The translations under genes were made by a program, and so were the position numbers. 44,158 bases of DNA from an uncultured Candidatus Saccharibacteria bacterium. GTDB lineage: Bacteria; Patescibacteriota; Minisyncoccia; Phycocordibacterales; XYD1-FULL-46-19. This document shows, piece by piece, positions 1 through 44,158 of the stretch. The notes under the pieces are model-generated. The model worked only from the letters and a program-made list of their open reading frames with translations, made no database searches and was not told the origin of the DNA. The stretch is taken from the NCBI GenBank assembly GCA_964446245.1, contig CAYUNI010000004.1:1-44158 (forward strand). Direction: 5' to 3'. Position 1 is the first letter of the stretch. Each line of letters opens with the position of its first letter.

Positions 1-655
1 CTTGTTTACTAAATATCAATTCTATCAATTCATAAGCTTCATCAACTGTATCAGCTATATAAATATCGTCACTTTTTTCTATCAAACTTTTAAACCTCTG
101 ATTTAAAGTATCTATGTATTGCCGACCAACAAATACAATAGGTGATCCTTTTATTTTAAACATTCCCTTAAGTTTTTTATCAAAATGTACTCCAGCAAGT
201 ACCTCAACCTCCGTTCCAGTATCTCCTGGCAAAATAACGATGGCATTACTGTCTTCTATCAGTTTTCCTAATCTAAGATAAACATCATATTGCCCCTCAG
301 CAACATCAACTTTGATATTTTCACCTTTAGTCGCCATTTCAATTGGTGCAAATCTTTCAGCGGTAATACCTTTAATCATAGGAGTAGCTTGAGCTAAAAA
401 ATCCTGATTTTTAGGGTCGGCTTGCAATTCCCTTATTGCAGCATCCGCACCCTCTAACGCTCCTTTCATGGCACCCATATTATATCCACCAGTTGAAACA
501 GAAAAATAATTTTTTGATAATTTATAACCTAATTCTCTTGCATCGCCTTCGGATTGATTACCTCCCAATACACTAACCACAAAATTGGCTCTTTCATTTT
601 TGTCTTTTAGTTCTGGATTATCGTCTAGAAAAAGATCTAATTGTTCGGTAGGCAT
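1..655 (-). CDS. LOG / TIGR00730-family (lysine-decarboxylase-like) nucleotide-binding protein; N-terminus complete, C-terminus runs off the window
   Basis: Not in the supplied ORF track because it is open at the window edge. Hand translation of the reverse strand from ATG 655..653 gives MPTEQLDLFLDDNPELKDKNERANFVVSVLGGNQSEGDARELGYKLSKNYFSVSTGGYNMGAMKGALEGA...NAIVILPGDTGTEVEVLAGVHF. The GGxxGxM and PGxxGTxxE blocks are the LOG-family signature; the second block has D where G is usual. Confidence 0.6.
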   Translation of the reverse strand, partial: MPTEQLDLFLDDNPELKDKNERANFVVSVLGGNQSEGDARELGYKLSKNYFSVSTGGYNMGAMKGALEGADAAIRELQADPKNQDFLAQATPMIKGITAERFAPIEMATKGENIKVDVAEGQYDVYLRLGKLIEDSNAIVILPGDTGTEVEVLAGVHFDKKLKGMFKIKGSPIVFVGRQYIDTLNQRFKSLIEKSDDIYIADTVDEAYELIELIFSKQ

Positions 656-840
656 TTTTTATTTAAATTATTCATAATTATTAAAAATTTTATAACACAC
701 AAAACCTCTAACAATTAACGATATAATAACAGATTTTTAATTTATTTACTAGCCAAAAACCAAAAAGAAAAGCTCGCCCACATTCCTCCCCAAACCCCTC
801 CTGCGGGCGGACAAAATCCCCAAACAAACCAGAAATCAGA

Positions 841-891
841 CTCGGAAAAGTGAAATCCGAATCCCCAAAAAATCGTTTTCACTTTTCCGAG
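841..891. repeat. Perfect 15-bp inverted repeat (stem-loop with a 21-nt loop) in a non-coding gap
   Basis: ctcggaaaagtgaaa (841-855) is the exact reverse complement of tttcacttttccgag (877-891). No ORF overlaps it. Confidence 0.9.
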
Positions 892-1060
892 TCCAAATCT
901 AGCCCCGCCAACTGACCGAGACCTTGAGGGCAGAACACTAGAAACAAAATTTTATTTTCCATTTAAAAGAAATCTTTTCCGCGCGCCAAATCGGGAAATG
1001 CAAGAAAATTTTGCTTCTGGTGTCCGACGAGTCCGCGAGGCGGGTGGCATGGATGAGGTG

Positions 1061-1086
1061 ACCGGTTCGATCCCGGGATGGTCCAC
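1061..1086 (+). other. Orphan tRNA/tmRNA-like 3' segment (T-arm plus 3' acceptor strand) with no matching 5' acceptor strand
   Basis: accgg-TTCGATC-ccggg has a consensus T-loop with 4 Watson-Crick pairs plus one A/G mismatch, followed by atggtcc-a-c. The T at the position-70 equivalent and the CC-A ending resemble tRNA-Ala/tmRNA. A hand search of 656-1060 on both strands for GG[AG][CT][CT][AG]T found no partner strand. Confidence 0.35.
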
Positions 1087-1141
1087 AAATTTACTTTTAA
1101 ACAAATGAGCTAATGACCTTAAGGTTATTTTTTTAGAATAA

Positions 1142-2263
1142 TCATTTAATAGGAATCAAAGAGCCATCTTTAACCTCCACGTTCACAATTTCTGGATTAA
1201 TTTCCTGATAATTAGAAATAGTAATATCACCAAAAAGAGTTTTTAACGGGTTTATAGAAAGAACAGCTTTCTCCAGGTTTTTTCTTCCGTTATTCTTTTC
1301 AATATTATCAATCAAATTAACTGATTCATAACCAAATAAAGCCGCCCAATACGCTTCCTTATTATTATTTTTCTGATATTCAGCGAAAAAGTTTACAACC
1401 TCTGGACTCTTATCTTTTAATTCTGCAACGGTTGCTTTAGTAATTACTCCCTCCACATTATTATTTGGGTTTTTATATACATTAGGATTTGATAGGGCAA
1501 TTGAGGAATCAAATAATTTTGCCTTAATGCCAACCTCTTTTGATTGTTTAATAATATTTGATATTTCAACAGGGCTAGATGAAATAACCGAAAGAATATC
1601 TGAATTTGAAAATTTTATTTTTGTAAGATATGTTCTAAAATCACTAGTTGAAGGAACATAGTTTTCCTGTGATAATAGGGCTATATTCTTTTCAGCTAAA
1701 AATGATTCTAATTCCTTCAAAACAGATTTTCCATAGTCATCATTTACATATATAACAGAAGCTGTCTTTACACCCGTTAAAACACTAGAGCCATCTTCTC
1801 CTCTAACATACTGCCTTGGTGTAGAGAAAAATCTTATAGCATATGGGGACTTAGTCTTATCCCAATCACCAGCAAAAATAGTCATAATCATCGGTACTTT
1901 ATCCTTAGCCGTCATTTCAATCAACGGGAGACTTACTCTAGTGAAAGCAGAAACAATATAATCAACCTTTTCAACATCAACTAATCTTCTGTAAGCAGAA
2001 ATACCCGTGACAGGATCACCTTTGCTATCTTCATATACCAAATTTACATCGACACCTTTCTTTAATAGTTCTTGTTTTGCTATTTCAGCACCGCCTCTCA
2101 TTTGTACACCATAATCCGCAGCAGGCCCACTCAGAGGAATTATTACCCCGACTTTAATAGCGGAAATGTCCTTAGATTTGTTAGAAAAAACTGCAATTAA
2201 GATAACAACCACAACCAAAATTCCAACAATAATCAACGGCCAATAGTTTCTTTTTTGTTCCAT
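1142..2263 (-). CDS. ABC-transporter substrate-binding protein, branched-chain amino acid (LivJ/LivK-like, type I periplasmic binding fold)
   Basis: 373-aa ORF with an N-terminal membrane anchor (WPLIIVGILVVVVILIAVF). This is followed by IKVGVIIPLSGPAADYGVQMRGGAEIA...KVDYIVSAF, typical of Leu/Ile/Val-binding proteins. No permease genes are adjacent. Confidence 0.7.
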   Translation of the reverse strand: MEQKRNYWPLIIVGILVVVVILIAVFSNKSKDISAIKVGVIIPLSGPAADYGVQMRGGAEIAKQELLKKGVDVNLVYEDSKGDPVTGISAYRRLVDVEKVDYIVSAFTRVSLPLIEMTAKDKVPMIMTIFAGDWDKTKSPYAIRFFSTPRQYVRGEDGSSVLTGVKTASVIYVNDDYGKSVLKELESFLAEKNIALLSQENYVPSTSDFRTYLTKIKFSNSDILSVISSSPVEISNIIKQSKEVGIKAKLFDSSIALSNPNVYKNPNNNVEGVITKATVAELKDKSPEVVNFFAEYQKNNNKEAYWAALFGYESVNLIDNIEKNNGRKNLEKAVLSINPLKTLFGDITISNYQEINPEIVNVEVKDGSLIPIK

Positions 2264-2367
2264 AAATAATTATGAATTTAAATTAATAAATTTGATAAAT
2301 CATACTAATCAGAATCGTATCAAAGTTTGATGATAAAAACAACTTTTTCTAAACCTGATATAAAAAA

Positions 2368-3393
2368 CTAATTATCTCTAATATTTTCATCATTAATTTC
2401 ATCTATTGAATATTCAGAACGATTCATATTTCTTGTCATCTTTCCATTTGGATTAATCGTAAAATAAGTGGCTTCTTCCGGTTTTTCTTCGCCAATAGTT
2501 AGGGTACCAAAAGAAATCCGCACACCCGATGGTTTGTGTGTAAAAATAATCGTATTGCCCCATCCTCTATGTCTAATTAACGTAACACCTTTTTCTCTGG
2601 CATCTTCTGTTTTTCCAGAAACCATCACATAATCCGGATCTGCATTAATTTCATCAACTAGACCGTAGAAATCAATTCTTTGTTTATCAGAAAAATCTAA
2701 TTTTTCCATATCCTCTGGACGACCAGTTGTAGTAGTATTATCCCTCTTATCTAAATGAAACAAATCTCTAAAATAAATATCACGAACACCCATTTTTATC
2801 GCCCAAGCTATATATTTTTCTATTGTTTCTTTTGAACCAATAAAATCCTTCATCAGAGTACAATTTAAACGTAATCTAAGACCACTTTCTTCCACCTTAG
2901 AAATAACCTGCTCCGTATCCATTTTACCTACCTCTTTAGAAAGTTCCATTCTTTTATCATTTCTATAATGATGAACAGACATATTTATATCTTTCAGACC
3001 AAAATCATTCAAAAATTCTAAAAAAGTTTTATTTTGACCGTCATATTCAACTTGATCTAAAAGATGGGTTCCGTTAGTATACAGAACAATTAACTCATCT
3101 TCATATTCTTTTAAAATTTTTAAAGCCCCAAAAAGCTTTTCTGGATATTCTGTTGGCTCACCGCCGGTAAAAAGAACTTTCTTACCACCATTTAAATGAT
3201 ATTTTCTCATCTCTTCTTCGAAAGAAAGAAGAAATTCATTCGTTGTTGATTCGCAGGTTTTCGGCCTTACTTCTGTTAAACAAAACGGACATTTACCATT
3301 ACATTTGTAGCCTAAATATACTTTAGCGTCTATTCCATCGTATAAATCCTTTTCAACTATTTCGGGTAATTGTGATTGTGATTCTATTTCCAT
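2368..3393 (-). CDS. Radical SAM enzyme (MoaA-like core, no SPASM/twitch cysteines) with an uncharacterised ~110-aa C-terminal domain
   Basis: CX3CX2C cluster motif in YLGYKCNGKCPFCLTE, a GGEP block (VLFTGGEPTEYPE), and a MoaA-like LRLNCTLMKDF...GVRDIYFRDL segment. The substrate cannot be inferred. Confidence 0.7.
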   Translation of the reverse strand: MEIESQSQLPEIVEKDLYDGIDAKVYLGYKCNGKCPFCLTEVRPKTCESTTNEFLLSFEEEMRKYHLNGGKKVLFTGGEPTEYPEKLFGALKILKEYEDELIVLYTNGTHLLDQVEYDGQNKTFLEFLNDFGLKDINMSVHHYRNDKRMELSKEVGKMDTEQVISKVEESGLRLRLNCTLMKDFIGSKETIEKYIAWAIKMGVRDIYFRDLFHLDKRDNTTTTGRPEDMEKLDFSDKQRIDFYGLVDEINADPDYVMVSGKTEDAREKGVTLIRHRGWGNTIIFTHKPSGVRISFGTLTIGEEKPEEATYFTINPNGKMTRNMNRSEYSIDEINDENIRDN

Positions 3394-3438
3394 AATAGAT
3401 GTATTATAACAAAAAAGTTATAAATGAACAAAAAATAG

Positions 3439-3606
3439 TTAATTCTTCCCCAGGTATATCTTTAGAATCTCTGGATTATTATGTATTTCTGTGGGTGTTC
3501 CGGTCGCCATAATTCTACCGACGTCCATTACTATCACTTTATCAGAAATACCCAGAGTAAATGACATGTCATGCTCAATAAGTAGTATTGTTTCACCTTC
3601 TTTTTT
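3439..3606 (-). pseudogene. C-terminal remnant of a LivG/LivF-type ABC transporter ATP-binding protein
   Basis: Hand translation gives (stop)KKEGETILLIEHDMSFTLGISDKVIVMDVGRIMATGTPTEIHNNPEILKIYLGKN(stop). This carries the H-loop LLIEHDM and the characteristic GTPxEIxxNPxxxxxYLG tail. Walker A, the signature motif and Walker B are all missing. The frame is closed by an in-frame stop at 3607-3609 inside an A-run. Confidence 0.65.
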
Positions 3607-3706
3607 CTATATACTCCACCTTTCCCTAAAGAACTTTTATATTCTTTCCCTTGATAAACCAACCTTCCATTACCCCAAACTTGTATTTTGCCAATATTTT
3701 TATCAA

Positions 3707-4186
3707 TTAATTTATTTTCTCCCGCCAGTAAATCTTTTCAATGGCGCGGTAATTTTTTGTCCCCTTGGCGCCGAAAGTAATATGATGTTGGGCGATTTTT
3801 TTCGTAGATGAGCTATTGCTTATTGCTTTATCTTTAGTTAAACAAATTCCCAAATGACGATTAGATGTCCCGTTGACTACCTTTGATTCCCAAAGAATGA
3901 CTGCGCCAGACCGAGGTTTAGAAATTTCCTTCCAGCCACTTTCCAATAAATCTTTTACTGTACTGTCGACTGTCGCATGGGCAGTTTTAAGCAACTCCAA
4001 ACTATGGAGCAAAGACGACACAAAAAAGGCACACGACACTTCCCCGCCCCGCATAATATCTTTTGCTCGGCCGTTTTCTTTAATATAAAAATTTTGCCAA
4101 GTCTTAGATCCGACACTATTTTGAGCCATTGCTAACAGAGTATCTTTAAATAAAATGTTGTTTGATATTTTTGAGGAATTAGACAT
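3707..4186 (-). CDS. Hypothetical papain-fold (NlpC/P60- or CHAP-like) hydrolase
   Basis: 159-aa ORF with a candidate Cys nucleophile (GGEVSCAFFVSS) and a downstream His (GAVILWES...NRHLGICL) in the order and spacing typical of NlpC/P60/CHAP amidases. Assigned by motif pattern only. Confidence 0.4.
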   Translation of the reverse strand: MSNSSKISNNILFKDTLLAMAQNSVGSKTWQNFYIKENGRAKDIMRGGEVSCAFFVSSLLHSLELLKTAHATVDSTVKDLLESGWKEISKPRSGAVILWESKVVNGTSNRHLGICLTKDKAISNSSSTKKIAQHHITFGAKGTKNYRAIEKIYWREKIN

Positions 4187-4229
4187 AATTAGAGTTTAAA
4201 CCATTTCAAAAAAGAAAGCGATGAATTCA

Positions 4230-4345
4230 TTGTATACTTTGTACTCAGAGTGCTTGGTCACGAGTTGACAAGCAAGGCCTGCTTCGCAGTCATATCTATG
4301 TGAGCCACAATAATTTGTTTTTCGTCAAAAATGAAATTCTTCTCC
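4230..4345. repeat. Unit A of a ~127-nt-period non-coding repeat
   Basis: ttgtatactttgtactcagagtgcttggtcacgagttgacaagcaaggcctgcttcgcagtcatatctatgtgagccacaataatttg...aaatgaaattcttctcc aligns with unit B at most positions. It contains the mini-hairpin ctgc-ttc-gcag. Confidence 0.8.
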
Positions 4346-4356
4346 TTTCAAAAATA

Positions 4357-4612
4357 TTGTACACTTCGTGTTCAAAGTACTTGGTCACGAGTTACTAAAT
4401 AAGGCCTGCTTCGCAGTCATGTCTATGTGGTCGCAAATATTTTGCTCGTCGTCACTCACAAAATTTCGCCGACCGCGACTCGCCTGTTTTTGTTGCTACA
4501 AAAACATAGCTCCGTCTTCACACTTCGCTCGCAAGCAAAGTAGTTTGCTTGCTTTTCGCTCGTGTGACCCTACGGGGATTCGTCCCGCAGTCACTAAATG
4601 AAATTCTTCTCC
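4357..4612. repeat. Unit B of the same repeat, carrying a ~140-nt hairpin-rich insertion
   Basis: ttgtacacttcgtgttcaaagtacttggtcacgagttactaaataaggcctgcttcgcagtcatgtctatgtggtcgcaaatattttg... matches unit A. The shared 17-mer aaatgaaattcttctcc (4329-4345) only reappears at 4596-4612. The extra segment contains tgtttttgt/acaaaaaca and gcaagcaaa/tttgcttgc inverted repeats and a tRNA-Glu 3' fragment. Confidence 0.75.
4565..4582 (-). repeat. Direct 18-nt copy of the tRNA-Glu 3' end (T-loop C56 through the discriminator)
   Basis: tgaccctacggggattcg is identical to 4771-4788 inside the intact tRNA-Glu gene. Identity stops inside the T-loop, so it cannot fold as a T-arm. Confidence 0.9.
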
Positions 4613-4701
4613 GCCTATGGCGGTTCATCATTCATTAAGTGCTGCTGGACGCGGCTCGCCCTGCGGCTTCACTTTGTTGCGCCGGCTTTGCGGGCTCCGC
4701 C

Positions 4702-4717
4702 GTTCGAATCCCCGTAG
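4702..4717 (+). repeat. Inverted 16-nt copy of the tRNA-Glu T-arm/acceptor segment
   Basis: gttcgaatccccgtag is the exact reverse complement of 4776-4791. It is followed by tgcca, and the flanking GC-rich sequence does not complete a tRNA. Confidence 0.9.
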
Positions 4718-4721
4718 TGCC

Positions 4722-4757
4722 AAAAAAATATAATCGCCAAATACCTCCGTATTCGGC
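4722..4757 (-). terminator. Putative intrinsic terminator downstream of tRNA-Glu
   Basis: In minus sense the hairpin is GCCGAATAC-GGAG-GTATTTGGC (9 bp including one G-U). It is followed by GATTATATTTTTTT. Confidence 0.5.
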
Positions 4758-4770
4758 TCATTATTTTTTA

Positions 4771-4842
4771 TGACCCTACGGGGATTCGAACCCCGATTTC
4801 CACCGTGAGAGGGTGATGTCCTAACCATTAGACGATAGGGCC
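4771..4842 (-). tRNA. tRNA-Glu (anticodon CUC)
   Basis: Reverse complement is GGCCCTA TC GTCT AATGGTTA GGAC A TCACC CTCTCAC GGTGG AAAT CGGGG TTCGAAT CCCCG TAGGGTC A. This is a full 72-nt cloverleaf with strong similarity to bacterial tRNA-Glu (TCGTCTA..GG..AGGACA...TCACGG...GGGGTTCGAATCCCC). CCA is not encoded. Confidence 0.92.
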
Positions 4843-4879
4843 TTAATTTTACAAACTTAGCTCTTTGACCTTAAACCTC

Positions 4880-4996
4880 GTGAAAGGGTGATGTCCCTTG
4901 CCCGACACGCAAGACGAGCTTGGCGAGTCTTTCGGGCGGGCCCGCCCGAACGACTGTATCGTTCAGTCGGGCGGGTGACCATTAGACGATAGGGCC
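4880..4996 (-). pseudogene. tRNA-Glu(UUC)-like 5' half (acceptor through anticodon loop) with an 81-nt insertion in the D-loop and no 3' half
   Basis: GGCCCTATCGTCTAATGGT (4996-4978) and GGACATCACCCTTTCAC (4896-4880) match the neighbouring tRNA-Glu apart from the anticodon TTC. The bases 4897-4977 replace the 2 nt TA of the D-loop. After position 38 the sequence (GAGGTTTAAGG...) cannot form the anticodon stem or a T-arm. Confidence 0.65.
4897..4977. repeat. GC-rich twin-hairpin insertion containing a perfect 20-nt palindrome
   Basis: In minus sense, CCCGCCCGA occurs twice, TCGGGCGGG once and TCGGGC once, which allows alternative hairpins. ttcgggcgggcccgcccgaa (4931-4950) is a perfect palindrome. 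The element is very GC-rich against AT-rich flanks. Confidence 0.85.
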
Positions 4997-5210
4997 AGAG
5001 GGATAGTATATTATATGTAGTATGGCGAATAAAAAATTAAATCTTTCAGATCTTCTCCATATTGCATACTAAATACTATTAATAACTTATAACATTTTTT
5101 TAGAAAAAAGCCAATTTTTTAGCCCTTTACAAAAAACTAATTTAAGAATAATCTTTATTACAGACTTTATCGTGTGTCACAGGGGAGATGATCTTTTAAC
5201 AGGAGGGACA

Positions 5211-5840
5211 ATGATGGGAAGCGGAAGCAGGTTTTTTGAGCTTTTAAGCCTTCTCGGTGACCCCGAGAAGACAACCCCGACAGGGATTGCGATTTTGGTA
5301 GCAGGGACGCTCATCTTCGTGGTGTCCGTCATCTTCTACAAAATCCGCAAAGCAAGGCGGAATCGCCTTTGGGCAATTGAAGAGGCTATTCTGTCGGAGG
5401 ATGATGAACTGGCAAAAGGGGTCATCATCGCCTGCCAGAAACATCAGCTTCTTGATCAGTATGGGTACCCCTTGTTAGGGGAAATCCAAAAAATGGGATA
5501 CTGGTATGACTTGATGGGGATAATGGGTCATCTTATCCCCGAAAGAAATTCTTCCGCTTGGCTAGAACAGCTGGCGAAAGAACTGGTCAATCAATTCCAC
5601 GATGACCATAGTCGCCTTCGAAAAGCTTGGGAGGCGTTCACCACAGTAGCGCCTTACCACAGCCTCACCTTCGCTGGTCTGATTGACTGTCAGGTCGAAA
5701 GATGGAAAAAAGAGACCAAAGAGGAAGTCGAGAGGCTGGAGGATAATGCCAAAAAGACGAAAGTTAGGCGTCTATTGGGAATGAAGATCCCAATCACTGC
5801 CCCCGCTCCGGCCGATATCGGGGGGATACACTCCCCCTAA
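5211..5840 (+). CDS. Hypothetical single-pass membrane protein (orphan, GC-rich)
   Basis: The ORF track starts at GTG 5172. I prefer ATG 5211, which is preceded by GGAGGG 4 nt upstream. One TM segment (GIAILVAGTLIFVVSVIFY) and no recognisable domain. It is the only plus-strand gene in the first 29 kb and is visibly more GC-rich than its neighbours. Confidence 0.6.
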   Translation: MMGSGSRFFELLSLLGDPEKTTPTGIAILVAGTLIFVVSVIFYKIRKARRNRLWAIEEAILSEDDELAKGVIIACQKHQLLDQYGYPLLGEIQKMGYWYDLMGIMGHLIPERNSSAWLEQLAKELVNQFHDDHSRLRKAWEAFTTVAPYHSLTFAGLIDCQVERWKKETKEEVERLEDNAKKTKVRRLLGMKIPITAPAPADIGGIHSP

Positions 5841-5856
5841 GAAGCAGGGGAAAATA

Positions 5857-5889
5857 AGCCCCCAGCGAGACTGCCGATCGCTGGGGGCT
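5857..5889. terminator. Bidirectional intrinsic terminator between the orphan gene and murF
   Basis: agcccccagcga / tcgctgggggct form a 12-bp perfect stem with a 9-nt loop. T-rich runs follow on both strands. Confidence 0.75.
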
Positions 5890-5909
5890 ATTTCATTCTT
5901 AATTTTAGA

Positions 5910-7208
5910 TCACCTTTTAAGCCACTCCGATTCCTGACGCACCAGAAGAGAACTTTTTTTCTCTGGCTCCAACATTATCTCCTCTACCGCTCGTTCCAAA
6001 CGGATTGATTGAGAGCCTTTAAAATAAATTAGATCATTTTTCTCCACAAAATTCTGCAAAAAATTTCCCGCCTCTTTCGCTTCATCAAAACTTTTAATCT
6101 TTTTATCGGACATTCCCGCCTCTTTCGCTCCTTCCACAAAAAACTTCGCTCGCATACCTACTGTCACCAAAAAATCAGCACACTTAGCTATTTGCTCTCC
6201 AGCCAAACGATGAGCCTCAACCGTCTTCCCTCCCAGCTCCATCATATCCCCTAAAACAACTATCTTTCGCCCCGCAATCTCGACTTCTTTTACCAGATCC
6301 AAACCAGCGCTCAAAGCAGCCGGGGAAGAATTGTAGGCATCATCAATAATCAAAGTTTCTTTAATTCCCAAAAGAGGCGATAAGCGCCCCGGCATAGGTT
6401 TAATTTGGGTTAAATTATCAGCCACTTGGACCACATTTAGTCCCCGGCTCAAACCAACAGCCAAAGCAGCCAAAACCATTCCCACTTGATGATGAGCAAG
6501 AATTCCCGATAGGCGAAAAGGCCAACTCTGCCCTTGATAATCAACTTTAAAAGTTCGTCCTAAAATCTTTTTCCCTTCTTTATCGTCAAAAAACAAATGG
6601 TCGTTAGAAGCCTGTAAGTCAGCTCCCGAATCAAAACCGTAACTCAAAACTTTTGCCCCAACTCTTGGTCGCAATGATCGAATTATCGGATCATCAAAAT
6701 TTAAAATAGCAATTGCTCCGGGAGATAAATTTTCAATCAAACAAAATTTTTCCTCAATCAATTCTTCTTTTGATTTAAAAAATTCAATATGAACCGGAAT
6801 CTCTGGCAAATGGGTCAAGACTGCCACTTCAAATTTAAGCCAACGGCAAGCACGCCGAATATCTCCTGGACGATCAGCCCCGATTTCTAAAACAAGCCAT
6901 TCAGGATAATCATGCTTAAAACAAATCAAGGATAAACCCTGGGCAATAATTTCTAACCAACCAAAAATATCACCCCAAGCGCTACCTGCCCCAATAATGG
7001 TAAGCGGGATCCCTAATTCGCTATTATAGCTTTTTTCACTCTTACGCAATTTAAAATGGCCAGACAAGACAGTCGCGATTACCTCTTTGGTGGAAGTTTT
7101 CCCAACACTACCAGTCACCCCTATTAATTTAGGTTTATATTTTTTTAAAATTAATCTCGCCTCCCATTCCAAAATACCAATAACAATTTTTTTAAATATT
7201 TTCTTCAT
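5910..7208 (-). CDS. murF: UDP-N-acetylmuramoyl-tripeptide--D-alanyl-D-alanine ligase
   Basis: Mur ligase P-loop GVTGSVGKTSTKE and the MurF-typical VLGDMMELG block. Sits directly downstream of ftsI in a dcw-type cluster. Confidence 0.85.
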   Translation of the reverse strand: MKKIFKKIVIGILEWEARLILKKYKPKLIGVTGSVGKTSTKEVIATVLSGHFKLRKSEKSYNSELGIPLTIIGAGSAWGDIFGWLEIIAQGLSLICFKHDYPEWLVLEIGADRPGDIRRACRWLKFEVAVLTHLPEIPVHIEFFKSKEELIEEKFCLIENLSPGAIAILNFDDPIIRSLRPRVGAKVLSYGFDSGADLQASNDHLFFDDKEGKKILGRTFKVDYQGQSWPFRLSGILAHHQVGMVLAALAVGLSRGLNVVQVADNLTQIKPMPGRLSPLLGIKETLIIDDAYNSSPAALSAGLDLVKEVEIAGRKIVVLGDMMELGGKTVEAHRLAGEQIAKCADFLVTVGMRAKFFVEGAKEAGMSDKKIKSFDEAKEAGNFLQNFVEKNDLIYFKGSQSIRLERAVEEIMLEPEKKSSLLVRQESEWLKR

Positions 7209-7231
7209 ATAAACCTTAATTTAAAATCTTT

Positions 7232-8944
7232 TTAACGGTCTGGTGGAATCTGATAATAATTTAACAAAAACTTGGTAATTTCTGAAAATGGCTCCGCCAA
7301 AGTTTCATTGGAATATTTTCCCTCTTTCGGATAAACCGTATAAAGAAAAACAAGAAACCGCGGATTACTAGCAGGGAAATAGCCAAAAAACGAATGCAGG
7401 AAACGATCAGCATAATACCCACCGCCAGCGGGGTTGGCCATTTGAGCAGTACCCGTCTTAGCTGCAATACTATAATTGGTTAATTTAATCTTACCTAAAG
7501 CGCTTGAAGTATCAACCGCTTTAACCAACATTCTTGAAATCTCCTTGCTTGTCTCTGGTTTCAAGACTCGACGAATAATAATCGGTTTAGTCTCCTTCGT
7601 CAATAAATTGTCAAAACGAATTTCTCTTACAACATAGGGTTTAACTAAGACTCCGCCATTCGCCAAAGAACAAAGCGCCCGCACTGTGCCGATTGGGGTC
7701 GTGGCTATCCCCTGCCCAAAAGAAGCATTAGCAAAATCGACATCAATATTACCGTCTAAATTTTTTATTTTTCCAGCAATCTCACCCGGCAAATCAATAT
7801 CCGTTTTTTCTCCTAAACCATAATTTTTAAAATACTCCCGAAAATTAGATTGACCGATTTTCTGTTGAACAAAAGTCGTGCCGACATTTAAAGATTGAGT
7901 CAATATTTCTTGAATAGGAATTCGCCCGCGCGCCTTTTTGTCGTGATTAGAAATTGTTTTTCCGCTAACTTTAATAGAGCCAGTATCATTATAGACAGTA
8001 TCAGCGGTCACTACTCTCAAATCTAAGCCAGCAGCAATTGTCAGTGGTTTGATAATCGAACCCATCTCTCGAGTTTCCATTAAAAATGGGTTATTTAAGG
8101 TTGCTAATTCGGCTTTACTTTCATTAGGATCAAAGTCTGGCAAAGAAGCCATCGCATAAATCGCTCCTGTTTGCGGATCAATTATCATTCCTTGGACAGA
8201 GTCCGAACGCTGTTTGGACATCACCTCAGAGAGCTTTTTCTCCAAAAAATTCTGGACTACAGGCTCGATAGATAAAACAACATCTCCTCGTGTCGTTAAA
8301 TTATTTTTTCTCAAAACAGTCCCGACTTCAGAAAAAATCTCAATAAAAAAATTTTTAAACGACTGTTCCTCCGACCGAGATAAAACATCATCATAAGATT
8401 TCTCTACTCCATAACGAGCGGCATAATCATCTCCCTGATAGCCCAAAAATCCAATCACTTTCGAAGCTGTCCGCCCAGCAGGATAAAAACGCCATTTTTC
8501 TTTGGCCGTGATTACTCCTTTTAGATCAAGGGCTTTTATTTTATCAGCCGACTCCTTGGCGACTCGTCTGGCGATTTCTTCGTTAGGGTCATTTTTCTTG
8601 TTCGCCTTAGCCATAAACTCTTCCTCATTTAATTCTGGCAAAATTCCCTTCAATTTGGCAAAAGTCGTCGTCGCGTTCGGTCCAACTATTTGAGGTTTTA
8701 TCTGAATCAAGAAACCTAATTTTTGAGTGGCCGCCGTGACCAGACGGTCATCTTTAATGCTGAAAAAAATTGTCCCCCGCTCAAAAATATTTTTCGGCTT
8801 AAAATACTGGTGGTCAGCTTCTCCAACAAAATATTCTCCTCTTATAATTTGTAAATAGAAAAGTCTAACAACAAAAAGCAGACCGACCACCATTATCAAG
8901 GCCGCCAGAAGACGAATTCGTTTTTTACTGCCAACAATTTTCAT
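7232..8944 (-). CDS. ftsI: Class B penicillin-binding protein (division transpeptidase, FtsI/PBP3-like)
   Basis: N-terminal TM segment. SxxK (GSIIKP), SxN (QSLNVG) and KTG (KTGTA) motifs. Located between the ftsL-like gene and murF. Confidence 0.85.
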   Translation of the reverse strand: MKIVGSKKRIRLLAALIMVVGLLFVVRLFYLQIIRGEYFVGEADHQYFKPKNIFERGTIFFSIKDDRLVTAATQKLGFLIQIKPQIVGPNATTTFAKLKGILPELNEEEFMAKANKKNDPNEEIARRVAKESADKIKALDLKGVITAKEKWRFYPAGRTASKVIGFLGYQGDDYAARYGVEKSYDDVLSRSEEQSFKNFFIEIFSEVGTVLRKNNLTTRGDVVLSIEPVVQNFLEKKLSEVMSKQRSDSVQGMIIDPQTGAIYAMASLPDFDPNESKAELATLNNPFLMETREMGSIIKPLTIAAGLDLRVVTADTVYNDTGSIKVSGKTISNHDKKARGRIPIQEILTQSLNVGTTFVQQKIGQSNFREYFKNYGLGEKTDIDLPGEIAGKIKNLDGNIDVDFANASFGQGIATTPIGTVRALCSLANGGVLVKPYVVREIRFDNLLTKETKPIIIRRVLKPETSKEISRMLVKAVDTSSALGKIKLTNYSIAAKTGTAQMANPAGGGYYADRFLHSFFGYFPASNPRFLVFLYTVYPKEGKYSNETLAEPFSEITKFLLNYYQIPPDR

Positions 8945-9267
8945 CGCGACATTGTCAAAGCGCCACTCTTTGCCCCCAATCGATAAGCAAAAGCTAAACT
9001 ATTGGAGACATCAACAAAACCTTTATCAACCGCCTTGGCTAAAGTAATTTCACCGACGGTCTTAAGATAATCAGTTTCCAAAATAGCAATCTTTGCCTCT
9101 AGGTCGCTTATCATTTCTCCCGATTGCTGAGTCGCCTTAGCCATAAACATTGAAGTATTTAAAAAATAAACATAGGCAACCCCCAAAATAAAGCAACTCG
9201 CCAAGAAACCCAGCCAAATCGTGGCTAAGGTGTTTGTATGATTATCATGGCAAGAAGCTATGGGCAT
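8941..9267 (-). CDS. ftsL: Small bitopic coiled-coil division protein, FtsL-like by position
   Basis: 108 aa with one TM segment (IWLGFLASCFILGVAYVYF) followed by a coiled-coil stretch. Occupies the rsmH-ftsI slot and overlaps the ftsI start by 4 nt. Confidence 0.4.
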   Translation of the reverse strand: MPIASCHDNHTNTLATIWLGFLASCFILGVAYVYFLNTSMFMAKATQQSGEMISDLEAKIAILETDYLKTVGEITLAKAVDKGFVDVSNSLAFAYRLGAKSGALTMSR

Positions 9268-9290
9268 AAATTATTTAAAATTTTTAATTT

Positions 9291-10184
9291 CTAATTTTTA
9301 ATAATAATTCTTAATTGGGCGCTACGACTTCTTGGATTAGTCTGCTCTTCAATTCGGCTTGGTTTAATCGCTTTTTTACTTACCAAACTTCCTTTCCCTT
9401 CTTTAACCTTTTTATTAAAAAAATCTTTAACTAATCGAGCCTCTAAACTATGAAAAGAAATCACTCCTAGACGGCCTCCCAAACCAAGTGCAGACCAAGC
9501 TTTTTCTAAACCTTCAGTCAAAGCTCCCAATTCATCATTAACAGCAATTCGCAAAGCTTGAAATGTCCTTGTTGCCGGATGAATCCGTCCATGACGATAC
9601 CAACCCGGAACAGCTTGGCTAATAATTTCAGCTAATTGCCCACTTGTCTTGATCGCCCCTATTTCTCTAGCCTCAATTATGGCTTTGGCTATTCTTCGAG
9701 AAAATCTTTCATCGCCAAATCCATAAATTATGTCGGCCAAACTCTCTTCTGACCACTCATTTACTACCACTTCCGCGGTAAGGTCATCTGGTTTAGGCGG
9801 ATAAGACAAGGTCATTAATAAAGGCTCATCACGCAAAAAAGAAAACCCTCTTCCCGAACTCTCAATTTGGTCAGAACTAAAACCAAGATCAAGCAAAACC
9901 AAATCTATTTTCCCTATCCCCAGACCTTCTAGCACCCGATCCAAACCGCGAAAATTGGCTTGGCGTAACATGACCCGGCAAGACAAATGAGCTAAAGTTT
10001 CCTTTGCCTCACGAATGGCCCGGCTATCTTGGTCCAAACCAATCAAAATACCGCTTGATCCCAATCTAGCGCCAATTTCCGCGGCATGTCCGGCCGCCCC
10101 CAAGGTACCATCTAAATACACTTCGCCGACTTTTGGGGCTAAGCCTGCTACCACCTCCTGTAAAAGAACTGCTTTGTGGATCAT
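9291..10184 (-). CDS. rsmH: 16S rRNA (cytosine1402-N4)-methyltransferase
   Basis: HKAVLLQEV...YLDGTLGAAGHA...LDLGFSSDQ...FSF are canonical RsmH/MraW blocks. Follows mraZ. Confidence 0.9.
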   Translation of the reverse strand: MIHKAVLLQEVVAGLAPKVGEVYLDGTLGAAGHAAEIGARLGSSGILIGLDQDSRAIREAKETLAHLSCRVMLRQANFRGLDRVLEGLGIGKIDLVLLDLGFSSDQIESSGRGFSFLRDEPLLMTLSYPPKPDDLTAEVVVNEWSEESLADIIYGFGDERFSRRIAKAIIEAREIGAIKTSGQLAEIISQAVPGWYRHGRIHPATRTFQALRIAVNDELGALTEGLEKAWSALGLGGRLGVISFHSLEARLVKDFFNKKVKEGKGSLVSKKAIKPSRIEEQTNPRSRSAQLRIIIKN

Positions 10185-10186
10185 GA

Positions 10187-10642
10187 TTAAATTAGTCCGA
10201 TTTCTCCCAATTTTTCCGCCAACAAATCGGCTTGGCGTTCAATTTTGGAAGTATTTTCCTGCCAACGTTCTTCATCCCACAATTCCACTCGACGACTTAC
10301 GCCGACGATCACCACTTTTCCTTTCAAACCAGCAAAATCCTTAAGGTAGTCGGGGATCAAAATTCGCCCAAGCGAATCTAACTCCGTCTCTACCGCGCCG
10401 GCAAAAAGGAAACGGCTAAAATTACGAGCATCCACTTGTCCCATCGGCAATTTTTCTAACTCTTCAGTTAGTTTTTGCCACTGAGCCAACGGATAAACGA
10501 ACAAGCAGTTATCCAGACCTCGGGTCAACACTACTTTCTTGCCTAACTTTGGACGCAAACCAGCCGGCAACGCCAAGCGTTTTTTATCATCTAAATTGTG
10601 CCGATATTCACCAATAAGCATAGGCAAAATATGTTTCCCCAC
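10187..10642 (-). CDS. mraZ: Division/cell wall cluster transcriptional regulator MraZ
   Basis: 151 aa with the duplicated DxxxR-type MraZ pattern (LDDKKRLALPAGLR ... LDSLGRILIPDYL). First gene of the dcw cluster. Confidence 0.9.
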   Translation of the reverse strand: MGKHILPMLIGEYRHNLDDKKRLALPAGLRPKLGKKVVLTRGLDNCLFVYPLAQWQKLTEELEKLPMGQVDARNFSRFLFAGAVETELDSLGRILIPDYLKDFAGLKGKVVIVGVSRRVELWDEERWQENTSKIERQADLLAEKLGEIGLI

Positions 10643-10711
10643 TTCTTACCACTACTCGCCTATTTTAACCCACAATGCCCCACTTTGCCTAATCTAAAAC
10701 TGTGGATATCC

Positions 10712-10740
10712 AAAAAACAGGCATTAAATGCCTGTTTTTT
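10712..10740. terminator. Bidirectional intrinsic terminator after lysS
   Basis: aaaaaacaggcat-taa-atgcctgtttttt: a GC-containing stem flanked by an A-run and a T-run. Confidence 0.7.
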
Positions 10741-10766
10741 GGGGAATAGAATACCTTTTTTATCTT

Positions 10767-12227
10767 TTATTTCTTTGGTCGCATTAATGGGAAAATCTGA
10801 GTTTCGCGAACTGGTTTATCATAAAGGAAGCTAAATAACCGCTCACTCAAACCAAAACCACAAGTTGGTGGCATACCATACTCAAGCGCTTCTATGAATT
10901 CGTCATCTTTCATTTGAGCTTCATCATCACCGGCTTCACGCAATTTTACTTGCTCATTAAAACGATCTAATTGGTCGAGAGGATCATTAAGCTCGCTGAA
11001 ACCCTTGCCCATTTCTGACCCCGCCAATATCACCTGAAACCGCTCGACAAAATCTGGATTATCGGCACTGCGTTTAGCCAAAGGCTCCATCATTACCGGA
11101 ACATTTACCAAAAAACCGGGGCCAGCAATCTGTTTGCGACAATATTTCCAGAGATTATCAATCGCGCGATTTAAGTTAAAACCAGACTGGTCATACTGGA
11201 CGCCAAGCTCGTTTAATTTATCTTCAACCTGTTTCAAATCAGACTGGCGAATATCTAATCCTGTTTTAGCAAGAATAGTTTCAACATAATCATAACGCTC
11301 CCAATCTTTACTTAAATCAATATCAAAACCTTTTATTTTAAATTGTTGAGTGCCGAAAGTTTTTTGGGCAATTTCTCGATATAACTCTCGGACCATATTC
11401 ATTCCATCTTCATAATCAGCATAAGCCCAATAAAATTCCATTACCGTATAATCTTGCAGATGCTCGGCGTCCATTCCTTCATTGCGAAAAATCCTTCCAA
11501 TTTCAAAAACTTTAGAAAAGCCGGCCACCATCAGACGTTTGAGCCATAATTCCGGCGCAATCCGTAGATAGACATCGAGATCAAGAGCATTGTGATGGGT
11601 AATAAAAGGTCTCGCCTCAGCTCCACCGGGAGTATTTTCTAAAATCGGCGTATCCACCTCCATAAAATCTCGCTTAAGCAAAAATTGACGAATTGTCTGC
11701 CAAAAGATTGAGCGACGGACAATCATTTCTCGGGTCTCATCATTAGTCAAAATATCTAAATAGCGTTTTCGTAAACGCTCTTCTTCGTCTTGTAAGCCGG
11801 ACCATTTATCAGGCAGTGGACGCAAGCTTTTAGCCAAAATTCGCCAAGTCTTAACCTCAACTGTTTTCTCTCCTCGTTTAGTGACAAAAAGAGAGCCGCT
11901 GACCTCAATAAAATCACCCAAATCTATCGTTTCATTAAAAATTCGACTTGCTTCTTCACCCACTTCATCATTTTTTAGTAAAATTTGAATCTTGGTGCCA
12001 TCTTGAACCAAATCGGCAAAAATTAGTGCCCCCTGCCCTCGCAAAGAAACAACTCGCCCAGCTACAACCACCTCTTTGCCCGCTTCAATTAAGGTGTCAA
12101 AATCTTCGACAACCATTTTTAGATTATGAGAGATATTACTTTTAGCAGGAAAAGGATTAAAACCAAACGATTTTAATCGTTCTAGTTTTCGCAGACGCTC
12201 ATTTCTTAATTCTTCCAACGAGGCCAT
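10767..12227 (-). CDS. lysS: Lysine--tRNA ligase (class II)
   Basis: 486 aa with an N-terminal OB anticodon-binding region and class II motifs (FRNEGMDAEH..., GFGLSERL). Confidence 0.9.
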   Translation of the reverse strand: MASLEELRNERLRKLERLKSFGFNPFPAKSNISHNLKMVVEDFDTLIEAGKEVVVAGRVVSLRGQGALIFADLVQDGTKIQILLKNDEVGEEASRIFNETIDLGDFIEVSGSLFVTKRGEKTVEVKTWRILAKSLRPLPDKWSGLQDEEERLRKRYLDILTNDETREMIVRRSIFWQTIRQFLLKRDFMEVDTPILENTPGGAEARPFITHHNALDLDVYLRIAPELWLKRLMVAGFSKVFEIGRIFRNEGMDAEHLQDYTVMEFYWAYADYEDGMNMVRELYREIAQKTFGTQQFKIKGFDIDLSKDWERYDYVETILAKTGLDIRQSDLKQVEDKLNELGVQYDQSGFNLNRAIDNLWKYCRKQIAGPGFLVNVPVMMEPLAKRSADNPDFVERFQVILAGSEMGKGFSELNDPLDQLDRFNEQVKLREAGDDEAQMKDDEFIEALEYGMPPTCGFGLSERLFSFLYDKPVRETQIFPLMRPKK

Positions 12228-12247
12228 TATTTATATTATTTAAAAAA

Positions 12248-12712
12248 TTATTTAACCTCTACTATTGAATAACGCACCTGGCCCTTTGGAGTTTGAACAT
12301 CAATCTCTTCTCCTTTAGCTCTCCCCATTAAAGCGGAACCGAGGGGTGATTGGTGAGAAATTTTACCACTAGCAATGTCGGCCTCTTCCGAACCAACAAG
12401 AGAATACTCGGTCGGCTGACCACCACTTTTCTTCACGACAACCGATGAGCCAATAGTCACCTTGCCACCACTATGTTTAGAAATAATCTCCGCATTTTTT
12501 AAAATATCTTCAACCTCGGCAATCCGGTCTTCGATATCAGCCTGTTTATCACGCGCCTCATGATATTCAGCATTTTCCGAAAGGTCGCCTAGAGATTTAG
12601 CAAACTCTAATTGTTCGGCAATCGCCTTGCGCTCGACAGTCTTTAGTCTATTTAATTCTACTTTTAATTGTTCGTATTTTTCTGGGCTTAAATATTCTTT
12701 TTGATTGTTCAT
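12248..12712 (-). CDS. greA: Transcription elongation factor GreA
   Basis: 154 aa. The coiled-coil N-domain carries the acidic tip (GDLSENAEYHEARD). The C-terminal FKBP-like domain includes SPLGSALMG. Confidence 0.9.
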   Translation of the reverse strand: MNNQKEYLSPEKYEQLKVELNRLKTVERKAIAEQLEFAKSLGDLSENAEYHEARDKQADIEDRIAEVEDILKNAEIISKHSGGKVTIGSSVVVKKSGGQPTEYSLVGSEEADIASGKISHQSPLGSALMGRAKGEEIDVQTPKGQVRYSIVEVK

Positions 12713-12755
12713 ATGATTAAAATACTAACTCATCTCAAGCTAAAAATCAAACCCA

Positions 12756-14465
12756 TCACTCGGCGACAGGCTGTTTTTTGAGAGATGGGGCTTCGCCTCG
12801 CAAATATTCCGGCGAATAAATAGCCAGCCAGTCGACTAATTGCCTGATGACATATGTCGCTCCAACAAGGTTTTGACGGCTTCCCTTCTCCATTACTACG
12901 ACAAAGACATATCGAGGATGCTCATAAGGAAAATAACCCATAACCCAAGAATTAACTGTGGCTCGAGTATCACCAAGCTCTGCCGTCCCTGTCTTGGCGG
13001 CAATTTTAACATTAGGGTCATTTAAGCTCTTGGCTGAACCCCGCGGATCAGTGACTGCAAGACGCATTCCTTCACGAATAATTTGAAAATTCTTTTCTGA
13101 AATCGGCAAAGTCACAAGCGCGGGACTACTAGTGGCTGATTTCAAAACAACGGTCGGCTGAACCAAACGACCACCATTAGCAATACTCGCCACTGCTCGC
13201 AAAATCTGAATCGGCGTCACTTGAGTACCGTATTGACCAATTACTGTATGATAAGTATCACCAATACGCCAAGGTTCATTAAAAGTTTTCTCTTTCCACT
13301 CTGGGGAAGAAATGAGTCCACCTGCTTCCCCGGGCAAATCAATACCAGTATTCTTGCTCAAACCAAACATTTCAGCATATTTGATAATATTGGCAATTCC
13401 TATTCCTTTCTGGCTGCCAAAACCACCTCCCAAAACATAAAAATAAACATTAGAAGAATAAGCAATTCCCAATCTCATATCAACCCAACCTTGTTCGCGC
13501 CAATCCTTAAAAACTGTTTTTAATTTAGGATTATAAGGATTAGGCACAACCAGCTGTCCCGTACTTAAAATCTGCTTCTTGGGATCAATTGTCCCCTCAG
13601 TCAAAGCTCCAATCGCCATAAAAGGTTTAAAGACTGAGCCCGGGGTATAGAGGCCAGAAACCATTCGATTAAGAAAAGGATTTCTCTTGTCGGAAAAATA
13701 ACTTGCTAATTTTTCTTTATCTCGACTTGTCGTCAAAGTATTAGGAGAAAACTCAGGATAACTAGTAAGAGCGATCAATTCACCAGTATAGATATCCATC
13801 AAAGCGCCACTGCCACCAGAAAATCCTCGGTCAATCGCCGTTTGCCGAATATATTCATGAAGCTTAGCTTGGACACGAGCATCAATCGATAAAGTGAGAT
13901 TATCGCCATTCTTAGGCGGACGCAAAATATTATTATCAACAATTTCTCCGAGCGCGTTGATTTCTTCAATTTTTATCCCCTTTTCCCCGCCCAATTTTTC
14001 TTCATAAAAAGATTCGACGCCGTCTTTCCCAATCATTTGCTTAGGGTCATATTTTTCATCTTTTAATTCTTGGTCAGTAGGAAAGCCTAAATAACCGAGC
14101 AAGTGAGCAAAGCCAGCCTTGTCAATATAAAAACGCGCGCCATTATTCCAAGCGAGCATTTCTCCTCGACGATCATAGATCAAACCTCGCTCAGCATAAA
14201 CCGGAGTGTGACGAAGGGTGTTGTTGGCCGAACGATCGGCATATTCCGAGCCATTTACTATTTGCAAACGAACAATCTGACCAAGAAAAAGCATTCCAAT
14301 CAAAGCAAAAAACGCACCCAACCAATAAAAAGTGGTTCGTCTAATAGGTCTTTCTAGCCGGCCTTCGAATTGCTGTTGATTAAACTCCGGCAAGTTGCGT
14401 GAGTCTAAAAAAATTTCATCCGGCGCCAGCTCTTCATATCTTTTGCGTCGTCTCGATTTTAACAT
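12756..14465 (-). CDS. mrdA: Penicillin-binding protein 2 (elongation transpeptidase)
   Basis: TM anchor. SxxK (GSVFKP), SxN (YSSNVY) and KTG (KTGTAE) motifs. Immediately downstream of mreBCD. Confidence 0.85.
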   Translation of the reverse strand: MLKSRRRKRYEELAPDEIFLDSRNLPEFNQQQFEGRLERPIRRTTFYWLGAFFALIGMLFLGQIVRLQIVNGSEYADRSANNTLRHTPVYAERGLIYDRRGEMLAWNNGARFYIDKAGFAHLLGYLGFPTDQELKDEKYDPKQMIGKDGVESFYEEKLGGEKGIKIEEINALGEIVDNNILRPPKNGDNLTLSIDARVQAKLHEYIRQTAIDRGFSGGSGALMDIYTGELIALTSYPEFSPNTLTTSRDKEKLASYFSDKRNPFLNRMVSGLYTPGSVFKPFMAIGALTEGTIDPKKQILSTGQLVVPNPYNPKLKTVFKDWREQGWVDMRLGIAYSSNVYFYVLGGGFGSQKGIGIANIIKYAEMFGLSKNTGIDLPGEAGGLISSPEWKEKTFNEPWRIGDTYHTVIGQYGTQVTPIQILRAVASIANGGRLVQPTVVLKSATSSPALVTLPISEKNFQIIREGMRLAVTDPRGSAKSLNDPNVKIAAKTGTAELGDTRATVNSWVMGYFPYEHPRYVFVVVMEKGSRQNLVGATYVIRQLVDWLAIYSPEYLRGEAPSLKKQPVAE

Positions 14466-14731
14466 TAATCTTTAAGATTAAGGTAACGTTTAGCCACCTC
14501 CAACAAAATTATAGCGGATAGCACAAAAATCGCCAGACTAAACTGTACTGGCCACCAATTATCGGTTGGCAAGCGATATAAAATATCAAAAAAAATTACC
14601 GGCAAAACCCCTTCATAAAATTTTGAAAAAAAGAGCGCTGACAGCAAAACCCCGCCCAACAAAAGCCACCACGGCGATAGATAAGCCAATAAAAAAAGAA
14701 TAAACAAAATATTCAATCTAATAATCAACAT
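14465..14731 (-). CDS. mreD: Small polytopic membrane protein, MreD-like by position
   Basis: 88-aa hydrophobic ORF between mreC and mrdA. Assigned by synteny only. Confidence 0.4.
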   Translation of the reverse strand: MLIIRLNILFILFLLAYLSPWWLLLGGVLLSALFFSKFYEGVLPVIFFDILYRLPTDNWWPVQFSLAIFVLSAIILLEVAKRYLNLKD

Positions 14732-15548
14732 AGATCATTACCCACTGTAATTCATAAATATTAACAGGTATTTTAAACAAAACTCGCAAATAAGGATTGG
14801 TGGCAGTCTCCTCAATTTTACCAACCTGCCCCAAAATTAATTTCTCACCAGATGGTGATTCAATAATATCTCCCACTTTTACCCCTACCCCCTTTGGTAA
14901 AGAAATAGAAAAATTACCACCACCCAAACCTTTAGCCACCGCTGCCAAATTGAGCCGGCTAATATTTATTGCAATTTGTGAACCATAGGAAGAATACAAT
15001 TTTACTTTAGCTTTGCTGCCTCCGTAAACTTCCGCAACCTCTCCCAAAAGCACCGTCTGGCCAGAAGCCACGACTTTATCACCTACTTTTACAAAATGAT
15101 TTTGTGACCCAATATCGACCAAAAGAATATCATAAGGGGTTTGATTAGGGCGAGCAATTATTTGCCCTAAAACAAACTTTTGGCTATTTTTTGTTAAAGA
15201 TAAAACTTGTCGAAGATCACTATTCTCTCGTTGCAAAATTTGTTTATTCAAAAGAGCAATTCGCAAATTTTCATTACTCCGTTTTAAATTTTTATTTTCT
15301 TCAACCAAATTATTTTTACTACTAAAATAAGTCGATAAACGTTGCAGGCTATTACTCCAATTTTCTGCCGCCGACCAGACTGGTTGCCCGACAAAAACTA
15401 AGGGTCGAAAAAGCCAACCCAACAAAGTCGGACCTAAAAAATATATTAAAACTAAAACAAAAAACCACGCCCAGCTCCAGGAAAAACGGCGGTGTCCAGA
15501 AAAATTATCAAAACTATTACCGCGGAGGTAATTCATCTTCGTTATCAA
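14718..15548 (-). CDS. mreC: Rod shape-determining protein MreC
   Basis: TM anchor, a coiled-coil segment (ENKNLKRSNENLRIALLNKQILQRENSDLRQ) and a beta-rich C-domain. Follows mreB. The true start may be the internal ATG (MNYLRG). Confidence 0.75.
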   Translation of the reverse strand: MITKMNYLRGNSFDNFSGHRRFSWSWAWFFVLVLIYFLGPTLLGWLFRPLVFVGQPVWSAAENWSNSLQRLSTYFSSKNNLVEENKNLKRSNENLRIALLNKQILQRENSDLRQVLSLTKNSQKFVLGQIIARPNQTPYDILLVDIGSQNHFVKVGDKVVASGQTVLLGEVAEVYGGSKAKVKLYSSYGSQIAINISRLNLAAVAKGLGGGNFSISLPKGVGVKVGDIIESPSGEKLILGQVGKIEETATNPYLRVLFKIPVNIYELQWVMIYVDY

Positions 15549-16572
15549 TTAAAATATCTCGAAAACGATCGACATCTTCTAAAATTAAAGCGGTACCTCG
15601 AACGACAGCCGTAAGAGGATCTTCTGCCATATGAATTGGAATTTGAAGCTCTCTTTCTAAGAGCTCTTGCATGCCATGGATCATCGCTCCGCCACCAGCA
15701 ACAATCACTCCTCGACGCATAATATCAGACAAAACTTCGGGTGGGGTAGTTTCCAAGACCTCTTTAATCGCTTCCACAAAAATATCAATCGACTGAGCAA
15801 TCGCTTCACGAATATCACTATCAGTGATTACCACCTCGCGAGGCAAACCAGTCACCAAATCACGCCCCCGTATCGTTGCTTCTCGTCCCGGTCCACTCTT
15901 ATAGACTGAACCAATCGCCACTTTTACTTCTTCAGCCGTTTTTTCTCCTAATAAAATTTTAAATTCATCACGAACATAACCAATAATATCTTGATTTAAT
16001 TTTTCACCAGCAATATGTAAAGTTCGAGAACGAACAATCCCCCCCAAGGAAATCACGGCAATATCAGTCGTCCCACCCCCGATATCAATCACCATACTAC
16101 CGACCGGATCAAAAACTGGTAGCTTAATACCAATCGCTGCCGCCATTGGCTCTTCGACAATATGGACCTCACGAGCGCCAGCATTACGAGCCGCATCTCG
16201 GACCGCTCGGCGTTCGACGTTGGTAATACTCGATGGCACTCCGACAACTAGGCGCGGACGGAAAATAGCTTTTTTAGAAATCTGAGCTGTTTTACGCAAA
16301 AAGTAAGAGAGCATTTCCTCTGCCACTTCAAAATTAGAAATCACTCCACCAACCAAAGGTCGAACAGCGACAATATGAGCTGGAGTCCGACCAATCATCT
16401 GGCTGGCATCTGTCCCCACCGCCACCACTCGACCAGTCTTTTGATTGATAGCAACGATCGACGGCTCAACTATCACAATCCCATGGTCCTTTAAATAGAC
16501 CAAGGTATTAGCGGTACCCAAATCAATACCAACATCATTAGAAAAAATTTTATAAAATCGTTCAAAAATCAT
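15517..16572 (-). CDS. mreB: Rod shape-determining actin homologue MreB
   Basis: GIDLGTANTLVY, DIGGGTTDIAVISLGG and VVAGGGA phosphate/adenosine motifs of the MreB/actin fold. Confidence 0.9.
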   Translation of the reverse strand: MIFERFYKIFSNDVGIDLGTANTLVYLKDHGIVIVEPSIVAINQKTGRVVAVGTDASQMIGRTPAHIVAVRPLVGGVISNFEVAEEMLSYFLRKTAQISKKAIFRPRLVVGVPSSITNVERRAVRDAARNAGAREVHIVEEPMAAAIGIKLPVFDPVGSMVIDIGGGTTDIAVISLGGIVRSRTLHIAGEKLNQDIIGYVRDEFKILLGEKTAEEVKVAIGSVYKSGPGREATIRGRDLVTGLPREVVITDSDIREAIAQSIDIFVEAIKEVLETTPPEVLSDIMRRGVIVAGGGAMIHGMQELLERELQIPIHMAEDPLTAVVRGTALILEDVDRFRDILIDNEDELPPR

Positions 16573-16579
16573 TTTACTT

Positions 16580-17830
16580 TTATTTTATCGACAATCGTTT
16601 TATTGCCTCTTCCGGAGAAATAAGTTCTGTTTCTTCGCTTATTCGTTTCTTCCACTCTACACCTCCAGAGGCCAAACTCTTTTCACTGACCACTACTCGA
16701 TAGGGCAAGCCAAACAAATCGGCATCGGCAAATTTTTCTCCCGGAGTAAGATCTCGGTCATCATACAGCACTTCGACACCAGATGCGAGAAGTTGATTAT
16801 AAAGAGAATCAGCCGCTGTCTTCACTTCTCCTGTACCTGCTTTAGACAAAGCAACCAAAGACACCTTAAACGGAGCAATGGCCTCTGGCCAGACTAAGCC
16901 TTTTTTATCAGACAGAACCTCAGCAATAGTCCCCAAAAGCCTAGTCGGACCAATTCCATAACATCCCATAAAGACCGGTCCCAAATTACCAGATTCATCC
17001 TTAAAATTTAAGCCCAAAGGAAGAGAATAACGGGTGCCAAGTTTAAAGATATTACCAACTTCAATTGCTTTTTTCTCCTCCAAATTTTCCGCGCTTAATC
17101 CTAATTGAGTTAAAACTTCCGGCTCATAAACCTCACTATTAACCGCAATTTTTTGCTCTGTAGATAAATGTATTGTATCCTCGCCAGCCTCACTTATGGT
17201 TTGAAATTCATGGCTATATTTACTAAAAGAACCACCGCTAGCAAAAGTGCAAAAGGTCAAATCGCCAAGACCAATCCGAGAAAAAATTCGCGAGTAAACC
17301 GCCATCACCTCGTCATAAAAACGATCCAAATCCTCTTGATTACGATGAAAGGAATACAAATCTTTCATTAAAAACTCTCGGCCGCGCATAACCCCGCTTT
17401 TGGCTCGTTCTTCATTGCGAAATTTAGTCTGGATCTGATAAATCGCCAAAGGTAAATCCCGATAAGATTCGAGATGATTTTTTAATAGATTCGTAATTGG
17501 CTCCTCATGAGTCCAGCCCAAAGTAAGCTCTCCACCAACTTTAAGCTCGGTTCTAAAAGCGACATCCGCCTCATAGCGTCCAGTCGCCTTCCAAATCTCC
17601 GGATTTTGTAAGGCGGTTAATTGCAATTCTTGCGCCCCGAGACTATCCATTTCCTCACGAATTATTTTATTAATCTTTTCCAAAACCCTAAGACCAAGAG
17701 GTAAAAGAGAATATACTCCGGCCATTTCTTTGTGCACAAAACCAGCCCGAATGAGCAATTTAGCATTCTGGGCAACCTCATCTCGCGGATCGTCCCGCCG
17801 AGTCTTGGTAAATAAAGAAGATTGACGCAT
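16580..17830 (-). CDS. proS: Proline--tRNA ligase, short form without an INS editing domain
   Basis: ProRS N-terminus (LLIRAGFVHKEMAGVYSLLPLGLRV), motif 2 (FRNEERAKSGVMRGREFLMKDLYSFH) and motif 3 (GCYGIGPTR). Only ~130 aa lie between motifs 2 and 3, and the total length is 416 aa. Confidence 0.85.
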   Translation of the reverse strand: MRQSSLFTKTRRDDPRDEVAQNAKLLIRAGFVHKEMAGVYSLLPLGLRVLEKINKIIREEMDSLGAQELQLTALQNPEIWKATGRYEADVAFRTELKVGGELTLGWTHEEPITNLLKNHLESYRDLPLAIYQIQTKFRNEERAKSGVMRGREFLMKDLYSFHRNQEDLDRFYDEVMAVYSRIFSRIGLGDLTFCTFASGGSFSKYSHEFQTISEAGEDTIHLSTEQKIAVNSEVYEPEVLTQLGLSAENLEEKKAIEVGNIFKLGTRYSLPLGLNFKDESGNLGPVFMGCYGIGPTRLLGTIAEVLSDKKGLVWPEAIAPFKVSLVALSKAGTGEVKTAADSLYNQLLASGVEVLYDDRDLTPGEKFADADLFGLPYRVVVSEKSLASGGVEWKKRISEETELISPEEAIKRLSIK

Positions 17831-17866
17831 ATGCCCCTATACTAGCCTAAAGAAGAAGCCAGGGCA

Positions 17867-17907
17867 AGATAACCCCTATTTTTGCGAAGCAAAAATAGGG
17901 GTTATCT
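17867..17907. other. Perfect 19-bp stem-loop with a GCGAAGC-type triloop between the islet and proS
   Basis: agataacccctatttttgc-gaa-gcaaaaataggggttatct. Both arms are exact complements. Confidence 0.9.
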
Positions 17908-17937
17908 CCAAATTACTAACTAGCCAGTCTACTAACT

Positions 17938-17967
17938 TGCTCCGATGGATATATAAAGTTCGAAACC
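17938..17967. repeat. Islet repeat copy R1
   Basis: TGCTCCGATGGATATATAAAGTTCGAAACC. It runs into the TAG stop (17967-17969) of the NDT-like gene, overlapping its last base. Confidence 0.8.
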
Positions 17968-18356
17968 TAGGCCTGGGCAGATAAGGGTTTAATAATATCT
18001 TCGATATTCTCGTATTCAATAATTTTATCAGCCACTCCCGTGACTGTGTCTTTGACCGTTGTACCCTTCTTTGTTATCAGAAAGATTTTCTTATTTAAGG
18101 CGTAAGCTATCCCAAGCTCAATAATTCGACCATTGCCTGGCCCATCGTAATCAATCAGTAACCCATCGCATTTTTCAATTTCTTCTTTGGCTCGTCGCAT
18201 TAACTCGTGAGAGTCATTAAAAATTTTCTGATAGTTTTCAATGTCACGAATAAAACAAAAATCTTCGAATCCTGATTGTTTTACCACGGAGCACAACTCT
18301 TCAATTTCTTTTTTATTTTCTCCATTTCTAAACGGTGCAGTAATGTATATTTTCAT
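17967..18356 (-). CDS. Nucleoside 2-deoxyribosyltransferase-like protein
   Basis: 129 aa: MKIYITAPF...CDGLLIDYDGPGNGRIIELGIAYALNKKIFLI. It shows the flavodoxin-like NDT/Rcl pattern with the conserved E in the ExGxA block. Confidence 0.6.
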   Translation of the reverse strand: MKIYITAPFRNGENKKEIEELCSVVKQSGFEDFCFIRDIENYQKIFNDSHELMRRAKEEIEKCDGLLIDYDGPGNGRIIELGIAYALNKKIFLITKKGTTVKDTVTGVADKIIEYENIEDIIKPLSAQA

Positions 18357-18443
18357 AAACTAAATCATACCAAAAATCATTCAGCGGTTCTACGTCCTAC
18401 TCGGGGTACGTCAAAAACACGTTGAAAAAAAAGATAAAAAATG

Positions 18444-18471
18444 TGCTCCGATGGGTAGAGGAAGTTAGAAC
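18444..18471. repeat. Islet repeat copy R2
   Basis: TGCTCCGATGGGTAGAGGAAGTTAGAAC. Confidence 0.85.
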
Positions 18472-18480
18472 TCTTATATA

Positions 18481-18526
18481 AAAAGAAAACCGCCCGACAG
18501 AACCGAACGGTCTCTGTGGGCGGGTC
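18481..18526 (-). terminator. Intrinsic terminator of the 49-aa ORF
   Basis: In minus sense, GACCCGCCCACAGAGACCG-TT-CGGTTCTGTCGGGCGG forms a long imperfect stem. It is followed by TTTTCTTTTT. Confidence 0.75.
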
Positions 18527-18538
18527 ATATCTTATTGG

Positions 18539-18688
18539 TCAGGTCAACAAGAGCACGTGGACGAGTTGGAGTATTATCGTCCCAACAATTGCAACCACGA
18601 AGGAAACAAGGTATTTCCTTTTGCCTTGAAGCCAGGCTACCAACAAAATCAACACCAGCAGTAATATTACCAATAAAGGTATCGGCAT
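18539..18688 (-). CDS. 49-aa hydrophobic two-helix peptide
   Basis: The ORF track starts at TTG 18733. I prefer ATG 18688, which has GGAAGG 7 nt upstream. Sequence is MPIPLLVILLLVLILLVAWLQGKRKYLVSFVVAIVGTIILQLVHVLLLT, i.e. two TM helices separated by a KRK turn. It has its own promoter and terminator. Confidence 0.55.
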   Translation of the reverse strand: MPIPLLVILLLVLILLVAWLQGKRKYLVSFVVAIVGTIILQLVHVLLLT

Positions 18689-18749
18689 GTCTTTACCTTC
18701 CTTTCTCAAGGTTTGGGTCAATCTTCGAAACAAAAATCACTCTACTATC

Positions 18750-18779
18750 ATAATAGCACATCTATACTATTTTTGTCAA
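18750..18779 (-). promoter_or_regulatory. Sigma70-type promoter of the 49-aa ORF
   Basis: In minus sense, TTGACA, an 18-nt spacer, then TGcTATTAT (extended -10). The -35 hexamer lies 4 nt from repeat R3. Confidence 0.6.
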
Positions 18780-18782
18780 TAC

Positions 18783-18812
18783 TTGCTCCGATGGGTAGAG
18801 AAAGTTAGAACC
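18783..18812. repeat. Islet repeat copy R3
   Basis: TTGCTCCGATGGGTAGAGAAAGTTAGAACC. Confidence 0.85.
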
Positions 18813-18822
18813 GTTTTTATGT

Positions 18823-18855
18823 AAAAAAAGAAAACCGCCCTCCAACGGTTTTCTG
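18823..18855 (-). terminator. Intrinsic terminator of the 148-aa ORF
   Basis: In minus sense, AAAACCG-TTGGAGGG-CGGTTTT followed by CTTTTTTT. Confidence 0.7.
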
Positions 18856-18885
18856 TCCGTCCTTGAGCGGTTGTTTGCGAGTTCG

Positions 18886-19332
18886 CTATTCGGCATGGAC
18901 CTTGGAAGGCTCGCGTCCTCCTACGTCAAACCGAATGGAGTTCTTCCCCGAGGAGCGAACATGGATAACGGCTGATCCTTTGCTCGTTGGGCTGAATTGG
19001 TGGCGATGCTTCTCGCGAAAAGAGCAGTTAATCTCCGCCACACCCTTACGGCTATTGCTGTTGTAGGTCAGGATTATGGGTCTCTCGGTCGTCCCCGCAC
19101 CAGCAGTCCCCAGTTCCGCCCATCCGGCCAATAGGAACGTCACATTGCTCTCGATGGTTACGGAACTGATTCGGCACTCCAACTTCTTGCCCCCGACCTT
19201 TGGCTGTTCGTCTCCCTCTTCTTCGACCATGAACGTGACCTGTCGTCTCTCGGCATAGTCATACAGACAGAGAAGAACATCTATTCTTGGGGGGCCATTT
19301 ACAACGTGGAAAACTCTCGTAGCGGTAGCCAT
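18886..19332 (-). CDS. Hypothetical 148-aa protein (orphan, GC-rich)
   Basis: ATG 19332 has AAAGGAG 8 nt upstream. No recognisable motif. Composition is visibly more GC-rich than the flanking genes. Confidence 0.6.
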   Translation of the reverse strand: MATATRVFHVVNGPPRIDVLLCLYDYAERRQVTFMVEEEGDEQPKVGGKKLECRISSVTIESNVTFLLAGWAELGTAGAGTTERPIILTYNSNSRKGVAEINCSFREKHRHQFSPTSKGSAVIHVRSSGKNSIRFDVGGREPSKVHAE

Positions 19333-19439
19333 ACGGCAAACTCCTTTACAATTTTGCTCCTAAGTCGGTGTAGGAAGCGAACACCTTGTCTGCATAACGC
19401 AAACATGCCCAGTTCATACGAAAAGAGCATCTATTTCTG

Positions 19440-19467
19440 ATTATAGCACTTATCAAAAAAAAGTCAA
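19440..19467 (-). promoter_or_regulatory. Sigma70-type promoter of the 148-aa ORF
   Basis: In minus sense, TTGACT, a 16-nt spacer, then TGcTATAAT (extended -10). The -35 hexamer lies 4 nt from repeat R4. This predicts a ~100-nt 5' UTR. Confidence 0.6.
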
Positions 19468-19471
19468 TGTC

Positions 19472-19501
19472 TGCTCCGATGGGTAGAGAAAGTTCGGGAC
19501 C
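19472..19501. repeat. Islet repeat copy R4
   Basis: TGCTCCGATGGGTAGAGAAAGTTCGGGACC, 14 nt after the rseP stop codon. Confidence 0.85.
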
Positions 19502-19515
19502 GCTATTATCTCCCC

Positions 19516-20628
19516 CTACCACAATTTTTTGACATCAAAATAGGTGACGATAACCATCAACAAAATCAAGGCCAAAAAACCTGCCAAATTAAGCCAACCT
19601 GCCAATCGTGGGTTAATTTTTTTATTAGAAACACTTTCAGCTATCAAAAATAGCAAACGACCGCCATCGAGAGCTGGGATCGGGATTAGGTTCATTACCG
19701 CCAAATTAACCGAGATTATCGCTACAAACAAAAGAAGATAAGGTAAGCCCATAGCCGCCGCTCCACCAACCAAGCCGACCAAGCCGACCGGCCCCGACAC
19801 ACCTTCCACTAAAGTATGATCAGCAAAAAGCCTTGAAATTAAAATCCTCAGTCCATCAAAAGTATCCGTAGTAATTTTCAAGGTTAAACGAAAAGACTCT
19901 AAAGGAGCGGCGACAATCGGTAATTTTACAAAACTGACCATCTCTAAAGAAAGACCGACTTGCGGTTTGGTTTGATTATCAATCTTTTTGGGGCTCAAAG
20001 AATAATTTTTTAAATCTCCAGCTTTTGTTTTTATTGCCAGATTGATTTTAGAATTTGGCGATTCTTGAACAAATTCTCCCACCTGGCTGGCCTTTTTAGG
20101 AATCAATTTACGATCAGAACGACTCAAACTGATTATCTCGTCTCCCGGCTTAATCCCCGCCAAAAAAGCCGGAGAGCCATTAGAGACATTTGTCACCAAA
20201 AGTCTAGGCGCGGAAATCTGATCAATTTTAAAACCGGGATTTTCACTGCTAACCGGCAGGCCAATTATCAAACCAATCGCCAACAAAGCCCAAGCAAATA
20301 ACCAATTAAAGAAAACTCCCGCAAACAAAACTTTAAATTGAGACAAGCGTGGCAAGTTATTAAGCAGACGATTAGTGGGAATATTTGTCGCCTCTTCTTC
20401 AAAAGGATTTTCACCAGCAATTTTAACGAACCCACCAAAAGGAATCAAATTAAAAGAATAGATAGTTTCTCCGTGACGATAACGAAACAGGCGTGGAGGA
20501 AAACCAAGACCAAATTCCTCTACCACAGCACCAGCTTTTTTAGCCGCCCAAAAATGGCCCAACTCATGAACCAAAATCAAGACTTCTAAAACAACCAGAA
20601 ACAATAAAATGCTTAAGAAAGTAGTCAT
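19516..20628 (-). CDS. rseP: RIP (site-2) zinc metalloprotease RseP
   Basis: HELGH zinc motif near the N-terminus (LVHELGHFWAAK), a central PDZ-like segment, a polytopic membrane profile and a C-terminal NLIPIPALDGG block. Confidence 0.85.
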   Translation of the reverse strand: MTTFLSILLFLVVLEVLILVHELGHFWAAKKAGAVVEEFGLGFPPRLFRYRHGETIYSFNLIPFGGFVKIAGENPFEEEATNIPTNRLLNNLPRLSQFKVLFAGVFFNWLFAWALLAIGLIIGLPVSSENPGFKIDQISAPRLLVTNVSNGSPAFLAGIKPGDEIISLSRSDRKLIPKKASQVGEFVQESPNSKINLAIKTKAGDLKNYSLSPKKIDNQTKPQVGLSLEMVSFVKLPIVAAPLESFRLTLKITTDTFDGLRILISRLFADHTLVEGVSGPVGLVGLVGGAAAMGLPYLLLFVAIISVNLAVMNLIPIPALDGGRLLFLIAESVSNKKINPRLAGWLNLAGFLALILLMVIVTYFDVKKLW

Positions 20629-20631
20629 AGT

Positions 20632-21183
20632 TTAGGCGCTAATTTCCCCATTCTTTTTATTGGCCATCTCTTCAAAACGCTTATTAGCCTCATCTATAAT
20701 TTTTTGCAATTCATCTCGACTGCGAAATTTATCATCCTCACTTAACTCACCGGATTTTTCTTTGGCTTGCAAATCTGAAATTATTTTTTCTCGCTCTTTA
20801 CGCAAAGAGACCCGAGCATCTTCAAGCTTTTCTCCAACCAAACGACTTAACATTTTTCTTCGTTCATCGGTAAGCATGGGAAAAATTACCCTAATACCAC
20901 TTGAATCAGGGGATACCGAAACTCCTAGATTAGATTGGGTAATAGCAGACTCAATTGCTCGAGCTTGAGACTGATCCCACGGTGTCACTTTCAAAGTTTT
21001 TGCGTCCTCAATATTGATTGCGGCTAAGTGTTTAATCGGTTGTCTACTTCCATAAGACTCCACCAATACCGTATCAAGAAATTGAGGCGACGCCTTGCCA
21101 GTACGAATACTAAAATACTCCCCTGTTAACCAGGTTTCGATATCAGCAACCTTCTTTTTGAAATCACTAAAATTATAAGCCAT
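20632..21183 (-). CDS. frr: Ribosome recycling factor
   Basis: 183 aa with typical RRF blocks (RTGKASPQFLD, IRVIFPMLTDERRK, LRKEREK). Confidence 0.9.
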   Translation of the reverse strand: MAYNFSDFKKKVADIETWLTGEYFSIRTGKASPQFLDTVLVESYGSRQPIKHLAAINIEDAKTLKVTPWDQSQARAIESAITQSNLGVSVSPDSSGIRVIFPMLTDERRKMLSRLVGEKLEDARVSLRKEREKIISDLQAKEKSGELSEDDKFRSRDELQKIIDEANKRFEEMANKKNGEISA

Positions 21184-21204
21184 AAAAATAGTTTAAATAA
21201 ATTG

Positions 21205-21927
21205 TTAATCTTTGCTCTTTTTTTCGGGAACACCGTCTAGAACCGGAAGGGTGAGGGCTAAATATTCCCACAACAATTTCGGAGAAGCGGTAGGCCAATC
21301 AAGCCAAGTTCGAACCTGATTGATTGGCACAAAACTCGTCTTTAGCTTAGCAAAATTAGCTGGAATTGCAATTTGTTCAACCAAACTTATTTCTAACTGA
21401 TTTAAAAAAGTCGCCAAAGATGATCGACTAAAGACCTCATCTGCACCCAACCATTGCTTCGCCCAAGCTAAGCGTTTTGCAGGCAAACTACACCAGAAAT
21501 CAGCTCCCATTCCGGACTGAGCATGACGAAAATCGTAATTCAAAAAACGCGAACGAATCGTAGGTAATAATTGGTCTGGGTTGTCAGTAATAAGACAAAA
21601 GATACTATCCTCTGCTGGTTCTTCAAAAGTTTTTAGTAAAATATTTTGTGCTTCTATTCCCAGCCACCCAACATTCAAAACAAAAATATTCCCCAAGCCA
21701 GACAATGATTTTTGACTACTTCGCGCTTTCAACAGACGGGCGCCATCGGCTGACAATTGGTCAGTAGTCATATAAACCAAATCTGGATGGTTCAAAGGAT
21801 TTTCTGTTGACCAAAAAATTTTTAAACTAGAAAAAAGATTTTTAATTAGAACCTCTCGTTCGCCCGCAAATAAAAAAGCATGATGATTGCGAGTTTCTAA
21901 AAGATGGTTAAAAAAATCAATAGTCAT
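21205..21927 (-). CDS. holB: DNA polymerase III delta-prime subunit-like clamp-loader protein
   Basis: HAFLFAGE (degenerate P-loop region) and LLKTFEEP...LLPTIRSRF sensor blocks typical of delta-prime. Confidence 0.65.
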   Translation of the reverse strand: MTIDFFNHLLETRNHHAFLFAGEREVLIKNLFSSLKIFWSTENPLNHPDLVYMTTDQLSADGARLLKARSSQKSLSGLGNIFVLNVGWLGIEAQNILLKTFEEPAEDSIFCLITDNPDQLLPTIRSRFLNYDFRHAQSGMGADFWCSLPAKRLAWAKQWLGADEVFSRSSLATFLNQLEISLVEQIAIPANFAKLKTSFVPINQVRTWLDWPTASPKLLWEYLALTLPVLDGVPEKKSKD

Positions 21928-21953
21928 TAAAAATTAATTAGACGACCAGCAAA

Positions 21954-22967
21954 CTAATGTTTGGCGATAATACTCTTTTTATAAGTATCCAAATGATTTA
22001 ATGCCACTCCAGTCCCCTTAGCCACACAATATAAAGCCTCATCAGCCAAATAAGCTCGAACACCAGTCCGACGATAAATCAGTTCTGGCAAATTTCGTAA
22101 TTGAGATGTGCCGCCAGTCATTGTAATCCCCCGATCTATAATATCTGAAGAAAGTTCTGGTGGCGTTTCTTGGAAAACTACTTTAATCGCCTTAACCATT
22201 TCTCGTAGTTCATTATCTATTGCTTTTACAATCTCATTAGTTCTTATCTCTGCCGAACGAGGCAAACCGGTCAAAAAATCTCGTCCTTTGATAATAAAAA
22301 CTTCTTCCTCTTCGACCGGTACCGCCGAACCGATATTTATTTTAACCTCTTCCGCTGTTTTATCTCCGATCGCCAAGTTAAAGTTTTTCTTAATATAATC
22401 AGCAATCGCCTGATCAATTTTGTTTCCAGCATACTTAACAGAAGTCGAGGAAACAATTCCCCCCAAAGAAATCACAGCGACATCAGTCGTCCCACCACCA
22501 ATATCGACAATCATGTGCCCTCGAGCTTCGTGAATTGGTATCCCCGCACCGATCGCCGCTAAAATCGGCTCTTTCACCACATAAGCATTTTTAGCCCCCG
22601 CTTTCATTGCCGCCTCGATTACCGCTCGACGCTCGGTCGAAGTCACTCCCGCCGGAACGGAAACCATCACATCAGGTTTCAATAAATTGAATTTACCAAG
22701 AGCTTTGTTGATATAATAACGCAACATTGCTTCCGTCACTCGATAGTCAGCGATTACCCCATCTTTCATTGGTTTATAGGCAACAATAGTATCCGGAGTT
22801 TTGCCAACCATCTCTTTCGCCTCCGAACCGACCGCTACCACCTTATTATCCAAAAGAGAAACCGCTACTACCGATGGTTCATTCAAAACAATTCCCCGCC
22901 CAGGAACAAAAACCAAAGTGTTAGCTGTGCCTAAATCGATTCCTAGTTTTTTAACAAAAAAAGACAT
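21954..22967 (-). CDS. mreB: Second MreB/Mbl-family actin homologue
   Basis: GIDLGTANTLVF, DIGGGTTDVAVISLGG and MTGGTS motifs. 337 aa, paralogous to 15517-16572. Confidence 0.85.
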   Translation of the reverse strand: MSFFVKKLGIDLGTANTLVFVPGRGIVLNEPSVVAVSLLDNKVVAVGSEAKEMVGKTPDTIVAYKPMKDGVIADYRVTEAMLRYYINKALGKFNLLKPDVMVSVPAGVTSTERRAVIEAAMKAGAKNAYVVKEPILAAIGAGIPIHEARGHMIVDIGGGTTDVAVISLGGIVSSTSVKYAGNKIDQAIADYIKKNFNLAIGDKTAEEVKINIGSAVPVEEEEVFIIKGRDFLTGLPRSAEIRTNEIVKAIDNELREMVKAIKVVFQETPPELSSDIIDRGITMTGGTSQLRNLPELIYRRTGVRAYLADEALYCVAKGTGVALNHLDTYKKSIIAKH

Positions 22968-22982
22968 ATTTTATAAAGTTTT

Positions 22983-24299
22983 TTATTTCTCTACCTTGTC
23001 GCCACCTTCCCGCTTGATCGAAACTCCAACCGAACGCAGTTTTTCCTCCACTTTCTCATAACCTCGGTCGATATAACCGACATTATGGACTATCGAACGC
23101 CCCTCTGCAACAATCGCCCCCAAAACATAAGCCAAACCGGCTCGCAAATCAGGACTCTCTAACTCACGGCCATTAAGCTTCGTCGGGCCATCGATAATCG
23201 CCCGATGAGCATCTAATATTTTTGCTTGTGCCCCCATCCGGTTAAAAGCCTCTAAATAATTTAAACGTCCCTCAAAAATAGTTTCAAAAATAAAACTCTG
23301 TCCCACCGCTTGAGTAAGAAGAACAGATGCGGGAGCTTGCAAATCAGTCGGGAAACCCGGGTATTCATGAGTTTTGATATCCGAAGCTTTAAATTTCTTA
23401 TTTCGATTGCCAAAAATTCGAACTGACTTTTGATTTATTGAAAAATTAACCCCCACTTGTTCGAGCCAAGCAAACAAAGCATCCAAATGCTCTGGCACGA
23501 TATTGCTAATCGTCAAATCTTTTCCGACAAGCGCTCCCAAAATAATATAACTCCCCGCTTCGATCCTATCTGGAATCACTGGCCAGACAAAACCAGCCCC
23601 TGACAAAAGTTTAGACCCTCTTATCTCCAAAGTCGGTGTCCCAAGACCACGAATATCTGCTCCTCCCCTTTTCAATAACAACCCGAGTTGTTCAATTTCT
23701 GGCTCGATCGCACAATTTTTAAGAATAGTTGTCCCCTTGGCCAAAGTCGCGGCCATTAATAATGTCTCTGTCGCTGTCACACTAGGGGCACGGAAAAATA
23801 TTGTTGTCCCCCGCAAACCATCTGGCGCAGATAATTCAAAAAAACCATCCCGTTCTTTTATCTTTGCTCCCATTTTTTCAAAACTATCCAAAAAAATATC
23901 AATTGGTCTCTTGCCAATCACGCAACCTCCCGGAAACGGGAAGCTTACTTTCTTCATTCTAGCAAGCAATGGACCGGTCAAGACAATCGACGCACGCAAT
24001 TTTTTAGAAATTTTAGGACAAATTTTAGTCTGCAAAACTTTAGGCAAAACCAAATTAATTTTACCTTTTATCTCTTTTTTATTTACAGTCACGCCCAAAT
24101 CTTGAAGTAAAACAAGAGCTTGGCAGACGTCTTCAATATTTGGAACATTAGATAGAGATAATTCGTCGCGAAACAAAATACTAGCCGCTAACATCTTCAA
24201 AGCTGCATTTTTTGCTCCGCCAACAGCAATCTCTCCGCTCAAAGTCCGTCGGCCATTCAAACCTTCAATTAAAAAATAATCACTATTCATCCGGCCCAT
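22983..24299 (-). CDS. murA: UDP-N-acetylglucosamine 1-carboxyvinyltransferase
   Basis: GAKNAALK, the active-site Cys block FPGGCVIGKRPID, and C-terminal LRAGLAYVLGA. I moved the start to ATG 24299, which lies 4 nt after the upstream stop, instead of the overlapping 24332. Confidence 0.9.
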   Translation of the reverse strand: MGRMNSDYFLIEGLNGRRTLSGEIAVGGAKNAALKMLAASILFRDELSLSNVPNIEDVCQALVLLQDLGVTVNKKEIKGKINLVLPKVLQTKICPKISKKLRASIVLTGPLLARMKKVSFPFPGGCVIGKRPIDIFLDSFEKMGAKIKERDGFFELSAPDGLRGTTIFFRAPSVTATETLLMAATLAKGTTILKNCAIEPEIEQLGLLLKRGGADIRGLGTPTLEIRGSKLLSGAGFVWPVIPDRIEAGSYIILGALVGKDLTISNIVPEHLDALFAWLEQVGVNFSINQKSVRIFGNRNKKFKASDIKTHEYPGFPTDLQAPASVLLTQAVGQSFIFETIFEGRLNYLEAFNRMGAQAKILDAHRAIIDGPTKLNGRELESPDLRAGLAYVLGAIVAEGRSIVHNVGYIDRGYEKVEEKLRSVGVSIKREGGDKVEK

Positions 24300-24303
24300 T
24301 TTC

Positions 24304-26343
24304 TCATACCAAGATGTCTTGCGCAAGAACACCCTTTTTCAACTCAAATTCTGGAGATTGATAAACCTTTTGATAAGATCCATCGGGCATTTTTTCTTCT
24401 ATAGTCAAATAATAATTTCCCGGCCGCACTAGGAGATAAACTCGCCCCAATTGATCAGTACTAACCGCTTTGATTTGCTGATTGACACCAGACATAAATA
24501 GTCGCACCAAAGCAAAAGGAAGTGGCTCACCCGTAGCTTGCCTTTTTACAGCAACGACCGGGTGAGTGACCTGCCAATAAGTCTGAAAACTATAAATTAA
24601 AATATAGATCAACAGCAAAACTAAATCCCACCAAGCAGGATAAAAAATTGATTTTAAAGCCGAAAGAATAAAACCACTATAAAAAACTGTACCAATAATT
24701 CTCTTCCGCCATGTTTCTTTTTTAGAATAAATTTGGAAAAAATTGGTTTTAGTTTTGGCAAATTCATTCCAGTCAAACTCTAATGGATCCATTGGTATAT
24801 TAAGATTCAAAACTTCTGTCCCTTGATAATTTATCGGTTGTCCGAAATATAAATTATCATACAATTCGTCTGACTGACGACCAACCAAACTCTGAGAAGG
24901 AAATCGATAGTGCGTCTTGCCCGCCTTGACCAAATAAGTTGCTGGCGGCAAAAGAAAGCCATAACGTCCATCGATATCAGTAATCGCACTCCCTGCCTCC
25001 TTCCCATCTTTTTCGACCGTCACGTAGACTGGATCAAGGGGACGTTTTGTCACCGAATCATAAACCGTCCCCCAAGGTTCGCGGCGTTTTCTGATTCCTA
25101 GCCAGCCCAACAAAGCATAAACTCCTCTTACCAATAAAAGATAAAAATCATAAGCCGAGGAAGCTTTCCCGGCGACGACCGCCACTTGGACTAAACCAGC
25201 CAGCAAACCACCAGAAATTACCAAAGGGGTCACCGCCCCCCCGTCAAAATTTTGGGCTGAAGAAAGGAAATCTAAACTCGAACGAGAAACTACCAAGACT
25301 GAATGTAAAGTTTTTATTGATTGGTCATCATAATTTATTAAGTAAATCTTCGCTGGATAAGACCCCGGCATCTCAAGGGGGCCGATAGTCGCGGTGTAAG
25401 CTGTCCCGGCTTTATTAATTCGCAAAAGAAAAGAAAAAGTCTGTCGGCTGTCCTTAGGATCAGTTAGGACTAGGCCGATTGTTTTTAAGCTCTTGGGTAA
25501 TTTATCTGCCCTAACTTCAAAAACAGTATCTAAACGAGCATTTAATTTTATTTGACCAATATCAAAAGCTTGGGGCAGGCGACCAGATTGATAAGCCAAA
25601 AAATCACCTAAACCGAGACTGACAATCAATGGGTCACGACTTTCCACTTGAGGCAAAGAAGCAAAGGGGTTTGTCTGATCATCAGTTAACCCTCCATTAT
25701 CGATTATTGGTAAAGTGGTAGTAGGAGTAGTAGTAGGGGTAGGTTCGGTTGGTGGCTTCCTCGTCCCTCGGTAAGCTGTTGCCAAAGCACCAGAAGAAAA
25801 ACCATCATCTTCGCTACGAACAAAAGCCGCATAAAAATAACTTACATCCAATTCCACTCCTTGATCAACCACCGACTCTCCCGTCCCCTCATAAATCACC
25901 ACCCCATCGTTAGGATTTTCTGGTATTCCTCTTGACGATCTGATCACCCGAACTGACAAAAATTTAGAATAATTCGGATTTTGCCAACTTAAAAAAACTT
26001 CTTTATGGGTAGTAGAAAAAGTCGCCACAAAACGACCGACATTGGGAATATCCCCATAGGTGCAAGTGCCATCATCTTTTTTGGCTTTAGGATCATAATT
26101 TAGTGCCTGACTATCAGTACATCCTTCCAAGACAAGGGGTGGGGTAGTCGTCGGGTAGATTTCACCACCGCCACCCGGTCCAGGCGGAGTAGTACAACTT
26201 CCCCCTGAGCAAGTGACACTTACTGTAATATCCGTCGCCGCCAAAGCGGGAAAAAATACTTTTTCCTTCCAGCCAATAAAAACGCCAAAGCCTACGAGGA
26301 TGATTAAAAAAAACTTTTTTTGGGAATAAGAAAAAAATACCAT
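24304..26343 (-). CDS. Large multi-domain membrane/surface protein
   Basis: Start taken at the internal ATG (MVFFSYSQKK...). Features are an N-terminal TM, the Cys motif GCTDSQALNYDPKAKKDDGTCTY, an FN3-like segment, a Thr/Pro linker (PTEPTPTTTPTTT) and several TM helices. Two carboxypeptidase-regulatory-like beta-sandwich segments are present (VYDSVTKRPLDPVYVTVEKDG..DGRYGF and RLFMSG..GRVYLLVRPGNYYL). Confidence 0.5.
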   Translation of the reverse strand: MVFFSYSQKKFFLIILVGFGVFIGWKEKVFFPALAATDITVSVTCSGGSCTTPPGPGGGGEIYPTTTPPLVLEGCTDSQALNYDPKAKKDDGTCTYGDIPNVGRFVATFSTTHKEVFLSWQNPNYSKFLSVRVIRSSRGIPENPNDGVVIYEGTGESVVDQGVELDVSYFYAAFVRSEDDGFSSGALATAYRGTRKPPTEPTPTTTPTTTLPIIDNGGLTDDQTNPFASLPQVESRDPLIVSLGLGDFLAYQSGRLPQAFDIGQIKLNARLDTVFEVRADKLPKSLKTIGLVLTDPKDSRQTFSFLLRINKAGTAYTATIGPLEMPGSYPAKIYLINYDDQSIKTLHSVLVVSRSSLDFLSSAQNFDGGAVTPLVISGGLLAGLVQVAVVAGKASSAYDFYLLLVRGVYALLGWLGIRKRREPWGTVYDSVTKRPLDPVYVTVEKDGKEAGSAITDIDGRYGFLLPPATYLVKAGKTHYRFPSQSLVGRQSDELYDNLYFGQPINYQGTEVLNLNIPMDPLEFDWNEFAKTKTNFFQIYSKKETWRKRIIGTVFYSGFILSALKSIFYPAWWDLVLLLIYILIYSFQTYWQVTHPVVAVKRQATGEPLPFALVRLFMSGVNQQIKAVSTDQLGRVYLLVRPGNYYLTIEEKMPDGSYQKVYQSPEFELKKGVLAQDILV

Positions 26344-26353
26344 TTTGTTTTTA

Positions 26354-27115
26354 TTACAGAGCCGTCGCTGTGACAATCACCGTTGCGGTATAGTCTCCCT
26401 GCGGTTGAGATTTTGCTGCTCCTGCTTCTGCTCTAAATTTAATTGTAGTGTCCGAACCCGAAGGAGTATTCTCTCCTGAAGATTGAGCAATTATTTGGTC
26501 AGAAGTAGACAATCCAGACCAGCAACTATTGGCTGTCTGGAGCGAACCCGTCCCACAAACACTGCCATTGTCCTTCAAAGAAGAAACGATGTCTCCTCCC
26601 TTAACCGAAAAGCCAAAACTCGCCTGGTCAGTAGCGACCGACCAGGCAAAACTCGGACTAGCAACTGTCCCAGAAAAATTAGCGAAGCTATTAGCGCCAG
26701 AAACCAAAGCAGGATTAGCTGAGGACCTAATTGCTAAAGAATAACCAGCCGAATTGTCGGTGACGACGGACCACACTCCTTGACCCTCAGCTTGGCCACC
26801 ACTTGAACCGCTAATTGTCCCACTAAGAGAAATATTAGATGGACCCGATAAATCTAAATAACTGGCATTACGCATCGCTTGATAACCCGCCCGAATTTTA
26901 TTAACAGAGTCACTGTCACCTGAAGCGATTTCACCTGCCGTATCTTCTAGATTGTAATTAGTCGAAGAACTAAAACCTCCAGCAAAATTAATGCTATCTG
27001 ATTCGATTCGATAATTAGTGCTACTAGCTACATAGCCGACATAGCCAAAAGCTGTCCCAAAAAAAAGACTATAAAAGGCAATCACTCCCGCAATTAAAAA
27101 TTTCTGTTTCATCAT
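26354..27115 (-). CDS. Secreted Ser/Gly-rich protein, candidate fibre/adhesin subunit
   Basis: Signal peptide (MMKQKFLIAGVIAFYSLFFGTAFG) and tandem STNYRIE / STNYNLE motifs. The C-terminal GDYTATVIVTATAL resembles the terminal beta-strand motif of SCPU/WxL/pilin-like subunits. Confidence 0.4.
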   Translation of the reverse strand: MMKQKFLIAGVIAFYSLFFGTAFGYVGYVASSTNYRIESDSINFAGGFSSSTNYNLEDTAGEIASGDSDSVNKIRAGYQAMRNASYLDLSGPSNISLSGTISGSSGGQAEGQGVWSVVTDNSAGYSLAIRSSANPALVSGANSFANFSGTVASPSFAWSVATDQASFGFSVKGGDIVSSLKDNGSVCGTGSLQTANSCWSGLSTSDQIIAQSSGENTPSGSDTTIKFRAEAGAAKSQPQGDYTATVIVTATAL

Positions 27116-28014
27116 TATTTACGGCGATGTTTTAATTTTATCACAAAGTGGGTAAGTAAAAAGACAAAAACAATCAATCCCAACCCTATTAATGAAAGAA
27201 CCCAAGCCTGACTACCCCGCCACAACCAAAAAGATTTTGTTTCAATTTGATCGCCATAGCCTAAGTTTAATTTTAACTCTAATTTATACCAACCAAACAA
27301 ATTTCCCGGATCGATAACTTGTTCTTTTGTTCGTTCTGATTGTGGCAAGACAAACCACGGCTCAATTGACCACTCTTTCACAATCCGACCGCGCCAATTT
27401 TTTAATTGAATAAGCCCATAAGGAGTTAGATAAACATTGCCTTCATTTCGATAAGAAATAAAGGTTTCGATTCGAGAGTCGGGAAAAGAGCGAGAAGTCT
27501 GTCCCCAATTTACGACCACTCCCCGTTCAGTCGCCTCTCCTTTTATTCGTAAAAAAATAAGTGAAGCGATTCTAGACCGAATAGTGGCGCCTTTATTTGT
27601 ACCTTCTCTGTTTTCTGGCTCGACAATTACTGCCGACCAATATCCGCCCGGTCCAGCCGAAGATGGTACAGATATATTCACCGGAATCTTAGTCTTTCCT
27701 CCTGCTGGAATAAAAATTTTAGTCACATCCTGAGATAAAAAAGGTCGAAGCGAATTGGGATAATTTAGATCAGCTAAAAAGTCAACTTTATTTTCTTTGG
27801 CCCAACGAAAATCTTCTACCTTTATAAAAAAATTAGACCCTGTCCCTAAGTGATTTTCAATTTGTAAATCAAAGGACTTGGTCTCGCTCGGAGAAAGCCA
27901 GAGCTCTGTTTTTGCCGGCCAGACCCGAAAGCTACCAGCGGTATCAGCCAAGGCTAACCCACACCATAAACTAAAAAACAAGATGAATAAAATTTTAATC
28001 GAAAAACGAAACAT
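27115..28014 (-). CDS. Signal-peptide protein with a C-terminal TM anchor, DUF916/DUF3324-like architecture
   Basis: Signal peptide, two beta-rich halves (FRVWPAKTEL..SFDLQIEN and GGYWSAVIVEPE), then the TM WVLSLIGLGLIVFVFLL and a basic tail KLKHRRK. Its stop overlaps the next start (TAATG). Confidence 0.35.
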   Translation of the reverse strand: MFRFSIKILFILFFSLWCGLALADTAGSFRVWPAKTELWLSPSETKSFDLQIENHLGTGSNFFIKVEDFRWAKENKVDFLADLNYPNSLRPFLSQDVTKIFIPAGGKTKIPVNISVPSSAGPGGYWSAVIVEPENREGTNKGATIRSRIASLIFLRIKGEATERGVVVNWGQTSRSFPDSRIETFISYRNEGNVYLTPYGLIQLKNWRGRIVKEWSIEPWFVLPQSERTKEQVIDPGNLFGWYKLELKLNLGYGDQIETKSFWLWRGSQAWVLSLIGLGLIVFVFLLTHFVIKLKHRRK

Positions 28015-28019
28015 AAAAA

Positions 28020-29378
28020 TTATTTTTTCACTGGGGTTAAGACAAATAAGTAATCAGATCCGCGTTCGTTTTTAAAAATAGGTGTAATGATGCCAGTCTT
28101 GCCCCCTTGATCCATCCTGATTTCTACCTGATCAGAAAAAGATGCTTCTAGCTTCTTTTTCAACTCTGCATCGCGACGAGAATCACCAGTCGAAGGAACA
28201 ATCAAAAGCCCTTGGCTCTCGGTGACTATCGCTCGACCACCACTAGCTTCTGCTACCAATTGGCTAATCTCTTTTTTTAGACTTAGAGTCACTTCTTTCT
28301 TTATCTCGCTTCTTAATTCTTCGACTGTCGTCGTCCCAAAAGTTGATTGCAGAGAAGCTTGTTCTATGTTGTCGTCGCTTAAAGCAGAATTTAGATTCTG
28401 TGAATTAAGCTTAGATAAACCCAAAAACTTCTGCCAATTAGAAACAAATAAATTCCAAAGCTCCGACAACCAATCAGTAAACCAATAATAGACATTCGGT
28501 CCGATTGCGTTGATTGCCGCCAAAGAAATTTCCGGTCGAGGTGCTGGAATACCTTTAACTATTACCACTGGCTCATTTAATTTTGTATTCAACACTTCCC
28601 AACCAACAACAATCGATGTTTTCGTCCCATAGCTAACGCCTTTAATCTTTTGGGATAATAAATCCAATCTTCCGGCAAACCAAGCAATCGTCCGATCAAT
28701 AAAATCTAAACCCGAAAACAATTTTACTTGAATTGCTGGCCAATTAATCCAATTTAAAACAGATTCGATTACTCCCCCAACCCAATCAAAAGATAGGATA
28801 CCTACTAGCCACACCCCACTATCCAAGATTGCTTGCGTAGATAGATCTAAATATTTTTTAACAAAAGAAAAAACCTGTCGAACAAAAGATTGAGCGAACT
28901 CTCCACCTTGTATTCCCAGCTGGTAAGCATTAGCCAGAGAATAATTGGCTAAATTTTTACCCAAGAGCAAAGACTCTTCGGCTGAAGAAACAATCAGAGT
29001 ACTTCGTTCGGTAGTGGTTTGTCTAAAACTATTCCCGACACTTGCGATCTCTAATGAGCTACGGCTTAGAGTAAAAATCAATTTCCCGCCCCAATTAGCC
29101 GTCCAACTTTCTAAATCTTGACTAGTCTTAATCGCCGTCTGGCCTAAAGCAAAACAAAAAACAAAAATTACTGTCGCTACTACTGAAGGAAAAATGTTAG
29201 TCGCCAAAGCCGGAAACCTTTTAGGCGAAGTGACAAGAGTTTTTATTTCAATAGGCTGAGGACCAGAAACTAGATCTACTTTCGATAAAGATGTCGCCCC
29301 ATTCAACAAAGCCTCATCCCAAGAATCGCCACTTGAACTTTGATTGGTGGAATTAATTGGAGTCGACTGAATCGTCAT
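28020..29378 (-). CDS. Hypothetical membrane protein, first gene of the cluster
   Basis: 452-aa ORF with a TM near residue 70 (VVATVIFVFCFALG) and further hydrophobic segments. No recognisable domain. Confidence 0.4.
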   Translation of the reverse strand: MTIQSTPINSTNQSSSGDSWDEALLNGATSLSKVDLVSGPQPIEIKTLVTSPKRFPALATNIFPSVVATVIFVFCFALGQTAIKTSQDLESWTANWGGKLIFTLSRSSLEIASVGNSFRQTTTERSTLIVSSAEESLLLGKNLANYSLANAYQLGIQGGEFAQSFVRQVFSFVKKYLDLSTQAILDSGVWLVGILSFDWVGGVIESVLNWINWPAIQVKLFSGLDFIDRTIAWFAGRLDLLSQKIKGVSYGTKTSIVVGWEVLNTKLNEPVVIVKGIPAPRPEISLAAINAIGPNVYYWFTDWLSELWNLFVSNWQKFLGLSKLNSQNLNSALSDDNIEQASLQSTFGTTTVEELRSEIKKEVTLSLKKEISQLVAEASGGRAIVTESQGLLIVPSTGDSRRDAELKKKLEASFSDQVEIRMDQGGKTGIITPIFKNERGSDYLFVLTPVKK

Positions 29379-29586
29379 TTGTTTTAATTATAAGAAAAAA
29401 CATCTGAAAGTGCAAAATTTAAAGTGTAGAATAAAAAAGTTTTTATCCAAAATTTATTTATTCGTATCATTCTTATGCCCATTCACACTATTCGCATAGT
29501 ATCTTTTAAATACAAAGGAATACATAGGACTGCCCTATGTAAGACTTTCTGGTCAACTGCCGAAAAAAGGATATACTATCGATAAG

Positions 29587-31542
29587 ATGAAAATCGTTAG
29601 TGTCACTCCCTTATCTGGAGCCATTTTTAAAGAAAATCTAAGCTATTTCACAGCCAAACCAGTCGAACCGGGCGATTTAGTCTTGGCACCAATTCGCGGT
29701 AAAGAGGTTTTAGCCCTAGTGACAGAGATTGCCACCGCGACCGACCTCAAAGCAGGACTCCGTCAATCAGACTTCTCGCTTAAAAAACTTTCTCGTCGAG
29801 TTAGTCGGCAATTTTTCACCAGTGCTTTTTTAGAGGCAACAAAAGATACCGCCGAGTACTTTAGCGCCAGCTGGGGGCAAACAGTCAAAAGCTTTGTTCC
29901 AGCCATCATCTTGGCTAATCCAGACAAATTAACCAAAAACAAAACTCTACCGAACGAAATGGAGACAGCCGAAGAAACAGAGGTCTCTCCAATAAATAAA
30001 AGCGAGCCCCTAACTCAAACCAAACAAGAAAAGTATGTTCTCCAAGAAACCGACACCGAGCGAATGTCTCTTTACAAAAGTTTAATTCGAGAGGCCTTTG
30101 CTCAAAGGCGCTCGGTATTTTTCTGTCTACCAACATCAGCCGACATAGAATACTTTAAAGATATTTTAACTCGAGGAATAGAAGAACATACAATTATTCT
30201 TTCTATCGAAGATGGTCCCAAAAAAATTCTCAGCGCCTGGCAAAAAGCCCTCCGAATCGACCACCCGATCCTAGTAATCGGCACACCTATATTTCTCGGC
30301 CTACCTAGAACTGATTTCCAAACAATAATTATCGACCGAGAAAATTCTTCTACCTACAGACAACTCGCTAGACCTTTTATTGATATTCGCTTTTTTGCTG
30401 AAAAATTAGCCGAGGCAAGTAGAGCAAAATTAGTCTTTGGCGACATTGTTCTCCGAAGTGAGACTATCGCTAAAATCGAACAGGGTGATTTCGTCCCTCT
30501 ATCGCCAATGACTTACCGATCTTTTTCCAGCGCTGAAAAACAAAAATTAATCAATTACAAAATCAATCGCGAAGAACAAAACACTTCTTTTCTCGCTCCA
30601 GAATTAAAAGAAAAACTTTTAGATTTCACTAGTCACAATGAACGTACTTTTATCTTTGTTGGCCGACGAGGCTTGAGCCCTCTTACCGTCTGTCGAGATT
30701 GCGGACATATCCTTACCTGTCCTCACTGCCAAGTCCCACTCATTCTCCATCAAACTCAAAATGATCAGGCGAATATTTTCCTCTGCCACAAGTGTGGGTA
30801 CAATCGCACCGCCGAAGACAAATGCCCTGATTGCCGAGGCTGGAGATTAGAACTCCTCGGCTACGGTCTAGAACAAATTTTAACCGAATTGAATCAAATT
30901 CTTCCTCAAGCAAAAATTTGGCGTCTCGACAGCGACTCAGTCAAAACAACCAAAAAAGCGACCGAAATCGTTAAAGATTTTTATGAAGCACCGGGAGGAA
31001 TCCTAGCCGGTACTGAAATGGCTCTCTATCATTTACGAGAAAAGATTGACAATATCGCCGTGGTCGGAATTGATTCTTTTTTTACAATCCCCGAATTCCG
31101 CATCAGCGAAAAAGTTTTTAATCTCCTCTTGCGTCTTCGCTCTATTACCTTAAAAAATTTCCTCCTCCAAACTCAAAATGAAGATGAACCAATAATGCGC
31201 CTCGCCGCTAAAGGCGATTTAACCGAATTCCATCGTCAAGAATTAGCCAGTCGTAAAAAATTAAAATACCCGCCATATTCTGTTCTAATTAAAATATCTG
31301 TTGCCACTCAAAATAAAGAGGCTCAAGAAGGCTTATCGAGGCTGGCGAAAGATTTAGCCGAATATAACCCAATAGAATATGACGGATTCTTAGGTCTTTC
31401 GGGAAGCAAAAATCGCCAACCAGCCGCTCACCTCCTCTTGCGTCTTAGCCCAACAGACTGGCCCAATTCTAAAATATTGGCTATTTTCAAAACTCTTTCT
31501 CCGGCCTTCATTATTAATGTTGACCCAGAAAATATTTTCTGA
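29587..31542 (+). CDS. priA: Primosomal protein N' (PriA) homologue with substituted ATPase motifs
   Basis: PriA N-terminal 3'-DNA-binding-like region. The Cys-rich Zn module is conserved (CRDCGHILTCPHCQVPLILH...CHKCGYNRTAEDKCPDCRG). The Walker A position reads QETDTERMSLY and the DExH position reads IIIDRENSSTY. Confidence 0.7.
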   Translation: MKIVSVTPLSGAIFKENLSYFTAKPVEPGDLVLAPIRGKEVLALVTEIATATDLKAGLRQSDFSLKKLSRRVSRQFFTSAFLEATKDTAEYFSASWGQTVKSFVPAIILANPDKLTKNKTLPNEMETAEETEVSPINKSEPLTQTKQEKYVLQETDTERMSLYKSLIREAFAQRRSVFFCLPTSADIEYFKDILTRGIEEHTIILSIEDGPKKILSAWQKALRIDHPILVIGTPIFLGLPRTDFQTIIIDRENSSTYRQLARPFIDIRFFAEKLAEASRAKLVFGDIVLRSETIAKIEQGDFVPLSPMTYRSFSSAEKQKLINYKINREEQNTSFLAPELKEKLLDFTSHNERTFIFVGRRGLSPLTVCRDCGHILTCPHCQVPLILHQTQNDQANIFLCHKCGYNRTAEDKCPDCRGWRLELLGYGLEQILTELNQILPQAKIWRLDSDSVKTTKKATEIVKDFYEAPGGILAGTEMALYHLREKIDNIAVVGIDSFFTIPEFRISEKVFNLLLRLRSITLKNFLLQTQNEDEPIMRLAAKGDLTEFHRQELASRKKLKYPPYSVLIKISVATQNKEAQEGLSRLAKDLAEYNPIEYDGFLGLSGSKNRQPAAHLLLRLSPTDWPNSKILAIFKTLSPAFIINVDPENIF

Positions 31543-31578
31543 CTTTAAAAAACAACCCTTTTAAGCTATAATTTCGCA

Positions 31579-32088
31579 ATGGGAACAATTGTTCAAAAAA
31601 ATGACCCAATCTTACGAGCAAAGGCTCAAATCGTCCCTTTGACAGAGATCGGTTCACCCAAAATCAAAAAAATCCTCTCTCAGATGAGCAAGGCTCTAGC
31701 CGGCTGTGATGATGGGGTGGCTCTTGCCGCGCCTCAAATCAATATTCCCTTGAAAATATTTATTGTCGCCGGGAAAATCTTTGCTGAAGAAAAAGAACCC
31801 ATTCCGCCTGATTTAGTTTTCATCAATCCTCAAATAACCAAACTTTCCAAGAAAAAAGTTATCTTAGATGAAGGTTGTCTTTCAGTTCGCTGGCAATATG
31901 GAAAAATCAAACGGGCCGAAAAGGCGACGGTTGAAGCCTACGATGAACTAGGTCGAAAATTTAGTTATAGCGCCTCTGGTCTCTTAGCACAAATCTTCCA
32001 ACACGAAATAGATCATCTAGAGGGGATACTGTTTATTGACAACGCAACAGATTTACAAGAAATTCCCCCAGATAAACAAAAGAAATAG
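31579..32088 (+). CDS. def: Peptide deformylase
   Basis: GVALAAPQI, EGCLS and QHEIDH metal-binding motifs. Confidence 0.92.
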   Translation: MGTIVQKNDPILRAKAQIVPLTEIGSPKIKKILSQMSKALAGCDDGVALAAPQINIPLKIFIVAGKIFAEEKEPIPPDLVFINPQITKLSKKKVILDEGCLSVRWQYGKIKRAEKATVEAYDELGRKFSYSASGLLAQIFQHEIDHLEGILFIDNATDLQEIPPDKQKK

Positions 32089-32089
32089 T

Positions 32090-32926
32090 ATGACCTGGGT
32101 ATTTTTTGGCACCGATGAATTCGCGGTAATAGTCTTACAGAGACTAGTTAAACTTGGCTTTAAACCTAATCTGCTTGTCACCACCCCAGACAAACCCCGT
32201 GGCCGAAAACTAATTTTGACCCCTCCCCCAGTCAAAGTCTGGGCACAAGAAAACAATATCAAATTCATTCAACCAGCTTCTCTTAAAAATTTTAATTCCT
32301 CCGAGCTGAAAGCTGAAAACTATGACTTTTTTCTAGTCGCTTCTTATGGCAAAATTATTCCCGAAAATATTTTAGATATTTCTACTCATGGCACTCTCAA
32401 TATTCACCCTTCACTGCTACCAAAGTACCGCGGTCCATCACCACTAGAAACAGCTATTCTCGCCGGCGAAAAAGAGACTGGTGTATCCATAATGAAGCTG
32501 GATTCAGAAATGGACCATGGACCTGTTTTAATCCAAGAGAAAATCTCTCTCGCTGACCAAAAAGACTACTTAACCCTCCGCCAGGAAAGTGCTGAGAAAG
32601 GAGCCGAGCTCTTAGTAAAAATTTTACCCGTGTATCTTGAAGGGAAGATTCTTCCTTACCCCCAAGATCACTTAGAGGCAACCTATACCCACAAATTCTC
32701 TAAAGCTGATGGCGAAATAAATCTAGGTGATGATCCTCTCACCAATTACCGAAAATATCTCGCTTTCAAAGATTGGCCGGGAGTTTTCTTTTTTGAAAAT
32801 AAAAATGGAAAAAAAGTTCGCCTAAAAATTACCGCCGCCCATCTTGATGATGGACGGCTAGTAATTGATAAAGTCATACCCGAAGGAAAGCGAGAAATAT
32901 CTTGGAAAGAATATTCTCAAAATTAA
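32090..32926 (+). CDS. fmt: Methionyl-tRNA formyltransferase
   Basis: Start moved to ATG 32090, 1 nt after the def stop (MTWVFFGTDEFAV). The HPSLLPKYRGPSP catalytic block is present. Confidence 0.9.
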   Translation: MTWVFFGTDEFAVIVLQRLVKLGFKPNLLVTTPDKPRGRKLILTPPPVKVWAQENNIKFIQPASLKNFNSSELKAENYDFFLVASYGKIIPENILDISTHGTLNIHPSLLPKYRGPSPLETAILAGEKETGVSIMKLDSEMDHGPVLIQEKISLADQKDYLTLRQESAEKGAELLVKILPVYLEGKILPYPQDHLEATYTHKFSKADGEINLGDDPLTNYRKYLAFKDWPGVFFFENKNGKKVRLKITAAHLDDGRLVIDKVIPEGKREISWKEYSQN

Positions 32927-33294
32927 TCCTGTTTCCTCCATCCTTTAAATAAACCTTTTATCGCCCGACCTCCTCGACGGAAAAGTGAATGTTTCTTTTT
33001 TTCTATTTTCCTTAATTCGCGAATTACCTGATCCTTCATTCCGTCTATTGCCAGATACAAATCTTTATTGTCGGCAACAATTCTAATTATTTTACCGACA
33101 TAATCCATCGTCATTTCCGCCTTAAAAACCTCGCCCGCACGGTGATGTCTCGTCATCTTGCCAATCTCTATCGAAGCTGTCGTCTCTTTGGCTCGTTCAC
33201 CAAGTGCTCGATCTATATACCCCAGCTTATCTTCAAGGTAAGCGCTAATTCCCGGAGTCATTTCCAAACCAGTGACCTTAATATTTTTTATCAT
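32923..33294 (-). CDS. hpf: Ribosome hibernation promoting factor / RaiA family (short form)
   Basis: 123 aa with the S30AE/sigma54-modulation pattern (IKVTGLEMTPGISAYLEDKL...DLYLAIDGMKDQVIRELRK). Confidence 0.75.
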   Translation of the reverse strand: MIKNIKVTGLEMTPGISAYLEDKLGYIDRALGERAKETTASIEIGKMTRHHRAGEVFKAEMTMDYVGKIIRIVADNKDLYLAIDGMKDQVIRELRKIEKKKHSLFRRGGRAIKGLFKGWRKQD

Positions 33295-33396
33295 AAGTTT
33301 TATAAATTAACACTGGTAATACTTATATTATACTCCGACTATAAATTTCCAACAATCCCGAACGCCAAACATACGTTCGACGTCGGGAGGCGAAGG

Positions 33397-33618
33397 TCAA
33401 TCAGGCAGACTTAATATTTTGTGAGGCGACTGGTGACCGCTAATAATCTTGACTTGGCCAACTGACAAACCAAAACGAGCCGCGATTAGTTCGCGGACTC
33501 GTTTATTGGCCAAATTTCTTTCAGCCGGCTCTCGGACAGACACCCCATAAGTATCGAAACTCAATTCTTCTACTAATTCTTTTTTAGACTTGGCTCTTAC
33601 CTTGATCTTTAAATACAT
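33397..33618 (-). CDS. DUF167 (YggU) family protein
   Basis: 73 aa: LKIKVRAKSKK...VSVREPAERNLANKRVRELIAARFGL...VKIISGHQSPHK matches the DUF167 pattern. Confidence 0.7.
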   Translation of the reverse strand: MYLKIKVRAKSKKELVEELSFDTYGVSVREPAERNLANKRVRELIAARFGLSVGQVKIISGHQSPHKILSLPD

Positions 33619-33638
33619 TCTTAAATTCTAACGAAAAA

Positions 33639-35060
33639 TTAAACTTTTTCCACCAGCATCATATTGGTGCTACCATAAGTCTGTCCCAATGGCAAGCCAG
33701 TAATTAAAAGAATTGTTTCTCCTTTTTTTACTAAATTCTTTTTCTTTAAAATTTCTCTGGCATCATCGCCAAAATCTTTAAGTGATTTCATTTCCTTGGT
33801 CAAAATACCATAACAGCTAAAATTCAAGGCCATTTGATTATACACTTTTTCATCTGGCGTAAGGACCAATAACGGTTTAGCTGGTCGGTGACGAGATAGG
33901 AGTCTTGCGGTATTTCCTGAAGTCGTATAGACCGCAATCGCGCTAGCGCAAACATCATTAAGCACATGGATTGCCGCATGACTAAGCGAATCGCCAATTT
34001 CCATATTACAAGAACGACCTCGTTCTAATAAAATATCATGGGGTAAGTGTTTTTCTGTTTGGACAGAAACTCGATACATCACCTCGACCGCCTTCAATGG
34101 ATGATCGCCTAAGGTTGTCTCCTCCGATAGCATCACCGCATCCGTCCCATCATAAATCGCGTTAGCGACATCATTGACTTCTGCCCTCGTCGGTACTGGC
34201 GCTTTAATCATTGATTCGAGCATCTGAGTCGCGGTAATAACGGGTTTCCCCATTTTATTACATTTCTGAATCAAAGTTTTTTGAATAAAAGGTACTTGCT
34301 CGGCCGGTACTTCAATCGCCAAATCACCACGCGCCACCATCACCCCATCAGTCTCAGCCAAAATCGCATCTAGATTATCGACGGCTTCCTGAGTCTCAAT
34401 TTTAGAAATAATTTTTACCCCTGCTGTTTTGTTTTTAGCTAAGATCTTACGCAACTCTTTCACATCCTCTGGCCGACGAACAAAAGACAGCGCGACATAA
34501 TCAACACCCTGTTTTAAACCAAAGGCTAAATCTTTGCGATCTTTTTCCGTGATTGAGCTAATCGAAAGATAAGCTCCGGGGACATTGACCCCTCGACGGC
34601 CTTTAGTCTCTCCCCCAACCAAAATCTTACAAAAAATTTCATTACCCGAGACTTTTTCTACAATCAATTTTTTCTTCCCATCATCGAGAAAAATAATTTG
34701 ACCCTTTTTAACCTCTTTAGGTAATTTTTCATAATTAATCGACGCCCTCTTTTCATCTCCGACAATCTTTTCAGTTGTTAAAACAAATTTAGAACCCTCT
34801 TTCAGAATCACCCGCTCTTGGTAAAAATCACCGATACGGATTTTGGGCCCGGCTAAATCTTGCAATATGGCAACTGGCAAATCTTGTTTTTTTGAAACCT
34901 TACGAATTCGCTCTATCCGCCGACCGTGCTCTTCGAAATCACCATGGGAAAAATTCAACCGACAAACATTTACCCCATGATTAATTAGCTTCTCCAACAT
35001 CTCTTCACTTTCCGTCGCCGGCCCAATCGTCGCGACAATTTTTGTCTTTTTCAAATACAT
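33639..35060 (-). CDS. pyk: Pyruvate kinase
   Basis: KTKIVATIGPA, NFSHG, MVARGDLAIE and TQMLESM blocks. Confidence 0.92.
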   Translation of the reverse strand: MYLKKTKIVATIGPATESEEMLEKLINHGVNVCRLNFSHGDFEEHGRRIERIRKVSKKQDLPVAILQDLAGPKIRIGDFYQERVILKEGSKFVLTTEKIVGDEKRASINYEKLPKEVKKGQIIFLDDGKKKLIVEKVSGNEIFCKILVGGETKGRRGVNVPGAYLSISSITEKDRKDLAFGLKQGVDYVALSFVRRPEDVKELRKILAKNKTAGVKIISKIETQEAVDNLDAILAETDGVMVARGDLAIEVPAEQVPFIQKTLIQKCNKMGKPVITATQMLESMIKAPVPTRAEVNDVANAIYDGTDAVMLSEETTLGDHPLKAVEVMYRVSVQTEKHLPHDILLERGRSCNMEIGDSLSHAAIHVLNDVCASAIAVYTTSGNTARLLSRHRPAKPLLVLTPDEKVYNQMALNFSCYGILTKEMKSLKDFGDDAREILKKKNLVKKGETILLITGLPLGQTYGSTNMMLVEKV

Positions 35061-35154
35061 ATAAACAATTATTCTTTAAATTTATTAATTAATTTTAATT
35101 TTGTTTGAGCAAACAAGGTTATATTATAGCAAAAAGCTGGCTTAACGGCAAGCT

Positions 35155-35186
35155 AAAAGGCCGAGGCGCCATTGCCCCGGCCTTTT
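35155..35186 (-). terminator. Intrinsic terminator after the SIMPL gene
   Basis: ggccgagg...ccccggcc stem flanked by aaaa / tttt. Confidence 0.6.
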
Positions 35187-35204
35187 AATACCCAAACAAA
35201 GCAA

Positions 35205-36002
35205 TTACTTTATCTCAAAACGCAAAGTGACATTAGCGGTGACCTCTTCTGATCCAGACTCAATCGGCGCAGGTGAGACATTGACCGCTTTAGAAATCAT
35301 CATTACGGGAGCTGAAGCGTCCGCTCCGCCTCGTCCCTCAGCCACCCCGCCCAAATAACCTTCATCTACCGACAAAAGTTTACCCACTCGGAAGCCTCCC
35401 GCCTTCGCAATCAATTCAGCTTGAGTGCGTGCTTTAGCAATCGCTTGCTCTTTAGCTTGATTGCGAAGAGCAACTGGGTCATCGATCGTAAATTGCAAAC
35501 TAGAAATATTGGTCGCCCCGCGAGAACCAACTCCGGCGATTAAAGCACCCAAATCTTTTTGTTTAAAATCTCGCACCTTCACCATTACTGAATTACTAAT
35601 TTCATTACCAATAATTCTCGGTGGCGGACAGACTGTCCCCGCACCTTCACAAGAATAACTCTCATAACGCGGATTGATATTATAGCCCGTCGTCTTTATA
35701 TCTTTACTGTCGACACCTTGTTTTTTCAAAAAATCAATAATATCGCCAGATTTTTTGTTATTATCTTCTCTCGCTTTAGTGGCATCTACTCCACCGACAG
35801 TTAAAACCGTAAAACTAAACTTAGCCACATCTGGCTCGGCTGTCACCTTACCCTCACCACTAGAACTAAATGTTCGATAGGCGGTAGGCAAAGTCGAACG
35901 AGCATAAGCGCTAGAATAAACATAGGCAGCATAAGCAAAAACAATCAATACTAATGCCACCACGATCATCAAGCTTGTTTTAATTTTTTCAATTGTAAAC
36001 AT
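35205..36002 (-). CDS. SIMPL (DUF541) domain protein
   Basis: N-terminal TM. GEGKVTAEPDVAKFSFTV...A...N and the C-terminal ...GSEEVTANVTLRFEIK are typical of the SIMPL/DUF541 family. Confidence 0.7.
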   Translation of the reverse strand: MFTIEKIKTSLMIVVALVLIVFAYAAYVYSSAYARSTLPTAYRTFSSSGEGKVTAEPDVAKFSFTVLTVGGVDATKAREDNNKKSGDIIDFLKKQGVDSKDIKTTGYNINPRYESYSCEGAGTVCPPPRIIGNEISNSVMVKVRDFKQKDLGALIAGVGSRGATNISSLQFTIDDPVALRNQAKEQAIAKARTQAELIAKAGGFRVGKLLSVDEGYLGGVAEGRGGADASAPVMMISKAVNVSPAPIESGSEEVTANVTLRFEIK

Positions 36003-36081
36003 ATAACTTTAATTAAATCTTATAAATTATAATGGGTTCCATACCCTCTTAAATTAATAATTGTAAATATATCATTTCCCC

Positions 36082-37287
36082 CTATCTTGAATCAACTTTA
36101 GTCGCTTTTTTTAAAGTAATCTTAACCTGTTCTGGAGAAATCTTTGTTGGCGTAATAAACGCTGGCAAAGTTAAATTATCTTTCGTCAAAAGAACATTCA
36201 TCCAACCAGCGTTTGCCGCTGAAAGATCAATCGCCATCTTAATTTGTTTACTGTCAAAGTCTCTTAAATCTCGATCGTAGCCGGTTACTGTGACCTCAAC
36301 ATTTTGTGGACTTATTTGATCGACAGCCAACTCTTTTGAAACAAACTTAGTCTCAACTGGTACAGAAAAAGTCTGACTCACCATTCCAATCTGACCGACA
36401 AGGATAGCCCAGGCAGCCAAAGCTAGCCCGAGGGACAAAATTTTTGCGTTCCAGTTTTTAACCAAAAAATAATCCCAAAAACTATTACCAACTTCTATAT
36501 TCTCTTTAATAAAATTTTTTACGACTGCCTCCAGTTCATCACTTGATTCGGCCACTCGCAAGACACCACTTTCGGCAATCGAAATTTCGCCCCGCTCTTC
36601 CGAAACCACTATCGCAATAGCGTCTGTCTTCTCTGTGACCCCAGCAGCAGCTCGGTGCCTAGTACCAGCCTTACCAAACCCTTGATATTTTTCAGCATCA
36701 GCCAAAGGTAAATGGACACCAAAGCGTCTCACTCGATTATTTTCGATGATCACCGCACCATCATGTCCAGGGCTTGTCGTGTCAAAGATACTAAGTAAAA
36801 GAGGCCTCGTCACCTTACCATCAAGAGAAAATCCTCCATCGACAACTGACTCAAGTGGATAATCCCCCGGAAAAACAATGATTGCACCCATTTTTTTCTT
36901 AGCCATCTCTTCCACTGCTCGGACAATGATATTGGCGACTTCATTGGACATTGATAATTTTTTCTGTTGAGCTAGCCGTCGTCCAGAAATAAAAAACCAC
37001 TCAAAAAATCGTCGAATATCTTTCTGAAAAATAATAGCGAAGATTAAAATGAAAAAAGTAAGTAAGGGCTGTAATAATTGACGAGTTAAAGTCAAATCAA
37101 GACGCCCAGCAATGTAAGTGCCGACCAAAAATAACAAGACTGTATAAAAGACAAGATAAGAGCGAGTCTGTTTTAAAAACAAAATCACTACATAAATTAA
37201 AATAGCAACAATAATAATATCCAGCCCATCTTTGAGAGAAAATATGCCGATTAGGTGGTTCAAATAAGAAAAAAGGTTGTAAATCAT
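36082..37287 (-). CDS. cdaA: Diadenylate cyclase CdaA fused to a C-terminal TM plus YbbR-like domain
   Basis: Three N-terminal TM helices. DAC motifs are SPGHDGAVII and GTRHRAAAG. After residue ~270 comes an extra TM (ILSLGLALAAWAILV), then a YbbR-like segment (VPVETKFVSKELAVDQISPQNVEVTVTG...IKMAIDLS...ISPEQVKITL). Confidence 0.8.
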   Translation of the reverse strand: MIYNLFSYLNHLIGIFSLKDGLDIIIVAILIYVVILFLKQTRSYLVFYTVLLFLVGTYIAGRLDLTLTRQLLQPLLTFFILIFAIIFQKDIRRFFEWFFISGRRLAQQKKLSMSNEVANIIVRAVEEMAKKKMGAIIVFPGDYPLESVVDGGFSLDGKVTRPLLLSIFDTTSPGHDGAVIIENNRVRRFGVHLPLADAEKYQGFGKAGTRHRAAAGVTEKTDAIAIVVSEERGEISIAESGVLRVAESSDELEAVVKNFIKENIEVGNSFWDYFLVKNWNAKILSLGLALAAWAILVGQIGMVSQTFSVPVETKFVSKELAVDQISPQNVEVTVTGYDRDLRDFDSKQIKMAIDLSAANAGWMNVLLTKDNLTLPAFITPTKISPEQVKITLKKATKVDSR

Positions 37288-37393
37288 GGTTATTTATTAT
37301 CTAAAATATCATTATAACACAATACACCCACAAGCAAAAATTGCGAATCAGCTTTTTTTAAGTTAAATTTAATAAGTTAATTACAAAACTTAA

Positions 37394-38692
<1,299 letters not shown>

Positions 38693-38700
38693 AAATACAT

Positions 38701-40278
38701 ATGAAAAAACCAATTGTATATATTATTTTAGATGGCTGGGGTATTGCTCCGCCGGGGCCAGGCAATGCCATTTCGCTCGCCAAAACCCCAAACATTGATT
38801 ATCTACGCGCAAATTATCCCTCAACCGAAATCGGCGCCGGCGGTGAAGCGATCGGGCTACCAGCTGGCCATCAAGGCTCCAGCGAAATCGGCCACCTGAT
38901 TATCGGTGCCGGTCGCAATGTTTATTTACCTCAAGGAAAAGTGATGCAGGCTATTAGCTCTGGTGACATTTTTAATAATCCTGCTTATCAAGGCGCGATG
39001 GATTATGTTAAAGAAAATAATTCGACTTTGCATTTGGCTGGTTTAATGTCTGACAAAGGTGTCCATAATTACGACGAAGCGGTCCACAAATTAATTGAAA
39101 TGGCGGTCAAAAATGGCCTCAAAAAAATTGTCGTTCATTTCTTTGCCGACGGCCGAGATACTGGCCCATATGAAGCCAAAAAATATTTAACTCGCTTAGA
39201 AGAAGTTTTCGCCAAATTCGGCGTGGGTCAAGTCGGCACCGTGATGGGCCGATATTGGATTATGGACCGTGATCACCGCTTTGATAGAGTCGAAAAAGGC
39301 TACAACGCCATGACCAAAGGGATTGCCGATTTTACCGCTCATTCCCCGCTTGAAGCTATCGACCAAGCTTACAAGAGAGCCGAAGAAGCCAAACAAAAAA
39401 ACGAAAATTTTGTTGAGAGTGATGAATTTATCAACCCAACCGTAATTGTAAACGAGGCTGGCGAGCCAGTGGGAAAAATTAATGATCACGACGCCCTGAT
39501 TTGGGTTAATTTCCGCACCGACCGCGCGATTGAAATTACCCAAGCTTTTATCGAACCAGAATTTAGTAATTTTAGTCGTGGCCAAAAATTAGATATGCAT
39601 TTTGTGGGAACCTTTAAATATTATGATGATATGCCTGCCCCTTATGCTTACGAAAAAGATCTACCGACAAACACGATGGGTGAAATAATTAGCAAAGCCG
39701 GGCTCCGTCAATTTCGAGTCGCCGAAACGGAGAAATGGATTTATGTCACAACTATTTTTTCTGGTATGCGCGAAGAACCATTTGCCGGTGAAGATCGAAA
39801 ACTAATCCCCTCTGACAAAATTGCCACTTATGATTTGGCGCCAAAAATGCACACCATAGATATTGCAAAAACGGCGGTCGAAGCTATTGAGTCAGATAAG
39901 TACGAACTTATCATGATGAACTTTGCCAACCCAGATATTATCGGCCACACCGGCAGTATTCCAGCGACAATCATCGGCATAGAAGAATGTGACCAAGCGA
40001 TCGGCCTGGTTGTAGAAGCAACCAAACAAAAAAATGGCTTAGTGATTATCTCTGCCGACCATGGCAACGCCGAAGCAATGCTCACCGAAAGTGGCCAAGT
40101 GGAAACCCAACACTCCGCCAATAAAGTGCCGTTTATAATTGTCGACGATGATCCCGCTTATAAAAATATAAAATTGAAAGCCGGTGGGGCAATTAAAGAT
40201 GTGACTCCGACCATCTTAGAAATAATGGGAATTGAAAAACCCGCCGAAATGACTGGCGAGAGTTTACTAATAAGATAA
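38701..40278 (+). CDS. gpmI: 2,3-bisphosphoglycerate-independent phosphoglycerate mutase
   Basis: ILDGWG..., the SSEIGH catalytic Ser block and the ADHGNAE metal site. Confidence 0.9.
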   Translation: MKKPIVYIILDGWGIAPPGPGNAISLAKTPNIDYLRANYPSTEIGAGGEAIGLPAGHQGSSEIGHLIIGAGRNVYLPQGKVMQAISSGDIFNNPAYQGAMDYVKENNSTLHLAGLMSDKGVHNYDEAVHKLIEMAVKNGLKKIVVHFFADGRDTGPYEAKKYLTRLEEVFAKFGVGQVGTVMGRYWIMDRDHRFDRVEKGYNAMTKGIADFTAHSPLEAIDQAYKRAEEAKQKNENFVESDEFINPTVIVNEAGEPVGKINDHDALIWVNFRTDRAIEITQAFIEPEFSNFSRGQKLDMHFVGTFKYYDDMPAPYAYEKDLPTNTMGEIISKAGLRQFRVAETEKWIYVTTIFSGMREEPFAGEDRKLIPSDKIATYDLAPKMHTIDIAKTAVEAIESDKYELIMMNFANPDIIGHTGSIPATIIGIEECDQAIGLVVEATKQKNGLVIISADHGNAEAMLTESGQVETQHSANKVPFIIVDDDPAYKNIKLKAGGAIKDVTPTILEIMGIEKPAEMTGESLLIR

Positions 40279-40297
40279 AAACAAAACTAGAAAAATA

Positions 40298-42034
40298 CTA
40301 GGTGTTTTTTTGAATTGTCACTGCTTGAGTCGCAAGATTGCCAATTGAGATATCCTGTTCCTTATTTGTCTCCAAATAGTGAGGGTCTTTAAGTTCTACC
40401 AAAAAAGTACTCCCCTTACCGATACCTTCCGATTCTGCCCAGATTCGGCCATTGTGGGCCTCCACTATCTGCTTAGCGACATAGAGACCAAGACCCGTAC
40501 CGATAATATTAGTCTTGCCAGCGTCGACGGCACGGATAAATTTCTCAAACAGATGAGGCATTGTTTCTTGTTTGATTCCAATTCCTGTATCCGAGACAGC
40601 AAAGCGGATATGCCCCTGACCACCTTCTTCCCGCCTCTCTAAGCGAACTGTAATAGTACCCTGCTTAGTATATTTATTAGCGTTATCAATCAAATTACCA
40701 ACCACCTGACTAATCTTGCCATAATCCGCATTAACCAAAAACTTGCCTCTAGCCTTGGTAAAATTAAGTGTCAAACCTCGCTTCTCAATCATTGGTTTCA
40801 GCTCATTTATTACGGTCTTAGAAAGATCAGCCAAATCAAATTCAGACATTTCATATTTCATCTTACCTAATTCAATCCTTGTCACATTTAAGAAATCTTC
40901 AATGACCAAGATAAGTTTTTGGCTAGATTCAAAAATCACCTGTACCACTTCTTTGACCTGATCACCCAAAATTCCATAATCCCCCTCAAGAAGCATCGAA
41001 GAATAGCCCTTGATTGCCGTCACCGGACTACGAAGCTGGTGCGAAGCAATCGAAACAAACTCAGTTTTTTGTTTATCTAATTCTTTAAGCTTTTCATTGG
41101 CAATCTCCAATCGATCATTTGCCTTCTCTAAATCCAACGCCAACGCCTCGATCTTCTCCCGTTGACGAACTTCCCTAACCATAACCCTAATCAAAATAAT
41201 ACTAACGACTAATACCAAAATAAAAACAAACGATCTAAACGCAACCAAATACAAATCCTTAGAAAGAATTGTTTCCAAAAAAGTCGATATGGTGAGGAAA
41301 AAAGCTAGAACCGAAATACCTAATACTTTAGGATTCATGAGACGACTTTTAGATAAAGCAAAAGCCACAAAAAAGACAAAAGGTAAAACAAACAAAGCGC
41401 CAAGGGGAGCTATTTTAACATTTAGAAATACATTAGGAAAAACAAAATTAAATAATATTATCAAAAAAAACATCAAAAAAGTTCCGAGCAAAATGAACAA
41501 AGCCGGACGCCTTTCTATGTTAAAATTTTTATATTTAATAATTTTATATACAAAATAAGAAATTCCGCAAAGTACTGAACCAACCGCCACCAATACAAAG
41601 AGTATCATAGCTGGACCACGTCCAACTTCAGTTAATTGACCAACATTAACTTGACCGATTATCTGAGTAAAAAGTAGCGGGGTTAGGGCTGTAAGAGAAG
41701 TAATGAAGACTATCGGCAATATTATAAATTTATAATATGGACTAAATTTATAATTTTCACCAGGATAGACTAAAAAAAACTGAAGGATTAAAAAAGCCTG
41801 CCAAACAGCAAAAAACATTCCTAATCTTATTACCCAAAGGGTTAAATTTTCAGAAGTAAACTGATATTGTAGATAGTTTAAGACCCCCCAAGCACCAGTA
41901 ACTAAAGTAAAAAGCAAGAAGGTTATATTAGTTATGCTTTTTCTATTTATATAAAAAACAGCAAAACCCAACAAAAAAGAACCCGCCACTGCTAAGCCGA
42001 CAGACAATAGATCAAGATTGGAAATAAGCTCCAT
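40298..42034 (-). CDS. Sensor histidine kinase with a polytopic N-terminal membrane domain
   Basis: About 8 TM helices. H-box SIASHQLRSPVTAIKGY, N box NLIDNANKYT, and G boxes DTGIGI and GTGLGLYV. No response regulator is adjacent. Confidence 0.85.
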   Translation of the reverse strand: MELISNLDLLSVGLAVAGSFLLGFAVFYINRKSITNITFLLFTLVTGAWGVLNYLQYQFTSENLTLWVIRLGMFFAVWQAFLILQFFLVYPGENYKFSPYYKFIILPIVFITSLTALTPLLFTQIIGQVNVGQLTEVGRGPAMILFVLVAVGSVLCGISYFVYKIIKYKNFNIERRPALFILLGTFLMFFLIILFNFVFPNVFLNVKIAPLGALFVLPFVFFVAFALSKSRLMNPKVLGISVLAFFLTISTFLETILSKDLYLVAFRSFVFILVLVVSIILIRVMVREVRQREKIEALALDLEKANDRLEIANEKLKELDKQKTEFVSIASHQLRSPVTAIKGYSSMLLEGDYGILGDQVKEVVQVIFESSQKLILVIEDFLNVTRIELGKMKYEMSEFDLADLSKTVINELKPMIEKRGLTLNFTKARGKFLVNADYGKISQVVGNLIDNANKYTKQGTITVRLERREEGGQGHIRFAVSDTGIGIKQETMPHLFEKFIRAVDAGKTNIIGTGLGLYVAKQIVEAHNGRIWAESEGIGKGSTFLVELKDPHYLETNKEQDISIGNLATQAVTIQKNT

Positions 42035-42037
42035 TTT

Positions 42038-43165
42038 TTAAATATTATATTTTATTTCTGGCTCTAACCTCAAACATCTTCCACTAGGTTCTCCATCGTA
42101 CCCTACCCTAAAGCAAATTATAACATTTTTTTCATCTTCTACACCAAAGATATCCTCAACCCGCTTGCAATAATCTAAAATTTTATCTGCCTGTTTTTTT
42201 GTAAAAGGAGAAACTAGGCCATTGATGATTCTTCTTCTGAAAAAAAATATTCCTGTCAAGAGCTGCATGCTCATTTTTCTTTTTGTCGTGTTAAGCCATA
42301 TTCTTTCCAATAATCTTCCGGCCATTAATATATCTTTTTTAGAATCTTTATTGCAAATAATAGCCCCAATAGCACCTGAATGCCTAAAATTATTTGCGCT
42401 AGAATGGCCAACAATTTTTGAAATTCCCAAGAAATTTAACACTTTTGCGATTTGCCATCTTTTTAATAAGCGAAAGGCTATTTTCTCTGGCCCCTTCAAC
42501 TCTAAAGTTTTTATATCCATTCCTGTTCTTTTTTGTTCTTGTTCTTTATCTGTCCACGTAACATGTTCAAACAAAAAATTATGTAATTCTCTTGTGCTCA
42601 AAACTAGCTCTTCATTAAAGCTCAAGAGATTAGATAATTGGTTTATTTTTGTTTTATCATCAATCAATTTTACCTCACCCCAACCAATCTCTTTAGATGA
42701 ATTTATTATATCAGAAGCTTCTGTTTTGTTTATTGATCTTTTTTCATATCTCTTACGATTAGTTTTTCTTTTTCCTATACTTAAAAATAAACCATCCCTC
42801 TCACTCTCATTTAAAACCCCAATTTTAACAGAAAAAACTGGATCATTATCATCCATAGGTTCCCAGAAAATAAATTCCGTCTGGTAGCCAAAACCTTTTA
42901 AAGAGACAATAATATTTTCAGCCAAAGCCCCTTGGGCCATTAAAGTAGCACTCTGATTAAAATTATATAACGATCTATCCCTTTCAGGGATATTAAAAAC
43001 TTTTATTTCATTTTCCGAAACTTCAAATCTCCAGGGCTGAGAGTTGTCACCCGATGGAGCCAGTACCGCATACTTCAACAAAAAAGTCAGTTTTTCTTTG
43101 TTAGTTTTTAAGCCGTAAAAATCCTCTGGATTAATCTCCCATGCTTTATAGTTATCTCCGAGCAT
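42038..43165 (-). CDS. Two-lobed nitroreductase-fold protein (Acg-family-like)
   Basis: AVLAPSGDNSQPWRFEV is the nitroreductase/Acg N-terminal signature. At 375 aa it is roughly double the length of a simple nitroreductase. Confidence 0.6.
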   Translation of the reverse strand: MLGDNYKAWEINPEDFYGLKTNKEKLTFLLKYAVLAPSGDNSQPWRFEVSENEIKVFNIPERDRSLYNFNQSATLMAQGALAENIIVSLKGFGYQTEFIFWEPMDDNDPVFSVKIGVLNESERDGLFLSIGKRKTNRKRYEKRSINKTEASDIINSSKEIGWGEVKLIDDKTKINQLSNLLSFNEELVLSTRELHNFLFEHVTWTDKEQEQKRTGMDIKTLELKGPEKIAFRLLKRWQIAKVLNFLGISKIVGHSSANNFRHSGAIGAIICNKDSKKDILMAGRLLERIWLNTTKRKMSMQLLTGIFFFRRRIINGLVSPFTKKQADKILDYCKRVEDIFGVEDEKNVIICFRVGYDGEPSGRCLRLEPEIKYNI

Positions 43166-43225
43166 AATTTTATTATATCACTCGAACATCACCCAAGCCA
43201 ATTCTAACAGGCTTTAAAACGCCTT

Positions 43226-44158
43226 TTATTTAATCACCCACTTTTGCTTTCCACCTTGGCGGAAATATTTTTCATGACCGTGATCCCAAAAAATAACTTT
43301 AGGTATAGCTCGCTTTTTCATTATGCCGTGGATAACTTTATACTCAGAATTTTCTTCAAGTAAAGCTCTCTCGATATTTTTACTTATAACTTTATCAAGT
43401 TTTTCCATCGTTTTTAAGCCAGGTTTTAATTCGACATTAATTTCCAAATAAGGGTTGAGTTTTTTATCACTTTTTACCAACATAGTAAAACGCCCCGTGA
43501 CACAATCTTCAAAATCTTCGGATATTAAGACTTTTTTTACCGTCTCGGGATAAACATTGGCTCCAGATAAACTTACACTCAGGTCAGCTCTTTCATAAAC
43601 ATAGACAAAAGGCAGGTTCATCACTTTTTTTCTTATATCGGCTTTGTCTATTTCTTTTTCTAGATCAATTCCATGATTGTCAAAAATATTTTTCATTTGT
43701 TCAAAACTAACCACCCCGCCATTGTCTTTTAAGTCATAACGAACTAAAGGTATGCCGCTAAAAGTAGAACAAATAATTTTCCCTTTTATATCTTCAAAAT
43801 AAAACATTTCCGGAAGATATTGAGCCAGGGTTGGCAATTTGCATGTGCTAGAAAAAATAGATTGATAAAGTTCTGGCTTAGGAATAGCCAACCTCCTAAT
43901 CAAAACACTCAAAGGTGTCTCATGAGCTATTGTCCCCTGATCTACTGTTCCATAATGATTCAAGGTTAAAGAATAAATATCCTTAATCCCACTATTCTTG
44001 GCAATATAGTCCCGAAACTTTTCGCTAAAAGCCTCGGCTGAAAAAATAAATTTTATATTATACTTTGTCCAGTCTAGTCCATTTATAATCCCCTCATCAA
44101 TCACATCCTTAACAAAGGGCGGATAACCTCCCAAAAGGATCTGATCATAGTTATGTCC
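43226..44158 (-). CDS. Phenylacetate-CoA ligase / F390-synthetase-like adenylate-forming enzyme (C-terminal part; N-terminus off the window)
   Basis: The reading frame stays open to the window edge (GHNYDQILLGGYPPFVKD...). The track start is only an internal TTG. The C-terminal block SLSGANVYPETVKKVL resembles the PaaK/CapK family. Confidence 0.5.
   Translation of the reverse strand, partial: GHNYDQILLGGYPPFVKDVIDEGIINGLDWTKYNIKFIFSAEAFSEKFRDYIAKNSGIKDIYSLTLNHYGTVDQGTIAHETPLSVLIRRLAIPKPELYQSIFSSTCKLPTLAQYLPEMFYFEDIKGKIICSTFSGIPLVRYDLKDNGGVVSFEQMKNIFDNHGIDLEKEIDKADIRKKVMNLPFVYVYERADLSVSLSGANVYPETVKKVLISEDFEDCVTGRFTMLVKSDKKLNPYLEINVELKPGLKTMEKLDKVISKNIERALLEENSEYKVIHGIMKKRAIPKVIFWDHGHEKYFRQGGKQKWVIK

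Follow-up and report, generated by a model that had tools for sequence, protein, structure and literature searches.

Patescibacteria have tiny genomes, and the gain and loss of accessory genes in these bacteria is poorly understood. The window (the whole stretch of 44,158 nucleotides analysed here) raises the question of why the gap between two conserved flanking genes, rseP upstream (site-2 protease; 19516..20628, minus strand) and proS downstream (prolyl-tRNA synthetase; 16580..17830, minus strand), is divided by copies of one short repeat into three units, each with its own gene and promoter-like signals. The earlier note on this DNA had claimed four co-oriented copies, and four were indeed found: TGCTCCGATGG matches at 17938, 18444, 18784 and 19472 and, with up to one mismatch allowed, occurs exactly four times in 44,158 bases, always on the plus strand. 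Shuffled sequences contained 0.32 copies on average and never reached four (0 of 100 shuffles); a search of the 44-kb window, with a profile included, gave no fifth copy. In gene sense, the repeat reads GGTTCTAAC-YYYCYYYAYYCAW-CGGAGC(A/C); it measures 29-30 nt, with one additional base in the left box of R1 and R4. The copies, read on the minus strand, are R4 (GGTCCCGAACTTTCTCTACCCATCGGAGCA; 19472..19501), which forms the proximal border of the array, R3 (GGTTCTAACTTTCTCTACCCATCGGAGCA; 18784..18812), R2 (AGTTCTAACTTCCTCTACCCATCGGAGCA; 18444..18472) and R1 (GGTTTCGAACTTTATATATCCATCGGAGCA; 17938..17967), the distal border. They are spaced by 340-688 nt, with genes in between, and R2 and R3 share, in addition, the terminator tail that precedes them (family D2).

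Several familiar kinds of repeat were considered and rejected. As claimed previously, the copies have no dyad symmetry. Nor do they form a hairpin; single-stranded DNA folds of all four, on both strands, gave z-scores from -0.24 to +1.22, not better than shuffles, which speaks against an attC-like hairpin. Rfam and ARAGORN, consulted for known RNA families and for a tRNA gene or a fragment of one, produced no match for the window copies; a resemblance to a tRNA emerged from the L017 locus, as described below. A dif/Xer site was discarded because of the lack of dyad symmetry, the exclusively direct copies and the GC skew, which is negative throughout the window, with no inflection and no terminus. 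Gene-bearing intervals of the size given above differ from the regular 25-50-nt spacers of CRISPR, and elements of the REP-BIME type were dismissed as there is no palindrome and no Rfam match, and the copies are clustered instead of dispersed. Reading the two boxes as a promoter for an alternative sigma factor was also rejected, as 13 nt separate ..AAC from CG.. and some copies directly precede terminators.

The details of promoters, terminators and reading frames reported previously for the units between the repeats all check out. On the minus strand, which is the sense of the genes, the end of R4 lies 4 nt upstream of TTGACT-16-TGcTATAAT (19467..19440), the promoter of cassette 1 (18813..19471), whose gene is a 148-aa ORFan (18886-19332) with an AAGGAG ribosome-binding site, followed by a terminator-like hairpin (18854..18829) and a T-run. 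This is the cargo gene noticed before as GC-rich, with a GC content of about 0.55 (0.53-0.56) against about 0.40 around it. It has no Pfam match, its only homologs are a strain variant of 99% identity and several remote proteins, few in number, and an AF2 model was of no use in assigning its function (pLDDT 32). R3 ends 4 nt before TTGACA-18-TGcTATTAT (18779..18750), the promoter of cassette 2 (18473..18783), which encodes a 49-aa hydrophobic (TM) peptide (18539-18688; a TTG-start form of 64 aa extends to 18733) and also carries a hairpin with a T-run 3' of the ORF (18514..18486). In cassette 3 (17968..18443), R2 is followed by a "type B" promoter block of about 90 nt, whose TGgTATGAT (18372..18364) is located 7 nt upstream of the ATG, a putatively leaderless start, of a 129-aa nucleoside 2-deoxyribosyltransferase-like (NDT-like) gene (17967-18356; PF05014). 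R1 abuts the TAG of this gene, as described previously, and overlaps it by one base. The perfect 19-bp inverted repeat noted between R1 and proS is present at 17867..17907; it is devoid of a T-run on either strand and may be part of the resident flank. The only tRNA of the window is tRNA-Glu (4771-4842); no tRNA-like match was found in 17800-19600, and no tRNA gene adjoins the array.

Could this arrangement have arisen by chance or through an error of assembly? The DNA does come from a metagenome assembly, and of the matches elsewhere, a single one in a Proteobacteria MAG (L003) and those of the type 'GTTCCAAC' are chance matches. However, this explanation has effectively been refuted already by the result of shuffling, by the agreement on the same array between independent assemblies from four samples, and by the recurrence of the right half of the repeat at loci found by the left half only. 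The pattern employed in the scan of public metagenomes was the left half alone, and nine of the resulting loci keep the right half, CCA[ATG]CGGAGC, which was absent from that pattern; an earlier metagenome pattern with the right half fixed had yielded zero matches. The repeat occurs also in about nine other Patescibacteria lineages, always intergenic and co-oriented. A complete 682-kb MAG chromosome (OY970290.1) contains at least seven full and two partial co-oriented copies within 5.2 kb, and no further match to the strict pattern outside that array. The repeat was not present in the relatives L010, L012, L021 and L058-60. A phage or plasmid origin was rejected, as four scans of viral contigs gave chance matches or nothing, and plasmid/phage BLAST gave nothing.

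Outside its pyrimidine tract, the 29-nt sequence is about 80-90% conserved between genomes which share no other DNA, while the central variation replaces pyrimidine by pyrimidine, and many copies terminate in GGAGCCA. Nine copies abut or overlap the stop codon upstream, and a co-oriented promoter and gene lie downstream of 18 of the 24 copies. Longer blocks shared besides the repeat are promoters of types A, B and C, and terminator tails; no core gene and no regulator gene was found to be conserved among the arrays. These features bear on the alternative, raised already in the earlier note, that the repeat is a shared operator or UP-like element. It might also be the site of an insulator protein; in either case it would serve a set of accessory genes, and its position at the borders would be a by-product. 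Such a role would be in line with the promoters and genes following 18 of the 24 copies and with the 4-nt distance of R3 and R4 from the -35 hexamer, and the two-box form suggests recognition by a protein. Yet the distance to -35 is variable (4, 4, 7-8, 10, 10 and about 13 nt, or no -35 at all), a terminator directly follows the copies at L017 8391 and L029 2849, and a convergent gene faces those at L004 4989, 1849 and 6414; altogether, at least five copies either lack a co-oriented gene downstream or have a terminator directly after them. The previously considered occurrence of the motif genome-wide, upstream of many promoters, was not seen either: the copies are clustered, with none elsewhere in the 44-kb window or, for the strict pattern, in the 682-kb genome. 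Since, moreover, no regulator gene accompanies the arrays and the homology to tRNA-Asn described below would be left unexplained, we consider a regulatory function of this kind quite improbable.

What the repeats delimit can be seen from a comparison with the L017 locus, with which two modules are shared. Window 18824-18436 aligns with L017 9223-9610, and window 18474-17939 with L017 7883-8418, while the rest of the 44-kb window has no further match to L017. Similarity ends at the repeat, and the order of modules differs, being 148-aa ORFan, TM, NDT in the window and NDT, methyltransferase, TM, WD40 in L017. The TM cassette body is 97.5% identical to L017 9263-9570 (8 differences in about 315 nt), and the NDT-like module shows 86% DNA identity to its counterpart, with 89.7% for the gene (40 differences in 390 nt, of which 31 at third codon positions) and 93% for the protein, all these being comparisons of cassettes, as the available sequence contains no shared housekeeping gene. 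The unequal divergence (97.5% versus 89.7%) suggests that the TM and NDT-like cassettes had separate histories. The proposal of the earlier note, in which the repeats bound single-gene modules that would have been stacked by recombination at one kind of site, is favoured by the reordering of shared modules, by the similarity ending at the repeat, by arrays of up to nine co-oriented copies and by the possible junction variant described below. The presence of the same repeat at the borders of partly shared modules in other lineages points to a compact gene-swapping system.

The L017 locus is also informative with respect to the origin of the repeat. L017 4891-4964 is a tRNA-Asn(GTT) gene (71 bits), located directly upstream of the array and in the same orientation, and L017 6622-6649 matches all 23 of the 23 terminal tRNA-Asn positions, with four inserted bases and the same downstream flank. 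In a manual alignment, the canonical repeat is identical to L017 6622-6649 at 22 of 28 positions and has extra bases at the same places, and in L025 a canonical repeat precedes the same (type C) flank. Scores of the repeat were 14-19 against tRNA-Asn and 8-14 against five other tRNAs. Judging from these alignments, the repeat reproduces the tRNA-Asn 3' end in a stretched form, with about five extra bases, and is not a faithful partial tRNA. No tRNA was found beside the arrays of L004, L025, L031, L033, L054 and L056 in the sequence at hand. The opinion expressed previously, that the layout fits no known cassette system, should therefore be revised, since an att sequence resembling the 3' end of tRNA-Asn fits tandem integrations at tRNA genes.

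A comparison with an empty site in close relatives is precluded, because the closest RseP in the database matches that of the window at 47%; distant relatives keep rseP and proS around a variable region, but its content is unrelated and devoid of the repeat. Variation at this junction is suggested by the sample SRR12487046, in which the contig bearing rseP (Logan L015) ends exactly at 19472, and the array contig (Logan L001) spans 19501 to 17919, the latter end lying 30 nt past the first base of the invariant core. Logan assemblies are built from 31-mers, with single-occurrence k-mers dropped and contigs of up to 150 bp not reported, and in a simulation of the k=31 graph all three contig ends were reproduced only when an R4::R1 junction was added. 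Judging from these contig ends, a variant with the array absent or replaced may coexist in this sample. The predicted sequence of the R4::R1 junction is ..CTCTACCCATCGGAGCAAGTTAGTAGACTGG.. (spanning form CTTTCTCTACCCATCGGAGCAAGTTAGTAGACTGGC), and that of the circle junction is TTTATATATCCATCGGAGCAGACATTGACT. In another sample, a 99.5% identical strain bears the same array with no variation.

In the light of these results, it seems to us reasonably probable that the repeats are att-type sites of serial tRNA-style integration, which delimit mini-cassettes lacking an integrase and gathered here at an ectopic, non-tRNA site. The att-type site would copy the 3' end of tRNA-Asn, with the T-loop box GGTTC.AAC and then ...CTACCC..CGGAGC(CA). 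Each unit between repeats would be a miniature cassette in which a promoter of its own is followed by a single gene or a few genes and usually by a terminator, and would bear a copy of the repeat at its 3' end. The cassettes would be inserted and removed by a site-specific recombinase, whose gene would lie elsewhere in the genome or on a helper element, through a crossover within the conserved right-hand box CGGAGC, the target being either a real tRNA-Asn gene or an existing copy of the repeat. Successive insertions would result in a co-oriented array, and the window may thus present an array of three cassettes at an ectopic site 15 nt past rseP.

The earlier statement that the window contains no recombinase holds for Pfam scans of ORFs of at least 110 aa (29 ORFs, ten re-scanned singly and four more separately; frr, holB and the second mreB were left out, and nine weaker families are unlisted). 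About 70 neighbour proteins at the other repeat loci (5-14 kb per locus) gave no strong recombinase match. As no recombinase was found, we infer the enzymology of the proposed process, that is the enzyme, the point of crossover and any ongoing activity. Between the copies around the 97.5% identical cassette, 5-6 of 29 positions differ, in the pyrimidine tract of the repeat; this is not predicted by one fixed crossover, and would call for rapid C<->T change or for a region of heteroduplex. Other points that count against the proposal are the lack of dyad symmetry in the repeat, of a tRNA gene next to the window array and of variation in the 99.5% identical strain.

The lack of a recombinase in any locus would be natural if the repeats were scars, no longer active, that past integrations had left at tRNA-Asn-like sites, and if deletion, reshuffling and exchange now arose by RecA-dependent or illegitimate recombination between the repeats and the promoter/terminator blocks instead of through a dedicated recombinase. 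Longer homology could be offered by promoter types A, B and C and by the terminator tails, the R4::R1 deletion requires just an 11-nt identical core, and partial or degenerate copies and half-remnants do occur (L004 6175-6194; L017 about 8548-8560 and 7885-7913). However, neutral scars would decay, whereas the repeat is well conserved outside the pyrimidine tract across genomes, and its pyrimidine-for-pyrimidine centre looks like a constraint. In addition, 9-11 identical nucleotides are too short to be a good substrate for homologous recombination. We thus regard old, inactive scars as an unlikely explanation.

If the repeats are att-type sites, a further-reaching possibility, which we put forward tentatively, is an integron-like capture platform of a new design. 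In such a platform, autonomous one-gene cassettes with their own signals for starting and ending transcription, each bearing the 29-nt stretched mimic of the tRNA-Asn 3' end, would be served by a recombinase acting in trans, would stack at tRNA-Asn or, as in the rseP-proS gap, at ectopic pseudo-sites, and would pass between distantly related episymbionts that share habitats. If a compact cassette system exists, its 29-nt border would provide a handle on the flexible gene pool of Patescibacteria in metagenomes and explain why their assemblies show contig breaks and variable spots. It would also mark the candidate target of an as yet unknown recombinase, which could serve as a genetic tool for intractable organisms.

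Similarities to known systems are considerable, and so are the differences. Serial insertion just past, or inside, the 3' end of a housekeeping gene, with direct-repeat borders, is likewise found for SCC at rlmH and for pdif/Xer modules, where some units lack a recombinase, which is supplied in trans. On the other hand, SCC units extend over many kilobases and depend on Ccr serine recombinases, neither of which was found here. A pdif site has 28 bp (11-6-11), with partly inverted arms and alternating orientation, and dif is located at the terminus; inspection of the aligned copies revealed only 4 of 11 arm positions matching in inverted form, and all copies here are direct. In Bacteroidales, a recombinase of the XerD family heads the rAID-1 array, in which repetitive sequence separates immunity-type genes (bioRxiv 10.1101/471110). 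The arrays described here likewise combine small accessory genes with repeats in the intergenic regions, and the cargo of L029 includes an Imm5-like immunity protein; however, no recombinase was seen in them, they belong to another phylum, and the rAID-1 repeats are not tRNA-related.

Integron arrays and CALINs resemble the present ones in their dense, co-oriented small cassettes of unrelated and mostly unknown functions, in the position of the site, which closes the cassette on its 3' side and often abuts the stop codon, and in cassettes common to several arrays in differing order. The attC site is an imperfect palindrome of 57-141 nt, forming a hairpin with R''/L''/L'/R' boxes, whereas the site here is 29-30 nt long and non-palindromic, with no hairpin and no R''/R' boxes. 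Unlike in integrons, each cassette here has its own promoter-like site, and there is no adjacent intI, attI or Pc. Tycheposons of Prochlorococcus are site-specific integrative elements arranged in tandem at tRNA genes (bioRxiv 10.1101/2020.12.28.424599). As in those elements, the direct repeats here stem from the 3' portion of a tRNA gene, albeit in a stretched form, degenerate partial copies occur in the island, and subpopulations lacking the element may coexist, judging in our case from contig ends; an array beginning at an intact tRNA gene is seen in the L017 lineage, but not in the window. In contrast to tycheposons, the units described here measure only 0.3-2 kb, consist for the most part of one gene equipped with its own promoter and terminator, contain no integrase or replication module, and are bordered by a conserved stretched repeat with about five extra bases, mostly with no adjoining tRNA gene. 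Two ideas that are usually kept separate would be joined in these arrays: that elements integrate at tRNA genes, and that single genes stack in the manner of an integron.

The window contains the 11-mer TGCTCCGATGG four times, on the plus strand only, at positions 17938, 18444, 18784 and 19472, whereas shuffled sequence held a mean of 0.32 copies and none of 100 shuffles reached four, which bears out the claim of four co-oriented repeat copies in the rseP-proS gap. On the minus strand, which is the sense of the genes, they read GGTCCCGAACTTTCTCTACCCATCGGAGCA (R4), GGTTCTAACTTTCTCTACCCATCGGAGCA (R3), AGTTCTAACTTCCTCTACCCATCGGAGCA (R2) and GGTTTCGAACTTTATATATCCATCGGAGCA (R1), and a profile made from all known repeat copies detected no further one anywhere in the 44-kb window. 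The rest of the layout described in the earlier note also held: promoters placed 4 nt after R4 and R3, two hairpin-plus-T terminators, TGgTATGAT ahead of the NDT-like (PF05014) gene, R1 lying on a TAG stop, a perfect 19-bp hairpin, and a GC-rich 148-aa gene. The hairpin, an inverted repeat with a 3-nt loop between R1 and proS (17867-17907), has a T-run on neither strand and thus is no standard terminator; a CopA-like Rfam match at the same place is weak (E 0.5) and probably meaningless. Remote homologs of the 148-aa ORFan between R4 and R3 (18886-19332, GC 0.55) are few and measure 105-153 aa, and its domain was matched ten times inside one protein of 1244 aa; AlphaFold, given no alignment, produced no model of it that could be used.

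Housekeeping genes flank the array, arranged as mreB-holB-frr-rseP ... proS-mreB-mreC-pbp2. Top matches of RseP belong to Paceibacterota/Patescibacteria and do not exceed 47% identity among 5.8 billion proteins searched, so that a close relative for comparison is absent. Two distant relatives keep the synteny and have other content in the rseP-proS gap, a 65-aa ORF in one of them, and in L012 (RseP 46% identical; L012 7384-7785) three to four tandem 93-nt units, a 90-aa ORF and a reverse 140-aa ORF; the repeat is absent from the gap in both synteny-keeping relatives. These differences indicate that the gap is a variable spot in this group. Two MreB paralogs (15517-16572 and 21954-22967) bracket the region, an arrangement that L010 and L012, both distant relatives, share.

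Far above the 47% ceiling for RseP, the NDT-like protein (17967-18356) is matched at 93% and 84% identity by proteins of other lineages, and at 60-75% across many Patescibacteria. Its gene is either highly conserved or frequently transferred. The 93% homolog lies on L017/L018 (JGI Ga0116241_10003214 = GCA_022710835.1), and also on L019, L020 and L028. In L017 the layout runs NDT, repeat, terminator remnant, methyltransferase, repeat, TM peptide, repeat, WD40 protein, repeat, a module order unlike that of the window. BLAST aligned window 18824-18436, the module of the 49-aa TM peptide from R3 to R2, with L017 9223-9610, and window 18474-17939, the NDT module from R2 to R1, with L017 7883-8418; beyond these two modules the 44 kb shared no block with L017, and similarity ended at the repeats. 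The module bodies diverge unequally, with 8 differences in about 315 nt for TM (97.5% identical) and 40 in 390 nt for the NDT gene, 31 of the 40 at third codon positions, so that the two modules have different histories. The earlier cassette reading, which took the repeats for module boundaries, is partly supported by these comparisons, and we refine it below to probable tandem integration of the tRNA type. In lineages devoid of the repeat, the NDT-like gene sits within ordinary operons and similarity is limited to the coding region. There it is found just downstream of a tRNA-Ser(GGA) gene (L021, 7761-8384; L058, 9257-10402, with an extra DUF5680 gene in between), which may be another tRNA-proximal variable spot.

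The repeat also occurs in other genomes. In a scan of one genome per species, the complete 682-kb MAG chromosome OY970290.1 (L004) had at least seven full and two partial copies, all co-oriented inside 5.2 kb at a locus other than rseP-proS, with small genes, mostly of no known function and on both strands, between them. A metagenome scan with the left half of the repeat only (GTTCYAACTTYCTCYAYCCA) returned 33 loci, nine of which also kept the right half CCA[ATG]CGGAGC, though it was outside the pattern; the remaining loci were chance matches within coding DNA. Together with the shuffles and the repeated assemblies (SRR12487046 and SRR6837582), retention of the right half excludes chance or artefact. 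The consensus is (A)AACA-[GA]GTTCTAAC-YYYCYYYAYYCAW-CGGAGC[AC], and its central variation is almost entirely C<->T. Genes adjoining the copies include those for methyltransferases, an Imm5-like immunity protein, a DnaJ-domain protein, a kinase-like AAA_33 protein, an isochorismatase, a phosphoribosyltransferase, a cyclodipeptide synthase and many ORFans. The repeat was not found in viral contigs or in phage or plasmid records, and no description of it or of such arrays was found in the literature on Patescibacteria. Public contigs of the L017 lineage stop inside a repeat copy or just ahead of a repeated promoter block (L017 11622-11647; end of L020), indicating that the repeats break short-read assemblies; the arrays may for this reason be under-represented in MAGs.

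Could the repeat be a binding site for a common regulator? We consider this unlikely, as the distance to the -35 hexamer is variable, a terminator or a convergent gene comes next after some copies, the repeat occurs in clusters, and homology to tRNA would be left unaccounted for. What does recur after the repeat is a set of promoter blocks. The conserved non-coding block of about 90 nt termed type B (..ccccgagtaggacRtagaaccgc..gatttttggTATGAT) stands ahead of genes unrelated to one another in several genomes (window 18357-18443; L017 7914-8000, 8495-8585 and 9603-9660; L056 4579-4648), and an ATG about 7 nt past its -10 suggests leaderless mRNAs; types A and C are two further such blocks.

The repeat lacks both dyad symmetry and a single-strand fold, matches no Rfam family, and is not located at a skew inflection. 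Its resemblance is to a tRNA. Directly upstream of the L017 array, in the same orientation, is tRNA-Asn(GTT) (4891-4964), whose 3' end, GGTTCGAGTCCTACCCGCGGAGCA, is followed by the type C promoter flank ttttttaagccttatttt..ttttggtatact; a 78-aa GIY-YIG ORF ends 3 nt ahead of this gene (L017 4652-4964). At L017 6622-6649, AGTTCGCACGTCCTCCACCCGCGGAGCA matches all 23 terminal positions of tRNA-Asn with four bases inserted, and the type C flank comes after it. A manual alignment of this copy with the canonical repeat gave 22 of 28 identical positions, with extra bases at the same places, and in L025 a canonical repeat stands directly ahead of the same flank. Many repeat copies end in GGAGCCA, which we take to be the acceptor strand, G73 and CCA of tRNA-Asn. 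Scores of the repeat were 14-19 with tRNA-Asn, compared with 8-14 for five other tRNAs. The L017 match, the shared flank and the scores identify the repeat, at the level of sequence, as a stretched pseudo-3'-end of tRNA-Asn; by analogy, repeats of this kind would be att scars of elements integrating into tRNA genes. The L017 cassette at 6726-7849 encodes an acetyltransferase and a cyclodipeptide synthase (PF16715). Dead scars, reshuffled by general recombination, seem to us a rather improbable alternative, given that the two boxes are strongly conserved between genomes with nothing else in common.

Logan contigs of SRR12487046 bear on whether the array varies. The rseP contig (L015) stops exactly on R4's last base (window 19472), and the next one (L001) spans 19501 to 17919, the overlap being 30 nt of R4. 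Logan uses 31-mer graphs, drops k-mers seen once and leaves contigs of 150 bp or less unreported. A simulated k=31 graph of the window alone had no break, and addition of one R4::R1 molecule, joining R4 to the right flank of R1, recovered all three observed ends (19472, 19501 and 17919). Neither a circle junction nor the partial deletions R4::R3, R4::R2, R3::R1 and R2::R1 gave these ends. Very probably, then, SRR12487046 contains further genomes that either lack the three cassettes or have something sharing both borders in their place; the R4::R1 junction is expected as a 49-nt unitig, below the reporting size, and the variant is deduced from contig ends. A strain 99.5% identical, in SRR6837582, has the same array.

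In the mechanism that we propose, a cassette would comprise a promoter, one or more genes and, in most cases, a terminator, with the repeat closing it on the 3' side; 9 of 24 repeat copies adjoin the upstream stop codon or overlap it. The near-identical TM block has its left border at ..CGGAGCA|AGTATTGACA, the R4::R1 junction would fall within CCATCGGAGCA, and the type C flank comes directly behind CGGAGCA in tRNA-Asn, in the stretched copy and in the canonical repeat alike, observations that would place the crossover in the CGGAGC box. Two features fit less well. In the central pyrimidine tract, 5-6 of 29 positions differ between the copies that border the TM cassette (97.5% identical), and they do so at either side, although a single fixed crossover would carry one tract along with the cassette; fast C<->T change, a long heteroduplex region or correction against resident copies are possible explanations. 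The proposed crossover also leaves unexplained the genome-specific variants of the right box, namely CCATCGGAGCA in the window, CCAACGGAGC[AC] in L017 and TCCA[TA][CG]GGAGCA in L004.

Pfam scans of ORFs of 110 aa or more in the window showed no recombinase, about 70 proteins encoded within the 5-14 kb examined at each other locus gave no strong match to one, and no gene common to the arrays was found; the enzyme would presumably be supplied in trans. The window array, 15 nt after rseP and not at a tRNA gene, would occupy an ectopic or pseudo-site. In its logic, such a layout would match tandem integration at tRNA genes in miniaturised form, with single self-expressed genes, no integrase and, here, an ectopic site.
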